Assembly (NCBI GenBank): GCA_944384125.1
Contig: CALWSF010000008.1
Span: forward strand, 13,803-77,802
From: an uncultured Lachnospiraceae bacterium
Lineage (GTDB): Bacteria; Bacillota; Clostridia; Lachnospirales; Lachnospiraceae
DNA length: 64,000 nucleotides
Direction: 5' to 3'
A program made the translations under genes and the position numbers. Under the pieces are notes generated by a model. It was not told the origin of the DNA, did no database searches, and saw only the letters and a program-made list of their open reading frames with translations. Shown piece after piece: positions 1 to 64,000 of this stretch. Each line of letters begins with the position of its first letter. Position 1 is the first letter of the stretch.

Positions 1-90
1 ATTAGTTGGATAGGCTCACTTCAAACCGTCTGGAATTCCATACGGTTTGAACCTTTTAAGGTAAATTATTTTGGATTAGAAATCATTCTA

Positions 91-119
91 TTTACAAAAG
101 TATATTTGTCGCGTATAAT
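91..119 (+). promoter_or_regulatory. sigmaA-type promoter driving putative sRNA A
   Basis: TTTACA(91-96)-17 nt-TATAAT(114-119). Confidence 0.6.
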
Positions 120-125
120 AAACTG

Positions 126-270
126 GCTAATAGTATATACTAGTAATGTGCTGAATGTCTCAGGGCTTATTTAAATGTGTTGAGCATCGGAAAGTACAAG
201 AGCGATCAAGAAGGGTTTCCTGTACGGTGTTTGTTTACAAATGCTTGAGTCAGGAAGCTCTTTTATTTTT
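126..270 (+). ncRNA. Putative small RNA A ending in a long hairpin and U-tract
   Basis: Promoter upstream; stem 211-222/251-262 with inner stem 227-233/238-244; T-tract follows; no ORF. Confidence 0.4.
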
Positions 271-310
271 TCCATTTTAAATAGGCATCAATTTTGATAT
301 TTGTACATAT

Positions 311-338
311 TTGACTTTTTTGCTTTTCGTGTTATAAT
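311..338 (+). promoter_or_regulatory. sigmaA promoter with extended -10 driving putative sRNA B
   Basis: TTGACT(311-316)-16 nt-TATAAT(333-338), with TG at -15/-14. Confidence 0.7.
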
Positions 339-344
339 ATAGTT

Positions 345-390
345 GAACCACTGAAAGCGCGAATGCGTCGTAGGTGGTGTTTTTTATTTT
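345..390 (+). ncRNA. Putative DUF3800-associated small hairpin RNA, convergent with the DUF3800 gene
   Basis: ACCAC(347-351)/GTGGT(374-378) outer stem, GCGC-GAAT-GCGT inner hairpin, U-tract overlapping the DUF3800 stop codon. Confidence 0.55.
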
Positions 391-1169
391 GGATAAATAA
401 CAAGACCATGTTTATTAGAGCTTGCCTTGGTATTTAACACTCCGTTTTTATTGAATGTTGCCATTACTCTGCCGACAAATTCTTCATCAATTAGATTTTG
501 AATTCTGTTTGGGAGAGGATCTTTTCGGTATCTTGTTTTGTAATACAGATGGACAAAATAGGATACAAAATCACAAACTTGAATAAAATAAGATTCTCTT
601 GAATCTTTATCCATAACATCCTCAATAAGATTGCGAATTGGTTTATTAATATATCCACCAAATTGAGATTGTATTGGATTGAAAGCGCGAATGGCTCGTG
701 CTGTTTTTCTCATTGGAGCAATTCTTCCTTTGTCCGTAATGATTAGATAATTCCAGTCTCCGGAACTGTCGTTTTCTATTCTCTGGATGTTGTAAGTTAA
801 TGCAGTTTCTAGTATGTTATAATCTTTAGTGTTTATATGATGTTTATCAATAATGACATTAATAATCGATATATCCAAAGCGGATATCATAAGGGTAAAT
901 GCTTTCAAAATCTCTAATTTTTGTTCCTTGCTCCAATTATACATTCTGTATGGATTTTTATCAGAGAGAAACTGCTTTGTGTGCATTTCTTGTTTGGAGT
1001 GGAAACCATAATTAACTTTTAATTGTTTTCGAAATTGCTTAATGGTATCATAATTTTTTTGCCAAGATTCGCTTGGCATATATAAACTGGTCAAAATGAA
1101 TGCGTCGCTGGAACTAATATTTAATCCGTCATCTCCAGTTTCATCGCAGTAAACGATTCTGGTATTCAC
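384..1169 (-). CDS. DUF3800 domain protein (RNase H-like fold; possible defence effector)
   Basis: N-terminal VYCDETGD and C-terminal IQVCDFVSY motifs typical of DUF3800. Confidence 0.8.
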   Translation of the reverse strand: MNTRIVYCDETGDDGLNISSSDAFILTSLYMPSESWQKNYDTIKQFRKQLKVNYGFHSKQEMHTKQFLSDKNPYRMYNWSKEQKLEILKAFTLMISALDISIINVIIDKHHINTKDYNILETALTYNIQRIENDSSGDWNYLIITDKGRIAPMRKTARAIRAFNPIQSQFGGYINKPIRNLIEDVMDKDSRESYFIQVCDFVSYFVHLYYKTRYRKDPLPNRIQNLIDEEFVGRVMATFNKNGVLNTKASSNKHGLVIYPK

Positions 1170-1209
1170 AGTTATCTTCCTTTCTTTTGTATTATAATCT
1201 CCGTTGCAG

Positions 1210-2268
1210 CTATTTTACACACACATTGCATGGATCATATTTTCCTGCGGAGAATGCATCGTTTAAGCTACCATTGTTGATTACCTTTGAGCGTTTCAGC
1301 GTGGAGCAATTCCGGCTATTATGATAAGATTTTCCTCCAGGTGTCCAATAGACTACAGAAGCGGCCTCTTGAGTATTTGCTGTGCTGGCTCCAGATTGTT
1401 GGGGTTGTGCAGGAATCTCATTGGGATCGCCAGGAGTATAGTCATTGCATGGATTAACATTCCAAGTAATTGTGTTGCCGTCAGTAGATGCGACAATATT
1501 TCCCTGTTTATCTGTGCGGAAGAGTTGGATCCCCATAACCTGAAGCTTTTCCATGGAATCTGCATGAGGATGTCCGTATGAATTGCCAGTGCCGCAAGAG
1601 AGCACAGCATATTCAGGAACCGCCTCTTGTAGGAGAGTCCAACTAGTTGAGCTGGCGGATCCGTGATGCCCCATAACATATACATCACTGTCTAAAGTTA
1701 ATCCGGATGCGACCATATTTTCTTCACTTTGGGCTTCGGCGTCTCCGGTTAAGAGAAAACTTGAGTTTCCATCTTGAATACGAATTGCGATGGAATTATT
1801 ATTTGAATCACTGGAAATTTCAGATGGAGCCAGCACCTGAATGGATGCGTCTCCAAGCTGAATCATCTGGCCAACTGCGGGTTGGATGCAACTGAGGCCT
1901 TTGTTTGTTAATGTGCTGGTAAATGAACGGTAAATATTTGTATCTGCAGTATAATTGGGGCCCCATACATTAGAAACCGGAAAAGCATTTAGAGCACCAA
2001 CAATACCGTTTAAATGATCTGAATCATAGTGGGAAGCTACCACATAATCCAAATTCGAGACACCTTCCTGCTGAAGGTAGGATACGACATAGCTGGATTT
2101 ATCAGCATCGCCCCCATCATAGAGCATGTAATGTCCCTGAGATTCAATTAGAACAGAAAGACCTTGTCCCACATCCATAACATGGACATCCGTTTGAGCT
2201 TGAGCTGGAAAACTCATTAATCCACTTATGCACAGTGCATATGCCAAAATTCGGGTTTTCTTTTTCAT
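1210..2268 (-). CDS. Secreted ComEC/Rec2-like metallo-beta-lactamase-fold hydrolase with C-terminal Zn-binding domain
   Basis: Signal peptide MKKKTRILAYALC; DVGQG, SHYDSDHLNG, GHHGS, YGHP motifs; C-terminal YH..C..CxxC; start re-called at RBS-proximal ATG. Confidence 0.85.
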   Translation of the reverse strand: MKKKTRILAYALCISGLMSFPAQAQTDVHVMDVGQGLSVLIESQGHYMLYDGGDADKSSYVVSYLQQEGVSNLDYVVASHYDSDHLNGIVGALNAFPVSNVWGPNYTADTNIYRSFTSTLTNKGLSCIQPAVGQMIQLGDASIQVLAPSEISSDSNNNSIAIRIQDGNSSFLLTGDAEAQSEENMVASGLTLDSDVYVMGHHGSASSTSWTLLQEAVPEYAVLSCGTGNSYGHPHADSMEKLQVMGIQLFRTDKQGNIVASTDGNTITWNVNPCNDYTPGDPNEIPAQPQQSGASTANTQEAASVVYWTPGGKSYHNSRNCSTLKRSKVINNGSLNDAFSAGKYDPCNVCVK

Positions 2269-2288
2269 ATGAGAGTCCCCTTTCAAAT

Positions 2289-2819
2289 TTAGTGACACAG
2301 TTTGCAGGCAGAGTATCCCTGAGCATCCAGATAAGATGCATCACTGCAATATCCCATGTTTGCAGCATTCATATCACTGACAGCTCTACAGGATGGATTG
2401 TGATATTTTCCGGTATTGGTATTAACAATAATCGTGTATCCGTCATAAGGAGTTGTTGAAATTCCAGCTATAGTGTTGGCCTGTGTGGTCTGTGTAGTTG
2501 GGGGAGTTGTAGGCAAAACCGGAGCGGCAATCTGTGTCTGTACAATACCATTTACAGTCCAAGCGCCGGAAGCATCTACGGTATTTCCGTCTGGAGTTGT
2601 GGTATTCATTAAACAATAGCCATTTTCATTAAAATAATAGTATTCAGATATGCCATCTCCATTTCCGTCGATCCACTGCCAGCAGTTTGCCGGATAGGTG
2701 CCGTCATCATTTTGCCACCACCAGCCAGTTGTATCCTGTTGCCAGACACCGGCATAAGCTGATGATGAGATGGCTGCGCTCATAAGTGCTGCTGTGATTA
2801 ATAATCTTGTTTTTTTCAT
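2289..2819 (-). CDS. Secreted cell-wall/choline-binding-repeat protein with C-terminal Ada-like Zn-binding domain
   Basis: Signal peptide; WQQDTTGWWWQNDDGTYP and YYFNENGY repeats; KYHNPSC...CKLCH. Confidence 0.75.
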   Translation of the reverse strand: MKKTRLLITAALMSAAISSSAYAGVWQQDTTGWWWQNDDGTYPANCWQWIDGNGDGISEYYYFNENGYCLMNTTTPDGNTVDASGAWTVNGIVQTQIAAPVLPTTPPTTQTTQANTIAGISTTPYDGYTIIVNTNTGKYHNPSCRAVSDMNAANMGYCSDASYLDAQGYSACKLCH

Positions 2820-2984
2820 TATAAATCCCCCTTTATAATTAATTTCTACAAACCAGTTCTTTTGCACGTAAATTACTTTAAATCGGTAAATTTGACGAAA
2901 TGGTCAGTAGGCTCAGAACTGCTAATTTTTCTTATATATTTAATTAATCCAGTTCCATTTTTTATCCCTTTTGAAATTAGTTTT

Positions 2985-3632
2985 TTAGTTTTCGTTATAT
3001 TTTTCAGAGATACTAGATAATGCAGCATCATTTTCTGCATCTAAAGATTCCCAAATTGTTTCTAATTCTTGTGAGTGTTGCTCCAAACTGGATGTAGATG
3101 GGGTAATCAATTCATCTGATGGATATTCATAGAGCTCCATTGTACCTACTAAACTAGGCTCTAAATAATAAATATGCTGATTATCACTATTTATAATCCA
3201 AATGATAGACCATGTATCAAGTGTTTCATAGTAAACAGTTTCAGCCTCCAGTTTCATAAGATTTGTTTGGATTAAAAAAGTAGCATCAATTTGGGAAGAT
3301 GACTCATTTGCATCTTTTACATCTAAAGATAAAATATCAGTTTCATTAATACCAATTTCGAGAAGTGCAGATTTTATAATATTTTTGGGAATATCCCAAT
3401 TAACATCTAAATTAAAATCAGAAGTAGATATACTATTTGTTTCTTCAGAAGCATTGGAGGTTTCAAGTAGTTTTTTCTCTTCTTCTGATTCTTCAGTGGA
3501 AGCTGCTGTTTCCTTTTTTGTTTCAATCAAGGAAGTATTGTCACTAGAAACAGTAGATTTCGATTTTTCTCCACAAGCTGACAGAATAATGGATGCCAGC
3601 AATACACTGGTAAAAAGCTTTGCTTTTCTCAT
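2985..3632 (-). CDS. Phage lipoprotein (possible superinfection exclusion)
   Basis: Lipobox LSAC after hydrophobic stretch; S/T/E-rich linker. Confidence 0.7.
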   Translation of the reverse strand: MRKAKLFTSVLLASIILSACGEKSKSTVSSDNTSLIETKKETAASTEESEEEKKLLETSNASEETNSISTSDFNLDVNWDIPKNIIKSALLEIGINETDILSLDVKDANESSSQIDATFLIQTNLMKLEAETVYYETLDTWSIIWIINSDNQHIYYLEPSLVGTMELYEYPSDELITPSTSSLEQHSQELETIWESLDAENDAALSSISEKYNEN

Positions 3633-3675
3633 TTTTTTTTCCTCAATAATATTATTTTTTATTAAAACAAGTAGG

Positions 3676-4119
3676 CTATTTTAATCTCAATTCTATCAGT
3701 TCCTTTGGATATCCAGTATGCCGACAGAAGTCCTCTTTTGTATAATCAGAGTAAACTTCTAACATATCTGCATCTATAAGCAGTTCGGCAGCGAAAAGAT
3801 TCGCTTCTCTCTCAATTCCTGTTGTCAAAAGTAATGTCTTGTGTTTTAAGAAGGCGCAATTCTCTTTTCTATGAAGCAGGGCGTGTCCCAGTTCATGTGC
3901 CACCACAACGCGAAAGAGTGGACTGTCGGTTTGGATGTTATCATTTACAAATATCCATCTTTTTCGTTTTAAAAGCATATAGTTTCCGGCAATTTCTCCT
4001 AGCGGAAGGCATGCGATCCGAATGCCAGCGGCCTTTGCGATGGTCACTGGATCTCTGGATCCGGCCATACGAGAATAGTACCGTATCAGCCGCCGAATTC
4101 TGTGATGTATTGTTTCCAA
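3676..4119 (-). CDS. immA: ImmA/IrrE-family metallopeptidase (antirepressor)
   Basis: AHELGH zincin motif and EREANLFAAELL; adjacent to repressor. Confidence 0.9.
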   Translation of the reverse strand: METIHHRIRRLIRYYSRMAGSRDPVTIAKAAGIRIACLPLGEIAGNYMLLKRKRWIFVNDNIQTDSPLFRVVVAHELGHALLHRKENCAFLKHKTLLLTTGIEREANLFAAELLIDADMLEVYSDYTKEDFCRHTGYPKELIELRLK

Positions 4120-4130
4120 ATCATCAACAC

Positions 4131-4553
4131 CTACTTTTTGTTTTTATTTGGATTGTATTTTTCTTTGTTTTCTTTTTTTGTTTCCCGGAGAGCATATTCG
4201 ATTGCATTCTGGAGCAAATTGATAGAATCGCTTCCAATTTCCTTGCCATTATAGTAAAGAGGTCCGTCATTTCCCTTTCTGATTTCTCCCATGATCCGGT
4301 CGAGATCTTTTGCGATGTCACGTTCATCTCTAGCAGTCAGTTCTGGATCATTCAATTCGTTTTCTTTGCCAGTCATTAAATACTCAACAGACACACCAAA
4401 ATAGTCAGCGAGTTTTTGCAAACGGTCAGATTTAGGTGTACTGTTTTTCCACTTGGAAATAGAACCATTAGAAAAACCAAGTTCTTTTTCTAATTTTCCT
4501 TGCGATATTCCTGTTGATTTTCGTAATTCTTCAATTCGCTCAAATACTGTCAC
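4131..4553 (-). CDS. CI-like XRE repressor
   Basis: HTH SQGKLEKELGFSNGSISKWK...LADYFGVSVEYL; GTG start after AGGAGG. Confidence 0.9.
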   Translation of the reverse strand: MTVFERIEELRKSTGISQGKLEKELGFSNGSISKWKNSTPKSDRLQKLADYFGVSVEYLMTGKENELNDPELTARDERDIAKDLDRIMGEIRKGNDGPLYYNGKEIGSDSINLLQNAIEYALRETKKENKEKYNPNKNKK

Positions 4554-4570
4554 GATGTTCCTCCTAAAAC

Positions 4571-4749
4571 ACAGAAAAAGTTCTGTAATACCTCTTGACA
4601 ATTAGAAAGTTTTCGGTATAATAGGAGACGTGATACAGAAAACTTTCGGTAAACCATGAAGAGATAGTGCCGAAAATATTCAGCTAAGTTGACAACCTTA
4701 TATTAGAATATTTTCAGCAAAAAGTCAATAGAAACAGAAAATTTTCCGT
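4571..4749. promoter_or_regulatory. Lysis-lysogeny switch: about six 16-bp imperfect palindromic operators and two promoters
   Basis: ACAGAA-N4-TTCTGT-like sites at 4571, 4602, 4635, 4669, 4703, 4734; rightward TTGACA(4595)-16-TATAAT(4617); leftward TTGACT(4728-4723)-17-TAATAT(4705-4700). Confidence 0.75.
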
Positions 4750-4778
4750 ATCTGAAACTGACTTATGGAGGTAAATGT

Positions 4779-4973
4779 GTGATATACGACAATGTGAAAC
4801 GTGTTTGTGACGAAAAGGGAATTTCTGTAGGAAAGCTTGAAAAAGAATTAGGCATGTCCAATGGAAGCATTTGTAAATGGAATGAAAATGAGCCTGGAAT
4901 TCGTAAGGTTCAGAAGGTAGCAAAGTATTTGGGGGTTTCTATTGAAAAACTGCTGATAGAGAGTGAGGAGTAA
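4779..4973 (+). CDS. Cro-like XRE regulator
   Basis: Short HTH similar to the CI N-terminus; divergent from CI. Confidence 0.9.
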   Translation: MIYDNVKRVCDEKGISVGKLEKELGMSNGSICKWNENEPGIRKVQKVAKYLGVSIEKLLIESEE

Positions 4974-5021
4974 AAAAGAAAAAGCCACTGGAAAATATAG
5001 TGACTTTTCTCTGTAAAGGAC

Positions 5022-6212
5022 TTAGTTTTTATTTCTTAATTCGTATGCAAGGCGATACATATGCTTACATGGTTTATGGCGTTTCATAAAGTCAGGACAA
5101 GTGCATTTGGAAAGAGAAGTTATATATCGTTCACTTGTCCCTTGAAAAATTCCCTGACAAGAATCCGTGGAAATTTCAATCGGGGAAAGTCGTTTGGCAT
5201 AGGAACGCCATTGCCTTTGAATTTGTTTTGTAGAACCATGATCAGCTTTCCAATTTTCCCAACTGTTAAGTGTTTGAACTGGGATATTAACTTCTAAGAA
5301 TTCAGTTGCAGTAAGAAAAGCCTGCGTGGTCTTTTTATTTCTTTTGTCAGGAGCACCGTGAGAACGCCAAAACCATATGTGATCATAAGTAAGAGAGCGG
5401 ATAGCTTCTAATAATGAAGCATCGGATAAAAAAGCGTCTCCAAATTCTTCAAAAACTTTTTTGTATTTGGAATGCTCTGGTGCAGTGATGTGCCAGATTC
5501 CATGAAAAACGCAGTAAACAAAATATGAAAAGAAGGTAAGACATTGTTTGTCATCGCCAGAGTGTAACATAGCTTCTATCCCAACTTCCGGAGAACTGTA
5601 AGGGGAAAGGCAAATACCATTTTTTCCTGCTATTTCTAAAAGTTCAGGGGTAATATAATCAGCTTCCAATTCTCCCAGTTTTCGGCTGATGAGAAAACTA
5701 AGGTCTTCTACAGAGCATGAGGCAGGGATGGGAATATTTAATTCTTTGGCAAATTTCAGTTGAGCTTCAGAAGCTGAGCGTTCGGTTCTGGCATTTGAAT
5801 CAATGCTTATTTCATAGGGAGGGAGAAGATAAGTTTTTTGAGCAATGATTTCGGCAGAAGTATCTTCTTTGAGGATTATTGTTTCTGTTTTTTGTCGATT
5901 TGTTTGAGGGTTTTTCCCTTTAATTTTGTACACATGAAAGCGAGAAATCTGTTCATAGTTTGGGTAATCAAATGATAAATCCTGGGATTTAAATGTTGAA
6001 TATGAAGAATAGGAACTTTCTGTTGTATTAAGAGTAATAGGCTCTTCAGAACTCCAAGAATTTGAACAAGAGGATTCTTGAGCTTTCTTGGAGGAAGAGC
6101 AACGCAAAGAGTAGATTACTATAAAAATTAAGAGTGCTACCAATAAGGGCCAAAGGCTGAGCAAGGTAGTGATGAAATTTATAAATCCTGTTAACAAATC
6201 AAAAATAAACAT
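5022..6212 (-). CDS. Membrane-anchored SWIM Zn-finger protein (accessory gene)
   Basis: N-terminal TM helix; C-terminal CTCPDFMKRHKPCKHMYRL (CxC-x8-CxH). Confidence 0.8.
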   Translation of the reverse strand: MFIFDLLTGFINFITTLLSLWPLLVALLIFIVIYSLRCSSSKKAQESSCSNSWSSEEPITLNTTESSYSSYSTFKSQDLSFDYPNYEQISRFHVYKIKGKNPQTNRQKTETIILKEDTSAEIIAQKTYLLPPYEISIDSNARTERSASEAQLKFAKELNIPIPASCSVEDLSFLISRKLGELEADYITPELLEIAGKNGICLSPYSSPEVGIEAMLHSGDDKQCLTFFSYFVYCVFHGIWHITAPEHSKYKKVFEEFGDAFLSDASLLEAIRSLTYDHIWFWRSHGAPDKRNKKTTQAFLTATEFLEVNIPVQTLNSWENWKADHGSTKQIQRQWRSYAKRLSPIEISTDSCQGIFQGTSERYITSLSKCTCPDFMKRHKPCKHMYRLAYELRNKN

Positions 6213-6473
6213 AAGAGCCTCCTGGTTATAAAAAATTACAAGATACAGAAAAAGTATAGCATAGGAGAGAGAAAAAAACAGTAGGGAAAGGAGCGTGAGA
6301 TGGATGAATGTATTTATTGAGGATTATCAGTTCGATTCCCAGTCTTCAATGTCTGGGGGAACATCGCATACCGAACCGTCCAAGGAATCCCATTTATAGC
6401 ATCCAGTCACATGATTGTATACATCACTGGCCGCAGGAGGTTCGGATGCTTTTTAAGAAGGAAGGTGTGAGAT

Positions 6474-6734
6474 ATGATGACTCCACGTATGTTACGATTT
6501 TTAAAAAATGATGGGATTGACCTGGAAAAAACAGAGAAGGCCTGTAGGGAGATGTTTGCGATACTTGAATCTCATGATTTCAACCTGAAGGAAACGTATT
6601 TCTTACTTTCCTCAATGAACAGCATTCTGGGAGCGATGACCAAGGACGATCCATTGAGGAAAGTTGGAGCGTTTGATTATTCATCTTCGATTAAAGAAAC
6701 GTTATCTTTAGATGCGAATTGTATGCCATTTTGA
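6474..6734 (+). CDS. Hypothetical early phage protein
   Basis: RBS AAGGAAGGTG; same strand as early operon. Confidence 0.55.
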   Translation: MMTPRMLRFLKNDGIDLEKTEKACREMFAILESHDFNLKETYFLLSSMNSILGAMTKDDPLRKVGAFDYSSSIKETLSLDANCMPF

Positions 6735-6795
6735 GTAAAAAAGGAAAATAAGAAGCTTCTATCGAGGAGCTACTAAAGTAGGAGGTAAAAGATAT

Positions 6796-6957
6796 ATGGC
6801 TTATCTTATGGTAATGCAAGGTATTACTTTTCTTGCACTCGGATTGGTGTTGCATGGAATGGCAACAGACAATCCGGTAACTACAGTGATAGGACAGCTT
6901 ATAGCATTTATTATGGTTGTTGCATGTTTGATATTAGCGCTCTTTAAAGTGGCGTAA
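6796..6957 (+). CDS. Small two-TM membrane protein, 53 aa (not in ORF track)
   Basis: GGAGGT RBS; MAYLMVMQGITFLALGLVLHG...LILALFKVA*. Confidence 0.6.
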   Translation: MAYLMVMQGITFLALGLVLHGMATDNPVTTVIGQLIAFIMVVACLILALFKVA

Positions 6958-7314
6958 ATCATCGTACATGGCCAGTAAAACATCGGCTTGAGAATCAGGG
7001 AAATTTTTACTATCTGTGATGAGATATTGAGCATATAAAGCTATTTTTTCCTGTGTATGCGATGTTGAAAAAAGGATAGCTTTACTGGTTGCTGTATTCA
7101 GAGAAACTGCGTTTTCATTAGAAGGATCTTTCATATAACTGGAAGAAACAATCAAAAAGTTTTTGTAAGCCTCCGCTTTTTCGTTAAAAAAAAGTTCTAA
7201 AACTTTTAGACGATATTGGGCGCGAGTTGTTATGAAGGCTGAAAGCACAGGAGCTAAAACGGCAGAAATGCCAGTTGCGGAAATGGCTATGATGGAAAGA
7301 ATCGTTTCATTCAT
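6934..7314 (-). CDS. Antisense accessory protein with N-terminal TM helix
   Basis: RBS GAAAGGAA; own promoter TTGATT(7399-7394)-17-TATACT(7376-7371). Confidence 0.7.
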   Translation of the reverse strand: MNETILSIIAISATGISAVLAPVLSAFITTRAQYRLKVLELFFNEKAEAYKNFLIVSSSYMKDPSNENAVSLNTATSKAILFSTSHTQEKIALYAQYLITDSKNFPDSQADVLLAMYDDLRHFKER

Positions 7315-7421
7315 GATTTTTATTTCCTTTCTGTAATTAAAATTTGGCCCTGGCGGGGGCCTGTAAAAGGAGTATATAGCAGGGAAGTGGATAAATCAAC
7401 CAGAGGAGGAAGGTAAGAGAG

Positions 7422-7697
7422 GTGACACCAGGAAAAATCATTAATGAAGAGAAGCCAATAGCTAACGTCAAAATTATTTCGGAAGGCGGAAATGCTGTGG
7501 TGTATTTAGATGGAGTAAAGGTAAATGGAGTGATAGGGTACGAGATCATCCATGATAGAACAAAGACACAGGTTCCGATCCTCCGCCTCAATATTCAAAG
7601 TAAGTTAGATATTGAGACAGGAGTAATTCCAGAATTACCGGAGCCGTGGAACCTGTGTTATGTCCTTAAATCTGCTGTTTCGGATAAGTTGGTTTAA
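7422..7697 (+). CDS. Hypothetical phage protein
   Basis: RBS and 91-aa ORF in early operon. Confidence 0.55.
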   Translation: MTPGKIINEEKPIANVKIISEGGNAVVYLDGVKVNGVIGYEIIHDRTKTQVPILRLNIQSKLDIETGVIPELPEPWNLCYVLKSAVSDKLV

Positions 7698-7731
7698 ATC
7701 CAATAGTAAGTGTAGAGAAGGGAGGAATATT

Positions 7732-7932
7732 ATGGCGGTCTGTGAACGAGTGACTGTTTGTGATGCAGCGAAAGAACTTGGATGTTCTCCTGCAGCGCTT
7801 CGTGAGCATATGAAAAGGGGATTATGGGATTTAGGTGTCGCATTACCGCCTCAAAAGACCGGGAAAACAGTGTGGGAATTTCACATATATCGCACAAAAT
7901 TGGATCGTCATCTTGGAAAGGTGGGTAGATGA
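7732..7932 (+). CDS. Small HTH DNA-binding protein (excisionase-like)
   Basis: GGAGG RBS; VTVCDAAKELGCSPAALREHMKRG HTH. Confidence 0.7.
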   Translation: MAVCERVTVCDAAKELGCSPAALREHMKRGLWDLGVALPPQKTGKTVWEFHIYRTKLDRHLGKVGR

Positions 7933-8108
7933 ATATGGAGAAAACACAGAAAGAGAACAGTTTTTACGAACTACGCCTGCGCCGGGAATTGCGGAGAGAG
8001 CGGGAGGACCGGCGATTCTGGGAGCAGGCAACATTGGCTGTGAGTTGTGTGGCGGCTATGATGGCGGGAGTATTGCTGGCGGTAGTGTCAGCCGTTGGGA
8101 TAATCTGA
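7929..8108 (+). CDS. Small protein with C-terminal TM, 59 aa (not in ORF track)
   Basis: ATGA overlap with upstream stop; basic N-terminus, hydrophobic C-terminus. Confidence 0.55.
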   Translation: MNMEKTQKENSFYELRLRRELRREREDRRFWEQATLAVSCVAAMMAGVLLAVVSAVGII

Positions 8109-8122
8109 GAGGAGGTGCACTT

Positions 8123-8380
8123 TTGAGTTATAAAGAAATAAGTGTGAGTTACTTACTTGATGACGAAGAATATTCCAGGTTGAAAAAAATTTCTGACAAT
8201 TTAAAAGAAACGGGAGTAATAGATGATAGTACTCCAGAGAAAATATTTGAATTAATTATGACACTGGGGTGGGCGCTGAATCTAAATGATAAGCTTTCGT
8301 TTTTTGAAAGACGCATGGAGGAAGAGCCATCTGGAATAGCTCATGCAGGTACGGAAAATTTTTTGGAGGGTACAAAGTAG
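8123..8380 (+). CDS. Hypothetical phage protein
   Basis: GGAGGT RBS before TTG start, in frame with track ORF 7835-8380. Confidence 0.55.
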   Translation: MSYKEISVSYLLDDEEYSRLKKISDNLKETGVIDDSTPEKIFELIMTLGWALNLNDKLSFFERRMEEEPSGIAHAGTENFLEGTK

Positions 8381-8545
8381 ATGGAAAATGTGGAAAAATA
8401 CGCTGTTTTTCTTCTGGGAGTTGGGGTTGGAATTGGCTGGTATAAGTTTTTTATTATGTATACGCTGGGAAGGTTTACTCATACGGCATGTGATTATTGC
8501 GAGTTCAGGATAAAGAAAGAAGAGCTGTATCCGTCTAAAAAATGA
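8381..8545 (+). CDS. Small hypothetical protein, 54 aa (not in ORF track)
   Basis: ATG abuts upstream stop; GGAGGG upstream; CDYC motif. Confidence 0.45.
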   Translation: MENVEKYAVFLLGVGVGIGWYKFFIMYTLGRFTHTACDYCEFRIKKEELYPSKK

Positions 8546-8582
8546 TTTGTTTTTTTGGTGGACACGGACAAGTTAAAGGAGA

Positions 8583-8843
8583 ATGTATATGAGTTATTTT
8601 AACACGTGTCCCAAATGCGGGGCGCATCTGGATCCCTGTGAACAGTGTGATTGCCAAAAGGAGAATTATGAATCAGGAAGAGAAGATAGAGATTTTGTTA
8701 TCCAGCATTCAGGCGAGTATAGTAATTCCGGACGGGCAGGAGCAGGCAATCCGCACGGCATTGGTAGATGGACTTCTGAAGCTTGCACAGCTGGATGCAG
8801 GGCTCAAAAAGGCAGTGTCTCCATATCGTTATTATCCGGTTGA
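8583..8843 (+). CDS. Small Zn-ribbon phage protein
   Basis: CPKCGAHLDPCEQCDC; 3' part overlaps next gene, so the end is doubtful. Confidence 0.45.
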   Translation: MYMSYFNTCPKCGAHLDPCEQCDCQKENYESGREDRDFVIQHSGEYSNSGRAGAGNPHGIGRWTSEACTAGCRAQKGSVSISLLSG

Positions 8844-9258
8844 ACTGCTCAGAGAAGGATATGCTGTATGGAATTGCGGCGGATTTTGTCCGGATAAGAA
8901 TAAGGGAAGTGCGCTCATGGCAGCAGGGTATGACGGAAGTCTGTTGAAAGTAGTGCGGACAAATAAAGAAAAAAATGGAAAGCATGTGCTCTGCCTGGTT
9001 TATCAGGGATGTTTTCTGGCAGAGGCGAAATCTTATCGGGATGGCAGTGTTTTTGTTGACTTGTATCAGATAGTGGGATTCTCGTCAAAAGCCGGAGGAA
9101 CATTCGAGGCAAAGTGTAAATGCTTATACAATTCCGGACCCAAATTTGTGACAACAAAAATGGCAAATGAATGGGTTCAGAGACTGTCCGGCTTAATAGA
9201 ATCTGTGAGCTATATGTCATTGAAAGAGGATAATGTATCAACGGAGTACAGGTGGTAG
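8668..9258 (+). CDS. Hypothetical phage protein
   Basis: AAGGAG RBS before MNQEEKI. Confidence 0.65.
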   Translation: MNQEEKIEILLSSIQASIVIPDGQEQAIRTALVDGLLKLAQLDAGLKKAVSPYRYYPVELLREGYAVWNCGGFCPDKNKGSALMAAGYDGSLLKVVRTNKEKNGKHVLCLVYQGCFLAEAKSYRDGSVFVDLYQIVGFSSKAGGTFEAKCKCLYNSGPKFVTTKMANEWVQRLSGLIESVSYMSLKEDNVSTEYRW

Positions 9259-9260
9259 AG

Positions 9261-9935
9261 ATGGAAAATTATACAGCAGAAATAAGCCGGATATCTGCAG
9301 ATTCGGCGGCAGGACGAGACAAGGCTGTTCTGCAGATTGTGATAGACGATCCGGTGGCACGCATCATCCGCCGCCGCGGAGTCCGCCATGTGGCTTTGGG
9401 AATTGAGGATGGCCGCCGGATCACGCCCCTGCAGCAGCGTAAAGCTTATGCCATGCTGCGGGATATCGGAGATTATACCGGATATCCCATTGAGCCGATG
9501 AAGCAGATCATGAAAGTAGAGCATATGATGCGAACGGGCGATTATGATTATTTCTCCCTGTCTGACTGCTCTATTACAAAGGCCAGGGAGTTTATTAATA
9601 CCTTGATGGAATATGCCCTGAAAGAGGGCGTGATTTTAAACGAGTCCGGCCTGATGCGGACGGATGATATCGATACATATTTAATCCAGTGCATCCGGTA
9701 CCGCAGGTGCTGTATTTGTGGACGGTCGGCCGATATCCATCATGTGGATGCCATAGGTATGGGAAATGACCGGCGGCATTACAATGACAGCAACAACCAG
9801 ATTGCGGCTCTGTGCCGGAATCATCATACCATTGCCCATAATATTGGTTGGAGCCGGTTTATGAGCATGTATAAAGTGTACGGCATTGAGAAGTACCGAT
9901 GCCAGGAAGGAGGGGAAGATGGCGATCACATTTGA
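9261..9935 (+). CDS. Putative HNHc nuclease
   Basis: CCICGRSADIHHVDAIGMG...ALCRNHHTIAH. Confidence 0.8.
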   Translation: MENYTAEISRISADSAAGRDKAVLQIVIDDPVARIIRRRGVRHVALGIEDGRRITPLQQRKAYAMLRDIGDYTGYPIEPMKQIMKVEHMMRTGDYDYFSLSDCSITKAREFINTLMEYALKEGVILNESGLMRTDDIDTYLIQCIRYRRCCICGRSADIHHVDAIGMGNDRRHYNDSNNQIAALCRNHHTIAHNIGWSRFMSMYKVYGIEKYRCQEGGEDGDHI

Positions 9936-10350
9936 TTCAATTGGAAATGGCGATTTGGCTGCCAAGTTTCGGAATGCACTGGGGGTAATTGGACGGAATA
10001 TCGTAGATCCAAATATGGAGTTGGATGCAGCGCGTGAAATTACAGTCGGGATCAAATTTAAACCAAACGAATCTGGGGCCATTGAGGTTACATATGGCAT
10101 TAAAACCAAGCTGGCCGGTCCGGCCAAGGCAAAGACTACGTTTTTAATTGGCCAGGATGCCAAGACGGGCCGAATTGAAATGACGGAGCATCGGAACGGA
10201 CGGCCGCAGGTGGCAGCTTATGAGGTTATACCGGCCGCACAGGAGGTTACGGAGCCTGAAAGAGTTGGAGCCGAAGCAGGGTTTGATCCGGAAACCGGAG
10301 AAATATACGAAACAGGGAAACCCATTGATTTGCGAAAGCAAAGAGCATAG
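9919..10350 (+). CDS. Conserved phage early protein
   Basis: RBS GGAGGGG; resembles the phage family usually annotated replication terminator protein. Confidence 0.6.
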   Translation: MAITFDSIGNGDLAAKFRNALGVIGRNIVDPNMELDAAREITVGIKFKPNESGAIEVTYGIKTKLAGPAKAKTTFLIGQDAKTGRIEMTEHRNGRPQVAAYEVIPAAQEVTEPERVGAEAGFDPETGEIYETGKPIDLRKQRA

Positions 10351-10365
10351 AAAAGGAGAGATAAG

Positions 10366-11112
10366 ATGGAAGGTTTAAAAGAGGCATTAAAGTATTTAGC
10401 AGATATGGGGGCAAATTCTGAAAAGACAGAAGTGATTGAAATTTGCGGAAAAACTTATGCGAATCGTAAACTGGAGCGATATGACACTTCTAAAAAAGCA
10501 TGTGCGATGAAGACAAAGACACTTTCTTCATTGGTGGAATACATGGAGCGCTGCAGCAGCGAATTCCCGGAACGGCAGATGATTGTGCATGTAGAAGATC
10601 CTAAAACCGTTGTTTTGAAATCTGGACTGGATGCCGAACGCGAACGGGAATCTCTCATGATTGTATCAGCGGAAACTTCGGAATTCCGATTTGACAGCTG
10701 GTATGATCAGGAGCGGTTTATGATAGAACTGCAGGCCAACTTCCAGAAAACGGATGATCTTGAGTTGATTTTAAAGGCAGCAGGGAATATCGACAAGAAA
10801 AACAGCCAGGCATATTCCGATGATGGAATATCGCAGGTCGCAACCATGACGGTGGGTGTGGCAACCAAGGCTGATGTAATTGTTCCGAATCCCGTCAGGT
10901 TAACGCCATACCGGACATTTCAGGAGATTGAGCAGCCTTCCAGCGACTTTGTGTTCAGAATTGGAAATGAGAACGAGCCCACCTTTAAACTGGTGGAGGC
11001 ACAGAACGGAATATGGAAGAATGAAGCGATTGAACGAATTAAATCATATATCCGGGCTGCACTGGAAAAGTTTCCGGATGACCTGAGGGAACAGATCATT
11101 GTAATTGGATAA
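10366..11112 (+). CDS. Conserved phage early protein
   Basis: AAGGAG RBS; VPNPVRLTPYRTFQEIEQPSSDFVFR motif common in Firmicutes prophages. Confidence 0.7.
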   Translation: MEGLKEALKYLADMGANSEKTEVIEICGKTYANRKLERYDTSKKACAMKTKTLSSLVEYMERCSSEFPERQMIVHVEDPKTVVLKSGLDAERERESLMIVSAETSEFRFDSWYDQERFMIELQANFQKTDDLELILKAAGNIDKKNSQAYSDDGISQVATMTVGVATKADVIVPNPVRLTPYRTFQEIEQPSSDFVFRIGNENEPTFKLVEAQNGIWKNEAIERIKSYIRAALEKFPDDLREQIIVIG

Positions 11113-11205
11113 CGTGTAACCGCTCTTTGTGGTTGAATAAAAAATATATTACCGAAAATTTGCCATTGACGTTCCCGGGGGAAGACCGAGCTCCCGGGAA
11201 ATTAA
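11113..11205 (+). ncRNA. Two-hairpin structured element (possibly skipping-rope-like motif)
   Basis: Hairpins 11118-11134 and 11172-11200 joined by an A-rich linker containing ATATAT and TGCCATT; family assignment is from memory only. Confidence 0.35.
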
Positions 11206-11210
11206 ATCGT

Positions 11211-11484
11211 ATTTCCTTGGGCGGGCATGCCTTCCCCTGGCGATACATTGACAGTCTTCCTCTTCCGCCGGTACTGCTGGTTGATTTGGCGGACTGAGAA
11301 AAGGTTTCCCATGGCGGATGCGTCTTCTTTGGGCGATCTTATTTAAAGAGTTTCCCCTGGCGGGTACGCCTTCCTTGGGCGATTCTGTGATAAGCGGCCT
11401 TCCTCTTCCGCCGGCACGGCTCCGGTTGATTTGGCGGGTTTAAAAGTGTACTTCCTTTGGCGGGGCAGCCTTCCTCTGGCGGTA
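11211..11484. repeat. Non-coding array of paired YTTCC-NNN-GGCG motifs arranged as [D-L-D]x2
   Basis: Motif pairs 19 nt apart at 11213/11232, 11306/11325, 11352/11371, 11452/11471; long units CTTCCTCTTCCGCCGG..GGTTGATTTGGCGG at 11256-11292 and 11399-11437. Confidence 0.85.
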
Positions 11485-11510
11485 CAGCTGCGATAACGGG
11501 AGAGAACGAT

Positions 11511-12518
11511 ATGGGAAAAGAAGGAATCGAGTTCTTCCCCTTGCAGTGCCAGCTTGACGAAAAATTTGAATTAATAGAGGCGGAATTTGGTCTGAAGGGC
11601 TTCGCGATTATTATAAAGCTCCTGCAGCGTATATACCGGGAGCATGGGTATTACTGCGAATGGAACAGTGACATTGCCCTTTTGTTTGCCTGGCAAAATG
11701 GGGTTTCCCGGAAGCAGGGAATGCCCTGTGCTGAGGATCGGAACCATATGGTATCCGGAGTTGTAAATTCCGCAGTCAGACGGGGTATCTTTAACCGCGA
11801 ACTTTACGAAAAATTTGGGATTCTGACATCCCGCGGCATCCAGAAACGGTATCTGGATATTGTGTATAAACGTAAAGTTGTAAAAATGGAAAAAGCATAC
11901 CTTTTATTAAGTGCACGCGAAATCAAGGGGAATGTTGTCATTTTGGATGATTCTGACGACAGAAACGGCAAAAATGACGACAGAAACGGACAAAGTAAAG
12001 GAAAGGAAAGTAATAATAAGATCTCTAAAGAGATCTTCGTTGCGAACGATGAAACGTCCGCAACCATGCCAGAAGCATCGCGGTATGTAGACGGATGCTT
12101 TGAGATACGCTGTGTAGATATGCTTATAAAATCTGTGCTGCAGCAGATGCCTGGAGCCAGAGTCCCAAAGTCATTAAAAGACAGGGAGAAATGGGCAGAT
12201 GAGATCGAGAAAATGAAGCGGTTGGATAAAAGAACAGAATCCGATATCTGGGAGGCACTTACATATGCGCTTACAGATGACTTCTGGAGGGCAAATATCC
12301 GCAGTACGAAAAAATTCCGGGAAAAATTTGAAACTCTGTTCCTGCAGAGCCGGAGGAAGGGAAAACAGAAGCAGAGTACGAATCGGTTCCATAATCTGGA
12401 AGAGCATGGATACGATTATGACAAGATAGTCTGGAGCATGATGGGAAGGGATGGTGGAGAAAATGAGCGAAGTCGGACAGGAGATAATGTTGGGGGAGCA
12501 GGCACTGACGGACGCTGA
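11511..12518 (+). CDS. DUF4373 (Lin1244/Lin1753-like) replication initiator
   Basis: GIEFFPL...IEAEFGLKGFAIIIKLLQRIYREHGYY...ILTSRGIQKRY; C-terminal FWRANIRSTKKFREKF. Confidence 0.85.
   Translation: MGKEGIEFFPLQCQLDEKFELIEAEFGLKGFAIIIKLLQRIYREHGYYCEWNSDIALLFAWQNGVSRKQGMPCAEDRNHMVSGVVNSAVRRGIFNRELYEKFGILTSRGIQKRYLDIVYKRKVVKMEKAYLLLSAREIKGNVVILDDSDDRNGKNDDRNGQSKGKESNNKISKEIFVANDETSATMPEASRYVDGCFEIRCVDMLIKSVLQQMPGARVPKSLKDREKWADEIEKMKRLDKRTESDIWEALTYALTDDFWRANIRSTKKFREKFETLFLQSRRKGKQKQSTNRFHNLEEHGYDYDKIVWSMMGRDGGENERSRTGDNVGGAGTDGR
11954..12020 (+). repeat. Intragenic direct repeats and A-rich tract; candidate phage origin
   Basis: TGACGACAGAAACGG at 11954 and 11975 (21-nt period), then AAAGTAAAGGAAAGGAAAGTAA. 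Confidence 0.5.
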
Positions 12519-14124
12519 GAAAAATATTAGAGATGGACTGGGAAAAGCGGTTAAAAGTGTTATTGTGGTCGGATATTACTTGAAGAAAATACGGGACAAC
12601 CATCTGTACGAATCAGCAGGTTATGAATCTATCTGGGAATATGCCTCTGACCGTTTTGGTTTCAGCATGTCTACGGCATCCCGGTATATGGCCAGAAATG
12701 ACAGATTTTCCCGCGATGGGAATAGCCCGGAGCTGGATGAGCGATATGAGGGATTCAGTAAATCCCAGCTGCAGGAAATGTTATCGCTGGATGATGAGCA
12801 GATGGAGCAGGTCACTCCGGATATGACAGTAAAAGAGATTCGGCAGATTCGCAAGCCTGATATACCCTATTATCCGATTCCAGGGCAGATGGAAATAAAT
12901 GATTTCCTGGAAACGACGGATGAGGAAAAAACGGAAGCGCAAGAGCCAGCGGAACAGCCTGAAAAGGTTACCATGCAGATATCAGATTTTATTGAGCGCC
13001 CGGACGAGCCAATTGTTCCGGAGCTGGAAGAGATGGATACTGTAGTTCGAGATTGTTATTGCAAAGCGGCTGCAAGAACATTGATTGAGTCATATCATGA
13101 CTGGATGCTTGAGGATTTTCCAAACCGTGTAACAGATGTCTGCGCATCGGAAATGGAATTTAAAGCAAAATTTAGAGAGGCGAGTACATCCTGGCATTTT
13201 ATGGCACCAGATGATGACGGAGTAGCACACGTAAATCTATTTGATGATTATATCCAGTTTTGGGACGGGGGAGGTAAATTCTTAGGGAATTGCGAGTGGT
13301 TTTATTTATGCGCTGCTATTCAGAGTATGTGGAATGTTATAGCGATGGAAAAAGCGCAGGAAACGGTAAAATCTATTGCGACGTCGCAACAGGATGATTG
13401 TCCTCCGGGGATATCTTATTGTATTCGCCAGGAATGGGGGACCGAACCGGAGCAGCAGGAAGCTGGGAGAAAAGAGTGCGGTAAGTGCTGGGAGCAGTGG
13501 GAAAAAAGCCATAAAAATTTAGTGGTACAGCAGGAAGAACGCGAAGAGCTGGAGCAGCAGGAGATAGAAGAGGCTTCGGAAGCCATCCAGATGGAAGAAT
13601 GTAATGATCTGGATCTGCTGAAGGAAATGCTGCGGAAAGAACAAAATGATCTGGAAGAGATTTTAAAAGTGAATAAGGTAGAACCATTGCCTCCCAAAAT
13701 GGTTAAAAAGAAAAAATTACTGGTAGGTGCTCTCGCCGGAATGATATGCGATTTGGAAAATGCAGAGGAGAGCGCGGAGGGGGAGCGGGAGCTTCCAGAG
13801 ATGCCACAATTGAGAAATAACGAAGAAAGAAGAGCCTGGCTGGAGAATTACCCATCATGGGGACTTTGGTATGAAGATACCCATATCGGTGTGAAGTATT
13901 ATAAATATGATTTTGACAATGGGGCAAAGCTGATTGTGGAGGAATATATCAGCCAGTACGGGTTTGATAAGAAAACGGAAATTACCTGCCCTTATTATCA
14001 CTTGATAGGAGGGGTTAAAGGGGAAAAGTGGTCCTATCATGAACGGTATAATAAATACCCCAATAGTAAGACAGAATTAATTGAGTTTTTGAAGGAGTTG
14101 CAGAAAAATGGATCGAATGCGTGA
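12451..14124 (+). CDS. Multi-domain acidic phage protein, function unknown
   Basis: N-terminal VGYYLKKIRD..STASRYM..FSKSQLQEML domain typical of Lachnospiraceae prophages. Confidence 0.7.
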   Translation: MVEKMSEVGQEIMLGEQALTDAEKNIRDGLGKAVKSVIVVGYYLKKIRDNHLYESAGYESIWEYASDRFGFSMSTASRYMARNDRFSRDGNSPELDERYEGFSKSQLQEMLSLDDEQMEQVTPDMTVKEIRQIRKPDIPYYPIPGQMEINDFLETTDEEKTEAQEPAEQPEKVTMQISDFIERPDEPIVPELEEMDTVVRDCYCKAAARTLIESYHDWMLEDFPNRVTDVCASEMEFKAKFREASTSWHFMAPDDDGVAHVNLFDDYIQFWDGGGKFLGNCEWFYLCAAIQSMWNVIAMEKAQETVKSIATSQQDDCPPGISYCIRQEWGTEPEQQEAGRKECGKCWEQWEKSHKNLVVQQEEREELEQQEIEEASEAIQMEECNDLDLLKEMLRKEQNDLEEILKVNKVEPLPPKMVKKKKLLVGALAGMICDLENAEESAEGERELPEMPQLRNNEERRAWLENYPSWGLWYEDTHIGVKYYKYDFDNGAKLIVEEYISQYGFDKKTEITCPYYHLIGGVKGEKWSYHERYNKYPNSKTELIEFLKELQKNGSNA

Positions 14125-14530
14125 TTCTATACTGAATCTCATTAAGAATGCAAAATCCCCCATATCATCAAAAGAGATAACGGATATGTGTCCATACACT
14201 CCAAAGGTAACGGTGTATGCGGCAATAAAAAATTTATATGCTTCAGGGCATCTGGAACGGGTGGGAAAGGGAAACAGAGGATATCTTTATATAATTTCCG
14301 GGGAAAAGATAGAGTTGCCGAGTGGGTACATAGACGCAGAAGAAATCAAAAGAGCAAAAATAAAAGCGGTTCCAGGCATGATTGTCCGGTATGTGAATGA
14401 GGATGGGGAAGAACGGAGGAGCAAAATATTAAAGCAGTATCCATATCATTGCATGATGGAAGATGGACATAGTTTTACATGGGCTCAGATAGCGGTGTAT
14501 TTGAGAAACCGGAAACGGTCTATCAGATAG
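14108..14530 (+). CDS. Winged-HTH-like phage protein
   Basis: PISSKEITDMC...VYAAIKNLYASGHLERV wHTH pattern. Confidence 0.6.
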   Translation: MDRMRDSILNLIKNAKSPISSKEITDMCPYTPKVTVYAAIKNLYASGHLERVGKGNRGYLYIISGEKIELPSGYIDAEEIKRAKIKAVPGMIVRYVNEDGEERRSKILKQYPYHCMMEDGHSFTWAQIAVYLRNRKRSIR

Positions 14531-14650
14531 GAATTATAAAAATGGAGGGGCGGGGGATGAAGCAGACACTTGTGTGAGTTAGGGGCTGTGTGTCAATGCC
14601 TGGATGATTCTTCCGGATTCGTACAAAGGGAAGATAGAAGGAAAATAAGG

Positions 14651-14806
14651 ATGGAAAAACAGAAAAATAACAGAAGCTGCGAAAATTGTTTATTTGAATA
14701 TTATTGTGACTGGAAACCAGCAGAAGGCAAATTGTATTGTCCTGAGTGGGAGCAGGAAGATCTGGAAATGCAGCAGGAGAAAGAAAAATTAAAATATACG
14801 GAATAA
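14651..14806 (+). CDS. Small Cys-rich hypothetical protein
   Basis: CENC..YYC..YC; RBS TAAGG. Confidence 0.45.
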   Translation: MEKQKNNRSCENCLFEYYCDWKPAEGKLYCPEWEQEDLEMQQEKEKLKYTE

Positions 14807-14958
14807 AAATGTTACCAGCCGGAGTGTGTCCCCTGGACATGTAATGTGAGACAGGACGCCTCCGATACAGTCAAAACTGCACTTCTCCCAGGACTGGTAA
14901 CAAAATTATTGTAGTACTGGGAGATGGCATTGGCAAGAATAAAGGGGAGGCGGAGCCA

Positions 14959-15411
14959 TTGGACAAAGATGTGCTGATACAGTATTGCGAGATAAGGGAA
15001 GAAATAAAAGATATCCATAGAAGGATCAGAGAGTTGGATAAATTTTTAGCTCATCCGCCGATTGTATCGGATACGGTAAGGGGGAGCAGGCGCGATGGCA
15101 CAATAGGACCGATTAAAATCACTGGGATTCCAGATCCTCTTTATCATCGTAAGGAACGGCAGCGAGATAGATACCGGAAAATTTTGCAGGATAAAGAAGC
15201 AGAGCTTTTGGCTCTTGCCTGCGAGGCTGAAAAGTACATAGAGAGTATTCCTAAGGCAGAATTGCGAATTATGTTTCGGTTGTATTATTTAGATGGTCTG
15301 GTATGGGAACAAGTTGCAATGCGAATGAATGGAATGTTCCCCCAGAAAAAGATTCCGTATTCTTCAGATGGTTGTCGGATGAGGAATAACCGGTATTTTG
15401 AGGAAAATTAA
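14959..15411 (+). CDS. ArpU/RinA-like late transcriptional activator
   Basis: Last early gene; LRIMFRLYYLDGLVWEQVAMRM sigma region-4-like HTH. Confidence 0.8.
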   Translation: MDKDVLIQYCEIREEIKDIHRRIRELDKFLAHPPIVSDTVRGSRRDGTIGPIKITGIPDPLYHRKERQRDRYRKILQDKEAELLALACEAEKYIESIPKAELRIMFRLYYLDGLVWEQVAMRMNGMFPQKKIPYSSDGCRMRNNRYFEEN

Positions 15412-15414
15412 GAA

Positions 15415-15457
15415 ATGTTCGACCATGTTCGCTTGAATGATGGTAATATGGTATTAT
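15415..15457 (+). promoter_or_regulatory. Candidate late promoter with activator direct repeat
   Basis: ATGTTCG at 15415 and 15425; extended -10 TGgTATTAT at 15449-15457. Confidence 0.5.
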
Positions 15458-15786
15458 GCAAAAGGTTTGGATAGCCGATTGCACCTCCTGTCTATATATT
15501 TTGAACTAGCCGTCGAGTATTGATGCTTGGCGGCTGATTTTGTTGTGACAGCAATTAAAACTACTGGACTGTTTGCCATACTGGTTATGTACAGTTGATG
15601 CATATTGGTTAATGGTTGACAATGTGAAGGTACCATTAATGGCGGATGGATAAGATAATCCTCAGAATTTCAGTTTGGTTACAGTTGGTCTGTTTTATAG
15701 AAAGTGGGAGTAATATTTCCCCCTTTGAAAAAAATGACATTTTAATTTTGCTTTTGGAGGCTGGTGGGAGGCCTTGACAGACCCGC

Positions 15787-15826
15787 AAAGAGGGGGCGTT
15801 TCTCATCGCGGAGACGTCCTCTTTTT
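15787..15826 (+). terminator. Intrinsic terminator upstream of terS
   Basis: AAAGAGGGGGCGTTTC/GAGACGTCCTCTTT stem plus T-run. Confidence 0.55.
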
Positions 15827-15849
15827 GTTGGAGGAAAGCACTGGGAGAC

Positions 15850-15930
15850 TAGGTACTACCATACCCCACCCCCCCTATGCGGGTCGTGGAAGGCCCGGTA
15901 TTTTTCTCTTTCCGGGTCAAAAAAATATGG
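15850..15930. other. Possible cos/packaging region
   Basis: AGGTACT..C-tract..GCGGGTCG pattern just upstream of terS; inference from position. Confidence 0.3.
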
Positions 15931-15970
15931 CACTTCCTTCCGCTTTGGAAGGGAAAGAGAAGGGAGGTAA

Positions 15971-16510
15971 ATGCCTATGATTGTAAATCAAAAAGAGCTA
16001 TCCCAATGCTTGGGCATTAGTTCCAGGAGAGTCCGTCAATTAAGGGAAGAAGGGCTTTTTAAGTTAAGCCAGGAAGGACGTGGGTACGTTCTTGAAAAGA
16101 GCATTCAAGAGTATATCGATTATAAGGTAAATGCGGAAACGGGCAGGCGGGCATCTATCTCCAAAGAGGAAGTGCAGGCGGAGCATGAGGAAGTAAAGAA
16201 ACAGATTTCCCTTTTGAAATTGCGAAAGCTTAGAAGAGAGCTCCATGAAGCTGCAGATGTGGAAGCGTATTTGTCGGATATGTTGGTACGATTTAAAAAC
16301 CGGCTGATGGCTGTTCCTGCAAAGTTGGCCATGCAGGTATCAGGAGAAAAGGATCTGAATGTAATTATTCAGATAATCAAAAAAGAATTAACAGCGGTAT
16401 TGGAAGAACTTTCCGAATATGACCCGGATGAAATTGATGGACAGGCGGGCGACAGTGATGAAGAACTGGAAGAGGAATATGAGGAAGAGGAAGAAGGAGA
16501 TGGCGAGTGA
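15971..16510 (+). CDS. terS: Terminase small subunit (Nu1-like)
   Basis: N-terminal HTH VNQKELSQCLGISSRRVRQL; coupled to terL. Confidence 0.85.
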   Translation: MPMIVNQKELSQCLGISSRRVRQLREEGLFKLSQEGRGYVLEKSIQEYIDYKVNAETGRRASISKEEVQAEHEEVKKQISLLKLRKLRRELHEAADVEAYLSDMLVRFKNRLMAVPAKLAMQVSGEKDLNVIIQIIKKELTAVLEELSEYDPDEIDGQAGDSDEELEEEYEEEEEGDGE

Positions 16511-18348
16511 CACAGAGAGAGCGCAACCGACGAAAGACCAGAGCTCTCTTCCGGCGGATTCTTCATAAAACACTGATAGTTCAGGAGGACATCAAAGTAA
16601 GTCAGTGGGCGGAGCAATATCGGATTCTGGATGAGAGCAGCAATCTTTCCGGAAAATGGTCTAATTCTGTTACTCCTTATCTGGTAGGAATTATGGATGC
16701 TTTTAACGATCCGAAAATCAGGGAAATTTATCTTTGCAAAGGTTCCCAGCTGGGAGGGACAGAAGCATTGATTAATATGTTGGCTTATTTGATAAGTGAG
16801 GATCCGGGGCCCACTATGATCGTTTATCCGTCTGATGATTTGGCTAAGGATATTTCCAATGATAAATTAAAGCCGGCTTTCCGCCTTATTCCTAAAATCA
16901 AAAAACAGTTTTATGAGAACAGCTCAAAAGAACTTCGGTTAAAGTTTAAAGATATGACGATTTATCTTAGAGGAGCCGGCTCTCCGTCAAAATTGTCGTC
17001 CAAGGCTATTAAGTATCTGTTTTTCGATGAAATCGATAAGATGGGAGGGGCATCCAAGAAAGAGGCGTCGCCTTACAATTTGGCGATGGAGCGAATCAAG
17101 ACTTTCAAATCTCAGAGTAAAGTATACGCCTGTTCTACGCCAACATTAAAAACAAATTATATCTGGCAGCTTTCTGACAATGCGGATGAGGTACGGGAAT
17201 ATTTTGTTCCCTGTCCTCATTGCGGAGAAATGCAGCAGTTGATTTTCAAACAGATTATTTTCTGTGAAGATCCGGAAAAGAATATGTCTCCCTATATGCG
17301 GGCTCAGACGGCCGTTTATATCTGTCCCAAATGTGGATGCGAAATACTTGATAAAGATAAACCCAAAATGCTGCGACAAGGGGAGTGGCGCGCTGTGAAA
17401 AAAAGAGGGGTTGGGGATCCCAAAACGGTAGGATTCCATATCAGCTCTCTCTATAGTATTTTTGTGACATGGGCGGAGGTTGCGGAAGAATTTTTAAAAT
17501 CTCATGAAGATCCAGATATGTTCCAGAACTTTGTCAACTCCTGGCTGGCAGAGCCCTGGGAAGATACAAAGCTGAAGACAACAGAGGACACAGTTAAGGA
17601 ACGTCAGACGGAATACGAAGAATTTGAGGTACCGGACTGGGCTATTGAGCTGACCGGAGGCATTGATGTGCAGGAAACTTCTGTATATTGGGTAATTCGT
17701 GCCTGGGGAGAACATTGGACCAGTCAATGTATTGCCAGAGGGCAGGAGATAGATCTCTGGAAGACAGATGAGATTATGAATTTGAATTATGAGAAGAGGG
17801 ATGGCACGAAATTAACGCCATCCCTTGTTTTAGTTGATTCTGGCGATCAGACTGATATGGTTTACAATTTTTGTGCAGACACATCGGAGTATACGCTTCC
17901 CAGTAAGGGCGCCAGTAAAAAGTTGGAAACAGATTATAAATTCAGTACCATTAATAAACCTGGTTCAAAAGCTGCCGGAATGAACCTGGTAATTGTTGAT
18001 ACGGCCAAATATAAGGACCGAATTGCGGCCAGGATGCGGCGGCAGAATGGAAATGGCGCCTGGATGGTTTTTAAAGGAATTGATGATGAGTATGCTGCGC
18101 AGGTTACCTCGGAACACAAAATTAATGAGCGGCAGGCTAATGGAATTCCAGTGCAGAAGTGGGTATTAAAAAACAGTCATGGAGACAATCATTACCTGGA
18201 TGCGGAAGTATATGCGATGGCGGCGGCGGATATACGAGGTGCAAGAACGTGGCATCTGGAAAAATATGAGCCGCCGGCTCATAAACAGAGTCCATTGTCA
18301 CAGGAAGAGCAGTGGATTACGGAAAATGAATTGGAAGGGTGGAAATGA
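16507..18348 (+). CDS. terL: Terminase large subunit, GpA family
   Basis: KGSQLGGTE Walker A, FFDEIDK Walker B, CPHC Zn motif, GIDVQ and NHYLDAEVYA nuclease motifs. Confidence 0.95.
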   Translation: MTQRERNRRKTRALFRRILHKTLIVQEDIKVSQWAEQYRILDESSNLSGKWSNSVTPYLVGIMDAFNDPKIREIYLCKGSQLGGTEALINMLAYLISEDPGPTMIVYPSDDLAKDISNDKLKPAFRLIPKIKKQFYENSSKELRLKFKDMTIYLRGAGSPSKLSSKAIKYLFFDEIDKMGGASKKEASPYNLAMERIKTFKSQSKVYACSTPTLKTNYIWQLSDNADEVREYFVPCPHCGEMQQLIFKQIIFCEDPEKNMSPYMRAQTAVYICPKCGCEILDKDKPKMLRQGEWRAVKKRGVGDPKTVGFHISSLYSIFVTWAEVAEEFLKSHEDPDMFQNFVNSWLAEPWEDTKLKTTEDTVKERQTEYEEFEVPDWAIELTGGIDVQETSVYWVIRAWGEHWTSQCIARGQEIDLWKTDEIMNLNYEKRDGTKLTPSLVLVDSGDQTDMVYNFCADTSEYTLPSKGASKKLETDYKFSTINKPGSKAAGMNLVIVDTAKYKDRIAARMRRQNGNGAWMVFKGIDDEYAAQVTSEHKINERQANGIPVQKWVLKNSHGDNHYLDAEVYAMAAADIRGARTWHLEKYEPPAHKQSPLSQEEQWITENELEGWK

Positions 18349-18349
18349 T

Positions 18350-18595
18350 ATGCCAGATGAATTAAAAATCCCATATGGAACACCAGCTGAACAGTTGAAA
18401 ACTTTAAATGAGGCAATTTATAAAATACTGATGGGTGGTCAGTCTTATAAGATTGGTACCCGTTCTCTGACCAGGGCAGATTTGGGAACGCTGATTGGGG
18501 AACGAGATAGACTGGAAGCTCAGATTCGGGGCAGCGATACAACGCTTCTGGCCGGGGCGTATGCTGCGGATTTTGGGCCGGATAACAGGAGGTAG
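18350..18595 (+). CDS. Head-tail joining protein, gpW-like
   Basis: GQSYKIGTRSLTRADL between terL and portal. Confidence 0.7.
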   Translation: MPDELKIPYGTPAEQLKTLNEAIYKILMGGQSYKIGTRSLTRADLGTLIGERDRLEAQIRGSDTTLLAGAYAADFGPDNRR

Positions 18596-18597
18596 GT

Positions 18598-20112
18598 ATG
18601 AAACTAAATGTGATTGACCGGCTGATTGGTGCGGTCAGCCCTAAAATGGGGGCACAGAGGGCGGCCTGGAGAAGCCAGTATGAGGCATACAGGGGAAATT
18701 ATGATGCCAGTGATTCTGGAAGGCTTCAAAATCAATGGACATCTCAAAATTTATCTGCAGAGATGACAGACCGATATGAAAGAGATACCGTGCGGGCCCG
18801 GGCGCGCGATTTGGAACGTAATTCCGATGTGATGAACTCAATTTTGCGAGCTTTTCGAAGAAATGTAATTGGCGCCGGACTACAGGTAAGAACAACAACA
18901 GGAGATACAGATCTGGATGCAGTGCTGGAAAAAGCATGGAACAGATGGTGTAAGGCGAAGAACTGTGATGTAACCGGACAGCAGTCTTTTGTCCAGATGA
19001 TACGGATGTGTATCCAACGTAAAATTACAGATGGCGGGGTATTGATTGTAAAGCGGTATACGAATCAGGGATTCCTTCCGCTGCAGTTACAGGTTTTAGA
19101 GGTGGATGAGCTGGATTCAACTCAGATCAAGCCGCATAAGGCGGGAAATAAGGTGGTCGGAGGTATCGAATATAATTCATGGAATCGTCCGGAAGGGTTC
19201 TGGATCCGTCAGTATTCGATTGACGGGTACACATCACTGGCGCCGGTTTATCTGGAGGCAAATGATGTGATTTTTTATTACAGTAAAAAACGCCCGTCAC
19301 AAGTTCGGGAAATATCGGACATGAGTTCGATATTAGTTCGGACAAAAGATATGAATGAGTTTATGACAGCTGTTACAATCAAGGAGAAGATTGCTGCCTG
19401 CCTGGCTGTTTTTATTAAGCGAACCAATCCCGCCGGAGGATCGCCTGGCAGGACATACCAGCACAGCCAGAATCCTGTTAAGTATGAGGGAAAACGTGTA
19501 GTACCGGGGATGATTATGGAGATGAATCTGGGAGACGAGGCACAAATGTTAAATCCTGCCGGTCAGGGTACGGATGCCACGGCTTTTATTAAGGCCCAGC
19601 AGAGGATGATTTCATCTGCCGCCGGTTTGTCTTATGAGGCAACTTCCAGAGATATGTCAGAAACCAATTATGCCTCTGCCCGTCAATCTATGATTGAGGA
19701 TGATTTGACCTACGATGAGGAAAAGGAACTTCTGATAGACAGTGTTATGAATGAAGTGTATGAGTCCTTTGTAATTTCCTGTTGGCTGAAAGGGATTATT
19801 TCTCCCGTCAGTTTTTGGGAAGAAAAAGAAAAGTATTTTTCTCACGAGTGGGTTGTAAAACCAAAGCGCTGGATTGATCCATCTAAGGAAGCAAATGCCA
19901 ATGGGGTTGCATTAAAAACAGTTCAGAAAACCTTTCAGGAAATGTGTGCCGAAAATGGCCGCGATTGGAAAAAAGTTGTTGATGAAGTGGCAGAAGCGCA
20001 GGAATATGCGATGAAACAGGGGATTGATTTATTGTCACTGGTACAGGGAACGGCTGCGGAAACGGGCGTAAAGGAGGAAAATGAAGATGAAACAGATGGG
20101 AAATCAAAATAG
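18598..20112 (+). CDS. Portal protein, lambda family
   Basis: RARARDLERN, NVIGAG, NYASARQS, WIDPSKE motifs. Confidence 0.95.
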   Translation: MKLNVIDRLIGAVSPKMGAQRAAWRSQYEAYRGNYDASDSGRLQNQWTSQNLSAEMTDRYERDTVRARARDLERNSDVMNSILRAFRRNVIGAGLQVRTTTGDTDLDAVLEKAWNRWCKAKNCDVTGQQSFVQMIRMCIQRKITDGGVLIVKRYTNQGFLPLQLQVLEVDELDSTQIKPHKAGNKVVGGIEYNSWNRPEGFWIRQYSIDGYTSLAPVYLEANDVIFYYSKKRPSQVREISDMSSILVRTKDMNEFMTAVTIKEKIAACLAVFIKRTNPAGGSPGRTYQHSQNPVKYEGKRVVPGMIMEMNLGDEAQMLNPAGQGTDATAFIKAQQRMISSAAGLSYEATSRDMSETNYASARQSMIEDDLTYDEEKELLIDSVMNEVYESFVISCWLKGIISPVSFWEEKEKYFSHEWVVKPKRWIDPSKEANANGVALKTVQKTFQEMCAENGRDWKKVVDEVAEAQEYAMKQGIDLLSLVQGTAAETGVKEENEDETDGKSK

Positions 20113-20764
20113 ACAGGGTGGGAAAAACAGAGAATGTCCAATGAGAAGAAACCCTCAGGGGCAGGATGATTTTCGCCCGTTTCGTTTTATAGATGCCGGG
20201 ATTCGGGCTTTAGAGGGGGAGGAAAGCGAACGGCGGTTTGAGCTCTCTTTTTCATCGGAAGAGCCTTATACAAGATGGTACGGAGTGGAAATTTTGGATC
20301 ATTCCGGCGATTGCATGGATTTAAGCCGCCTGCAGTCTGTTGGGGTTGTGTTATTTAATCACAATACCAATAAGGTTCTGGGGAAGATTGTAAAAGCCTG
20401 GAATGAAAAAGGAAGAGGGCAGGCAATTATTGAATTTGATGATGACGATGAGGCTGAAACGATACGAAAGAAGGTTACAGGCGGAACTTTAAAGGGCGTA
20501 TCGGTTGGATACAGTGTGGATGCATGGGAGGAAGTAGCAGCCGGAAAGAAATCAAGTGACGGAAGGTTTACTGGCCCTTGTTATATTGCCAAGAAATGGA
20601 CACCGCTTGAGATTAGCATTGTCTCAGTGCCGGCAGATCCGACAGTAGGAGTTGGACGGGCATATAATGAATCTGAAATTATATTAACAACTCTGCCATT
20701 GGAGCTGTCGATCCTGGAGAGAATGGTGCAGGTAAATGAGAATCTGATAAAGGGAAAAAGATAA
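20081..20764 (+). CDS. HK97-type prohead protease
   Basis: LFNHN, GVSVGY, EISIVSVPADPTVG. Confidence 0.85.
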   Translation: MKMKQMGNQNRQGGKNRECPMRRNPQGQDDFRPFRFIDAGIRALEGEESERRFELSFSSEEPYTRWYGVEILDHSGDCMDLSRLQSVGVVLFNHNTNKVLGKIVKAWNEKGRGQAIIEFDDDDEAETIRKKVTGGTLKGVSVGYSVDAWEEVAAGKKSSDGRFTGPCYIAKKWTPLEISIVSVPADPTVGVGRAYNESEIILTTLPLELSILERMVQVNENLIKGKR

Positions 20765-20789
20765 AAGCTGCCCTGGTTGGACAGCTTTT
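20763..20789. terminator. Bidirectional terminator between protease and hicB
   Basis: AAAAGCTG..CAGCTTTT. Confidence 0.6.
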
Positions 20790-20793
20790 AAAT

Positions 20794-21219
20794 TTATGAC
20801 TGAATTTTTGCAAGAAGGGCTTCCTGCAGAGTTTGAGAAAAATTGATTCCCCGTTCTATGGCAGCTTTGTTGAGCCATGCCGGGATTGATAGGGTCTTTT
20901 TGACAGATTTTTCAAAATGTTCTTTTGCATAAGAGTCTACATCAACTGACACAATGTTTACAAAATGTGGAGGTATGGGAGAATCTTCATAGATTTCTTT
21001 TAATTGTTCTTCGATATGAAGGGAATCTATTTCAGAGGCTGTGGGGATTGTCTCTCCATCCTTTTCGCAATCATAAAGGTATCCGGCCAGACAGTCTATA
21101 GCCATTGCCATAGCCTCTTCTAGGTCGCTCCCGCAGGTAGAAAGCCAGTTTAAATCAGGGAAGAAAACAGAATAACCCGTATCTTCTTTACAAAAACAAG
21201 CTGGGTACATAGATAACAT
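20794..21219 (-). CDS. hicB: HicB antitoxin
   Basis: YSVFFPDL..TCG..EEAMAMAIDCL; C-terminal RHH VKKTLSIPAWLN. Confidence 0.92.
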   Translation of the reverse strand: MLSMYPACFCKEDTGYSVFFPDLNWLSTCGSDLEEAMAMAIDCLAGYLYDCEKDGETIPTASEIDSLHIEEQLKEIYEDSPIPPHFVNIVSVDVDSYAKEHFEKSVKKTLSIPAWLNKAAIERGINFSQTLQEALLAKIQS

Positions 21220-21246
21220 ATTGAAACCTCCTTTAAAGGGGCAGGA

Positions 21247-21435
21247 CTATTTTAGTCCTGCCTGTCTTAAGATGGAATTTTCAGTGCCTTTTGGCAATTC
21301 TTTTGAATGAAAAGGAATCGTTACTTTTCCAGATTTTGTTGGGTGTATGTAATGCCGGTGTGATCCGGTTTGAGATTTAAACACCCAACCGTCGGAAAGA
21401 ATGATTCTTTCCATCTCGATTGGCTTTTTGGGCAT
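21247..21435 (-). CDS. hicA: HicA toxin (mRNA interferase)
   Basis: GWVFKSQTGSHRHYIHPTKSGKVTIPFH. Confidence 0.92.
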   Translation of the reverse strand: MPKKPIEMERIILSDGWVFKSQTGSHRHYIHPTKSGKVTIPFHSKELPKGTENSILRQAGLK

Positions 21436-21459
21436 TTTCGATTCCTCCTTATGTCAAAT

Positions 21460-21513
21460 ATTATAGCATAAAATACGTATAAAGTAAATGCGTATAAAAT
21501 AAAGACGTAAACA
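21460..21513 (-). promoter_or_regulatory. hicAB promoter with three 15-bp-period repeats (candidate HicB operators)
   Basis: TTTACT-17-TATAAT on minus strand; AAATACGTATAAA, AAATGCGTATAAA, AAAGACGTAAACA. Confidence 0.6.
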
Positions 21514-21550
21514 TAAAAAGAGCGAGAGGAAAAATAAATCATGACGATCG

Positions 21551-21581
21551 GAACGTCCTTCTTTGGAGGGGCGTTCTTTTT
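21551..21581 (+). terminator. Intrinsic terminator upstream of head genes
   Basis: GAACGTCCTTC/GAGGGGCGTTC plus TTTTT. Confidence 0.55.
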
Positions 21582-21606
21582 AATATAAAAAGAAAGGAGT
21601 TTTAGA

Positions 21607-21855
21607 ATGAACAATCTGGAGCAGGCAATGAAAAAGGTGGCAGCAGCATTGACAGGCGAAAAAGAAGCAGAGATGCCAGAACAGATGGAAAAAATCTGTG
21701 AGTATATCGCAGAGAATTATACCGGGGATTCTGGAGGTACTGCGCAAATAGATGCTGTGGAATTTACCCGAGAAGGGGCTACAGCGGAGACCTGTGCGAC
21801 AGCTATTGCTGCTATTATTGCCAATATGAAGACAGCAGGAATGATGAAAGAGTAG
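21607..21855 (+). CDS. Small head-fibre/decoration-like protein
   Basis: AAGGAG RBS; C-terminal IAAIIANMKTAGMM. Confidence 0.55.
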   Translation: MNNLEQAMKKVAAALTGEKEAEMPEQMEKICEYIAENYTGDSGGTAQIDAVEFTREGATAETCATAIAAIIANMKTAGMMKE

Positions 21856-21873
21856 GAAGGAGAAGAAAAAAGT

Positions 21874-23445
21874 ATGAATTTACAGGAAATGATTGCGCGT
21901 CAGAGACAGATTGTTGAAGACGCAAAGAGAGAAGGTCGCAGTCTGACAGTGGATGAGCAGAGGGAATTTGATCAACTCCAGGTGCAGATTGATGCGGAGG
22001 CAGACATTGGATCTGCCGGAACAGGTGGGGAAGGGAATGGCAGGAGTGTGGAAGGCTCCGGACAGAGGTCTATGGGAATGGCAGCGGAAGGATCTGTAAG
22101 TAATACCGAGAGTGTAAGACAGCAGGCAGCTCTGGCAGAGAGAACTCGGATTAGTGAGATTGTAGGACTTTGTCAGAGATTTGGAATCGACTCAGCAGAA
22201 TATATCTCCAGAGGAGACTCCATTGATCAGGTAAGAACAGCCGTATTAGAACGCCTGGAGCGGAATGGGACGCCGATCTCAGCCAGAGTGGTGGAGGATG
22301 AGGCTGATAAGAAGCGGTCAGCCATTGCAGATGGAATTCTGTTACATAATAACATCCATGTTGCAAATCCGGCTCCGGGAGCAAATGATTTTAGAAGTGC
22401 TTCTTTGTGGACAATTGCGGCTCATTGCCTGGCAGATGAGGATGGAGTAAATACCAGGGATTATTTTATGATGAGTCGAAATGATTTGTTTAGCGAGGTA
22501 ATGCGGCGCTCATATTACAATCCGACAGCAGCGTTTCCGGCTATTATGGATCAGGTAATTAATAAGGCATATGTGGAAGGACACAGGACCGCTCCGGTCA
22601 CTTTTGATCAGTTTACCACCCGAGGCACACTTTCCGATTTTAAGAAAGCGGATAATTATTATGTCCAGGGAGGGTTTGGCGAGTTCCTGGAAGTATCGGA
22701 AGGAGGAGAGCTTAAGCACACGCTGCCGACGGATGAAAAACTGCCGCAGAGACAGCTTAAAACATATGGACGACAGTTTACCATGTCACGTCAGGCATTT
22801 ATTAATGATGATATGGGAGTAATCACAACACTTCCTGCCAGGGCGGCAAAAGCGGCAAGGACAACCATAAATACTCAGGTATATCGTATCCTGACAGGGA
22901 ATCCCAAAATTTATGATGGAAAGCAGCTTTTTGGTACTGATCACAAGAACCTGTTGGCAAAAGGAACTGGTGTTACACAGGAGGCGGTTCAGTCTATGAT
23001 CCTGGCTCTTGGAGGCCACCGTAAAAAGATGGATGGAGCAGAGCAGGCAATTCTGATTCGGCCGGCTGTGATTGTGGTGCCGCTTGGATACAAATTCGCC
23101 ATGTACACTTTGTTCAATTCTGCTACGATCAGTGCTTCTGGAGATGTTAATCCTCTGTATCAGTATAAAGATACCATCCGTGTGGTAGAAGATGCGACTT
23201 TAAATGCTCAGGTGGCGACGGGGGCGATTCCGTGGTTTATGGTAGGCGACACCAATGATACAGATTTTATCCAGGTGGATTATCTGAATGGGCAGGAAAT
23301 TCCTAATATTCGCCGTATGGAAACTCCGGGGCAGTTAGGATATGTATGGGATGTATATGGAGACTGGGGTATTACTGTCCTGGATTTCCGCGGTGCAGTA
23401 AAGAATCCCGGAGTGGAGGTTACTACTCCAATCGCAACAGTTTAA
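21874..23445 (+). CDS. Major capsid protein with N-terminal scaffold-like region
   Basis: SDFK, YGRQFTMSRQAFINDD, VYGDWG motifs of Mu gpT-like capsids. Confidence 0.9.
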   Translation: MNLQEMIARQRQIVEDAKREGRSLTVDEQREFDQLQVQIDAEADIGSAGTGGEGNGRSVEGSGQRSMGMAAEGSVSNTESVRQQAALAERTRISEIVGLCQRFGIDSAEYISRGDSIDQVRTAVLERLERNGTPISARVVEDEADKKRSAIADGILLHNNIHVANPAPGANDFRSASLWTIAAHCLADEDGVNTRDYFMMSRNDLFSEVMRRSYYNPTAAFPAIMDQVINKAYVEGHRTAPVTFDQFTTRGTLSDFKKADNYYVQGGFGEFLEVSEGGELKHTLPTDEKLPQRQLKTYGRQFTMSRQAFINDDMGVITTLPARAAKAARTTINTQVYRILTGNPKIYDGKQLFGTDHKNLLAKGTGVTQEAVQSMILALGGHRKKMDGAEQAILIRPAVIVVPLGYKFAMYTLFNSATISASGDVNPLYQYKDTIRVVEDATLNAQVATGAIPWFMVGDTNDTDFIQVDYLNGQEIPNIRRMETPGQLGYVWDVYGDWGITVLDFRGAVKNPGVEVTTPIATV

Positions 23446-23458
23446 GGAGGTAAACTTT

Positions 23459-23788
23459 ATGGCAAAGACAGCAATTTATATCCAGCGCGGGGAATCGTTG
23501 GATTATCAGAACGCTACAGAGGAACTGATTTCGGCAGGAACGGCCATCCTTTTTGGAAAAAGGATCGGGGTAATCGGCGGAGACATTCCGCCGGGAGAAA
23601 CTGGTGCAGTTCATGTGGTGGGGGTATTTGAGATTCCCAAAAAATCTGGAGTAGCATTAAGTGCAGGAGATAATATTGTTTTTACAGAATCTGATGGAAT
23701 TGATAAAGCGACAGGGGATGTGATGGGGTATGCTGTGAAGGCTGCGAATGCTCAGGATGAAACAGCTGTCGTGAAAATTTTGGGGTAA
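23459..23788 (+). CDS. DUF2190 capsid decoration protein
   Basis: YIQRGESLDY..GVFEIPK..AGDNIVF. Confidence 0.8.
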   Translation: MAKTAIYIQRGESLDYQNATEELISAGTAILFGKRIGVIGGDIPPGETGAVHVVGVFEIPKKSGVALSAGDNIVFTESDGIDKATGDVMGYAVKAANAQDETAVVKILG

Positions 23789-23793
23789 TATGG

Positions 23794-24126
23794 ATGGACT
23801 TTAAAGAACTTATAAAGGATGATATCTCAAATGTATTTTTGAATCCGGAAGAGTTTGGAGAGCTGCATACGGTAGGAAACAGAAAAATGTGTATCCTTGT
23901 TGATGATAACGAGATGATTGAGCGCGAAAAAAGAACACCTATGTATGATGGAACGGAAGGGGTCTATAAACGGAAATTGCTCTTTTATGTGAAAGCTGCA
24001 GATTTTGGCCCTCTTCCGGCGGTGGGCAGGATGCTGACATTGGATGGAGGTTCCTACCGCGTCATTGATGCCATCAACGAGAGTGGGTTGTATTCCATTA
24101 GCCTGGAGGCGGTAAGAGCAACGTGA
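23794..24126 (+). CDS. Head closure/adaptor protein
   Basis: MDFKELIKDDISNVFLNPEEFGELH; position in head-tail region. Confidence 0.7.
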   Translation: MDFKELIKDDISNVFLNPEEFGELHTVGNRKMCILVDDNEMIEREKRTPMYDGTEGVYKRKLLFYVKAADFGPLPAVGRMLTLDGGSYRVIDAINESGLYSISLEAVRAT

Positions 24127-24734
24127 TTCGGATTGATGCACATTTGGAGAACCAGGAAAAAATAATCAGGTTATTGAAAGAAGCCGGAGGCCGGCGCCCG
24201 CGGTTTATAGTAAGGCAGGCTGTCAATGAAACAGCAAAGAATACCAGAAAGAAAATCTGGAAAGGGATAAGAAAAGATTATACGCTGCATGGAGTTTCAA
24301 TGAGCACAATGGAGCTTAAAAGAGCAACATCTTCGCAGCTTTGGGCAGAAATTTTTGTGTCGGGCAGGCAATTATCTCTTGTTACTTATTATAAGCACAG
24401 AAAAAACGGGAAGCGGACGTCAGCTAAAGCTGCGCAGAAACGAGGACCCCTTAAGCCGATTCAGATGGGGAGAATGAAAGGATTTGTAGTAACTATGCCC
24501 AATGGGCATACAGGGATTTTTCAGAGGGTTCCGGGAACTTATATGAAAGGTCATAAACGCAGACCATACAAAAATAATTCAGCAAAAATAACCAGAGGAA
24601 GAGAACAGATTCGGGAGAGCCTGGGCTCTTCTGTTTCAAAACTGGCAGAAGTTACTTATCGTTCCATAAGAAGTGAAACGCAGAGAGATTTAGAAACCGC
24701 TCTCTGGAGGTTTATTGATGAGGCATTTAAGTAG
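24123..24734 (+). CDS. Tail completion protein, gpZ-like
   Basis: Basic protein with GHTGIFQR..LGSSV; position. Confidence 0.65.
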   Translation: MIRIDAHLENQEKIIRLLKEAGGRRPRFIVRQAVNETAKNTRKKIWKGIRKDYTLHGVSMSTMELKRATSSQLWAEIFVSGRQLSLVTYYKHRKNGKRTSAKAAQKRGPLKPIQMGRMKGFVVTMPNGHTGIFQRVPGTYMKGHKRRPYKNNSAKITRGREQIRESLGSSVSKLAEVTYRSIRSETQRDLETALWRFIDEAFK

Positions 24735-24767
24735 ATACCGCATATAAGTTAGAAGGAGGAAAAAGAA

Positions 24768-25283
24768 ATGGCATATGAACCGACAGTATGGAAAACAGGA
24801 GATCTGATTTCAGCGGAAAAATTAAATAAGATGGAAATGGGAATCCAGAATGAGCAGGTTGGACCTCAGGGAGAGCCTGGAACACCGGGTACTCCCGGAG
24901 AAGCGGGAGAAGACGGGATTCGGGGTTCAAAATGGTTTTCCGGTACCGGAATTTCCGGAGGCTCCGGAATTGAGGAACAGGTATTTGCTTCCAGTGGAGT
25001 GACAGATGCTTTGACAAACGATCGGTATTTGAATACAGATGAGGGAAATGTTTACATTTGTGTACAGGCGGGGGATGCTGATACAGCAACGTGGTCATAT
25101 GAATTATCTATCATGGGGCCTAAAGGAGATACCGGAGCTGCCGGAGCCGATGGAGTCGGTCTGACGGGAGAAGCTCAGACGATGGAAAAATTAGCCGGAT
25201 CGGAAGAAGCCGCTGAGATTGCGACAAAAGTTAATGCAATCATAGATGTTCTGGTTGCCCGGGGAATTTGTACGTCATCATAA
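24768..25283 (+). CDS. Collagen-like fibre/decoration protein
   Basis: GXY repeats GPQGEPGTPGTPGEAG and GPKGDTGAAGADG; C-terminal KVNAIIDVLVARGI. Confidence 0.7.
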   Translation: MAYEPTVWKTGDLISAEKLNKMEMGIQNEQVGPQGEPGTPGTPGEAGEDGIRGSKWFSGTGISGGSGIEEQVFASSGVTDALTNDRYLNTDEGNVYICVQAGDADTATWSYELSIMGPKGDTGAAGADGVGLTGEAQTMEKLAGSEEAAEIATKVNAIIDVLVARGICTSS

Positions 25284-25294
25284 AGGAGAAAATA

Positions 25295-25798
25295 ATGACG
25301 AGTAACTGGTTGGAAGAGTGCTTAATACAGGAAATAGAGGAGGTGTGTTCTGGCCTGTATTTGAAGGGAGTGAACGGGGAACGAAAAGCGCTGAAAGGGT
25401 ATATGGAAGCACTTCCCCAACTGTCACTTCCGGAAAAATGGGATGAAGAGGAATCAAATTCTCTGGGAGATACAGAGCCGGAGGATGCGCTGATACCATA
25501 CTTTATTGTTCGGACACCAGAGCTTTCTTATATGGAGGACGGGGCACAGGCAAAAGTATATCTTGTTTTCTGTATTTATGATAGCGATGAGAAGATGAAA
25601 GGTTATCAGGCCTTGTGGAATATTCTGAATCGGATTACAGGCCGTTTTCGTTCTGATACAGCTTTAGATGCGTTCTTTTGCAGCCGGGAAATGAAAGCAG
25701 TAATTCAGGATGAGGATACATATCCGTATTATTTTGGAGGAATTGAAATGATCTGGCATTTGCCGGACTGGGAATGTGAGGAGATGAATAATGAGTAG
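25295..25798 (+). CDS. Tail terminator-like protein
   Basis: PYFIVR..YPYYFGGI motifs; precedes sheath. Confidence 0.6.
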   Translation: MTSNWLEECLIQEIEEVCSGLYLKGVNGERKALKGYMEALPQLSLPEKWDEEESNSLGDTEPEDALIPYFIVRTPELSYMEDGAQAKVYLVFCIYDSDEKMKGYQALWNILNRITGRFRSDTALDAFFCSREMKAVIQDEDTYPYYFGGIEMIWHLPDWECEEMNNE

Positions 25799-26054
25799 AT
25801 ACAGTGAAAAGGATGCGGCGGCCCGGGTTTATTTGGGGCCGTCTTTTTATGGAATTATTCAAAAGGGTACCGTCATGACAGGAGGTATTCCTCCTAAAAT
25901 GCAGACACTTTTGGAAAAACATCCATTTCTGAATGGGTTGCTTGTTCCGCTTGAAGAACTGGCCGGTAAGCGAAACGAAATACACAAAACGGGGACGGAG
26001 ATGAATATGCTTTATGAAAAGGCCAGACAGATAAAGGAGGGAAAGCATGTATAA
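25791..26054 (+). CDS. Small tail-region protein
   Basis: VYLGPS motif; coupled to sheath gene. Confidence 0.6.
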   Translation: MSRYSEKDAAARVYLGPSFYGIIQKGTVMTGGIPPKMQTLLEKHPFLNGLLVPLEELAGKRNEIHKTGTEMNMLYEKARQIKEGKHV

Positions 26055-27555
26055 GCATGGAATAGAAGTGGAAGAGAAACGAACTGCTTATGAGCGGCCG
26101 CTGGCCACAGAGTATGGTGTACAGGTTATTATAGGAACTGCACCTGTTCATTTGACGGCTGATCCGTCTGCAGCAGTGAATCGGCCGTTTCTTTTAAATT
26201 CCTTTTCGGAGGCAGAAGCGGTACTGGGATATACAGATGACTGGAGTTATACATTGTGTCAGAGCATGTATGCATCATGGCAGATATTCAATGTATATCC
26301 GGCGGTGTTTATTAATGTGTTGGATCCGGAAAAGCACAGCAAAGTACAGGAGGAGAAATCCGTTTCTGTTATAAATCATCAGGTAGAAATTGAGCAGGGC
26401 GGCGTTCTGGTAAACAGTATTGCAATTAATCAGGGGGCCAAATCGATAGTAGGAATGGCGCTTGCAGGTACAGCACTTGTAGGAGATGAATCTGCAGCGC
26501 CTGCACTCGTATTGGATGAAGATTATATTGTCAGTACAAATGAGGCGGGACACGCTGTTATTACATTGCTTAGTACGGGAAAAGGATATGATCTGGAAGA
26601 ATTAAAAGTAACTTATCGGTACTTGGATCCGACCATGGTTACTGAGGAAGATATTATCGGCGCATATAATATGGAAACAGGAGAAGAAACAGGGATTGAG
26701 TTAATACGCCAGGTATATCCTCTTTTCCATGTGTCTCCTGGATTGATCCTTGCCCCAGGATGGAGTCAGAAACCCAATGTGGGAGCTGCATTGCAGGAAA
26801 AATGTTCAGAAATCAATGGAGTATTTCGTTGTGAATGTGTGTTGGATCTGGATACATCGGAGATTACGAAGTATACAGAATGCGGGGCAGCAAAGAAAAA
26901 GAACGGTTATACGGATCCCCACAGTATTGTACTGTGGCCTGAGCTTTTAATAGCGGATAAACACATATCTTATTCAGCAGTTTATGGAGCAATGGCCAGC
27001 TATTACACCGCAACTAATGGCGATGTGCCTTATATTTATCCATCGAATAAACTTCTGGGAGTGGATGGCGCAACTCTGGCGGATGGGACGGAAATTACGC
27101 TCGATCCTCCACAGGCAGCTTATTTAAATGGGGATGGGATTGTAACAGCAATTAATGACGGAGGTTTTCGGAGTTGGGGAAATAATACGGGATGTTACCC
27201 GGAGAACACAGATCCGAAAGATTATCGGATTGGATGCAGAAGAATGTTTTCTTTTGTAGCCAATTATTTTATTCGACAGTATCAGCAGCGACTGGATAGT
27301 CCGATGAATCGCAGGACCATTGATGATATTGTGAACAGTTTTAATATTTGGGGCAACAGCCTGGTTAGTCAGGGGATGTGTGCGGGACTTCGCATGGAGT
27401 ACGATGAAAGCGAAAACAGCGAGGAGGATTTGCTGAATGGCCATGTGAAGGTGCAGATTTATCTGGCGCCGTACACGCCATTAGAATATATACAGGCGTC
27501 AGAGGAATTTGATATGACGACCCTTCAGGCGGCTATTGTGGGAGAGGAGGAATAG
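26047..27555 (+). CDS. Tail sheath protein
   Basis: MYKHGI..GTAPV, LAPGWS, RSWGNNTGCYP motifs. Confidence 0.92.
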   Translation: MYKHGIEVEEKRTAYERPLATEYGVQVIIGTAPVHLTADPSAAVNRPFLLNSFSEAEAVLGYTDDWSYTLCQSMYASWQIFNVYPAVFINVLDPEKHSKVQEEKSVSVINHQVEIEQGGVLVNSIAINQGAKSIVGMALAGTALVGDESAAPALVLDEDYIVSTNEAGHAVITLLSTGKGYDLEELKVTYRYLDPTMVTEEDIIGAYNMETGEETGIELIRQVYPLFHVSPGLILAPGWSQKPNVGAALQEKCSEINGVFRCECVLDLDTSEITKYTECGAAKKKNGYTDPHSIVLWPELLIADKHISYSAVYGAMASYYTATNGDVPYIYPSNKLLGVDGATLADGTEITLDPPQAAYLNGDGIVTAINDGGFRSWGNNTGCYPENTDPKDYRIGCRRMFSFVANYFIRQYQQRLDSPMNRRTIDDIVNSFNIWGNSLVSQGMCAGLRMEYDESENSEEDLLNGHVKVQIYLAPYTPLEYIQASEEFDMTTLQAAIVGEEE

Positions 27556-27558
27556 AAG

Positions 27559-28074
27559 ATGAAGATACCTCAGGTAATTAATCGGTTTAATGTATACCGT
27601 AACGGTTCTAAGCTGGTGGGTACTTCCGGAGAAGTGGAGCTGCCGGAAATTACAAACCTGACGGATACGATTGAGGGCGCCGGAACGGGAGGCAATCTGG
27701 AAATTCCTGTTATTGGCCTTACAGATACGATGGACATGCAGATTCCTTTCACGACACTGAGCAAGGATGCCTTTGCACTGATGAATCCCGGCCAGGCGGC
27801 GGATTTAATGTTGAATGGTGCGATTCAGTGTATGGATACCGGAACAGGAAAAGTAGGGTATTCTCAGATGAGCGTTGCGGTCCGCGGACTCGTTAAAACG
27901 TTTACGCCTGGTTCTGTGAAAGCAGGGGCTAAAATGGAATCCAGTGTTACCCTGAGTCTGAGCTACTATAAAATTGTCATTGATGGAACAACGATGCTGG
28001 AGATTGACAAACTGAATGGGGTTTATATTGTGAATGGCGAAGACATTTTGAAAGAAGTGCGCAATATGTGTTAA
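27559..28074 (+). CDS. Major tail tube protein (P2 FII-like)
   Basis: VELPEI..YYKIVIDG..EIDKLN. Confidence 0.9.
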   Translation: MKIPQVINRFNVYRNGSKLVGTSGEVELPEITNLTDTIEGAGTGGNLEIPVIGLTDTMDMQIPFTTLSKDAFALMNPGQAADLMLNGAIQCMDTGTGKVGYSQMSVAVRGLVKTFTPGSVKAGAKMESSVTLSLSYYKIVIDGTTMLEIDKLNGVYIVNGEDILKEVRNMC

Positions 28075-28077
28075 GGA

Positions 28078-28464
28078 GTGGCTATGGAAGATAAAAAAAT
28101 TGAGGTAGTAAAAAAGGAGGATATGGAGAAGGCGGTTAAAAAGACGCCGGAGAAAGCGCTGAAGAAAGAGGGATGGAAGTTCATCACATTGGAAAAGCCG
28201 GTAGAATACATGGGAATGAAAGTGGAAGCACTGGATCTGACCGGCCTGGATGATCTGACGTTGGATGACATGATTGAAGTGTATAACCTTTATGATGCGA
28301 TGGGCGGTCAAGGTACAGTTATGCAGGAATCGTCGTTACTTTTTGCAAAGCTGACGGCTCAGCGTCTGACCGGAGTTCCGTTGGAAGCACTGGGGAAAGT
28401 CGGTGCAAAAGATGCAATAAAACTGAAAAATCGTATATATCGTTTTTTTTACATGTCGGTATAA
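28078..28464 (+). CDS. Tail assembly chaperone (G)
   Basis: Position between tube and TMP; T8 slippery run at 3' end. Confidence 0.85.
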   Translation: MAMEDKKIEVVKKEDMEKAVKKTPEKALKKEGWKFITLEKPVEYMGMKVEALDLTGLDDLTLDDMIEVYNLYDAMGGQGTVMQESSLLFAKLTAQRLTGVPLEALGKVGAKDAIKLKNRIYRFFYMSV

Positions 28465-28628
28465 GCAGTCCGGAGGATATTCGCGGAGCGAGAAAGTCCT
28501 GCGTGTTTGCCGCACGATTCAGTAATACAGGTCTGGATTATTTTTACAGCCTTCCTATGAAGCGCCTGAATTTGGCGCTTCAGGATGTGGCTGATGCAGC
28601 GGAAGCAAGCCGAAGGAGGAAAAAATAA
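28443..28628 (+). CDS. -1 frameshift extension (GT) of tail chaperone
   Basis: T8 at 28443-28450; -1 frame open to TAA 28626-28628, abutting the TMP ATG. Confidence 0.75.
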   Translation, partial: FFLHVGISSPEDIRGARKSCVFAARFSNTGLDYFYSLPMKRLNLALQDVADAAEASRRRKK

Positions 28629-31600
28629 ATGGCATCAAAAGGTAAAGAGTATGAGATAAAAATTCGTCTGGGAGGAGAGACGGATTCTTCCCTCCAAAAA
28701 GCATTTTTAAAGGCCGAAACCGAACTGCAGGCGTTGTATCGTATATCTAAAAAGAGCAACCAGGGTTTTTTAGATGGTGTCGATAAGCTGGATTCGCTGG
28801 CCAATAAAGCATTTTCTGTTGCGGCCAAGGGAGCCGCGGTGGCTTCGGCTGGATTTGTAAGCGGCTTGACGGCAGCTACAGTTGTAGGGGCCAGTTTTGA
28901 AGAGCAGATGAGTACGGTGCAGTCCATCTCTCAGGCGTCTGAAGCGGATATGGCACGGCTCAACGAACTGGCCAGGGAGATGGGGCGGACAACCAAGTTT
29001 TCGGCTACGGAGGCAGGGCAGGGACTGGAGTATATGGCCATGGCCGGATGGAAAACAGAGGATATGCTGTCTGGTCTTCCGGGAATCATGTATCTTGCAG
29101 CCGCTTCAGGAGAAGATTTGGGTCTGGTCAGCGATATTGTAACGGATGCAATGACTGCTTTTGGCCTTTCAGCGGATCGTTCGGCGGAGTTTGCGGATGT
29201 GCTGGCGCAGGCTTCCAGCAGCTCCAATACGAATGTAGCTATGATGGGGGAAACTTTCCAGTATGTGGCACCAGTAGCCGGAGCACTTGGATTCTCTATT
29301 CAGGATACCGCCACTGCAGTAGGGCTAATGGCTAATGCCGGAATAAAGGGATCTCAGGCCGGAACAGCATTGCGCGCTGTTATGTCCAGGCTCGTAAAAC
29401 CAACTAAAGAAGTTCAGGATGCCATGAATACACTCGGACTTACTGTGACAAATTCTGATGGTTCCATGAAATCGCTGGATGCCATAATGAAGGATTTGAG
29501 GGCCGGATTTACTGGTCTTTCGGAGGCGGAACAGGCCAGCGTGGCCAGTGCTCTGGCTGGTCAGGAGGCCATGTCGGGGCTTTTAGCCATTGTTGGCGCC
29601 AGTGATGCTGATTATAACAATCTGGCTACAGCGATTAATAATTCTGCAGGAGCTGCGGAAAGGATGTCTCAGATTCGGATTGATAATCTGAAAGGGGATA
29701 TTACGATTCTGAAAAGTGGTCTGGAAGGTATGGGGATAGAAGTTTATGGAGGATTCTCTGAAGATTTAAGAGAGGGAGTTCAATCATTTACCGGTTGGAT
29801 TTCTGATATAACAGACAATCTGGAAGAAGAGATCCCCACCATACGACGTAAGGCCCGAGAATTTGCCGGCGGGATGGAAGAAATATTCGGACCGATTATA
29901 GGAACCGGACAATGGATGATGAAAAATCCTAAAGTGGTGGCCAGTGGCCTGAAAGGCATTGGTGCAGCGCTTCTTACCTTTAAGGCGGCAAAGGGAGCAA
30001 CCACAGCGGTAAAATTACTGGGCTCCCTGTCTGGAGTGTTGTCAGCCTGGCCGGTAGCTGCCGCCGGGCTTGCGGTTGGCGGATTGGTCGGAATTCACTC
30101 AGCTATGGAGGCTGCAGCAAAATCCCGGGCGGCCGAAAATTTAGCGGAGCATTTTGGGGATATCACTCTATCAATGGAAGAGTTACATGAGGCTGCCCGG
30201 CATATTATAGGAGACGATCTTTTTGATACCATAGATGCAATGGAATTATCTGCTGAAAAAGCGGATGATCTGTACAGCTCCATGAAAGATAATTTGCAGG
30301 AGATACGGAAAACGGGCTGGAAGCTGTCTATGGGAATTGAATTGGACACAGGGGATACGGAATCTTATGTAACGGCCGTTGATAATTACATTTCCAATGC
30401 GCAGAGCTATATCAGTGAAAAGGGATATGAATTGAATTTGGCGGTAAATCTGGTGTTTGGAGAAGATGGCTCAGATTTTTCATCGGAAAGCGGAGCTTTT
30501 TATCAGTCTTTGCTGCGTGAACTGGATCCGCTGAAAGAAGATATCAGCAATGTATTGCAGGACATCACAGAAAATGGCCTTACATTAGATAAAGAGAAGC
30601 TTGTGAGTGAATATCTGGATCAGATGGCAGAAATTACATCCATGATCACAGAGGCAGAAAATGCAGCCAAATTGCAGATGATTCAGGGGAAATATGCAGG
30701 GGCGGCACTGGATGCGGACTCTTTTCAAAATTTACAGGCAGAAATTGCTGATTATACAAATCAGGCGATAGAATCTACAGATACCGCGTACCAAAAAATA
30801 TTGGCGAGTTTGAATATGCAGAGAATAGCTGGAGAAAACGGAAAGGAAGGAGGCATCTCTCAGCAGGAATTTGATTCCAGAAAAGCAGAAGTATATCAAA
30901 GTTACTATGAGAAAAAAGCAGAATCAATATTAAATGGCTATCAGGCTATGGCTGATACGATTATGGCAACTTATGGAAGTGAGATTCAGCCGGCACTGGA
31001 TTCTATTAATGAAAGCCTGAATAATTCCATTGAGGAAATTATGGAAAATCCAGATATTTCAGCACCAGAAGATTTTGTGAACTCCCTCAATATGGCAATT
31101 TCGGATGCAGTTAATTCTTCGGGAAATATGTCTCAGGATGCGAAGAATGCATTACAGATGTTATTGGACAGCATGGTCCCGACAGAAGAACAACTGAGTA
31201 CTTTGACGGCTCAAATCGAACAGGCCGGGGGGAAAATTCCGGAGAGTGTTGCACAGGCATTTTCTAACCTTCAGGCAATGGGAGCCGCGGCGGGGAATAC
31301 GGAAGATATTTGGGGAATAATTGGCAGGCAAATATCGGAAAGCCCAGAGTATTCATTATTAATTTCTACCGTTGAGCAGCAAAGTGGCCAGATCCCGGAT
31401 TCAGCTATAGCAGCGATTGAAGGCAGATATGGAGATGCAGCAGATGCAGCCAGAGGATTTTTGGATGCTATGCGTAAAGAGTTCAATGAAGGACTGACAG
31501 TAACTGTTCCAGTGAACTTAAATACGATTATGAAGAGTTCGGCCGGGCTGCAGGCAGTCAGTAAAATGAATGCAAGTGTGACTGTTCCAGGCGGTCACGC

Positions 31601-31952
31601 GGAGGGTGGAATTTTTGACATCCCGCATATCGCCTGGTTTGCAGAAGACGGGCCGGAAGCAGTGGTTCCTTTGGATGGTTCTGCAAATGCTTTTTCTATC
31701 TGGGAAGAGGCAGGTCGTATTCTGGGAGTGCCAGAAATGACGGATTTTGGAAGTTTAAATAAAAGAATAGAAGGCGTTGCGACGTCGCAATCATCTTCTC
31801 AGAATGGAGGGACAGTAACTTTTTCTCCCGTATATAATTTGTATGGAAATGCTGGACGTGAAGATGCGATGGAGGCTGCAAGGATGTCTTTTGAGGAATT
31901 TGAAGCGTACTGGGAACGATATGAGGAAAAACGAAACAGGGTAAGATTTTAA
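28629..31952 (+). CDS. Tail tape measure protein (TP901 family)
   Basis: TTKFSATEAGQGLEYMAMAGW..GIKGSQAGTALR core; HAEGG C-terminal motif. Confidence 0.95.
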   Translation: MASKGKEYEIKIRLGGETDSSLQKAFLKAETELQALYRISKKSNQGFLDGVDKLDSLANKAFSVAAKGAAVASAGFVSGLTAATVVGASFEEQMSTVQSISQASEADMARLNELAREMGRTTKFSATEAGQGLEYMAMAGWKTEDMLSGLPGIMYLAAASGEDLGLVSDIVTDAMTAFGLSADRSAEFADVLAQASSSSNTNVAMMGETFQYVAPVAGALGFSIQDTATAVGLMANAGIKGSQAGTALRAVMSRLVKPTKEVQDAMNTLGLTVTNSDGSMKSLDAIMKDLRAGFTGLSEAEQASVASALAGQEAMSGLLAIVGASDADYNNLATAINNSAGAAERMSQIRIDNLKGDITILKSGLEGMGIEVYGGFSEDLREGVQSFTGWISDITDNLEEEIPTIRRKAREFAGGMEEIFGPIIGTGQWMMKNPKVVASGLKGIGAALLTFKAAKGATTAVKLLGSLSGVLSAWPVAAAGLAVGGLVGIHSAMEAAAKSRAAENLAEHFGDITLSMEELHEAARHIIGDDLFDTIDAMELSAEKADDLYSSMKDNLQEIRKTGWKLSMGIELDTGDTESYVTAVDNYISNAQSYISEKGYELNLAVNLVFGEDGSDFSSESGAFYQSLLRELDPLKEDISNVLQDITENGLTLDKEKLVSEYLDQMAEITSMITEAENAAKLQMIQGKYAGAALDADSFQNLQAEIADYTNQAIESTDTAYQKILASLNMQRIAGENGKEGGISQQEFDSRKAEVYQSYYEKKAESILNGYQAMADTIMATYGSEIQPALDSINESLNNSIEEIMENPDISAPEDFVNSLNMAISDAVNSSGNMSQDAKNALQMLLDSMVPTEEQLSTLTAQIEQAGGKIPESVAQAFSNLQAMGAAAGNTEDIWGIIGRQISESPEYSLLISTVEQQSGQIPDSAIAAIEGRYGDAADAARGFLDAMRKEFNEGLTVTVPVNLNTIMKSSAGLQAVSKMNASVTVPGGHAEGGIFDIPHIAWFAEDGPEAVVPLDGSANAFSIWEEAGRILGVPEMTDFGSLNKRIEGVATSQSSSQNGGTVTFSPVYNLYGNAGREDAMEAARMSFEEFEAYWERYEEKRNRVRF

Positions 31953-31989
31953 AGGCAATAACAGGTTTTGAAACAGGGCGGGGGATACT

Positions 31990-32193
31990 ATGGAGCAATA
32001 CAGAACTATCCAGGGAGATACCTGGGATTTAATTGCAAAAAAATGTTATGGAAATGAAAAAAAGATGGATGTATTGATGGGTGCGAATTTTCTCCTGCTG
32101 GATTATGTGGTGTTTCCGGCAGGAGTTTTTGTGAATGTGCCGGAGATTGACAGGGCAGACAGCCAGAATCTGCCGGAATGGAGGAAAGGATGA
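31990..32193 (+). CDS. Tail protein X (LysM-like)
   Basis: YRTIQGDTWDLIAKKCYG. Confidence 0.85.
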   Translation: MEQYRTIQGDTWDLIAKKCYGNEKKMDVLMGANFLLLDYVVFPAGVFVNVPEIDRADSQNLPEWRKG

Positions 32194-33422
32194 AAAGCAG
32201 AGTAATTCATCTGGACATTCTCTATAATGGCATAGATGCAAGTATGGATATTGCTGATGTGATGTCAGATTTTGAATATAGTGATGCTACAGAGGAATCG
32301 GATTCTATTTCTATTACATTAGGAGATCCGGATGGAAAATGGGCTGATGCCTGGATGCCCGAAAATGGCGATCAGATATGTGCAAAGATTCGGAGGGAAA
32401 ACTGGACAGAAGAAGGTCAAGTGGAAGTGTTTTCCTGTGGAAATTTTGTGGTAGATTCATTTCGTCTCTCATCTCCTCCTCCGGTATTGGTGGTTGAGGG
32501 GGTATCTTCTCCAGTCAACCAGGAGTTTAAAGAAACAAAGCGGACACAGACCTGGGAGAAAGTTACAATTCGCCAGGTGGCTGCAGAGATAGCCGGACGC
32601 TATAGCCTTGCTCTAATATATGATACTGTGCAGGATATTACTCTGGAGAGGGAGGAACAGAATGATAAAGCAGACAGCACTTATCTACAGGAGCTGTGTA
32701 ATAAATATGGGTTGGGTATTAAAGTTTATGCGGATCAGATAGTAATTTGGTCTTATGAAGAATATGAAAAAAAAGAACCGGTTTTGGCAATACGGCCGGA
32801 TATGGTGTCTAAATGGAGCTATAAGGGAAGCATACAGGGAACATATACCGGGGCGAAGGTCAGTTATGCCGATCCTCAAAAGGATGAAGTAGTTGAGACA
32901 TTTGTTGGTGCAGAGGGACGTATTTTGACGGTCAATGAGAAGGCGGAGAGCATTGCAGATGCAGAGCGGATCGGAGAGAATGCGCTTCGGGCTGCAAACC
33001 GAAAGGAGATTACAATGGACATTTCCTTTATTCCGTCTGTTTTTCTGGCAGCGTCCAGCGTGGTTACGCTGGAGGGATTTGGAAAAATGGATGGAAATTT
33101 TTTTATAACAAATGTTCGACATCGGATTTCCCGGGGCGCCTATTCTGTGCAGCTCAGTGTTTATCGATTGAATGAACAGAAAAATACAGCGGGAACTGGT
33201 ACAGAAGAGGCTGCGGCAGCGGGAACAGTTTACGAGGTTAAGAAAGGGGATACTTTGTGGGATCTGGCCGGCTCTTTCTATGGAGACAGCACAAAATATA
33301 CGGTTATTTATGATGCAAATCGGGATGTGATTGAAGCAGAGGCAACACGTAGAGGAAAGGGAAGCTCAAATAGTGGATACTGGATTTTTCCGGGGACAAT
33401 TTTGACGATCCCAGCCGGGTAA
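32190..33422 (+). CDS. Baseplate hub, gpD-like, with C-terminal LysM
   Basis: ESDSISITL..; YEVKKGDTLWDLAGSFYG..IFPGTILTIP. Confidence 0.85.
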   Translation: MKSRVIHLDILYNGIDASMDIADVMSDFEYSDATEESDSISITLGDPDGKWADAWMPENGDQICAKIRRENWTEEGQVEVFSCGNFVVDSFRLSSPPPVLVVEGVSSPVNQEFKETKRTQTWEKVTIRQVAAEIAGRYSLALIYDTVQDITLEREEQNDKADSTYLQELCNKYGLGIKVYADQIVIWSYEEYEKKEPVLAIRPDMVSKWSYKGSIQGTYTGAKVSYADPQKDEVVETFVGAEGRILTVNEKAESIADAERIGENALRAANRKEITMDISFIPSVFLAASSVVTLEGFGKMDGNFFITNVRHRISRGAYSVQLSVYRLNEQKNTAGTGTEEAAAAGTVYEVKKGDTLWDLAGSFYGDSTKYTVIYDANRDVIEAEATRRGKGSSNSGYWIFPGTILTIPAG

Positions 33423-33445
33423 GAATAAGATGGAGAGATGAAAGC

Positions 33446-33856
33446 ATGAATGAGGTGCGTGTAGGAAGAGTGTCCAGCATTAATTATGAAGCGGGAACAG
33501 TACGAGTAGTTTACTTAGATAAGAGTGATAAAACGACTGCGGAATTACCTGTATTTTGTGGAATGGGGGAGTACCAGATGCCACAGATCAATGATGCTGT
33601 TTTAGTACTGCACCTATCCAATGATAGTAGTATCGGAATTGTGATGGGACGGTTTTGGTCTGCTAAAAATATTCCGGTGCAGGGTGCTGAAGGTGTGTAC
33701 CGGAAAGTGTTTGATTCATCTGGCACAGCTTTTCTGCAGGTGGTATCTGGAGCATTAACATTGTGTGGTGGACAAGATGTGACACTTAGTGGAAAAAATG
33801 GTTCAATTACGTTATCACAGTTAATTGAAATGAAACAGAAGGTGGATTCATTGTAA
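33446..33856 (+). CDS. Baseplate spike, gpV-like
   Basis: VRVGRVSSINYEAGTVRV..MPQINDAVLVL. Confidence 0.8.
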   Translation: MNEVRVGRVSSINYEAGTVRVVYLDKSDKTTAELPVFCGMGEYQMPQINDAVLVLHLSNDSSIGIVMGRFWSAKNIPVQGAEGVYRKVFDSSGTAFLQVVSGALTLCGGQDVTLSGKNGSITLSQLIEMKQKVDSL

Positions 33857-33872
33857 AGGAAAGGGATAGAAA

Positions 33873-34268
33873 ATGTCCAGAATTGGAACGTTTGGAAAAC
33901 TTCGTTTTGCTGTCAGTGATAAGGAGGTTCTGACATTTCAGAAAATGAAGCGGCAGGTTTCGGCTGACTGGAGCACAATAGAACGCATCGGAAAAAAGCC
34001 GCTGGCGGTGTTTTCTGGCCCGGAGCTGCAGTCAATCGGCTTTACAATTATTCTGGATGCCAGCCTGGGCGTGCCGCCTCGCCAGATGTTGGACACCCTG
34101 GAGCAAATGGTGGAAAGTGGTAACGCTCAGTATTTGATTATCGGAAAAGAACGGGTGGGGAAACATCGTTGGGTTATTACAAAAAGCTCTGAAACATGGA
34201 ACACCATCCTGGTAAAGGGCGAACTATACAGAGCTTCTGTTGATTTGAGCCTGCAGGAGTATGTATAG
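33873..34268 (+). CDS. Tail tube initiator, P2 gpU-like
   Basis: IGTFGKLRF..FSGPELQSI..LQEY. Confidence 0.8.
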   Translation: MSRIGTFGKLRFAVSDKEVLTFQKMKRQVSADWSTIERIGKKPLAVFSGPELQSIGFTIILDASLGVPPRQMLDTLEQMVESGNAQYLIIGKERVGKHRWVITKSSETWNTILVKGELYRASVDLSLQEYV

Positions 34269-34284
34269 GAATGGAGATAATGGA

Positions 34285-34575
34285 ATGAAGATTGTTATTG
34301 AGTTTGATGGAGAAGAAAATTTGCGTCGGCAGATCAGGACGCTGCTTTCTACGAGGGCGGGGAGTGTTCCGGTAGATCGGGATTTTGGAATCTCCTGGAC
34401 GTTTCTGGATGAGCCGCCGGAGGTGGCTGAAAGTCTTTTTTACCAGGAACTGCTTCAGAAAATGGAAAAGTATATTCCAGATATCCAGATAAAAAGTGTT
34501 TCGTTTGACCACGATCCAGAAAGCGGTGCGATGACGGCTGCGATATCCTGCGGGAGGAGGAATGAAAATGAGTGA
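34285..34575 (+). CDS. Baseplate wedge, gp25/gpW-like
   Basis: LLSTRAGSVPVDRDFGI. Confidence 0.8.
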   Translation: MKIVIEFDGEENLRRQIRTLLSTRAGSVPVDRDFGISWTFLDEPPEVAESLFYQELLQKMEKYIPDIQIKSVSFDHDPESGAMTAAISCGRRNENE

Positions 34576-35722
34576 TAGTGTACGGGGGGTCCTGGATCGA
34601 TATCCGGATATCAGTTTTATTGACGGCATGTCATTTGAGACATTTCTGGCAGAACTGGTAGAAGCCTATGGCAACGAATATAAGAAACAGACGGGATTGG
34701 AGGCGGAACTGGGGGCGGCGGAACCGTCCAGACTTATCTTATACACCTGTGCGGCACTTCTTTATCAGGGACTGCAGTATGTTGACCGCGGCGGAAAGAT
34801 GGGGCTTCTCAAGTATAGCACGGGGAAATTCCTGGACAATCTGGCGGCTCTGAAGCGGGTAGAGCGTTTACCGGCAAAAGCGGCGAGGGCGACGGAACGG
34901 TTTGTCCTGTCAGCAGCTCTGGAGCGCCCGGTAGAGATTTCCAAGGGGATGCGGGTTAAGGCCGGGGAGTTATTTTTTGCCACGACAAAAGCAGGAACGA
35001 TCCCGGCGGGCGAAACATATGTGGATCTGCCGGTGGAATGCCTGACGGCCGGAACGATAGGGAATGGGTATTTGCCGGGGGAGTTGAGTACATTGGTTGA
35101 TCCGATTTATTATGTTCAAAAAGTAATGAACACAACGGAAACAAGCGGGGGAACAGATGAAGAGAGTGACGATGCCCTGGCACAAAGGATTTATCTGGCT
35201 CCATCTGCCTATTCAACAGCTGGTCCGGAGGATGCGTATCGGTATTGGGTTATGTCCTACAATACCGCTATCCAGGATTGCAGGATAACCAGTGATTTGC
35301 CAGGAGAGGTAGATATCTATGTGCTTTTGGAGGACGGCAAGTTGCCAGAAGCAGATTTCTTGAAGGGGCTGGTGGATTCGCTGTCCGGACAGAGCAGGCG
35401 GCCACTGACGGACAAGGTTGTAGCAAAGGCCCCGGAAAAGCAGGAGTATGAGATTGAGGCGACCTATTATATCAACAGTACAGACCGGAATCTTGAGGAA
35501 GAAATTAAAGTTAAGGCACAGAAGGCGTGTCAGCGGTTCGTGGAATGGCAGCGAGCTGCCATCGGCCGCGACATTAATCCTTCACGTCTGATGTATGAAC
35601 TGATGCAGGCGGGGGTTAAATGGGTTGATATAAAAAAACCGGTGTTCACGGAAATAATTGAGGCTAAGGTAGCGGTTGCAACGGAGATTACACTGACATA
35701 TGGGGGTATTCAGGATGATTGA
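34562..35722 (+). CDS. Baseplate J protein
   Basis: STAGPEDAYRYW, PGEVDIY, RPLTDKV. Confidence 0.9.
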   Translation: MKMSDSVRGVLDRYPDISFIDGMSFETFLAELVEAYGNEYKKQTGLEAELGAAEPSRLILYTCAALLYQGLQYVDRGGKMGLLKYSTGKFLDNLAALKRVERLPAKAARATERFVLSAALERPVEISKGMRVKAGELFFATTKAGTIPAGETYVDLPVECLTAGTIGNGYLPGELSTLVDPIYYVQKVMNTTETSGGTDEESDDALAQRIYLAPSAYSTAGPEDAYRYWVMSYNTAIQDCRITSDLPGEVDIYVLLEDGKLPEADFLKGLVDSLSGQSRRPLTDKVVAKAPEKQEYEIEATYYINSTDRNLEEEIKVKAQKACQRFVEWQRAAIGRDINPSRLMYELMQAGVKWVDIKKPVFTEIIEAKVAVATEITLTYGGIQDD

Positions 35723-36656
35723 ATTTAAAGATGCAACCCTGTTTTCCTTGCTGCCGGATAATTTGAAAAATGAAGAGACAGCAGCGTTAAGCGCTGCTCT
35801 GCAAAGAGGTCTTTTATTGATCCGACAGTATATTTCAGCTCTTTCTGTATATGCGGCTGTTCATGAATTACCGGATGATATCCTGAATCTTCTGGCTGTT
35901 GAGCTGCGTGCGCAGTATTATGATCTGTCTGATTCGCGGGAAGTTCGGGAAGGAATTATTCAAAAAACGATAGACTGGTATTTACGTGGCGGAACTGTTT
36001 CTGTTCTGGAGGAGTATTTAGCTACTTTGTATCAGGGGGGAAGAGTAGAGGAGTGGTTCAACTATGGTGGAGAACCGTATTATTTTAAAGCAATTATCGA
36101 CCTGGATTTGAGCGATGAAATAATGGTAGGGGATGGGAATAAGATTGTACAGCGCATCCTTGCCTATAAAAATGTGCGCTCCTGGCTGGAAGCCCTTTCA
36201 TTCCATATAGGGGTGGAATATGATGTTCCGGTTTCCTGGAGAAACAGTATAGTATTCCAAACAGAATTTTATCCGCGATATAATTTGGGGTATCTCCATC
36301 TGGACGGGCTGTGGAAATTAGACGGAACACGTCTTTTGAATGGTTATGATACGGATGATATCTTAGATTTCTATCCAGTATATTTTTGTGCCGGTATGGG
36401 CGCACCGTTGATTTTAAGAACAGATGAAAAGATACTGATTACTGGCAATGTAGACACTGATGTGGAATCTAAAGAAAAAATGAGACTTCGCTCATCAGTG
36501 CTGATGGATATTCAAGCGGAGGAAAAACTTTGTTTTCGCGCTGGAGCAGGCCTGCAGATGGGCACAAGAAGTTTTGTGACACAGCAGAACAGGTTGGATG
36601 CTTCCTGGAAACTGGATGGCAGTCGAAGATTGGATGGAGGATTAAGCGAATTGTAA
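35715..36656 (+). CDS. Tail protein I (P2 gpI-like) with extended C-terminus
   Basis: LNLLAVEL..EEWFNYGGEPYYFK..KNVRSWL; WKLDG repeats. Confidence 0.8.
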   Translation: MIEFKDATLFSLLPDNLKNEETAALSAALQRGLLLIRQYISALSVYAAVHELPDDILNLLAVELRAQYYDLSDSREVREGIIQKTIDWYLRGGTVSVLEEYLATLYQGGRVEEWFNYGGEPYYFKAIIDLDLSDEIMVGDGNKIVQRILAYKNVRSWLEALSFHIGVEYDVPVSWRNSIVFQTEFYPRYNLGYLHLDGLWKLDGTRLLNGYDTDDILDFYPVYFCAGMGAPLILRTDEKILITGNVDTDVESKEKMRLRSSVLMDIQAEEKLCFRAGAGLQMGTRSFVTQQNRLDASWKLDGSRRLDGGLSEL

Positions 36657-36689
36657 AAGAATATAAAATCGGACAATTTGTGATGATGG

Positions 36690-36720
36690 AAAAGGCACCT
36701 TTTTTAAGAGGTGTTTTTTT
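36690..36720 (+). terminator. Intrinsic terminator within tail module
   Basis: AAAGGCACCT/AGGTGTTTTT plus T-run. Confidence 0.5.
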
Positions 36721-36751
36721 ATTAATCAAGGAAAGAAAGGATGGAAATAGT

Positions 36752-37144
36752 ATGGCAGAAAGTAAAGGCGTTATTACAGTAACTGGACGTAAGAAACTTT
36801 GCCAGGCACATGCCGGGGATGCAGCGCTTCCTAAAATAGCAAAGATGGTCTGGGGGGATGGTGGAGTTGATGAGAGTGGAATTCCCAAAGATACTACTGG
36901 AAATGAAATAGGTCTTTATAACAAACTTTTGGAAAAACCGATAGAAGGTCATGTATATGTGAATGAAGAAAAAACAACATGCCGCTATACGTCAACTCTG
37001 GATGCGGGAGAACTGACGGGAAAGGAGATATCCGAGATGGGTCTTTTGGATGAAGATGGCGATCTTATTGCCTATCGAACTTTTATGAGAAAGGGAAAGG
37101 ACGCAGATATACCTCAGACATATGAAATGGACGAAATTTTCTAA
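36752..37144 (+). CDS. Tail-collar/fibre proximal protein
   Basis: ITVTGRKKL..ISEMGLLDEDGDLIAYRTF. Confidence 0.75.
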   Translation: MAESKGVITVTGRKKLCQAHAGDAALPKIAKMVWGDGGVDESGIPKDTTGNEIGLYNKLLEKPIEGHVYVNEEKTTCRYTSTLDAGELTGKEISEMGLLDEDGDLIAYRTFMRKGKDADIPQTYEMDEIF

Positions 37145-37161
37145 ACCAGGAGGAGAAGAAT

Positions 37162-37587
37162 ATGGCATTTGAAATTAAAAGTCCGCCGGAATTTACCACA
37201 AATATTGAAGAATGGAACAGAGAGACATTTGCCGATGGTGCAGCAATGTCGAATGTACCAGAGAAGCTTTTGAATAATGATGTATATTTGAAAACAGAAT
37301 TAGAGCGGCAGGAACACACATCACTGATTACACTGGTATCGACAGGATGGACTGGCGATATTGCACCGTATAGTCAGACAGTATCGGTTCCTGATGCAGT
37401 AGATGGGATGGAACCAACAGTAGTCAGTGCTCTGGCGGATGGGGCTGATGAAGCAACACAGAAAGCTTATGTGAAGGCTTTTGGTATCATCTGTGGTGGA
37501 ACGGCGGAGCTGGGAAACGGGCAGGCGACTTTTAAGGTGTATAAAAAGCCGGAGACAGATATTACGATCGGACTGAGGGGAGTGTGA
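37162..37587 (+). CDS. Tail fibre-associated protein
   Basis: KLLNND, GWTGDIAPYSQTV, FKVYKKP motifs. Confidence 0.65.
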   Translation: MAFEIKSPPEFTTNIEEWNRETFADGAAMSNVPEKLLNNDVYLKTELERQEHTSLITLVSTGWTGDIAPYSQTVSVPDAVDGMEPTVVSALADGADEATQKAYVKAFGIICGGTAELGNGQATFKVYKKPETDITIGLRGV

Positions 37588-37591
37588 GAGT

Positions 37592-38482
37592 ATGAGTAAG
37601 ATTTGGCTGCCAGGGGGAGGCGGCGGTACCGATCTGGATGTGGTAACAGCTGGTGCCGGCGATATACTGGCAGGAAAGGTTATTGTAGGTTCTGATGGGG
37701 AGCCGCTGACAGGAACATTGGCTCTTACCGGAACGGCGGCAGATAGTCAGGTACTGGCAGGACAAACATACTATAACACAGATGCGAAGGCAAAGCGGAC
37801 AGGCAGTATGGTAAACCGAGGGGCTGTGTCTCAGAGTCTGGGGATCAATGGCAGCTATACGATACCGGCAGGATATCATAATGGCTCTGGAAAAGTAACG
37901 CAAAGCATTCCCACCAGGGGGGCAGCGACGATAACACCTAGAACAACCAACCAGACAGCTATTAGTGCAGGGTATTACGCTTCTGGTAATGTGATTGTGG
38001 AAGGAGATCCCAATTTAATAGCTGCTAACATAATACGCGGAAAAACAATATTCGGTGTAGCTGGTACAGCATATTCAGTTCCGGTAGGGCCTTCTGACTT
38101 GTATAATAGAGGAATAAATAAAGGTGGGCTTATACCGCATGATGGTAATGCGACATTCAACACTTCTCAGATATCGATGGGTACAGATCTATATAATCTT
38201 GAGGTTGAGTTTTCTGTGAATTTTACGAGTTATAGTAGACTAAATGTAACTGCTTATATAGAAGCTGCTAATTATAGCTCTACATGCAGTTTGTATCAGC
38301 AGAAGGTCGGATGGTCTAGGGTTTCATACGCAGGTTTTGGAAACGCTGGACAGCCATCTAAAGAATTTACAGTTGCGCTAGATATTTCTAGCCTACAAGT
38401 GACAGGAAAGTTTTATATAAAGATAAAAAAAGATATCAACGAATACTTCAAAGGATCAATAAGAAGAGTATGGTTGTCATAA
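37592..38482 (+). CDS. Tail fibre / receptor-binding protein
   Basis: DILAGK and QVLAGQTYY repeats, YTIPAGYHNGSG, NIIRGKTIFGVAG, then a distinct C-terminal domain. Confidence 0.75.
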   Translation: MSKIWLPGGGGGTDLDVVTAGAGDILAGKVIVGSDGEPLTGTLALTGTAADSQVLAGQTYYNTDAKAKRTGSMVNRGAVSQSLGINGSYTIPAGYHNGSGKVTQSIPTRGAATITPRTTNQTAISAGYYASGNVIVEGDPNLIAANIIRGKTIFGVAGTAYSVPVGPSDLYNRGINKGGLIPHDGNATFNTSQISMGTDLYNLEVEFSVNFTSYSRLNVTAYIEAANYSSTCSLYQQKVGWSRVSYAGFGNAGQPSKEFTVALDISSLQVTGKFYIKIKKDINEYFKGSIRRVWLS

Positions 38483-38495
38483 AGGCGGTGGTAAA

Positions 38496-38813
38496 GTGAA
38501 AATAAAAATATATGTAGACGGTTTTAACCAAATACAGGCTGTGAACAAAAATGATACTGAGGATGATACGTTAAAAGAATATGAGGTTGATGATTCTTTA
38601 TTCAATGGCTGGTGTTCAGAGGTTATCAAGGGATTTTGCTATGAGGTATTTGAAGATGGAAGTCTTAAAGCGGTTTACCCGTACAAAGACATAAACATGC
38701 TGATGGCGATACAGAACATATACGAAGAAAAGGAAAAACAGATCACAGAATTGCAGTTAGCACTGGCACAAGTTTTTGAAGCGGCTGTGTCAGCTAATAA
38801 TATAAACGTGTAA
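38496..38813 (+). CDS. Tail fibre assembly-like protein
   Basis: C-terminal QITELQLALAQVFE; position. Confidence 0.55.
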   Translation: MKIKIYVDGFNQIQAVNKNDTEDDTLKEYEVDDSLFNGWCSEVIKGFCYEVFEDGSLKAVYPYKDINMLMAIQNIYEEKEKQITELQLALAQVFEAAVSANNINV

Positions 38814-38827
38814 GGAGGCGAAAAATA

Positions 38828-38956
38828 ATGGATGTCATCTATGCTCAGCTTATCATCAAGGGTCTGAAGAAAATCACGGATGTTCCTGAAGTTGTGAAGG
38901 CTGATACAAAAAAAGAGTTGGAAAGGCTGGGATATTCAGAAATATTAGAAGACTAA
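38828..38956 (+). CDS. CD1375/XkdX-like small protein, 42 aa (not in ORF track)
   Basis: AAGGAGG RBS; IYAQLIIKGLKKITDVP. Confidence 0.7.
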   Translation: MDVIYAQLIIKGLKKITDVPEVVKADTKKELERLGYSEILED

Positions 38957-38970
38957 AGGAGGATAAAAAT

Positions 38971-39255
38971 GTGACACAGACAGAGATAGAGGTAACACTG
39001 GCCGAGCACTACAAAGAGATTGGCTCGTTGAAGCGTCGTGTCGACGACGTGGAGCGGATTGTTGATGCGGTACATAGCTTGGCCATGGAAATGGCCCGAC
39101 AGACGGAGGAAATAAAGCATATGAATGAATCCATCCGTCGTCTCAATCAGGATGTGGCAGAGCTTAAAGAAAAGCCGGCTGCGCGGTGGGAAAATTTAAT
39201 AGGAGCGTTAATAGGGGCGGTTGCCGGAGCGGCAGCGGCCCTGTTGTTTAAGTAG
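38971..39255 (+). CDS. Coiled-coil protein with C-terminal TM (XhlA-like lysis accessory)
   Basis: IGSLKRRV..RWENLIGALIGAVAGAAAALL. Confidence 0.7.
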   Translation: MTQTEIEVTLAEHYKEIGSLKRRVDDVERIVDAVHSLAMEMARQTEEIKHMNESIRRLNQDVAELKEKPAARWENLIGALIGAVAGAAAALLFK

Positions 39256-39270
39256 AGAGGAGAGATAAAA

Positions 39271-39543
39271 ATGGATTTATCGTTTATCGCAGAGCACTAT
39301 GTTCCCGTAGTTTTGGTAGCTTGTTTGGTGGTGGGGTACTGTATAAAACACATTTCCTGGCTGGAGGCGGTCAGCAATGAATACATCCCCACGATCCTGG
39401 CTGTGCTGGGGGCATCGCTGGGGTGCGTGGCAGCCGGCGGGGTTACGCTGGAAAATATTGTCTATGGAGCTGTCACGGGCTTAGCCAGTACAGGGCTTCA
39501 TCAGATGTTTAGTCAAATAATCAAAGGTAACCTGGGGAGCTGA
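39271..39543 (+). CDS. Holin
   Basis: Three hydrophobic segments; GLASTGLHQ motif. Confidence 0.85.
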   Translation: MDLSFIAEHYVPVVLVACLVVGYCIKHISWLEAVSNEYIPTILAVLGASLGCVAAGGVTLENIVYGAVTGLASTGLHQMFSQIIKGNLGS

Positions 39544-39559
39544 AAGGCTTCCTTTTTTT
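39535..39559 (+). terminator. Terminator after holin
   Basis: GGGAGC/GCTTCC plus T7. Confidence 0.5.
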
Positions 39560-39580
39560 ATCAAGAAAAGGAGAGAGTTT

Positions 39581-39841
39581 ATGAGTAACGAAAAAAATGT
39601 ATGCCCGGTACACGGGGAAAAATTGGCAAACGAGGTACACAACTATGAGCCGAATACAGCCTGTACTTGTGATGTAGGCTGTACAGGTCCGGCTTTAGAG
39701 GGAAAAGGGAACACTCCTACAGGTCCGGCTCTGGAAGGAAAAGGAAATACTCCGGTGGGCCCGGGACTGGAAGGAAAAGGGAACACGCCGGCAGGTCCCG
39801 GTCTGGGTGGCGGAAACACGCCTGCGGGGCCGGCGAAATAG
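39581..39841 (+). CDS. Small protein with 12-aa GPxLEGKGNTP repeats
   Basis: AAGGAG RBS; 36-nt period at 39686, 39722, 39758, 39794. Confidence 0.7.
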   Translation: MSNEKNVCPVHGEKLANEVHNYEPNTACTCDVGCTGPALEGKGNTPTGPALEGKGNTPVGPGLEGKGNTPAGPGLGGGNTPAGPAK

Positions 39842-39931
39842 CAAAAAGTGGCGGAAGAGCTCGAAGTAGAGAAGGTATTGTGATATAATAGGGTTGCTGT
39901 CGAACCTCCAGCAGAAAGGAGGTGGTGCCCT

Positions 39932-40018
39932 ATGGAATACATGGTATCTTTCCTTATCTCTGTTATAGCAGGTGTAGTTAGCTACTACATATGCAAATGG
40001 CTGAGCAGAGATGAATAG
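39932..40018 (+). CDS. Type I toxin, Fst-like, 28 aa (not in ORF track)
   Basis: MEYMVSFLISVIAGVVSYYICKWLSRDE*; RBS GGAGGT sequestered by ACCTCC. Confidence 0.85.
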   Translation: MEYMVSFLISVIAGVVSYYICKWLSRDE

Positions 40019-40059
40019 ACAGCAGCAGCCTAAACGGAATAGCTCGCCGTAAAGAGCAA

Positions 40060-40094
40060 GAAAACCCCAGAGGACCTGACCCTCTGGGGTTTTC
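40060..40094. terminator. Bidirectional terminator shared by toxin and antitoxin
   Basis: GAAAACCCCAGAGG/CCTCTGGGGTTTTC perfect 14-bp stem. Confidence 0.85.
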
Positions 40095-40133
40095 GTTTTT
40101 TTGCCCTATGGACAATAGCAGCTTTCCTTAGCT
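40060..40133 (-). ncRNA. Antitoxin RNA (par RNAII-like)
   Basis: Minus-strand promoter TTGACT(40168-40163)-17-TATGAT(40145-40140); crosses direct repeats and ends at shared terminator. Confidence 0.75.
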
Positions 40134-40211
40134 GTTTTTATCATACTCTGTTGATGGAAAAAAGTCAACGAAAATCTTGTGCGTCAACTTTGCGAAAGGA
40201 GAGCGATAAAT

Positions 40212-40376
40212 ATGGTAAACAGCGAGCAGAAAAAAGAGTTGGGCGAAAAATGGTTTGAGAAGTTGCAGGAGGAGGTGGCCGAGGCGACGCCGGAGGCCTT
40301 TGAAGATTTTCGCGCAATGATCGATCCGGATGCGATGGGGCCGGATGGAAAGGAGGGAATCGTCGATGCAGATTAA
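40212..40376 (+). CDS. Small acidic protein overlapping endolysin start
   Basis: AAGGAG RBS; MVNSEQKKELGEKW...; stop overlaps endolysin by 11 nt. Confidence 0.55.
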   Translation: MVNSEQKKELGEKWFEKLQEEVAEATPEAFEDFRAMIDPDAMGPDGKEGIVDAD

Positions 40377-41166
40377 TAAGCTCTTAACACCGTACAACTA
40401 CAGCAGCGGTTCTGCCAACCGCATCCGCTACATCGTCATCCATTATGTGGGGGCCACCGGTGGCGCGGAGGCTAATTGCAAATATTATGCGAGTAAATAT
40501 ATTGGAGCCAGCGCTCATTATTATGTGGGATTTGACGGAGAAATCTGGCAGTCGGTGGAGGATAAAAATATTGCATGGCACTGTGGTGCGAAATCATATA
40601 AGCACTCGGAATGCCGCAATTCCAACAGCATCGGTATTGAGCTGTGCGTGCGCAATCGCGGCAGCCAGGCGGCGGACAGCCGGGACTGGTATTTTGAGGA
40701 TGCCACGGTACAGGCTGCGCAGGAGCTGACTCGGATGCTGATGGAGAAATACAACATCGACGCAGATCATGTTATCCGGCACTACGATGTGACCGGAAAG
40801 ATTTGCCCCAACCCCTATGTCTACAATCACACCACTCACACTTGGGCCGCCTTTAAGGCAGCTCTGGCGGTCAATCAGCCCGCCGCTGTGGGCTGGGAAT
40901 ATGAGAACAGGGTCAAGTATCGGTATATGAAGGAAAACGGCGAATACGCGGCTGATGAGTGGCTTGTCATCAATCATCACTGGTATCTATTCGGTCCGGA
41001 CGGTTATATGTTGACCGGATGGCAGAAATGGAATGGCAGCCGGGTAGTTGCGTCCGATGAGCCGGGAGACTGGTATTTTCTGGATAATACAGCCGGAGGT
41101 CCGCTGGAGGGGGCCTGCTGGCATTCCCGGGAAAACGGCGCTCAGGAAATATGGTATGTTGAATAA
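40366..41166 (+). CDS. Endolysin: N-acetylmuramoyl-L-alanine amidase (Amidase_2) with cell-wall-binding repeats
   Basis: IVIHYVG, SAHYYV, AWHCG, SIGIELC, RHYDVTGKICP; WYLFGPDGYMLTGW. Confidence 0.92.
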   Translation: MQINKLLTPYNYSSGSANRIRYIVIHYVGATGGAEANCKYYASKYIGASAHYYVGFDGEIWQSVEDKNIAWHCGAKSYKHSECRNSNSIGIELCVRNRGSQAADSRDWYFEDATVQAAQELTRMLMEKYNIDADHVIRHYDVTGKICPNPYVYNHTTHTWAAFKAALAVNQPAAVGWEYENRVKYRYMKENGEYAADEWLVINHHWYLFGPDGYMLTGWQKWNGSRVVASDEPGDWYFLDNTAGGPLEGACWHSRENGAQEIWYVE

Positions 41167-41171
41167 AGAAT

Positions 41172-41195
41172 GTGGCGGGGATTTTGCCCCGCCAC
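41172..41195. terminator. Terminator after endolysin
   Basis: GTGGCGGGG/CCCCGCCAC. Confidence 0.65.
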
Positions 41196-41216
41196 GCTTA
41201 TCATTTCTAATGCAAT

Positions 41217-41399
41217 TTATAGGGATGCCTCAGTTGACGAAAAAAAACGATGGGCATAGAAGTATATATAAAATTTGATCTGTTCTTTTTCATATTCTTG
41301 CAGTGTACTATAGTAAGTACAGTCTAAATCATGCCAGGCCTCTCCCAGGTAATAGGCTAAAATCTGTACAGCGATATTACGGGCTTTTCTTTCGTTCAT
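41217..41399 (-). CDS. Small hypothetical protein at prophage end
   Basis: AGGAGGT RBS; 60 aa. Confidence 0.55.
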   Translation of the reverse strand: MNERKARNIAVQILAYYLGEAWHDLDCTYYSTLQEYEKEQIKFYIYFYAHRFFSSTEASL

Positions 41400-41459
41400 A
41401 ATTTTACCTCCTGACTTTAGAAATAAAAAACATTCAATCTGTATTGAATGGGAGAAATG

Positions 41460-41530
41460 CGGTTAGCAACACATTAGTAACAAATTTTCAAAGAACCCTT
41501 GTATTTTCAAAGGATTATTTCCCCAAAAAT
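41460..41530. other. Probable attR region
   Basis: TTAGCAACA/TTAGTAACA repeat with 11-bp period (41463, 41474), resembling integrase arm sites, plus CCTTG..CAAAGG; lies at phage/host boundary; attL not available for comparison. Confidence 0.4.
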
Positions 41531-41657
41531 GTAAGATAATTTTAAAGCATAATTCCTCCCCATATGGTAAACTAGATTTGAATGGCGGTCAGGAGCAAGA
41601 GTATGTCCTGGTGGTTTCCGCATAATGTTAATGTTTACGGATGAGGGAGGATTTTTT

Positions 41658-42362
41658 ATGTCTGAAATCAGTATCCTGGTAGTGGATGATGAGAAGGAGA
41701 TCGCAGATCTGGTGGAAATATATCTGGTCAGCGACGGATATAAAGTATTTAAAGCGGACAATGCGCAGAAAGGGCTGGATATTCTGGAGAAGGAGACTAT
41801 TCATCTGGTGCTGCTTGACATTATGATGCCGGGAATGGACGGACTTGAGATGTGCCGAAAGATTCGGGAGACTAATAATATTCCGATTATCATGCTCAGC
41901 GCCCGTTCGACGGATCTGGATAAGATACTGGGACTGGGAACTGGGGCTGATGATTATGTAGTCAAGCCGTTTAATCCGCTGGAACTGACGGCGCGTGTGA
42001 AATCGCAGCTTCGCCGTTACACCCAGCTGAATCCTCAGAGCAATGCCGGGATGTCAGAAAAGAATGAAATATCAATCAAGGGACTGATTATTAATAAGGA
42101 TAATCATAAAGTGATGGTTTATGGCGAGGAGATAAAGCTGACGCCTATTGAATTTGACATTCTGTATCTTTTGGCTTCCAATCCCGGACGTGTGTTCAGC
42201 ACAGATGAGATATTTGAAAAGGTGTGGAACGAAAAAGTCTACGAGGCAAATAATACCGTTATGGTACATATCCGGAGACTGAGAGGAAAAATGAAGGAGG
42301 ATACCCGGCAGAATAAAATCATAACAACTGTCTGGGGGGTAGGATACAAAATTGAAAAATAA
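41658..42362 (+). CDS. OmpR-family response regulator
   Basis: VVDDE, LLDIMMPG, GADDYVVKPF, TVWGVGYK. Confidence 0.95.
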   Translation: MSEISILVVDDEKEIADLVEIYLVSDGYKVFKADNAQKGLDILEKETIHLVLLDIMMPGMDGLEMCRKIRETNNIPIIMLSARSTDLDKILGLGTGADDYVVKPFNPLELTARVKSQLRRYTQLNPQSNAGMSEKNEISIKGLIINKDNHKVMVYGEEIKLTPIEFDILYLLASNPGRVFSTDEIFEKVWNEKVYEANNTVMVHIRRLRGKMKEDTRQNKIITTVWGVGYKIEK

Positions 42363-43488
42363 GGATATGAGCAAGCGATTCCGTACGCGGATGGTAATGA
42401 ATATTTTTTACAGCGCTGTTATCGCATGTCTTATCGAGGTTTTTCTGGTAGCTAATGTCTCTATGATTACTGCATATCTCCGTGAGACGAGATATGCAGA
42501 CTCATTTTTTCTGCAGCTTCTCGAACTTGATACTTTTATGATGCTGATCTATGTTATTTCGGGGATTGCTATTTTTTCTGTAACATTTTTGGCATTGCAG
42601 GAAAAAGCAATGCGCTATATAAGTCGTCTTTCGGCCGCTGTCCAGAATATTTCCGAGGGAGATCTGAATACAACTGTAGAAGTAATAGGAGATGACGAAT
42701 TTTCAGCGATGGCAGTCAATCTCAATAAAATGGTGGGAGATATTAGGAATCTGATGGATAAAGAAAGGGAAGCGGAGAGAACCAAAAATGAGCTGATAAC
42801 CAACGTCGCTCATGATCTCCGCACACCGCTTACTTCTATTATAGGATATCTGGAACTTCTGTCCGGAAAAGTGGAAATTCCTCCGCAGATGCAGAAAAAA
42901 TATATCGATATTGCCTATGCGAAATCCAAGCGCCTTGAAAAGCTGATAGAAGATTTATTCAGTTTTACAAAGATGAATTACGGCAAGATGACAATGCATG
43001 TTTCAAAAGTAGATGTGGTAAAGCTTCTGAGTCAGCTTCTGGAGGAGTTTTATCCGAGTTTCGTAGACAGAAATCTGTCATATGAGCTCCAGAGCAATGT
43101 TCCTGCCAAAGTAATTACAGCTGATGGGAATCTTCTGGCACGGCTTTTTGATAACCTCATAAATAATGCTATCAAATATGGCGCAGATGGCAAAAGGGTG
43201 CTGGTAAAAATACATGCTGTGGAGAGTACGGTAACGATTTCTGTGACAAACTACGGGTATGTAATTCCGCCGGATGAGCTGCCGCTGATTTTTAATAAAT
43301 TTTATCGCGTTGAACAGTCGCGCTCAACAAATACGGGCGGAACGGGACTTGGACTGGCGATTGCCAAGAATATTGTGGACATGCATGGCGGTTCCATTCA
43401 GGTAACCAGTGATCTGGATGGAACTGTTTTTGCCGTCAAGCTGAAAACAAACTTTGATGTCAATAAAGAAAATTTTGACACGCCTTAA
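42352..43488 (+). CDS. HAMP sensor histidine kinase
   Basis: AHDLRTPLT H-box; NLINNAIKY, FYRV, GTGLGLAI. Confidence 0.95.
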   Translation: MKNKDMSKRFRTRMVMNIFYSAVIACLIEVFLVANVSMITAYLRETRYADSFFLQLLELDTFMMLIYVISGIAIFSVTFLALQEKAMRYISRLSAAVQNISEGDLNTTVEVIGDDEFSAMAVNLNKMVGDIRNLMDKEREAERTKNELITNVAHDLRTPLTSIIGYLELLSGKVEIPPQMQKKYIDIAYAKSKRLEKLIEDLFSFTKMNYGKMTMHVSKVDVVKLLSQLLEEFYPSFVDRNLSYELQSNVPAKVITADGNLLARLFDNLINNAIKYGADGKRVLVKIHAVESTVTISVTNYGYVIPPDELPLIFNKFYRVEQSRSTNTGGTGLGLAIAKNIVDMHGGSIQVTSDLDGTVFAVKLKTNFDVNKENFDTP

Positions 43489-43524
43489 ATCAGGATTGTT
43501 TGTATCCTTCAGGGGCGGGGGAGG

Positions 43525-46014
43525 ATGATTGATTCCATGATGTGGAAGGGACAGAAAATGTGTTTGAGGACAAGAATTTATTTTGTGAGCTTCCTTCTGC
43601 TGTTTATGCTGGCAGGTATATTTTTTCTTCCGTTTACAAGCAGGGCGGAATCTGCCAAAGAGACCGGGACTGTAGGGATGGATGTTTTATACGGGTTCGG
43701 CAATACGGCAAAAAGCGATCGTTATCTCAGAGTGTCAGTTGCGCTGGATAATCAGGGGGAAACTGATTTTTCAGGTAATATAGAAATCCTGACAACTCAA
43801 TCCAGCCGGGAGATTTACCAGTATTCATATCCTGTTTCTGTTTCGGCAGGAACTGAAGAGAAACGGGAGTATTATGTGCCATTGGGGATTGATGCCGATC
43901 AGATGTTTGTAAGTCTGACAAACTCATCGGGCAGGGAGATAGTCAAAAAAAGGCTGAAGCTTAACATGAGCCAGGATAATACTGAGAGTTTTGTCGGTGT
44001 GCTGAGTGATAATCCGGAGGCGCTTTCCTATATGGATGATGCGGGTATATATTACGGTTCCATCCGAACCAAGCTGGTCTATCTGGATCGCGCTACTGCA
44101 CCGGAAAATGCTCTTGGTTATGACCAGCTGGATCTGGTAATTATTTCTGATTTCAATCTCGACAGTCTTTCGGATCAGCAGTATGCGGCACTTGGCCAAT
44201 GGGTTGATGACGGGGGCGTGATTTTGTTCGGCGGGGGCGAACGCTACAGAGACAATATGGGAAAATTCGCACAGGACATCCTGGATTATCCGCTGACACA
44301 GGCGCAGCTGACGGAGGTTGATCTGAGTGCGGAGAGATCCCAGGATCAGACTGTACAGACAACCCTGATGATCCCCTGTGTTGACCTGAATATCAGAAAT
44401 GGAAGTTCTCTGATGCAGGGCGAAAGCTTTCCGCTTTTAAGCTATGTAAATCGGGGAAAGGGACGGATTGCTGCTGCGGCGTTTGCTCTGGATGATATAG
44501 CGGAATTCTGCAGAAATACACCGTCCTTTACGGAGAAACTGTATACAATGGCAGTCGGAGAGAAAAAGGTTTCCGAACTGTCGCAGGAGGAGTTTTTTGG
44601 ATTTTCCGGTCAGTATTTCAACCTTCAGAGCCTTATCAATACAGGAGATGCGGGACGTCTGCCCAATGTTCTTCTGTATACGATAGTTATTGTGATCTAC
44701 CTGGTTTTGCTGGGCCCTGTGATTTATCTTTTTCTTAAAAAAAGGGGAGTGCACCGTTATTATCTGGCCGGCGTGACCGCGTGTGCTCTGGTATTTACGG
44801 GAATTATCTATATCATGGGACTGAAGACCCGTTTCAGGGAACCGTTTTTTACGTATGCTACCATTATTGATACATCGCGGGAAGAGGTTACCGAGGATAC
44901 GTATATAAATGTGAGAAGTCCTTACAATAAACCGTATTCTGTAAAAATAAAGCCGGAGTATGAGATTCGTCCGGTTACCAAAAGCTATTATTACCAGGCG
45001 GTTACGGCTCCTGATTTTACAGGAAATGAGGATTACAGAACCGGACTGCAGTTTTATGAGGATCGGACTGAGATACGTATTCGGGATACGGTTGCATTTA
45101 CTCCCAAACTATTTACTCTCAAACGGCGGTTTGCACAGACAGAAAAAATGGGCCTGGAAGGAGAAGTTACTCTGTATGACGGCAGCGTAAGCGGTCATCT
45201 GGTAAATCATTTTGATATGGCGCTTGAAGGTGCAGTTCTTCTCACTTATGGTAAAGCCATTCTTCTGGGAGATTTACAGCCGGGACAGGAGATTGTTCTT
45301 GATGGGTGTGAGGTTTTAAATTATCCTCTGAGTTATTCCTATGTTCTGGCACAGGCGGCAACAGGAGGGGATCAGTATACAAAAGTGGATGTGACGGATA
45401 AGGGGTATCTTCGCTCTCAGGAGAGAAGCCGCCTGATGAGCTTTTATCTTAATTCAGAGATGGCAGATTACACTTCCAAGGCCCGTGTGGTCGCATTCAG
45501 TCCCGATAAAAATCAGAAAATATTTCTGGCTGCGGATGCGCAGGTAACAGAGGGACTTACAATGATCGTTCAGGAGATAGATCTTAACCGGAAAAAGGAT
45601 GGTCTTGTGTACAGGAATGTTCTCGGACAGAAGCCCAATGTCATATCGGGAAATTATAATGCACAGACAAATACCATGTATTCCTCGGAGCCTGTGGAGG
45701 CTGCTATCATAGAATATTCTCTGGGCAATGATCTTATTATTGAGAGGGTAAATTTTGAGACACTCTCCCGGCAGTTTGTGGAGAATGCCCAGTATCCTTA
45801 TCTGAAGGCGTTTTCGGGCTCCATGTATTTTTATAATTATGATACGGGACGAAATGATCTTGTGGAGCTTAAGGAAAGCTTTACAGCGGAAGAACTGAAG
45901 CCTTATCTGTCTCCGTCCAACACGCTGACAGTTAAATATGTGAGTGAGGGAGACGGCACGTATGGTTTTGAAAATCATCTGCCCATGCTTTATGTCATCG
46001 GGAGGGAAAAGTAA
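43525..46014 (+). CDS. Large membrane-anchored protein linked to ABC module
   Basis: Signal/TM segments; LVLLGPVIYLFLKK; coupled to ABC ATPase; true start may be downstream. Confidence 0.75.
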   Translation: MIDSMMWKGQKMCLRTRIYFVSFLLLFMLAGIFFLPFTSRAESAKETGTVGMDVLYGFGNTAKSDRYLRVSVALDNQGETDFSGNIEILTTQSSREIYQYSYPVSVSAGTEEKREYYVPLGIDADQMFVSLTNSSGREIVKKRLKLNMSQDNTESFVGVLSDNPEALSYMDDAGIYYGSIRTKLVYLDRATAPENALGYDQLDLVIISDFNLDSLSDQQYAALGQWVDDGGVILFGGGERYRDNMGKFAQDILDYPLTQAQLTEVDLSAERSQDQTVQTTLMIPCVDLNIRNGSSLMQGESFPLLSYVNRGKGRIAAAAFALDDIAEFCRNTPSFTEKLYTMAVGEKKVSELSQEEFFGFSGQYFNLQSLINTGDAGRLPNVLLYTIVIVIYLVLLGPVIYLFLKKRGVHRYYLAGVTACALVFTGIIYIMGLKTRFREPFFTYATIIDTSREEVTEDTYINVRSPYNKPYSVKIKPEYEIRPVTKSYYYQAVTAPDFTGNEDYRTGLQFYEDRTEIRIRDTVAFTPKLFTLKRRFAQTEKMGLEGEVTLYDGSVSGHLVNHFDMALEGAVLLTYGKAILLGDLQPGQEIVLDGCEVLNYPLSYSYVLAQAATGGDQYTKVDVTDKGYLRSQERSRLMSFYLNSEMADYTSKARVVAFSPDKNQKIFLAADAQVTEGLTMIVQEIDLNRKKDGLVYRNVLGQKPNVISGNYNAQTNTMYSSEPVEAAIIEYSLGNDLIIERVNFETLSRQFVENAQYPYLKAFSGSMYFYNYDTGRNDLVELKESFTAEELKPYLSPSNTLTVKYVSEGDGTYGFENHLPMLYVIGREK

Positions 46015-54912: not shown

Positions 54913-56406
54913 ATGGAAAGCATGGCGATCAACTATAGCAGTACTCGTGGAGGAGAGAAAAATGTGACGGCGTCCCAGGCAATTTTACAGGGACTGGCAA
55001 AGGATGGCGGCCTGTTTATGCCGGACAGAATTCCGGAGCTGGATTGTTCCCTGGAAAAGCTGTCCCATATGACATATCAGGAAGTTGCTTATGAGGTAAT
55101 GAAGCTTTTCCTTACTGATTTTACGGAGGATGAACTCAAAAGCTGTATTTCCCGGGCATATGACAGCAAATTTGATACGGAGGAAATTGCTCCTCTTGTG
55201 AAGGCAGATGGGGCGTATTATCTGGAACTTTTCCATGGCAGCACTATTGCATTTAAAGATATGGCACTCTCTATTCTGCCGCATCTGATGACTGTCTCCG
55301 CGAAAAAAAATAATGTTGACAACACAATTGTGATCCTGACAGCTACATCGGGAGATACGGGAAAAGCAGCGATGGCCGGTTTTGCTGGTGTGGACGGCAC
55401 AAAAATTATTGTATTTTATCCCAAGGACGGAGTAAGCCGTGTACAGGAACTGCAGATGCTTACACAGAAAGGAGAAAATACAAGTGTTGTAGGGATATCC
55501 GGCAATTTTGATGATGCCCAGAGCGGTGTGAAAAAAATTTTCGGAGATACGGCTTTTGAAAAAGAGCTGGCAGCCAGGGGGTATCAGCTTTCTTCAGCAA
55601 ATTCAATTAATATCGGACGCCTTGTTCCGCAGATTGTATATTATGTATATGCATATGTGAAACTTCTGGAGAACGGGGAGATTGCTGACGGAGAGCAGAT
55701 CAATGTTACGGTTCCCACCGGAAACTTCGGAAATATTCTGGCAGCTTATTTTGCTAAACAGATGGGGCTTCCCATAGCGAAACTTATCTGTGCATCCAAC
55801 GATAATAAGGTGCTGTATGATTTCTTCCGGACAGGTGTATATGACCGCAGAAGAGAATTTATACTTACATCTTCCCCGTCCATGGATATTCTGATTTCCA
55901 GCAATCTGGAACGGCTTATTTATCTCTCTGCCGGCTCTGATCCGGAACGGACGAAAAAACTGATGGAAGAGCTGTCGAAGGATGGAAGCTATACGGTATC
56001 TGAGGATATGAGAGAACGCATGACTGATTTTGCAGGTGGGTTTGCGACGCAGGAAGAGAATGCAGAAGAGATCAGACGTCTTTATAAAAATACGGGGTAT
56101 CTGATTGATACACATACGGGTGTGGCATCCTGTGTGTACAGAAAATATGTAAGGGATACCAAAGATCAGACAAAGACGGTAATCGCTTCAACAGCCAGTC
56201 CCTATAAATTTTCCAGAAGTGTGATGGAGGCTGTTTCCGGGAATGTGGAAGGAAAGGGAGAATTTGAGCTGATCGAAGAGCTTGAAAAGGCTTCCGGAGT
56301 TCCTGTTCCTGCTGCTATTGAGGAGATCAGAAATGCTGAAATTCGGCATCATCGCCAGTGCGCTCCCGATGAGATGGAGAAGGTTGTTTCAGATATTTTA
56401 AAATAA
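54913..56406 (+). CDS. thrC: Threonine synthase
   Basis: YSSTRG, LELFHGSTIAFKD, ATSGDTG, SANSINIGRL, VPTGNFGN. Confidence 0.95.
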   Translation: MESMAINYSSTRGGEKNVTASQAILQGLAKDGGLFMPDRIPELDCSLEKLSHMTYQEVAYEVMKLFLTDFTEDELKSCISRAYDSKFDTEEIAPLVKADGAYYLELFHGSTIAFKDMALSILPHLMTVSAKKNNVDNTIVILTATSGDTGKAAMAGFAGVDGTKIIVFYPKDGVSRVQELQMLTQKGENTSVVGISGNFDDAQSGVKKIFGDTAFEKELAARGYQLSSANSINIGRLVPQIVYYVYAYVKLLENGEIADGEQINVTVPTGNFGNILAAYFAKQMGLPIAKLICASNDNKVLYDFFRTGVYDRRREFILTSSPSMDILISSNLERLIYLSAGSDPERTKKLMEELSKDGSYTVSEDMRERMTDFAGGFATQEENAEEIRRLYKNTGYLIDTHTGVASCVYRKYVRDTKDQTKTVIASTASPYKFSRSVMEAVSGNVEGKGEFELIEELEKASGVPVPAAIEEIRNAEIRHHRQCAPDEMEKVVSDILK

Positions 56407-56530
56407 AGCAGACGGGCCTGTGAACGGCCTTTCCAAAACGATAAATTTGGTATATAATAAACCATAAATCATTGCTGGCCGGAAAGAAAACCAGAGCCGG
56501 GCAGCAGAATAAATACAAGGAGGTTCGTAT

Positions 56531-57394
56531 ATGTTAGTAAATGCAAGAGATATGCTTCAGAAAGCCAGGGAAGGAAAATATGCAGTAGGTCAGTTCAATA
56601 TTAACAATCTGGAGTGGACAAAGGCAATTCTTCTTACCGCACAGGAGCAGAACTCTCCTGTTATTCTTGGTGTTTCTGAAGGCGCCGGAAAATATATGAC
56701 AGGTTTTAAGACGGTTGCGTCCATGGTGGCGGCAATGATTGATGAGCTTGGCATCACGGTTCCTGTGGCCCTGCACCTGGATCATGGTACGTATGAGGGC
56801 TGCTATAAATGTATCGAAGCAGGTTTCTCTTCTATTATGTTTGACGGATCTCACTACCCGATTGAGGAAAACGTGGAGAAAACGAAAGAACTTGTAAAAG
56901 TCTGTGCAGAAAAAGGCCTTTCCATTGAAGCTGAGGTAGGTTCTATCGGAGGCGAAGAGGATGGTGTTGTCGGAATGGGAGAGTGTGCGGATCCGGATGA
57001 GTGCAAGGCTATTGCCGATCTGGGTGTAGATATGCTGGCTGCCGGAATCGGTAATATTCATGGAAAGTATCCGGAAAACTGGCCGGGGCTTAGCTTTGAA
57101 ACACTGGAAGCTGTTAAGGAAAAAGTGGGAAACATGCCTCTCGTTCTTCATGGCGGTACAGGTATTCCGGCTGACATGATTAAAAAGGCTATTTCTCTTG
57201 GTGTTGCGAAAATCAATGTAAATACAGAGTGCCAGCTTGCATTTGCGGATGCAACACGTAAATATATTGAGGCGGGAAAGGATCTGCAGGGCAAGGGCTT
57301 TGACCCGCGTAAACTTCTTGCTCCCGGAACGGAGGCTATCAAGGAAACAGTTAAAGAGAAGATGGAGCTTTTTGGCTCTGTTGGAAAGGCCTGA
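56531..57394 (+). CDS. fba: Class II fructose-1,6-bisphosphate aldolase
   Basis: LHLDHG, SIMFDGS, GNIHG, VLHGGTG, KINVNT. Confidence 0.95.
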   Translation: MLVNARDMLQKAREGKYAVGQFNINNLEWTKAILLTAQEQNSPVILGVSEGAGKYMTGFKTVASMVAAMIDELGITVPVALHLDHGTYEGCYKCIEAGFSSIMFDGSHYPIEENVEKTKELVKVCAEKGLSIEAEVGSIGGEEDGVVGMGECADPDECKAIADLGVDMLAAGIGNIHGKYPENWPGLSFETLEAVKEKVGNMPLVLHGGTGIPADMIKKAISLGVAKINVNTECQLAFADATRKYIEAGKDLQGKGFDPRKLLAPGTEAIKETVKEKMELFGSVGKA

Positions 57395-57437
57395 TGTTTT
57401 TTAAGTCAGACAGAATCGTCTTGCAGGGGAGTATAAG

Positions 57438-59555
57438 ATGAGTGATGTGATTAATGTGTCAGAGATCTTTGGCAAAAATGTATTTAATGATGCTGCCATG
57501 CGGGAGCGCCTGCCAAAGAGTGTGTACAAGAAGTTAAAACAGACGATAGAGGATGGAGAGGAGCTAGACCCTTCTATTGCAGATGTCGTGGCCCATGCGA
57601 TGAAGGACTGGGCGATTGAAAGGGGAGCTACGCATTATTCCCACTGGTTCCAGCCACTGACGGGGGTAACTGCCGAAAAGCACGATGCATTTATTTCGGT
57701 GCCGGATTCCAATGGCCGTGTGATTATGGAATTTTCCGGAAAGGAACTTATTAAGGGGGAGCCGGATGCGTCCTCATTCCCATCCGGTGGGCTGCGTTCC
57801 ACTTTTGAGGCCCGCGGATATACGACATGGGACTGTACTTCCCCGGCTTTTCTGCGTGAAGATACACTGGGGGTAACACTGTATATCCCTACCGCGTTCT
57901 GTTCTTATCGCGGGGAAGCTCTGGACAAAAAGACGCCACTTCTTCGTTCCATGCAGGCTATCAATGAGCAGTCTCTGCGGATTCTCCGTCTTTTTGGGAA
58001 TACTACATCTAAACGGGTAATCCCTTATGTGGGGCCGGAGCAGGAGTATTTCCTTATCGACAAGGAGAAATATCTGCAGAGAAAGGACCTTATTTATGCA
58101 GGAAGAACCCTGTTTGGCGCCATGCCGCCCAAAGGGCAGGAGATGGACGATCATTATTTCGGAAGTATCCGTCCGCGTATCGGCGCTTTTATGAAAGAAC
58201 TGAATGAAACTTTGTGGCGTCTTGGTGTGAGTGCAAAGACGCAGCATAATGAGGTGGCACCGGCCCAGCATGAGCTGGCGCCTACATATGGCCAGGTCAA
58301 TGTGGCAGTGGATCATAACCAGATGGTTATGGAGACGATGAAACGGGTGGCCGGACACCACGGCCTGACGTGCCTTCTTCATGAGAAACCCTTTGCCGGA
58401 ATCAACGGATCCGGTAAGCATAACAACTGGTCTCTGACCAGTGATGATGGGATTAATCTGATGAATCCCGGAGAGACACCTCATGAGAATATTCAGTTCC
58501 TTCTTGTTCTTGCCTGTATTATGAAGGCGGTAGACACCCATGCAGATTTGCTGAGAGAGTCAACCGCTATTCCGGGAAATGATCAGAGGCTGGGAGCAGC
58601 AGAGGCTCCGCCTGCCATCATTTCCATTTTCCTGGGGGAGCAGCTGGAGGATGTTATTGACCAGCTTTGCAGCACGGGAGAGGCGGCACATTCCAAGCAG
58701 GGAGGCGTCCTGAAGACAGGAGTGGCGACGCTGGCAGACTTTACCAAAGATGCCACAGACAGAAACCGTACTTCTCCGTTTGCGTTTACCGGCAATAAAT
58801 TTGAATTCCGTATGGTAGGTTCTTCGGATTCCGTATCATCTCCCAATGTGGTACTCAATACTATTGTCGCGGAGGCTTTCAAAGAAGCAGCGGATGAGCT
58901 TGAACAGAGTGATGATTTTGACAGTGCTGTTCATGATCTGATAAAGAGGCTTTTTGTAAAACACCGTCGGATTATTTTCAGCGGCAACGGATATTCTGAG
59001 GAATGGGTTAAGGAAGCGGAACGCAGAGGGCTTCCCAATCTGAAGGCAGGAATTGATTCTGTGGAGGCGCTTCGCACGGAAAAGGCGGTGCGTCTGTTTG
59101 AGGGATTTGGCGTTTACACCAGAGCAGAACTTGAATCCCGTGCTGAGATTGAGTATGAAGCGTATGCCAAGACTGTTAACATCGAAGCCCGCACTATGAT
59201 AGATATTGCCGGAAAGCAGATAATCCCGGCAGTTGTGAAATATACGACACAGCTGGCCTCTTCTCTGACTGCTGTTCGGCAGGCATGTCAGGAAGCTGAC
59301 GTGAGTACGCAGAAAGAGATACTGACAGAGACTTCTTCTCTGCTGGCTCAGATGAAACAGGCTCTGACAAACCTGCAGGAAATAACAACCCGCGCTGCCG
59401 CAATAGCAGATAATAAAGAAAGGGCTTTTTCATATCTCAGAGAGGTGGTTCCTGCCATGCAGGAGCTTCGCGCGCCGGCAGATAAGCTTGAAATGCTGGT
59501 AGATAAAGAACTGTGGCCGTTCCCGAGCTATGGAGATCTGATTTTTGAAGTCTGA
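57438..59555 (+). CDS. glnA: Glutamine synthetase type III
   Basis: [57 protein letters not shown]. Confidence 0.95.
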
Positions 59556-59698
59556 TGTCTGTGCAGAGAAGGAAAAGTATCTGAAAAAGATAATTCTGAG
59601 GATATATAAATAACCGGGACCTGACAGGAGATTACAGGTTTGAATTAATCTTCTGTCGGGTCTTTTTGGGCTTATTAAAATTAATTTAGAGGGAGAAG

Positions 59699-60694
59699 AT
59701 GATGATAAAAAAGAAAGTATTAGGTGGAATATTTGCAGTTGCCATGCTTGCGGCTGTAGTTGGATGCGGAAGCGGGCAGACGGAGGAATCTTTGTATGCT
59801 TCAGAAGAAGCGTGGGCATACCTGGAGACGGACGAAAGTGCGCCGGCCGATGTGTTTTTCATTTGTCCCACAGTGTATGGAGGGGAAGAAGACGTATTTA
59901 ATATGCCTATGGATGATGAGGAGAGCAGGGAAAGCTTTGTAGGGGCAATTAATATGGAAAAGGGAATCTATGATCAAAATTGCCGCTTCTTTTCCCCTTA
60001 CTATAGTCAGGCGGGGCTGAATGTTTATGAAATGCCGGAAGAGGAACGGGAACCATATCTTTCAGAAGCATATGAAGATGTAAAAGAAGCCTTTATTTAT
60101 TATATGGATAATTACAATGATGGACAGCCTGTTATTCTGGCGGGTTTTTCTCAGGGTGCAGATATGAGTATTCGTCTTTTGAAAGACTGTTTTGCGGATG
60201 AGGAAATAAATGATCTGCTGGTGGCATGTTATGCTATAGGCTGGAGAATTACAGAAGAAGAGCTGGAGGAATATCCTCATTTGAAATTTGCAGCCGGAGA
60301 GGATGATACAGGTGTGATTATTTCCTTTAACAGTGAAGCGGAGAATGTCAGCAGTTCTCTGATAATTCCCAGCGGAACAAAAACAATGGCAATCAATCCG
60401 CTCAACTGGAAAACTGACGGAACGCCTGCGGATAAAACAGAAAATCTGGGTGCCTGTTTTACTGACTACAGCGGAAATATCAAAACAGAGATTCCAAATC
60501 TGACTGGTGCCTATATTGATGTAACTCGCGGTGCCCTGAAGGTACCTGATGTATCACCAGCTGATTATCCTCCGGTGCTTTCTGTTTTTTCGGAAGGAGA
60601 GTACCATCTTTATGACTATCAGTTTTTTTACCGGAATTTACAGAAAAACACAGAGGTTCGTCTGAATGCTTATCTGGACGAACATAAAAAATAA
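59699..60694 (+). CDS. DUF3089 alpha/beta-hydrolase lipoprotein
   Basis: Lipobox VVGC; ADVFFICPT, GFSQG, YHLYDYQFFY. Confidence 0.85.
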   Translation: MMIKKKVLGGIFAVAMLAAVVGCGSGQTEESLYASEEAWAYLETDESAPADVFFICPTVYGGEEDVFNMPMDDEESRESFVGAINMEKGIYDQNCRFFSPYYSQAGLNVYEMPEEEREPYLSEAYEDVKEAFIYYMDNYNDGQPVILAGFSQGADMSIRLLKDCFADEEINDLLVACYAIGWRITEEELEEYPHLKFAAGEDDTGVIISFNSEAENVSSSLIIPSGTKTMAINPLNWKTDGTPADKTENLGACFTDYSGNIKTEIPNLTGAYIDVTRGALKVPDVSPADYPPVLSVFSEGEYHLYDYQFFYRNLQKNTEVRLNAYLDEHKK

Positions 60695-60722
60695 GCCGTG
60701 GCATTGCCACGACTTATTTTTT
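60688..60722. terminator. Bidirectional terminator
   Basis: AAAATAAG.CGTGGC/GCCACG.CTTATTTT. Confidence 0.7.
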
Positions 60723-62770
60723 TAACGTCCGGGCCCATTTGTCAGTCCGGGCTGAATTGTATTTCTGTCATTATTGGAAGTACTTCCCGGTGCGGAGGAA
60801 GAAGACGATCCGGGGGCCATGCTGTTTCCGGAAGTCTGACCATAGGAAGTACCGGTGCTGTACCCGCTGCCCGGAGCAGGTATTGAACCGGTATTTCCGG
60901 ATGTTGTGCTGCCGGTTCCGCCAGTCGGATCTACAACCGTAACACTGCCTCCCGTTGGCGCACTTCCGGTCTGGGATGTTGCTCCTGCTCCGGAAGCTGA
61001 ACCGGATGATGATCCGGAGGTAACATTGCCAGAAGAAGATGCCGATGAACCGGTCGTGTTCATAACCGCTTCAGGATCAAAATAGCTGTCAGTAATTCCG
61101 CTCATGCCGCTGGTCTCATTCTGGCAGACTCCATTCTTATCAAATGTGTAATTAACATTATTAATTATCCGGGAAACATTTGCTGTCATTTTTCCTGTTT
61201 CCGGGTCAAGATAATAATATTTTCCGGACAGATTAAGCCAGCCTTTCTGCATATGTCCGTACTGATCAAAATAGTACCAGTTTCCGTCAATCTGCTTCCA
61301 GCTGATGGACATGTCTCCGGATTCCCTGTCCATGAAATATGTCTGTCCGTTGCTGTCATTAAGCCATCCGGTCAGCATCTTCCCCTCATGCAGATAGTAA
61401 TATTTTTTATCAATAAGCTGCCACCCGGTCAGCATCTGTCCATTGCTGTTCAGATAGTACCAGGCGCCGTCCAGATACTGCCATCCTGTCCGCATTGCAC
61501 CGTCTGAGCCAAAATAGTACCAGATATTATCTATCTGCAGCCAGTTCTGTGCCATTGCTCCATTATTATTGAGGTAGTAACGGGAACCATCCACATCAAT
61601 CCAGCCTCTGAGCATTTCTCCTGTTGGATTAAAATAGTACCAGGTATTATCAACCTTGTACCATCCGGTAGCCATGCTGCCGTTGCTTTTCAGATAATAG
61701 TAAGTATTGTCTCCGACTTTCAGCCACTGTGTTACCATTGCTCCGTCTGTGTTCAGATAGTAGGTTTCGCCGCCTGTCTGTACCCATCCCGTAGCCATTT
61801 CTCCCGTCTCGTTAAAGTAATACCATTTGGAATTAGAGGAATCCTGCATCCATCCGGTAACCATTTTTCCGGTTGAATTATTCAGATAATAATATTTATC
61901 CCCTATATGAACCCATCCTTTGTACTGAGTTCCATCGTCTTTCATGTAATACCAGCCATTACCGTCGTTGACCCATCCGGTCTGTTTCTGATAATTGGCA
62001 TAATAGTACCAGTTTCCCCCGATTTGGCGCCACTGGTTTTTCGGGATAAGAGAGCTGAAATCTTTGTAGGAGAAATTAATATCCACATCGCCGGAGACGC
62101 CTGAAACTTTACCCTGATTTGTAGCCTGCCACATAGACACATTGGAGTAGGATGGCTTGGCCTCGTATCTGGCTGCCCATACATCGTATTTTACTTTTGT
62201 CATGTCAATCTTGTCAGTAAGCCAGTAATCATTGGCATAAAGCATAGGATAGTAGCCGGCGTCCTTTATCTGGCCACAGAAAGCATTGATAATATCAGCC
62301 AGGAGAGAGGGCGATAGCGTACTCATGGCGGGAGCTTCCACATCAAACACCACAGGGTAGGAAACGGGATAATCTTTAATCAGATTCAGAACAAAAGCGG
62401 CCTCTTCCTTTGCCATTTCCACGGTAGTTGCGTAAGAATACAGATATACTCCAACCTTTAGTCCGGCGGCCGATGCTCCTTTTACATTCGTATCAAAATA
62501 TGGATCCACACCGTTGTCATAACGGGCCCCTACCATTACAAACTGAATATCATCTGCGGCCACCGCATTCCAGTCGACAGACTGTTTCCAGTGGGATACA
62601 TCAATTCCTCTGGCAACAACACCGGCAATAGTGCTTCCATCGCTTCCTACATAGACACCATTTGATTTGGTCCATGAAACGGAAGCCAGACCGGGTATGG
62701 CTGCCCCTATACTCAGTATTGTTATGAAACAGGCCATTCCTGCAATCCGGAAGGTTTTTCTGAAACTCAT
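60722..62770 (-). CDS. Secreted GH25 muramidase with choline-binding repeats and S/G/T-rich tail
   Basis: GIDVSHW, GVYLYSY, VVFDVE, VDIN; many WYYFN..G.M.TGW repeats. Confidence 0.9.
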   Translation of the reverse strand: MSFRKTFRIAGMACFITILSIGAAIPGLASVSWTKSNGVYVGSDGSTIAGVVARGIDVSHWKQSVDWNAVAADDIQFVMVGARYDNGVDPYFDTNVKGASAAGLKVGVYLYSYATTVEMAKEEAAFVLNLIKDYPVSYPVVFDVEAPAMSTLSPSLLADIINAFCGQIKDAGYYPMLYANDYWLTDKIDMTKVKYDVWAARYEAKPSYSNVSMWQATNQGKVSGVSGDVDINFSYKDFSSLIPKNQWRQIGGNWYYYANYQKQTGWVNDGNGWYYMKDDGTQYKGWVHIGDKYYYLNNSTGKMVTGWMQDSSNSKWYYFNETGEMATGWVQTGGETYYLNTDGAMVTQWLKVGDNTYYYLKSNGSMATGWYKVDNTWYYFNPTGEMLRGWIDVDGSRYYLNNNGAMAQNWLQIDNIWYYFGSDGAMRTGWQYLDGAWYYLNSNGQMLTGWQLIDKKYYYLHEGKMLTGWLNDSNGQTYFMDRESGDMSISWKQIDGNWYYFDQYGHMQKGWLNLSGKYYYLDPETGKMTANVSRIINNVNYTFDKNGVCQNETSGMSGITDSYFDPEAVMNTTGSSASSSGNVTSGSSSGSASGAGATSQTGSAPTGGSVTVVDPTGGTGSTTSGNTGSIPAPGSGYSTGTSYGQTSGNSMAPGSSSSSAPGSTSNNDRNTIQPGLTNGPGR

Positions 62771-62915
62771 GCTTTTCCCCCTCTTTTGTAACGTGTTCAG
62801 CAATATATAATATGACATTAAATATTGTAGCACATTTTATGGTATTTTTTTCTAAAGGTTTTATTACAATTGTGCCTCTGGCCGGTATGAATAATTGTGC
62901 TGGCAAAATGCGGGC

Positions 62916-64000
62916 TTATTTCAGAGACAGAAGCTGAAGACGCCGGATTTTTTTATAATACTGTTTGGCATAATGATACATGACGATTGTGTAGTCTCCG
63001 AATTCAATCCCGTTGGAACTTTTATAAATGGCCCATAACGCCCACAGAAAGCCGCCAAGGGCTGCATAAGAATAAAGTACAAAGCGTTCCTCTTCTGAGG
63101 GGTTGCGATCCAGATAAATGGTAATCAGCCGATCAAATTCTTCTTCTGTGTAATACGAATAAATACTGCACATAGAAACATCAATGAGGGGATCATGCAT
63201 TCCTGCATATTCCCAGTCAATCAGGCGAACAGAGCCGTCCGGCAGAAAGAGAAAATTGTCAGCGACAGAGTCTATATGAGAAAAACATACAGAACGATTC
63301 AGCTTTTTAAGCCGCGTCAGGAGCTGATCCATCCATTCCCGAACCTGCGCATAATCCTCAAACAAAATGGATTGTCGGTGGTTGCACAGTTTTTCATAAA
63401 AATCAATTCGGCTTTTCAGGTCAAAGGAGTGCCCCACCTTGATGCCTGATTGGTGCAGCCGGCGCAGTACAGACATGCAGGCTGTCATATCATTCCAGCT
63501 TCTCGGATCTGCATTTCGGGCGCCTTCATAATACCGGGCAATTTTGTAGCCGGTGGCGCCGTCAAAATAGATGATGTGCTCAGTAATGTCAAGCGGTGCC
63601 ACAGCCTGGTAAACTGCTTCTTCCTCCTGTCGGTTGATCAGAAGCTTCGTTCCCGGACCGGGTATACGGCATATATATGAATTTCCCTTAAGTTCAAAGA
63701 GGAAAGATTGATTAGTCATTCCCGATTTCAGGCAGCGTATATTGCGGATTTCTGATTCATTTGTATGGAAGACAGAGGAAATAATCTGGAGCGCCTGATT
63801 ATCAGAATGATTCTGATATCTGGGGTCAAAATGACGGAGCTCTTCCAGATTCTCAAATTCATAAACCTGATTTTCAGGCTGAAAGTTCATATATATTTCC
63901 AGCTTGTCAATATGATTCATAATAACATGTTCCCAGTAATGCTGTTCCGTCCCGGGACGGAAATAGTCTTTTTCAAGGAACGGTATGAATGTATCAGAAA
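62916..64000 (-). CDS. Choline/ethanolamine kinase-type phosphotransferase, N-terminus beyond window
   Basis: GMTNQSF, RIPGPGT, HIDSVADN, IDWEYAG; frame stays open to the window edge. Confidence 0.85.
   Translation of the reverse strand, partial: SDTFIPFLEKDYFRPGTEQHYWEHVIMNHIDKLEIYMNFQPENQVYEFENLEELRHFDPRYQNHSDNQALQIISSVFHTNESEIRNIRCLKSGMTNQSFLFELKGNSYICRIPGPGTKLLINRQEEEAVYQAVAPLDITEHIIYFDGATGYKIARYYEGARNADPRSWNDMTACMSVLRRLHQSGIKVGHSFDLKSRIDFYEKLCNHRQSILFEDYAQVREWMDQLLTRLKKLNRSVCFSHIDSVADNFLFLPDGSVRLIDWEYAGMHDPLIDVSMCSIYSYYTEEEFDRLITIYLDRNPSEEERFVLYSYAALGGFLWALWAIYKSSNGIEFGDYTIVMYHYAKQYYKKIRRLQLLSLK

What the first reader, a model, noticed from the sequence alone, without database searches (positions are those of the whole stretch)
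11211..11484. Ordered non-coding array of self-pairing TTCC-NNN-GGCG dyads ([D-L-D]x2) before the replication initiator
Seen: four dyads (D), each two TTC(C/T)-N3-GGCG motifs exactly 19 nt apart, plus two long units (L) CTTCCTCTTCCGCCGG-loop-CYGGTTGATTTGGCGG. The order D-L-D-D-L-D forms a diverged tandem of about 140 nt. Spacers vary while motifs and spacing are held, and 19 is not a multiple of 3, so a protein repeat is unlikely. In each dyad CUUCC can pair with GGCGG (one C-U mismatch) twice around a pyrimidine-rich internal loop, giving a repeated helix. I recognise no named family. Hypotheses: a multivalent protein-binding or antitermination RNA; a C-rich anti-Shine-Dalgarno sRNA; on the minus strand, GGA-loop hairpins like a CsrA sponge; or DNA iterons about two helical turns apart.
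Basis: partly seen in the sequence, partly recalled or inferred. Interest (0 to 1): 0.8.

Follow-up and report, generated by a model that had tools for sequence, protein, structure and literature searches.

The report
Tandem hairpin array before phage initiator
The 280-base non-coding stretch in front of a prophage's replication-initiator gene is a row of six related hairpins that form only on the gene's sense strand, most likely a structured mRNA leader of a type not yet catalogued, and not the double-stranded "iteron" origin it looks like at first sight.

Summary
Eight TTCYNNNGGCG motifs, all on the + strand, lie at 11213-11481 (14 in 64 kb, 3.5 expected). They form four dyads spaced 19 nt plus two long units, ordered [D-L-D]x2.

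Each of the six units folds into the same two-tier hairpin:
- a covarying outer stem;
- CUUCC/GGCGG;
- a 3x3 internal loop;
- GGCGGG/CCUUCC;
- a tetraloop.

Compensatory changes in orthologous units from relatives support this fold (97% and 96.5% paired, against 30-66% when partners are slid).

G.U pairs outnumber A.C by 52:1 and 40:1. The structure therefore exists only on the sense strand: RNA, or + strand ssDNA. It is neither a cruciform nor a dsDNA palindrome.

The same motif arrays sit 30-230 nt upstream of Lin1244_N (DUF4373) initiator genes in three clades. The upstream neighbours differ, and the initiator is the only shared gene.

All family members examined carry a lambda-like candidate origin inside the initiator gene: 21-bp repeats, an A-rich tract and, in the window's own clade, a palindrome. 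This makes "upstream iterons = origin" unlikely.

Nothing matches in Rfam, and no usable RNA-seq was found.

Best reading: a multivalent, protein-binding mRNA leader that controls initiator expression. The binding partner is unknown.

The parts
11145..11168 (+). Conserved box TATATTACCGAA...TGCCATTG at the 5' edge of the intergenic leader (function unknown; not a clear sigma-70 promoter in the window)
   Evidence: Conserved in window, L468, L469, L680/L683/L694 although the downstream array differs. The promoter scan found nothing on the + strand.
11172..11200 (+). Hairpin H0: 10-bp GC-rich stem UUCCCGGGGG / CUCCCGGGAA with a 9-nt loop
   Evidence: Fold (-18.5 kcal/mol, z -1.8). Relatives keep a hairpin here with a different sequence (L469/L680: CCCCGGAG-9 nt-CUCCGGGG).
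11209..11246 (+). Hairpin D1 (motifs at 11213 and 11232)
   Evidence: Covariance model R1 scores it 34 bits, E 8e-7.
11252..11296 (+). Hairpin L1 (long unit CUUCCUCUUCCGCCGG-loop-CUGGUUGAUUUGGCGG)
   Evidence: -19.7 kcal/mol, z -3.8. Covariation of L-type units. The strain variant 11278 T>C turns a G.U into G-C.
11301..11340 (+). Hairpin D2 (motifs at 11306 and 11325; closing pair A-U instead of G-C, loop UGCG)
   Evidence: Strain variants: 11328 T>C strengthens a pair; 11320 and 11322 fall in the loop.
11347..11386 (+). Hairpin D3 (motifs at 11352 and 11371; loop UACG)
   Evidence: R1 scores it 23 bits.
11396..11440 (+). Hairpin L2 (second long unit)
   Evidence: L468 carries the compensatory change CCGG..CCGG -> CUGGC..GCCAG. 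The strain variant 11421 T>G extends the stem.
11445..11489 (+). Hairpin D4 (motifs at 11452 and 11471), ending about 9 nt before the ribosome-binding site
   Evidence: Six orthologues give 13 consensus pairs, 5 of them with compensatory changes.
11498..11504 (+). Ribosome-binding site GGGAGAG of the initiator gene
   Evidence: Read from the sequence. It lies 6 nt before the ATG at 11511.
11511..12518 (+). Replication initiator / replisome organiser: Lin1244_N (DUF4373) N-terminal domain plus DnaD-like C-terminal domain
   Evidence: Pfam PF14297, E 3e-23. PHROG replication-initiation and DnaD-like families. It is the only gene shared by all array-bearing loci.
11931..12037 (.). Candidate origin of replication inside the initiator gene. 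Not part of the array, but it bears on what the array is. It consists of 21-bp-spaced repeats (11931-11946, 11954-11968, 11975-11989), an A-rich tract (11990-12018) and a palindrome (12018-12037).
   Evidence: The repeat and A-rich arrangement is kept at the DNA level in all family members examined, down to about 40% protein identity.

Best explanation
The array is a tandem series of six homologous imperfect hairpins (seven with H0). They form on the sense strand, most likely in the mRNA leader that runs from the upstream early gene into the replication-initiator gene.

Each hairpin presents the same short helix twice, in opposite orientation, around a 3x3 internal loop. The helix is GGCGG paired with CUUCC and contains a fixed G.U wobble and a fixed C/U mismatch. 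That pseudo-twofold layout looks like a binding site for a dimeric protein.

I propose a multivalent, cis-acting RNA operator that sets how much initiator is made, by controlling translation and/or stability of the initiator cistron. The last hairpin ends about 9 nt before the ribosome-binding site. The most economical partner is the initiator itself or a host factor.

Shown: the repeats; the hairpin fold with covariation; sense-strand specificity; linkage to initiator genes in three clades; absence from Rfam.

Inferred: that the folded molecule is RNA rather than single-stranded DNA; that a protein binds it; that the output is control of initiator expression.
For: - Repeats are real and non-random.
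- All six units give the same two-tier hairpin on the + strand, at -13.5 to -19.7 kcal/mol. The minus strand gives -5 to -13.6 kcal/mol.
- Six orthologous D4 units (MAFFT + RNAalifold): 13 pairs, 5 with compensatory changes, 97% of cells paired against 50-66% when partners are slid.
- Eleven L-type units: 13 pairs, 96.5% paired against 30-47% when slid, 19 double changes against 5.9 in shuffles.
- G.U cells against A.C cells: 52:1 and 40:1.
- In the other clades the intra-dyad spacers give 5-9 nested pairs on the + strand and 0 on the minus strand. They show compensatory variants and GNRA loops, e.g. AUGAUCC-GAAA-GGAUUGU / GCAGUUC-GAAA-GGACUGU / AUAGUCC-GAGA-GGAUUAU.
- None of the 11 strain variants inside the array breaks a conserved pair. 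Three strengthen or extend stems; the rest lie in loops or linkers.
- The array lies on the coding strand between co-oriented genes. No terminator-like hairpin with a U-tract separates it from the upstream gene.
- The same motif arrays lie 30-230 nt upstream of Lin1244_N initiator genes in three clades. The upstream neighbours differ: phrog_1029, RusA, an unknown small protein. The initiator is the only shared gene.
- Array, N-terminal domain and intragenic repeats are inherited as one conserved block: 80-90% identity through the array (11200-11499) and mostly 85-90% on to 12000 (65% at 11700-11799), against about 60-77% in the flanks.
- L690 has a different tandem hairpin array in the same position.
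Against: - No transcript evidence. The only RNA run that holds the phage covers coding parts at trivial depth, and other runs were uninformative.
- The whole 300-nt region is no more stable than dinucleotide shuffles (z = 0.27). Single-hairpin z-scores are modest (-3.8 to +0.3).
- RNA and + strand ssDNA cannot be told apart from sequence alone.
- The sequences are few and related. Paralogous units within one array share ancestry, so shuffle statistics overstate significance.
- The CM-fitted alignment is biased. Scores of 15-33 bits also occur in unrelated loci that carry two motifs.
- No binding partner is identified. The N-terminal domain model has no significant structural match.
- Most Lin1244_N initiators have no such leader, so it is accessory.
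Confidence: 0.45

Rival explanations
1. The hairpins act as single-stranded DNA. The + strand of this region folds when it is unwound or displaced, for example in an R-loop made by sense transcription or by a helicase leaving the nearby origin. It then serves as a strand-specific replication signal: a primosome or primase assembly site like ssiA of pAMbeta1 or G4-type ssi signals, or a loading platform for the DnaD-like initiator.
For: Strand-specific, covarying hairpins fit ssDNA as well as RNA. The array lies 450-800 bp from the candidate intragenic origin. It is inherited in one block with the origin-binding domain and that origin. DnaD-type C-terminal domains are known ssDNA binders (established knowledge; PHROG hit).
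Against: Type A and L473 initiators lack the DnaD-like C-terminus of the window protein but keep the array. UNCG- and GNRA-type tetraloops (UACG, UGCG, GAAA, GAGA, GCAA) and the heavy use of G.U pairs are more typical of RNA. The constant position just 5' of the ribosome-binding site is not required of an ssi signal. Most family members replicate without it.
Confidence: 0.2
2. Classical double-stranded iterons or operators. The TTCCNNNGGCG direct repeats are dsDNA binding sites for the initiator, acting as an origin or as autoregulatory operators, as in iteron plasmids and lambda ori.
For: Eight same-orientation repeats lie immediately upstream of an initiator gene. A modestly AT-rich segment sits at 11133-11160. 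The motif core is conserved in three initiator clades. The array is co-inherited with the DNA-binding domain.
Against: Pairing partners covary in flanks and spacers, which a dsDNA site does not require. The 52:1 and 40:1 excess of G.U over A.C shows selection on one strand only. Motif spacing is 19 nt here but 24-29 nt in the other clades, so helical phasing is not kept. Closer relatives of the initiator (72% identical N-terminal domain, L001 group) lack the motif while distant ones (42-52%) have it, the opposite of iteron-initiator co-evolution. All family members carry a better origin candidate inside the gene.
Confidence: 0.07
3. The hairpins are RNA processing or stability signals. Host RNase III, or another structure-specific nuclease, cuts them to uncouple the initiator cistron from the upstream genes. 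Alternatively they act as 5'/3' stabilisers. This would resemble the intercistronic RNase III sites of T7 and SP82 early mRNAs.
For: They are irregular hairpins about 20 bp long with a central internal loop, lying in an intercistronic gap of a phage early operon. The pseudo-twofold symmetry suits a dimeric enzyme. A host factor would explain why the same core motif recurs in divergent phages of related hosts.
Against: B. subtilis RNase III sites are consistently base-paired around the cut, >90% at -2/+2 (PMC11780869). Here the helices are interrupted every 5-6 bp by fixed mismatches and a 3x3 loop. Six sites in tandem would be redundant. The strict linkage to initiator genes is not explained.
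Confidence: 0.12
4. A trans-acting RNA: a decoy or sponge made of tandem repeats (for example a mimic of a type III antitoxin such as ToxI/CptI, or a CsrB-like sponge), or a precursor of small RNAs, only incidentally placed next to the initiator gene.
For: Units of about 43-49 nt in tandem resemble the repeat length of type III antitoxin RNAs, which occur in Lachnospiraceae (my own knowledge, not tested). Copy number varies between relatives from 1 to about 9.
Against: The position upstream of initiator genes is constant in three different genomic contexts. The units are diverged and keep structure rather than sequence, unlike processed near-identical antitoxin repeats. No toxin gene is adjacent. 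No GGA sits in loops on the folding strand. No Rfam match.
Confidence: 0.06

Closest known systems
Iteron arrays of plasmid and lambdoid origins (e.g. lambda ori, P1, pPS10)
   Same: Several same-orientation short repeats lie next to the initiator gene. Copy number varies between relatives. They are inherited together with the initiator's N-terminal domain.
   Different: Here selection acts on intramolecular pairing of one strand (covariation, G.U excess). Spacing is not phased. The motif does not track initiator phylogeny. A separate lambda-like iteron/A-rich element, followed in the window's clade by a palindrome, sits inside the gene.
Multivalent protein-binding RNAs with tandem hairpins (CsrB/RsmZ sponges, TRAP- or coat-protein-type translational operators, T4 gp43/RegA operators)
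   Same: Repeated structured units present the same short sequence many times. They lie in a 5' leader next to a ribosome-binding site. Autogenous control of replication proteins by RNA operators has precedent.
   Different: The conserved element is a helix with a fixed mismatch and wobble, not a loop motif such as GGA. No partner protein is known. It is not a member of any Rfam family.
Intercistronic RNase III hairpins of phage early mRNAs (T7 R1.1-type, SP82)
   Same: Irregular hairpins of about 40-50 nt with an internal loop between early cistrons, repeated within one phage with conserved sequence.
   Different: They occur in tandem, six in a row, rather than one per junction. The helices are too interrupted for the B. 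subtilis RNase III motif (PMC11780869). Cleavage is untested.
Single-strand initiation signals (ssiA of pAMbeta1, G4-type and phiX-type ssi)
   Same: Strand-specific hairpin clusters a few hundred bp from a theta-type origin in Firmicutes replicons.
   Different: No sequence similarity was tested or is known. The position is fixed relative to the ribosome-binding site. RNA-type tetraloops are present.
Type III antitoxin RNAs (ToxI, CptI) and phage pseudo-ToxI
   Same: Tandem RNA units of about 36-45 nt; expansion and contraction of copy number in phages.
   Different: The units here are diverged. No ToxN/CptN gene is adjacent. The array is tied to initiator genes.

Membership tests
Any Rfam 15 family | Covariance-model match at or near the gathering score | tested here: not met
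   No hit with E <= 10 in window 10000-13000. No relevant hit with E <= 1 in five related loci.
dsDNA iteron origin / operator array | Direct repeats in one orientation adjacent to the initiator gene | tested here: met
   Eight + strand motifs at 11213-11481, 30 nt upstream of the initiator ATG.
dsDNA iteron origin / operator array | Regular, helically phased spacing kept among relatives | tested here: not met
   19 nt within dyads but 27-74 nt between them in the window. 24-26/55 nt in L037, 27-29 nt in type A, irregular in L473.
dsDNA iteron origin / operator array | Constraint on duplex sequence only, with no strand-specific pairing | tested here: not met
   Compensatory changes in flanks and spacers. 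G.U:A.C = 52:1 and 40:1.
dsDNA iteron origin / operator array | Repeat sequence co-varies with the initiator DNA-binding domain | tested here: not met
   The same core occurs with N-terminal domains only 42-52% identical. It is absent from relatives 72% identical.
dsDNA iteron origin / operator array | Specific binding by the initiator and origin activity | not testable with these tools
   Needs EMSA or footprinting and origin-cloning assays.
CsrA/RsmE sponge RNA | GGA motifs exposed in hairpin loops of the transcribed strand | tested here: not met
   Loops on the + strand are GCAU, ACU, UGCG, UACG, a 7-nt loop and GCAG. The minus strand carries GGAA, but in weak stems (minus-strand energies; z +1.65).
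Intrinsic terminator / attenuator series | GC-rich stem directly followed by a U-tract | tested here: not met
   The scan flags only part of D2 (11321-11335), and the total is within the shuffle expectation. The other units lack U-tracts.
RNase III processing hairpin | About two turns of near-continuous duplex around the cut; paired cuts with a 2-nt overhang | tested here: inconclusive
   The overall length of about 20 bp fits, but a mismatch occurs every 5-6 bp plus a 3x3 loop. This contrasts with the B. subtilis motif (PMC11780869). Cleavage is not testable here.
REP/BIME-type dispersed palindromes | Many copies dispersed over the genome | tested here: not met
   Model R1 finds only the array in the 64-kb window. 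The other motif matches in the window are six isolated singletons.
Type III antitoxin RNA (ToxI/CptI) | Near-identical tandem repeats followed by a ToxN/CptN-type endoribonuclease gene | tested here: not met
   Units are 64-91% identical. The downstream gene is a Lin1244_N initiator.
Structured cis-regulatory RNA leader (generic) | Conserved secondary structure with covariation on the sense strand of a 5' leader | tested here: met
   Position relative to the RBS.
Structured cis-regulatory RNA leader (generic) | Transcribed in the sense direction and affecting expression of the downstream gene | not testable with these tools
   The RNA runs found were uninformative.

The most novel reading that the evidence does not exclude
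An RNA counterpart of iteron control. The phage initiator, or its oligomer, binds a variable number of pseudo-symmetric hairpins in its own mRNA leader. The hairpin count sets the initiator dose and therefore the firing of the origin that lies inside the same gene. Alternatively, the structured leader transcript helps to activate or prime that origin in cis. Either way this would be a previously undescribed class of structured RNA tied to Lin1244_N (DUF4373) replication initiators of Clostridia phages.
Probability: 0.2. Interest if true: 0.8.

Novelty: new variant of a known kind. Interest (0 to 1): 0.62.

Why it matters
Replication control in the abundant temperate phages of gut Clostridia (Lachnospiraceae and relatives) is almost unstudied, and DUF4373/Lin1244_N initiators have no experimental literature.

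If the reading holds, the finding adds three things:
- A candidate new structured-RNA family with good covariation, recognisable by a simple signature: UUCC-N3-GGCG pairs enclosing a hairpin.
- A warning for annotation. Direct repeats next to an initiator gene are not automatically the origin. In this family the likely origin is inside the gene.
- A tractable system for asking how a phage doses its initiator, because hairpin copy number varies naturally from one to about nine.

If the hairpins instead act as ssDNA, they would be a new kind of strand-specific origin accessory in Firmicutes phages.

Tried and rejected
1. Collection scans with two- and three-motif DNA patterns returned mostly collagen-like coding repeats and simple tandem repeats. 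Only the tighter pattern TTCCTYTGGCG-N6-18-TTCCTYTGGCG, combined with tblastn, recovered real relatives.

2. Whole-region folding energy is not better than shuffles. Thermodynamics alone does not support a structure.

3. Covariance model R1 as a detector. Weak hits (15-33 bits) also arise in unrelated loci that carry two motifs. I therefore do not count the weak hits, or the statistics of the fitted alignment A3, as independent evidence.

4. RNA-seq. One bird-metagenome RNA run holds the phage but covers only small coding pieces.

5. Structure of the initiator. The full-length and N-terminal AlphaFold models gave no significant PDB fold match. The PDB sequence search was empty. Nothing was learned about whether it binds RNA or DNA.

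6. The idea that the leader carries an inverted copy of the intragenic repeats. A 9-mer is shared in L001 only, and there is no general signal. Rejected.

7. Resemblance of GGCGGUAC to the RfaH ops element, to rrn boxA, to sigma-54 promoters, to tRNA T-arms and to CRISPR repeats (Racr idea prompted). Each was considered by eye and dropped, because only GGCG/UUCC is conserved across clades.

8. Sigma-70 promoter in the leader: none found on the + strand.

9. Exact 8-mer repeat search around all homologues missed the array. It did lead to the intragenic 21-bp repeats.

Full report
**Context.** The window carries a temperate phage region. It has a lambda-type terminase, portal and capsid at 16.5-23.4 kb and an early gene block on the + strand from about 7.8 kb. 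The sequence occurs in chicken-gut metagenomes.

The finding lies in the 398-nt gap between two genes:
- an upstream gene of unknown function (10366-11112, phrog_1029);
- a 335-aa replication initiator (11511-12518). Its N-terminus is Lin1244_N/DUF4373 (PF14297, E 3e-23). Its C-terminus matches DnaD-like and lambda-O-like replisome organisers.

**Observation.** TTCYNNNGGCG occurs 14 times in 64 kb against 3.5 expected. Eight copies, all on the + strand, lie at 11213-11481 as four pairs exactly 19 nt apart. The two long units and the ~140-nt higher-order repeat D-L-D / D-L-D are also real. The stretch is non-coding: only short unconserved ORFs cross it, and the closest relative differs by single-base indels.

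**Relatives.** Protein-guided and pattern-guided searches recovered the same kind of array in front of Lin1244_N initiator genes in three separate clades of the family:
- *The window's own clade.* L468 (initiator 75% identical) has the same six units with substitutions. L597 (60%) has one D unit plus four L-like units. L469/L680/L683/L694 (about 60%) have one L-like and one D-like unit.
- *L037 = L525*, a Blautia MAG. Its N-terminal domain is 52% identical. It has four dyads of GGTTCCTYTGGCGTT.
- *'Type A'* human-gut contigs (48%) and L473 (42%), with 6-9 motif copies.

The gene upstream of the array differs: phrog_1029 in the window's clade, RusA in L037, an unrelated small protein in type A and L473. 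The initiator is the only window protein with a homologue in the other array-bearing loci.

Most other family members have no such array within 3 kb, and often have no intergenic gap at all. L690 carries five ~60-nt tandem hairpins of different sequence at the same place.

**Structure.** Folded one at a time, all six window units, L as well as D, adopt one architecture on the + strand:
- a 4-6-bp outer stem made of the flanks;
- CUUCC/GGCGG (C-G, U.G, U/C mismatch, C-G, C-G);
- a 3x3 internal loop;
- GGCGGG/CCUUCC (or the L-unit equivalent);
- a short apical loop.

Energies are -13.5 to -19.7 kcal/mol on the + strand and -5 to -13.6 on the minus strand.

Comparative support does not rest on energy:
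- Six orthologous D4 units, aligned by MAFFT, give 13 consensus pairs. Five show compensatory changes, including the three flanking pairs outside the motif (GUAC/GUAC, GUGC/GCAC, GCGC/GCGC, AUGC/GCAU). 97% of cells are paired, against 50-66% when partners are slid.
- Eleven L-type units give 13 pairs, 96.5% paired against 30-47% slid, with 19 double changes against 5.9 in shuffles.
- In the other clades the spacers between the two motifs of a dyad are self-complementary, differ in sequence and carry stable loops. Examples are AUGAUCC-GAAA-GGAUUGU, GCAGUUC-GAAA-GGACUGU and AUAGUCC-GAGA-GGAUUAU in L473, GCGC-UUAU-GCGU and GCAC-UUAU-GUGU in type A, and CAC-AGA-GUG and CGC-ACG-GCG in L037.
- Strain variants agree with the fold. 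Of 11 polymorphisms inside the array, none breaks a conserved pair and three strengthen or extend stems.

Caveats apply. The sequences are few and related. Units within one array are paralogues. The model-fitted alignment is biased, and weak model hits are not specific.

**Which strand, and DNA or RNA.** G.U pairs make up about a quarter of all stem cells, while A.C is almost absent: 52:1 in D-type and 40:1 in L-type units. The ratio is about 14:1 even at the variable positions. On the complementary strand each of these pairs would be a mismatch. Consistent with this, intra-dyad spacers give 5-9 nested pairs on the + strand and none on the minus strand.

The selected structure therefore exists on the sense strand only. 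That excludes a cruciform or a symmetric duplex binding site, and it excludes the minus-strand CsrA-sponge idea.

Sequence alone cannot separate RNA from + strand ssDNA. I favour RNA for four reasons:
- The folding strand is the coding strand of a co-directional operon.
- The last hairpin ends about 9 nt before the ribosome-binding site in the window's own clade, and within about 50 nt of the start codon in the other clades.
- UNCG- and GNRA-type tetraloops are frequent.
- The helices rely heavily on G.U.

No transcript data could be obtained.

**Why it is probably not the origin.** All family members examined share an element in the linker of the initiator gene, between the N-terminal domain and the rest of the protein. 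It consists of 2-4 direct repeats spaced 21 bp apart and an almost invariant A-rich tract, ACAAAGTAAAGTAAAGGAAAGTAA. In the window the repeats are AATGTTGTCATTTTGG at 11931 and TGACGACAGAAACGG at 11954 and 11975. In the window's clade a palindrome follows, and its arms covary: AGATCTCT/AGAGATCT, GACTAC/GTAGTC, GAATAC/GTATTC.

This is the iteron / AT-rich / palindrome layout of lambda ori, which also lies inside its initiator gene (established knowledge). It is kept at the DNA level down to about 40% protein identity.

The upstream array behaves differently. It is present in only some lineages. Its motif does not track initiator phylogeny. Its spacing is not helically phased.

The array, the N-terminal domain and the intragenic element are nevertheless inherited as one block. 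Window and L468 are 80-90% identical through the array and mostly 85-90% on to 12000, against about 60-77% in the flanks. So the array is functionally tied to this replication module.

**Mechanism.** Each hairpin shows the helix GGCGG/CUUCC twice in opposite orientation around the internal loop, with its fixed wobble and mismatch. This pseudo-twofold site would suit a dimer.

Six or seven such sites in a row, next to the ribosome-binding site, with copy number varying between relatives, fit a multivalent RNA operator that doses initiator synthesis. The partner is either the initiator itself or a host factor. The initiator is the only linked gene common to all arrays. A host factor would explain why the motif is conserved across phage clades.

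I put about 0.45 on 'sense-RNA leader that controls initiator expression'. The identity of the partner stays open. The rivals are:
- a + strand ssDNA replication signal (0.2);
- RNase III-type processing (0.12), weakened by the interrupted helices compared with the B. subtilis motif in PMC11780869;
- dsDNA iterons or operators (0.07);
- a trans-acting decoy or sRNA precursor (0.06).

**Comparison and novelty.** Nothing in Rfam 15 matches, and DUF4373 has essentially no literature. The element works like known multivalent protein-binding RNA leaders and superficially resembles iteron arrays. It fails the defining tests of iterons, CsrB-type sponges, terminators, REP elements and type III antitoxins.

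I rate it a new variant of a known kind: a structured, repeated cis-regulatory RNA. It is a credible candidate for a new RNA family linked to phage replication initiators.

Noticed in passing
window 11931-12037 (inside the initiator gene): Candidate origin of replication in the linker of the initiator gene. It has 21-bp-spaced repeats (11931-11946, 11954-11968, 11975-11989), a nearly invariant A-rich tract ACAAAGTAAAGGAAAGGAAAGTAATAATA (11990-12018) and a palindrome (12018-12037). The palindrome arms covary in relatives. The repeat and A-rich layout is kept at the DNA level in all Lin1244_N family members examined.
   Followed up: partly
window 11145-11200: Conserved box TATATTACCGAA..TGCCATTG followed by a GC-rich hairpin (H0). 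Both are kept in relatives whose downstream array differs. The box is not a clear sigma-70 promoter in the window, though L468/L680 read TGtTATATA there. Function unknown.
   Followed up: partly
L690:1195-1495 (IMGVR_UViG_2517572005_000006): Five tandem ~60-nt units of unrelated sequence, each a long hairpin with compensatory differences between copies. They sit directly upstream of a Lin1244_N initiator that is followed by a DnaB-like helicase gene. Same architecture, different sequence.
   Followed up: partly
L290:11111-11441 and L339:4-300 (IMGVR_UViG_3300045988_165406): About 30 head-to-tail copies of an 18-bp unit (AATTCCWAMGGCGTG) beginning about 1.1 kb downstream of the end of the match to a distant Lin1244_N homologue (9666-10037). 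It was not determined whether this stretch is coding or non-coding.
   Followed up: no
L001/L020/L472:3163-3210 and L681:1431-1477, L682:1364-1410: Weak covariance-model hits inside the coding region of related initiator genes: the hairpin CGCCCUUCUGUUUGCGAGACAGGUUCUUUCCUGCAGCGGGGCG, in the variable insert of the N-terminal domain. This may be chance.
   Followed up: no
window 11328, 11278, 11421 and others: The window's strain carries weakened versions of several hairpins compared with other chicken-gut strains: TTCT instead of TTCC in motif 4, G.U instead of G-C in L1, and a shorter stem in L2.
   Followed up: yes
window 9886-10350 and 9252-9935: Upstream early genes: an HNHc_6 nuclease, and a protein matching PHROG 997 (annotated 'replication terminator'; its L469 homologue hits Pfam YfdP). 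The 557-aa gene downstream of the initiator (12451-14124) is of unknown function (phrog_15077) and overlaps the initiator's 3' end by 68 nt.
   Followed up: no
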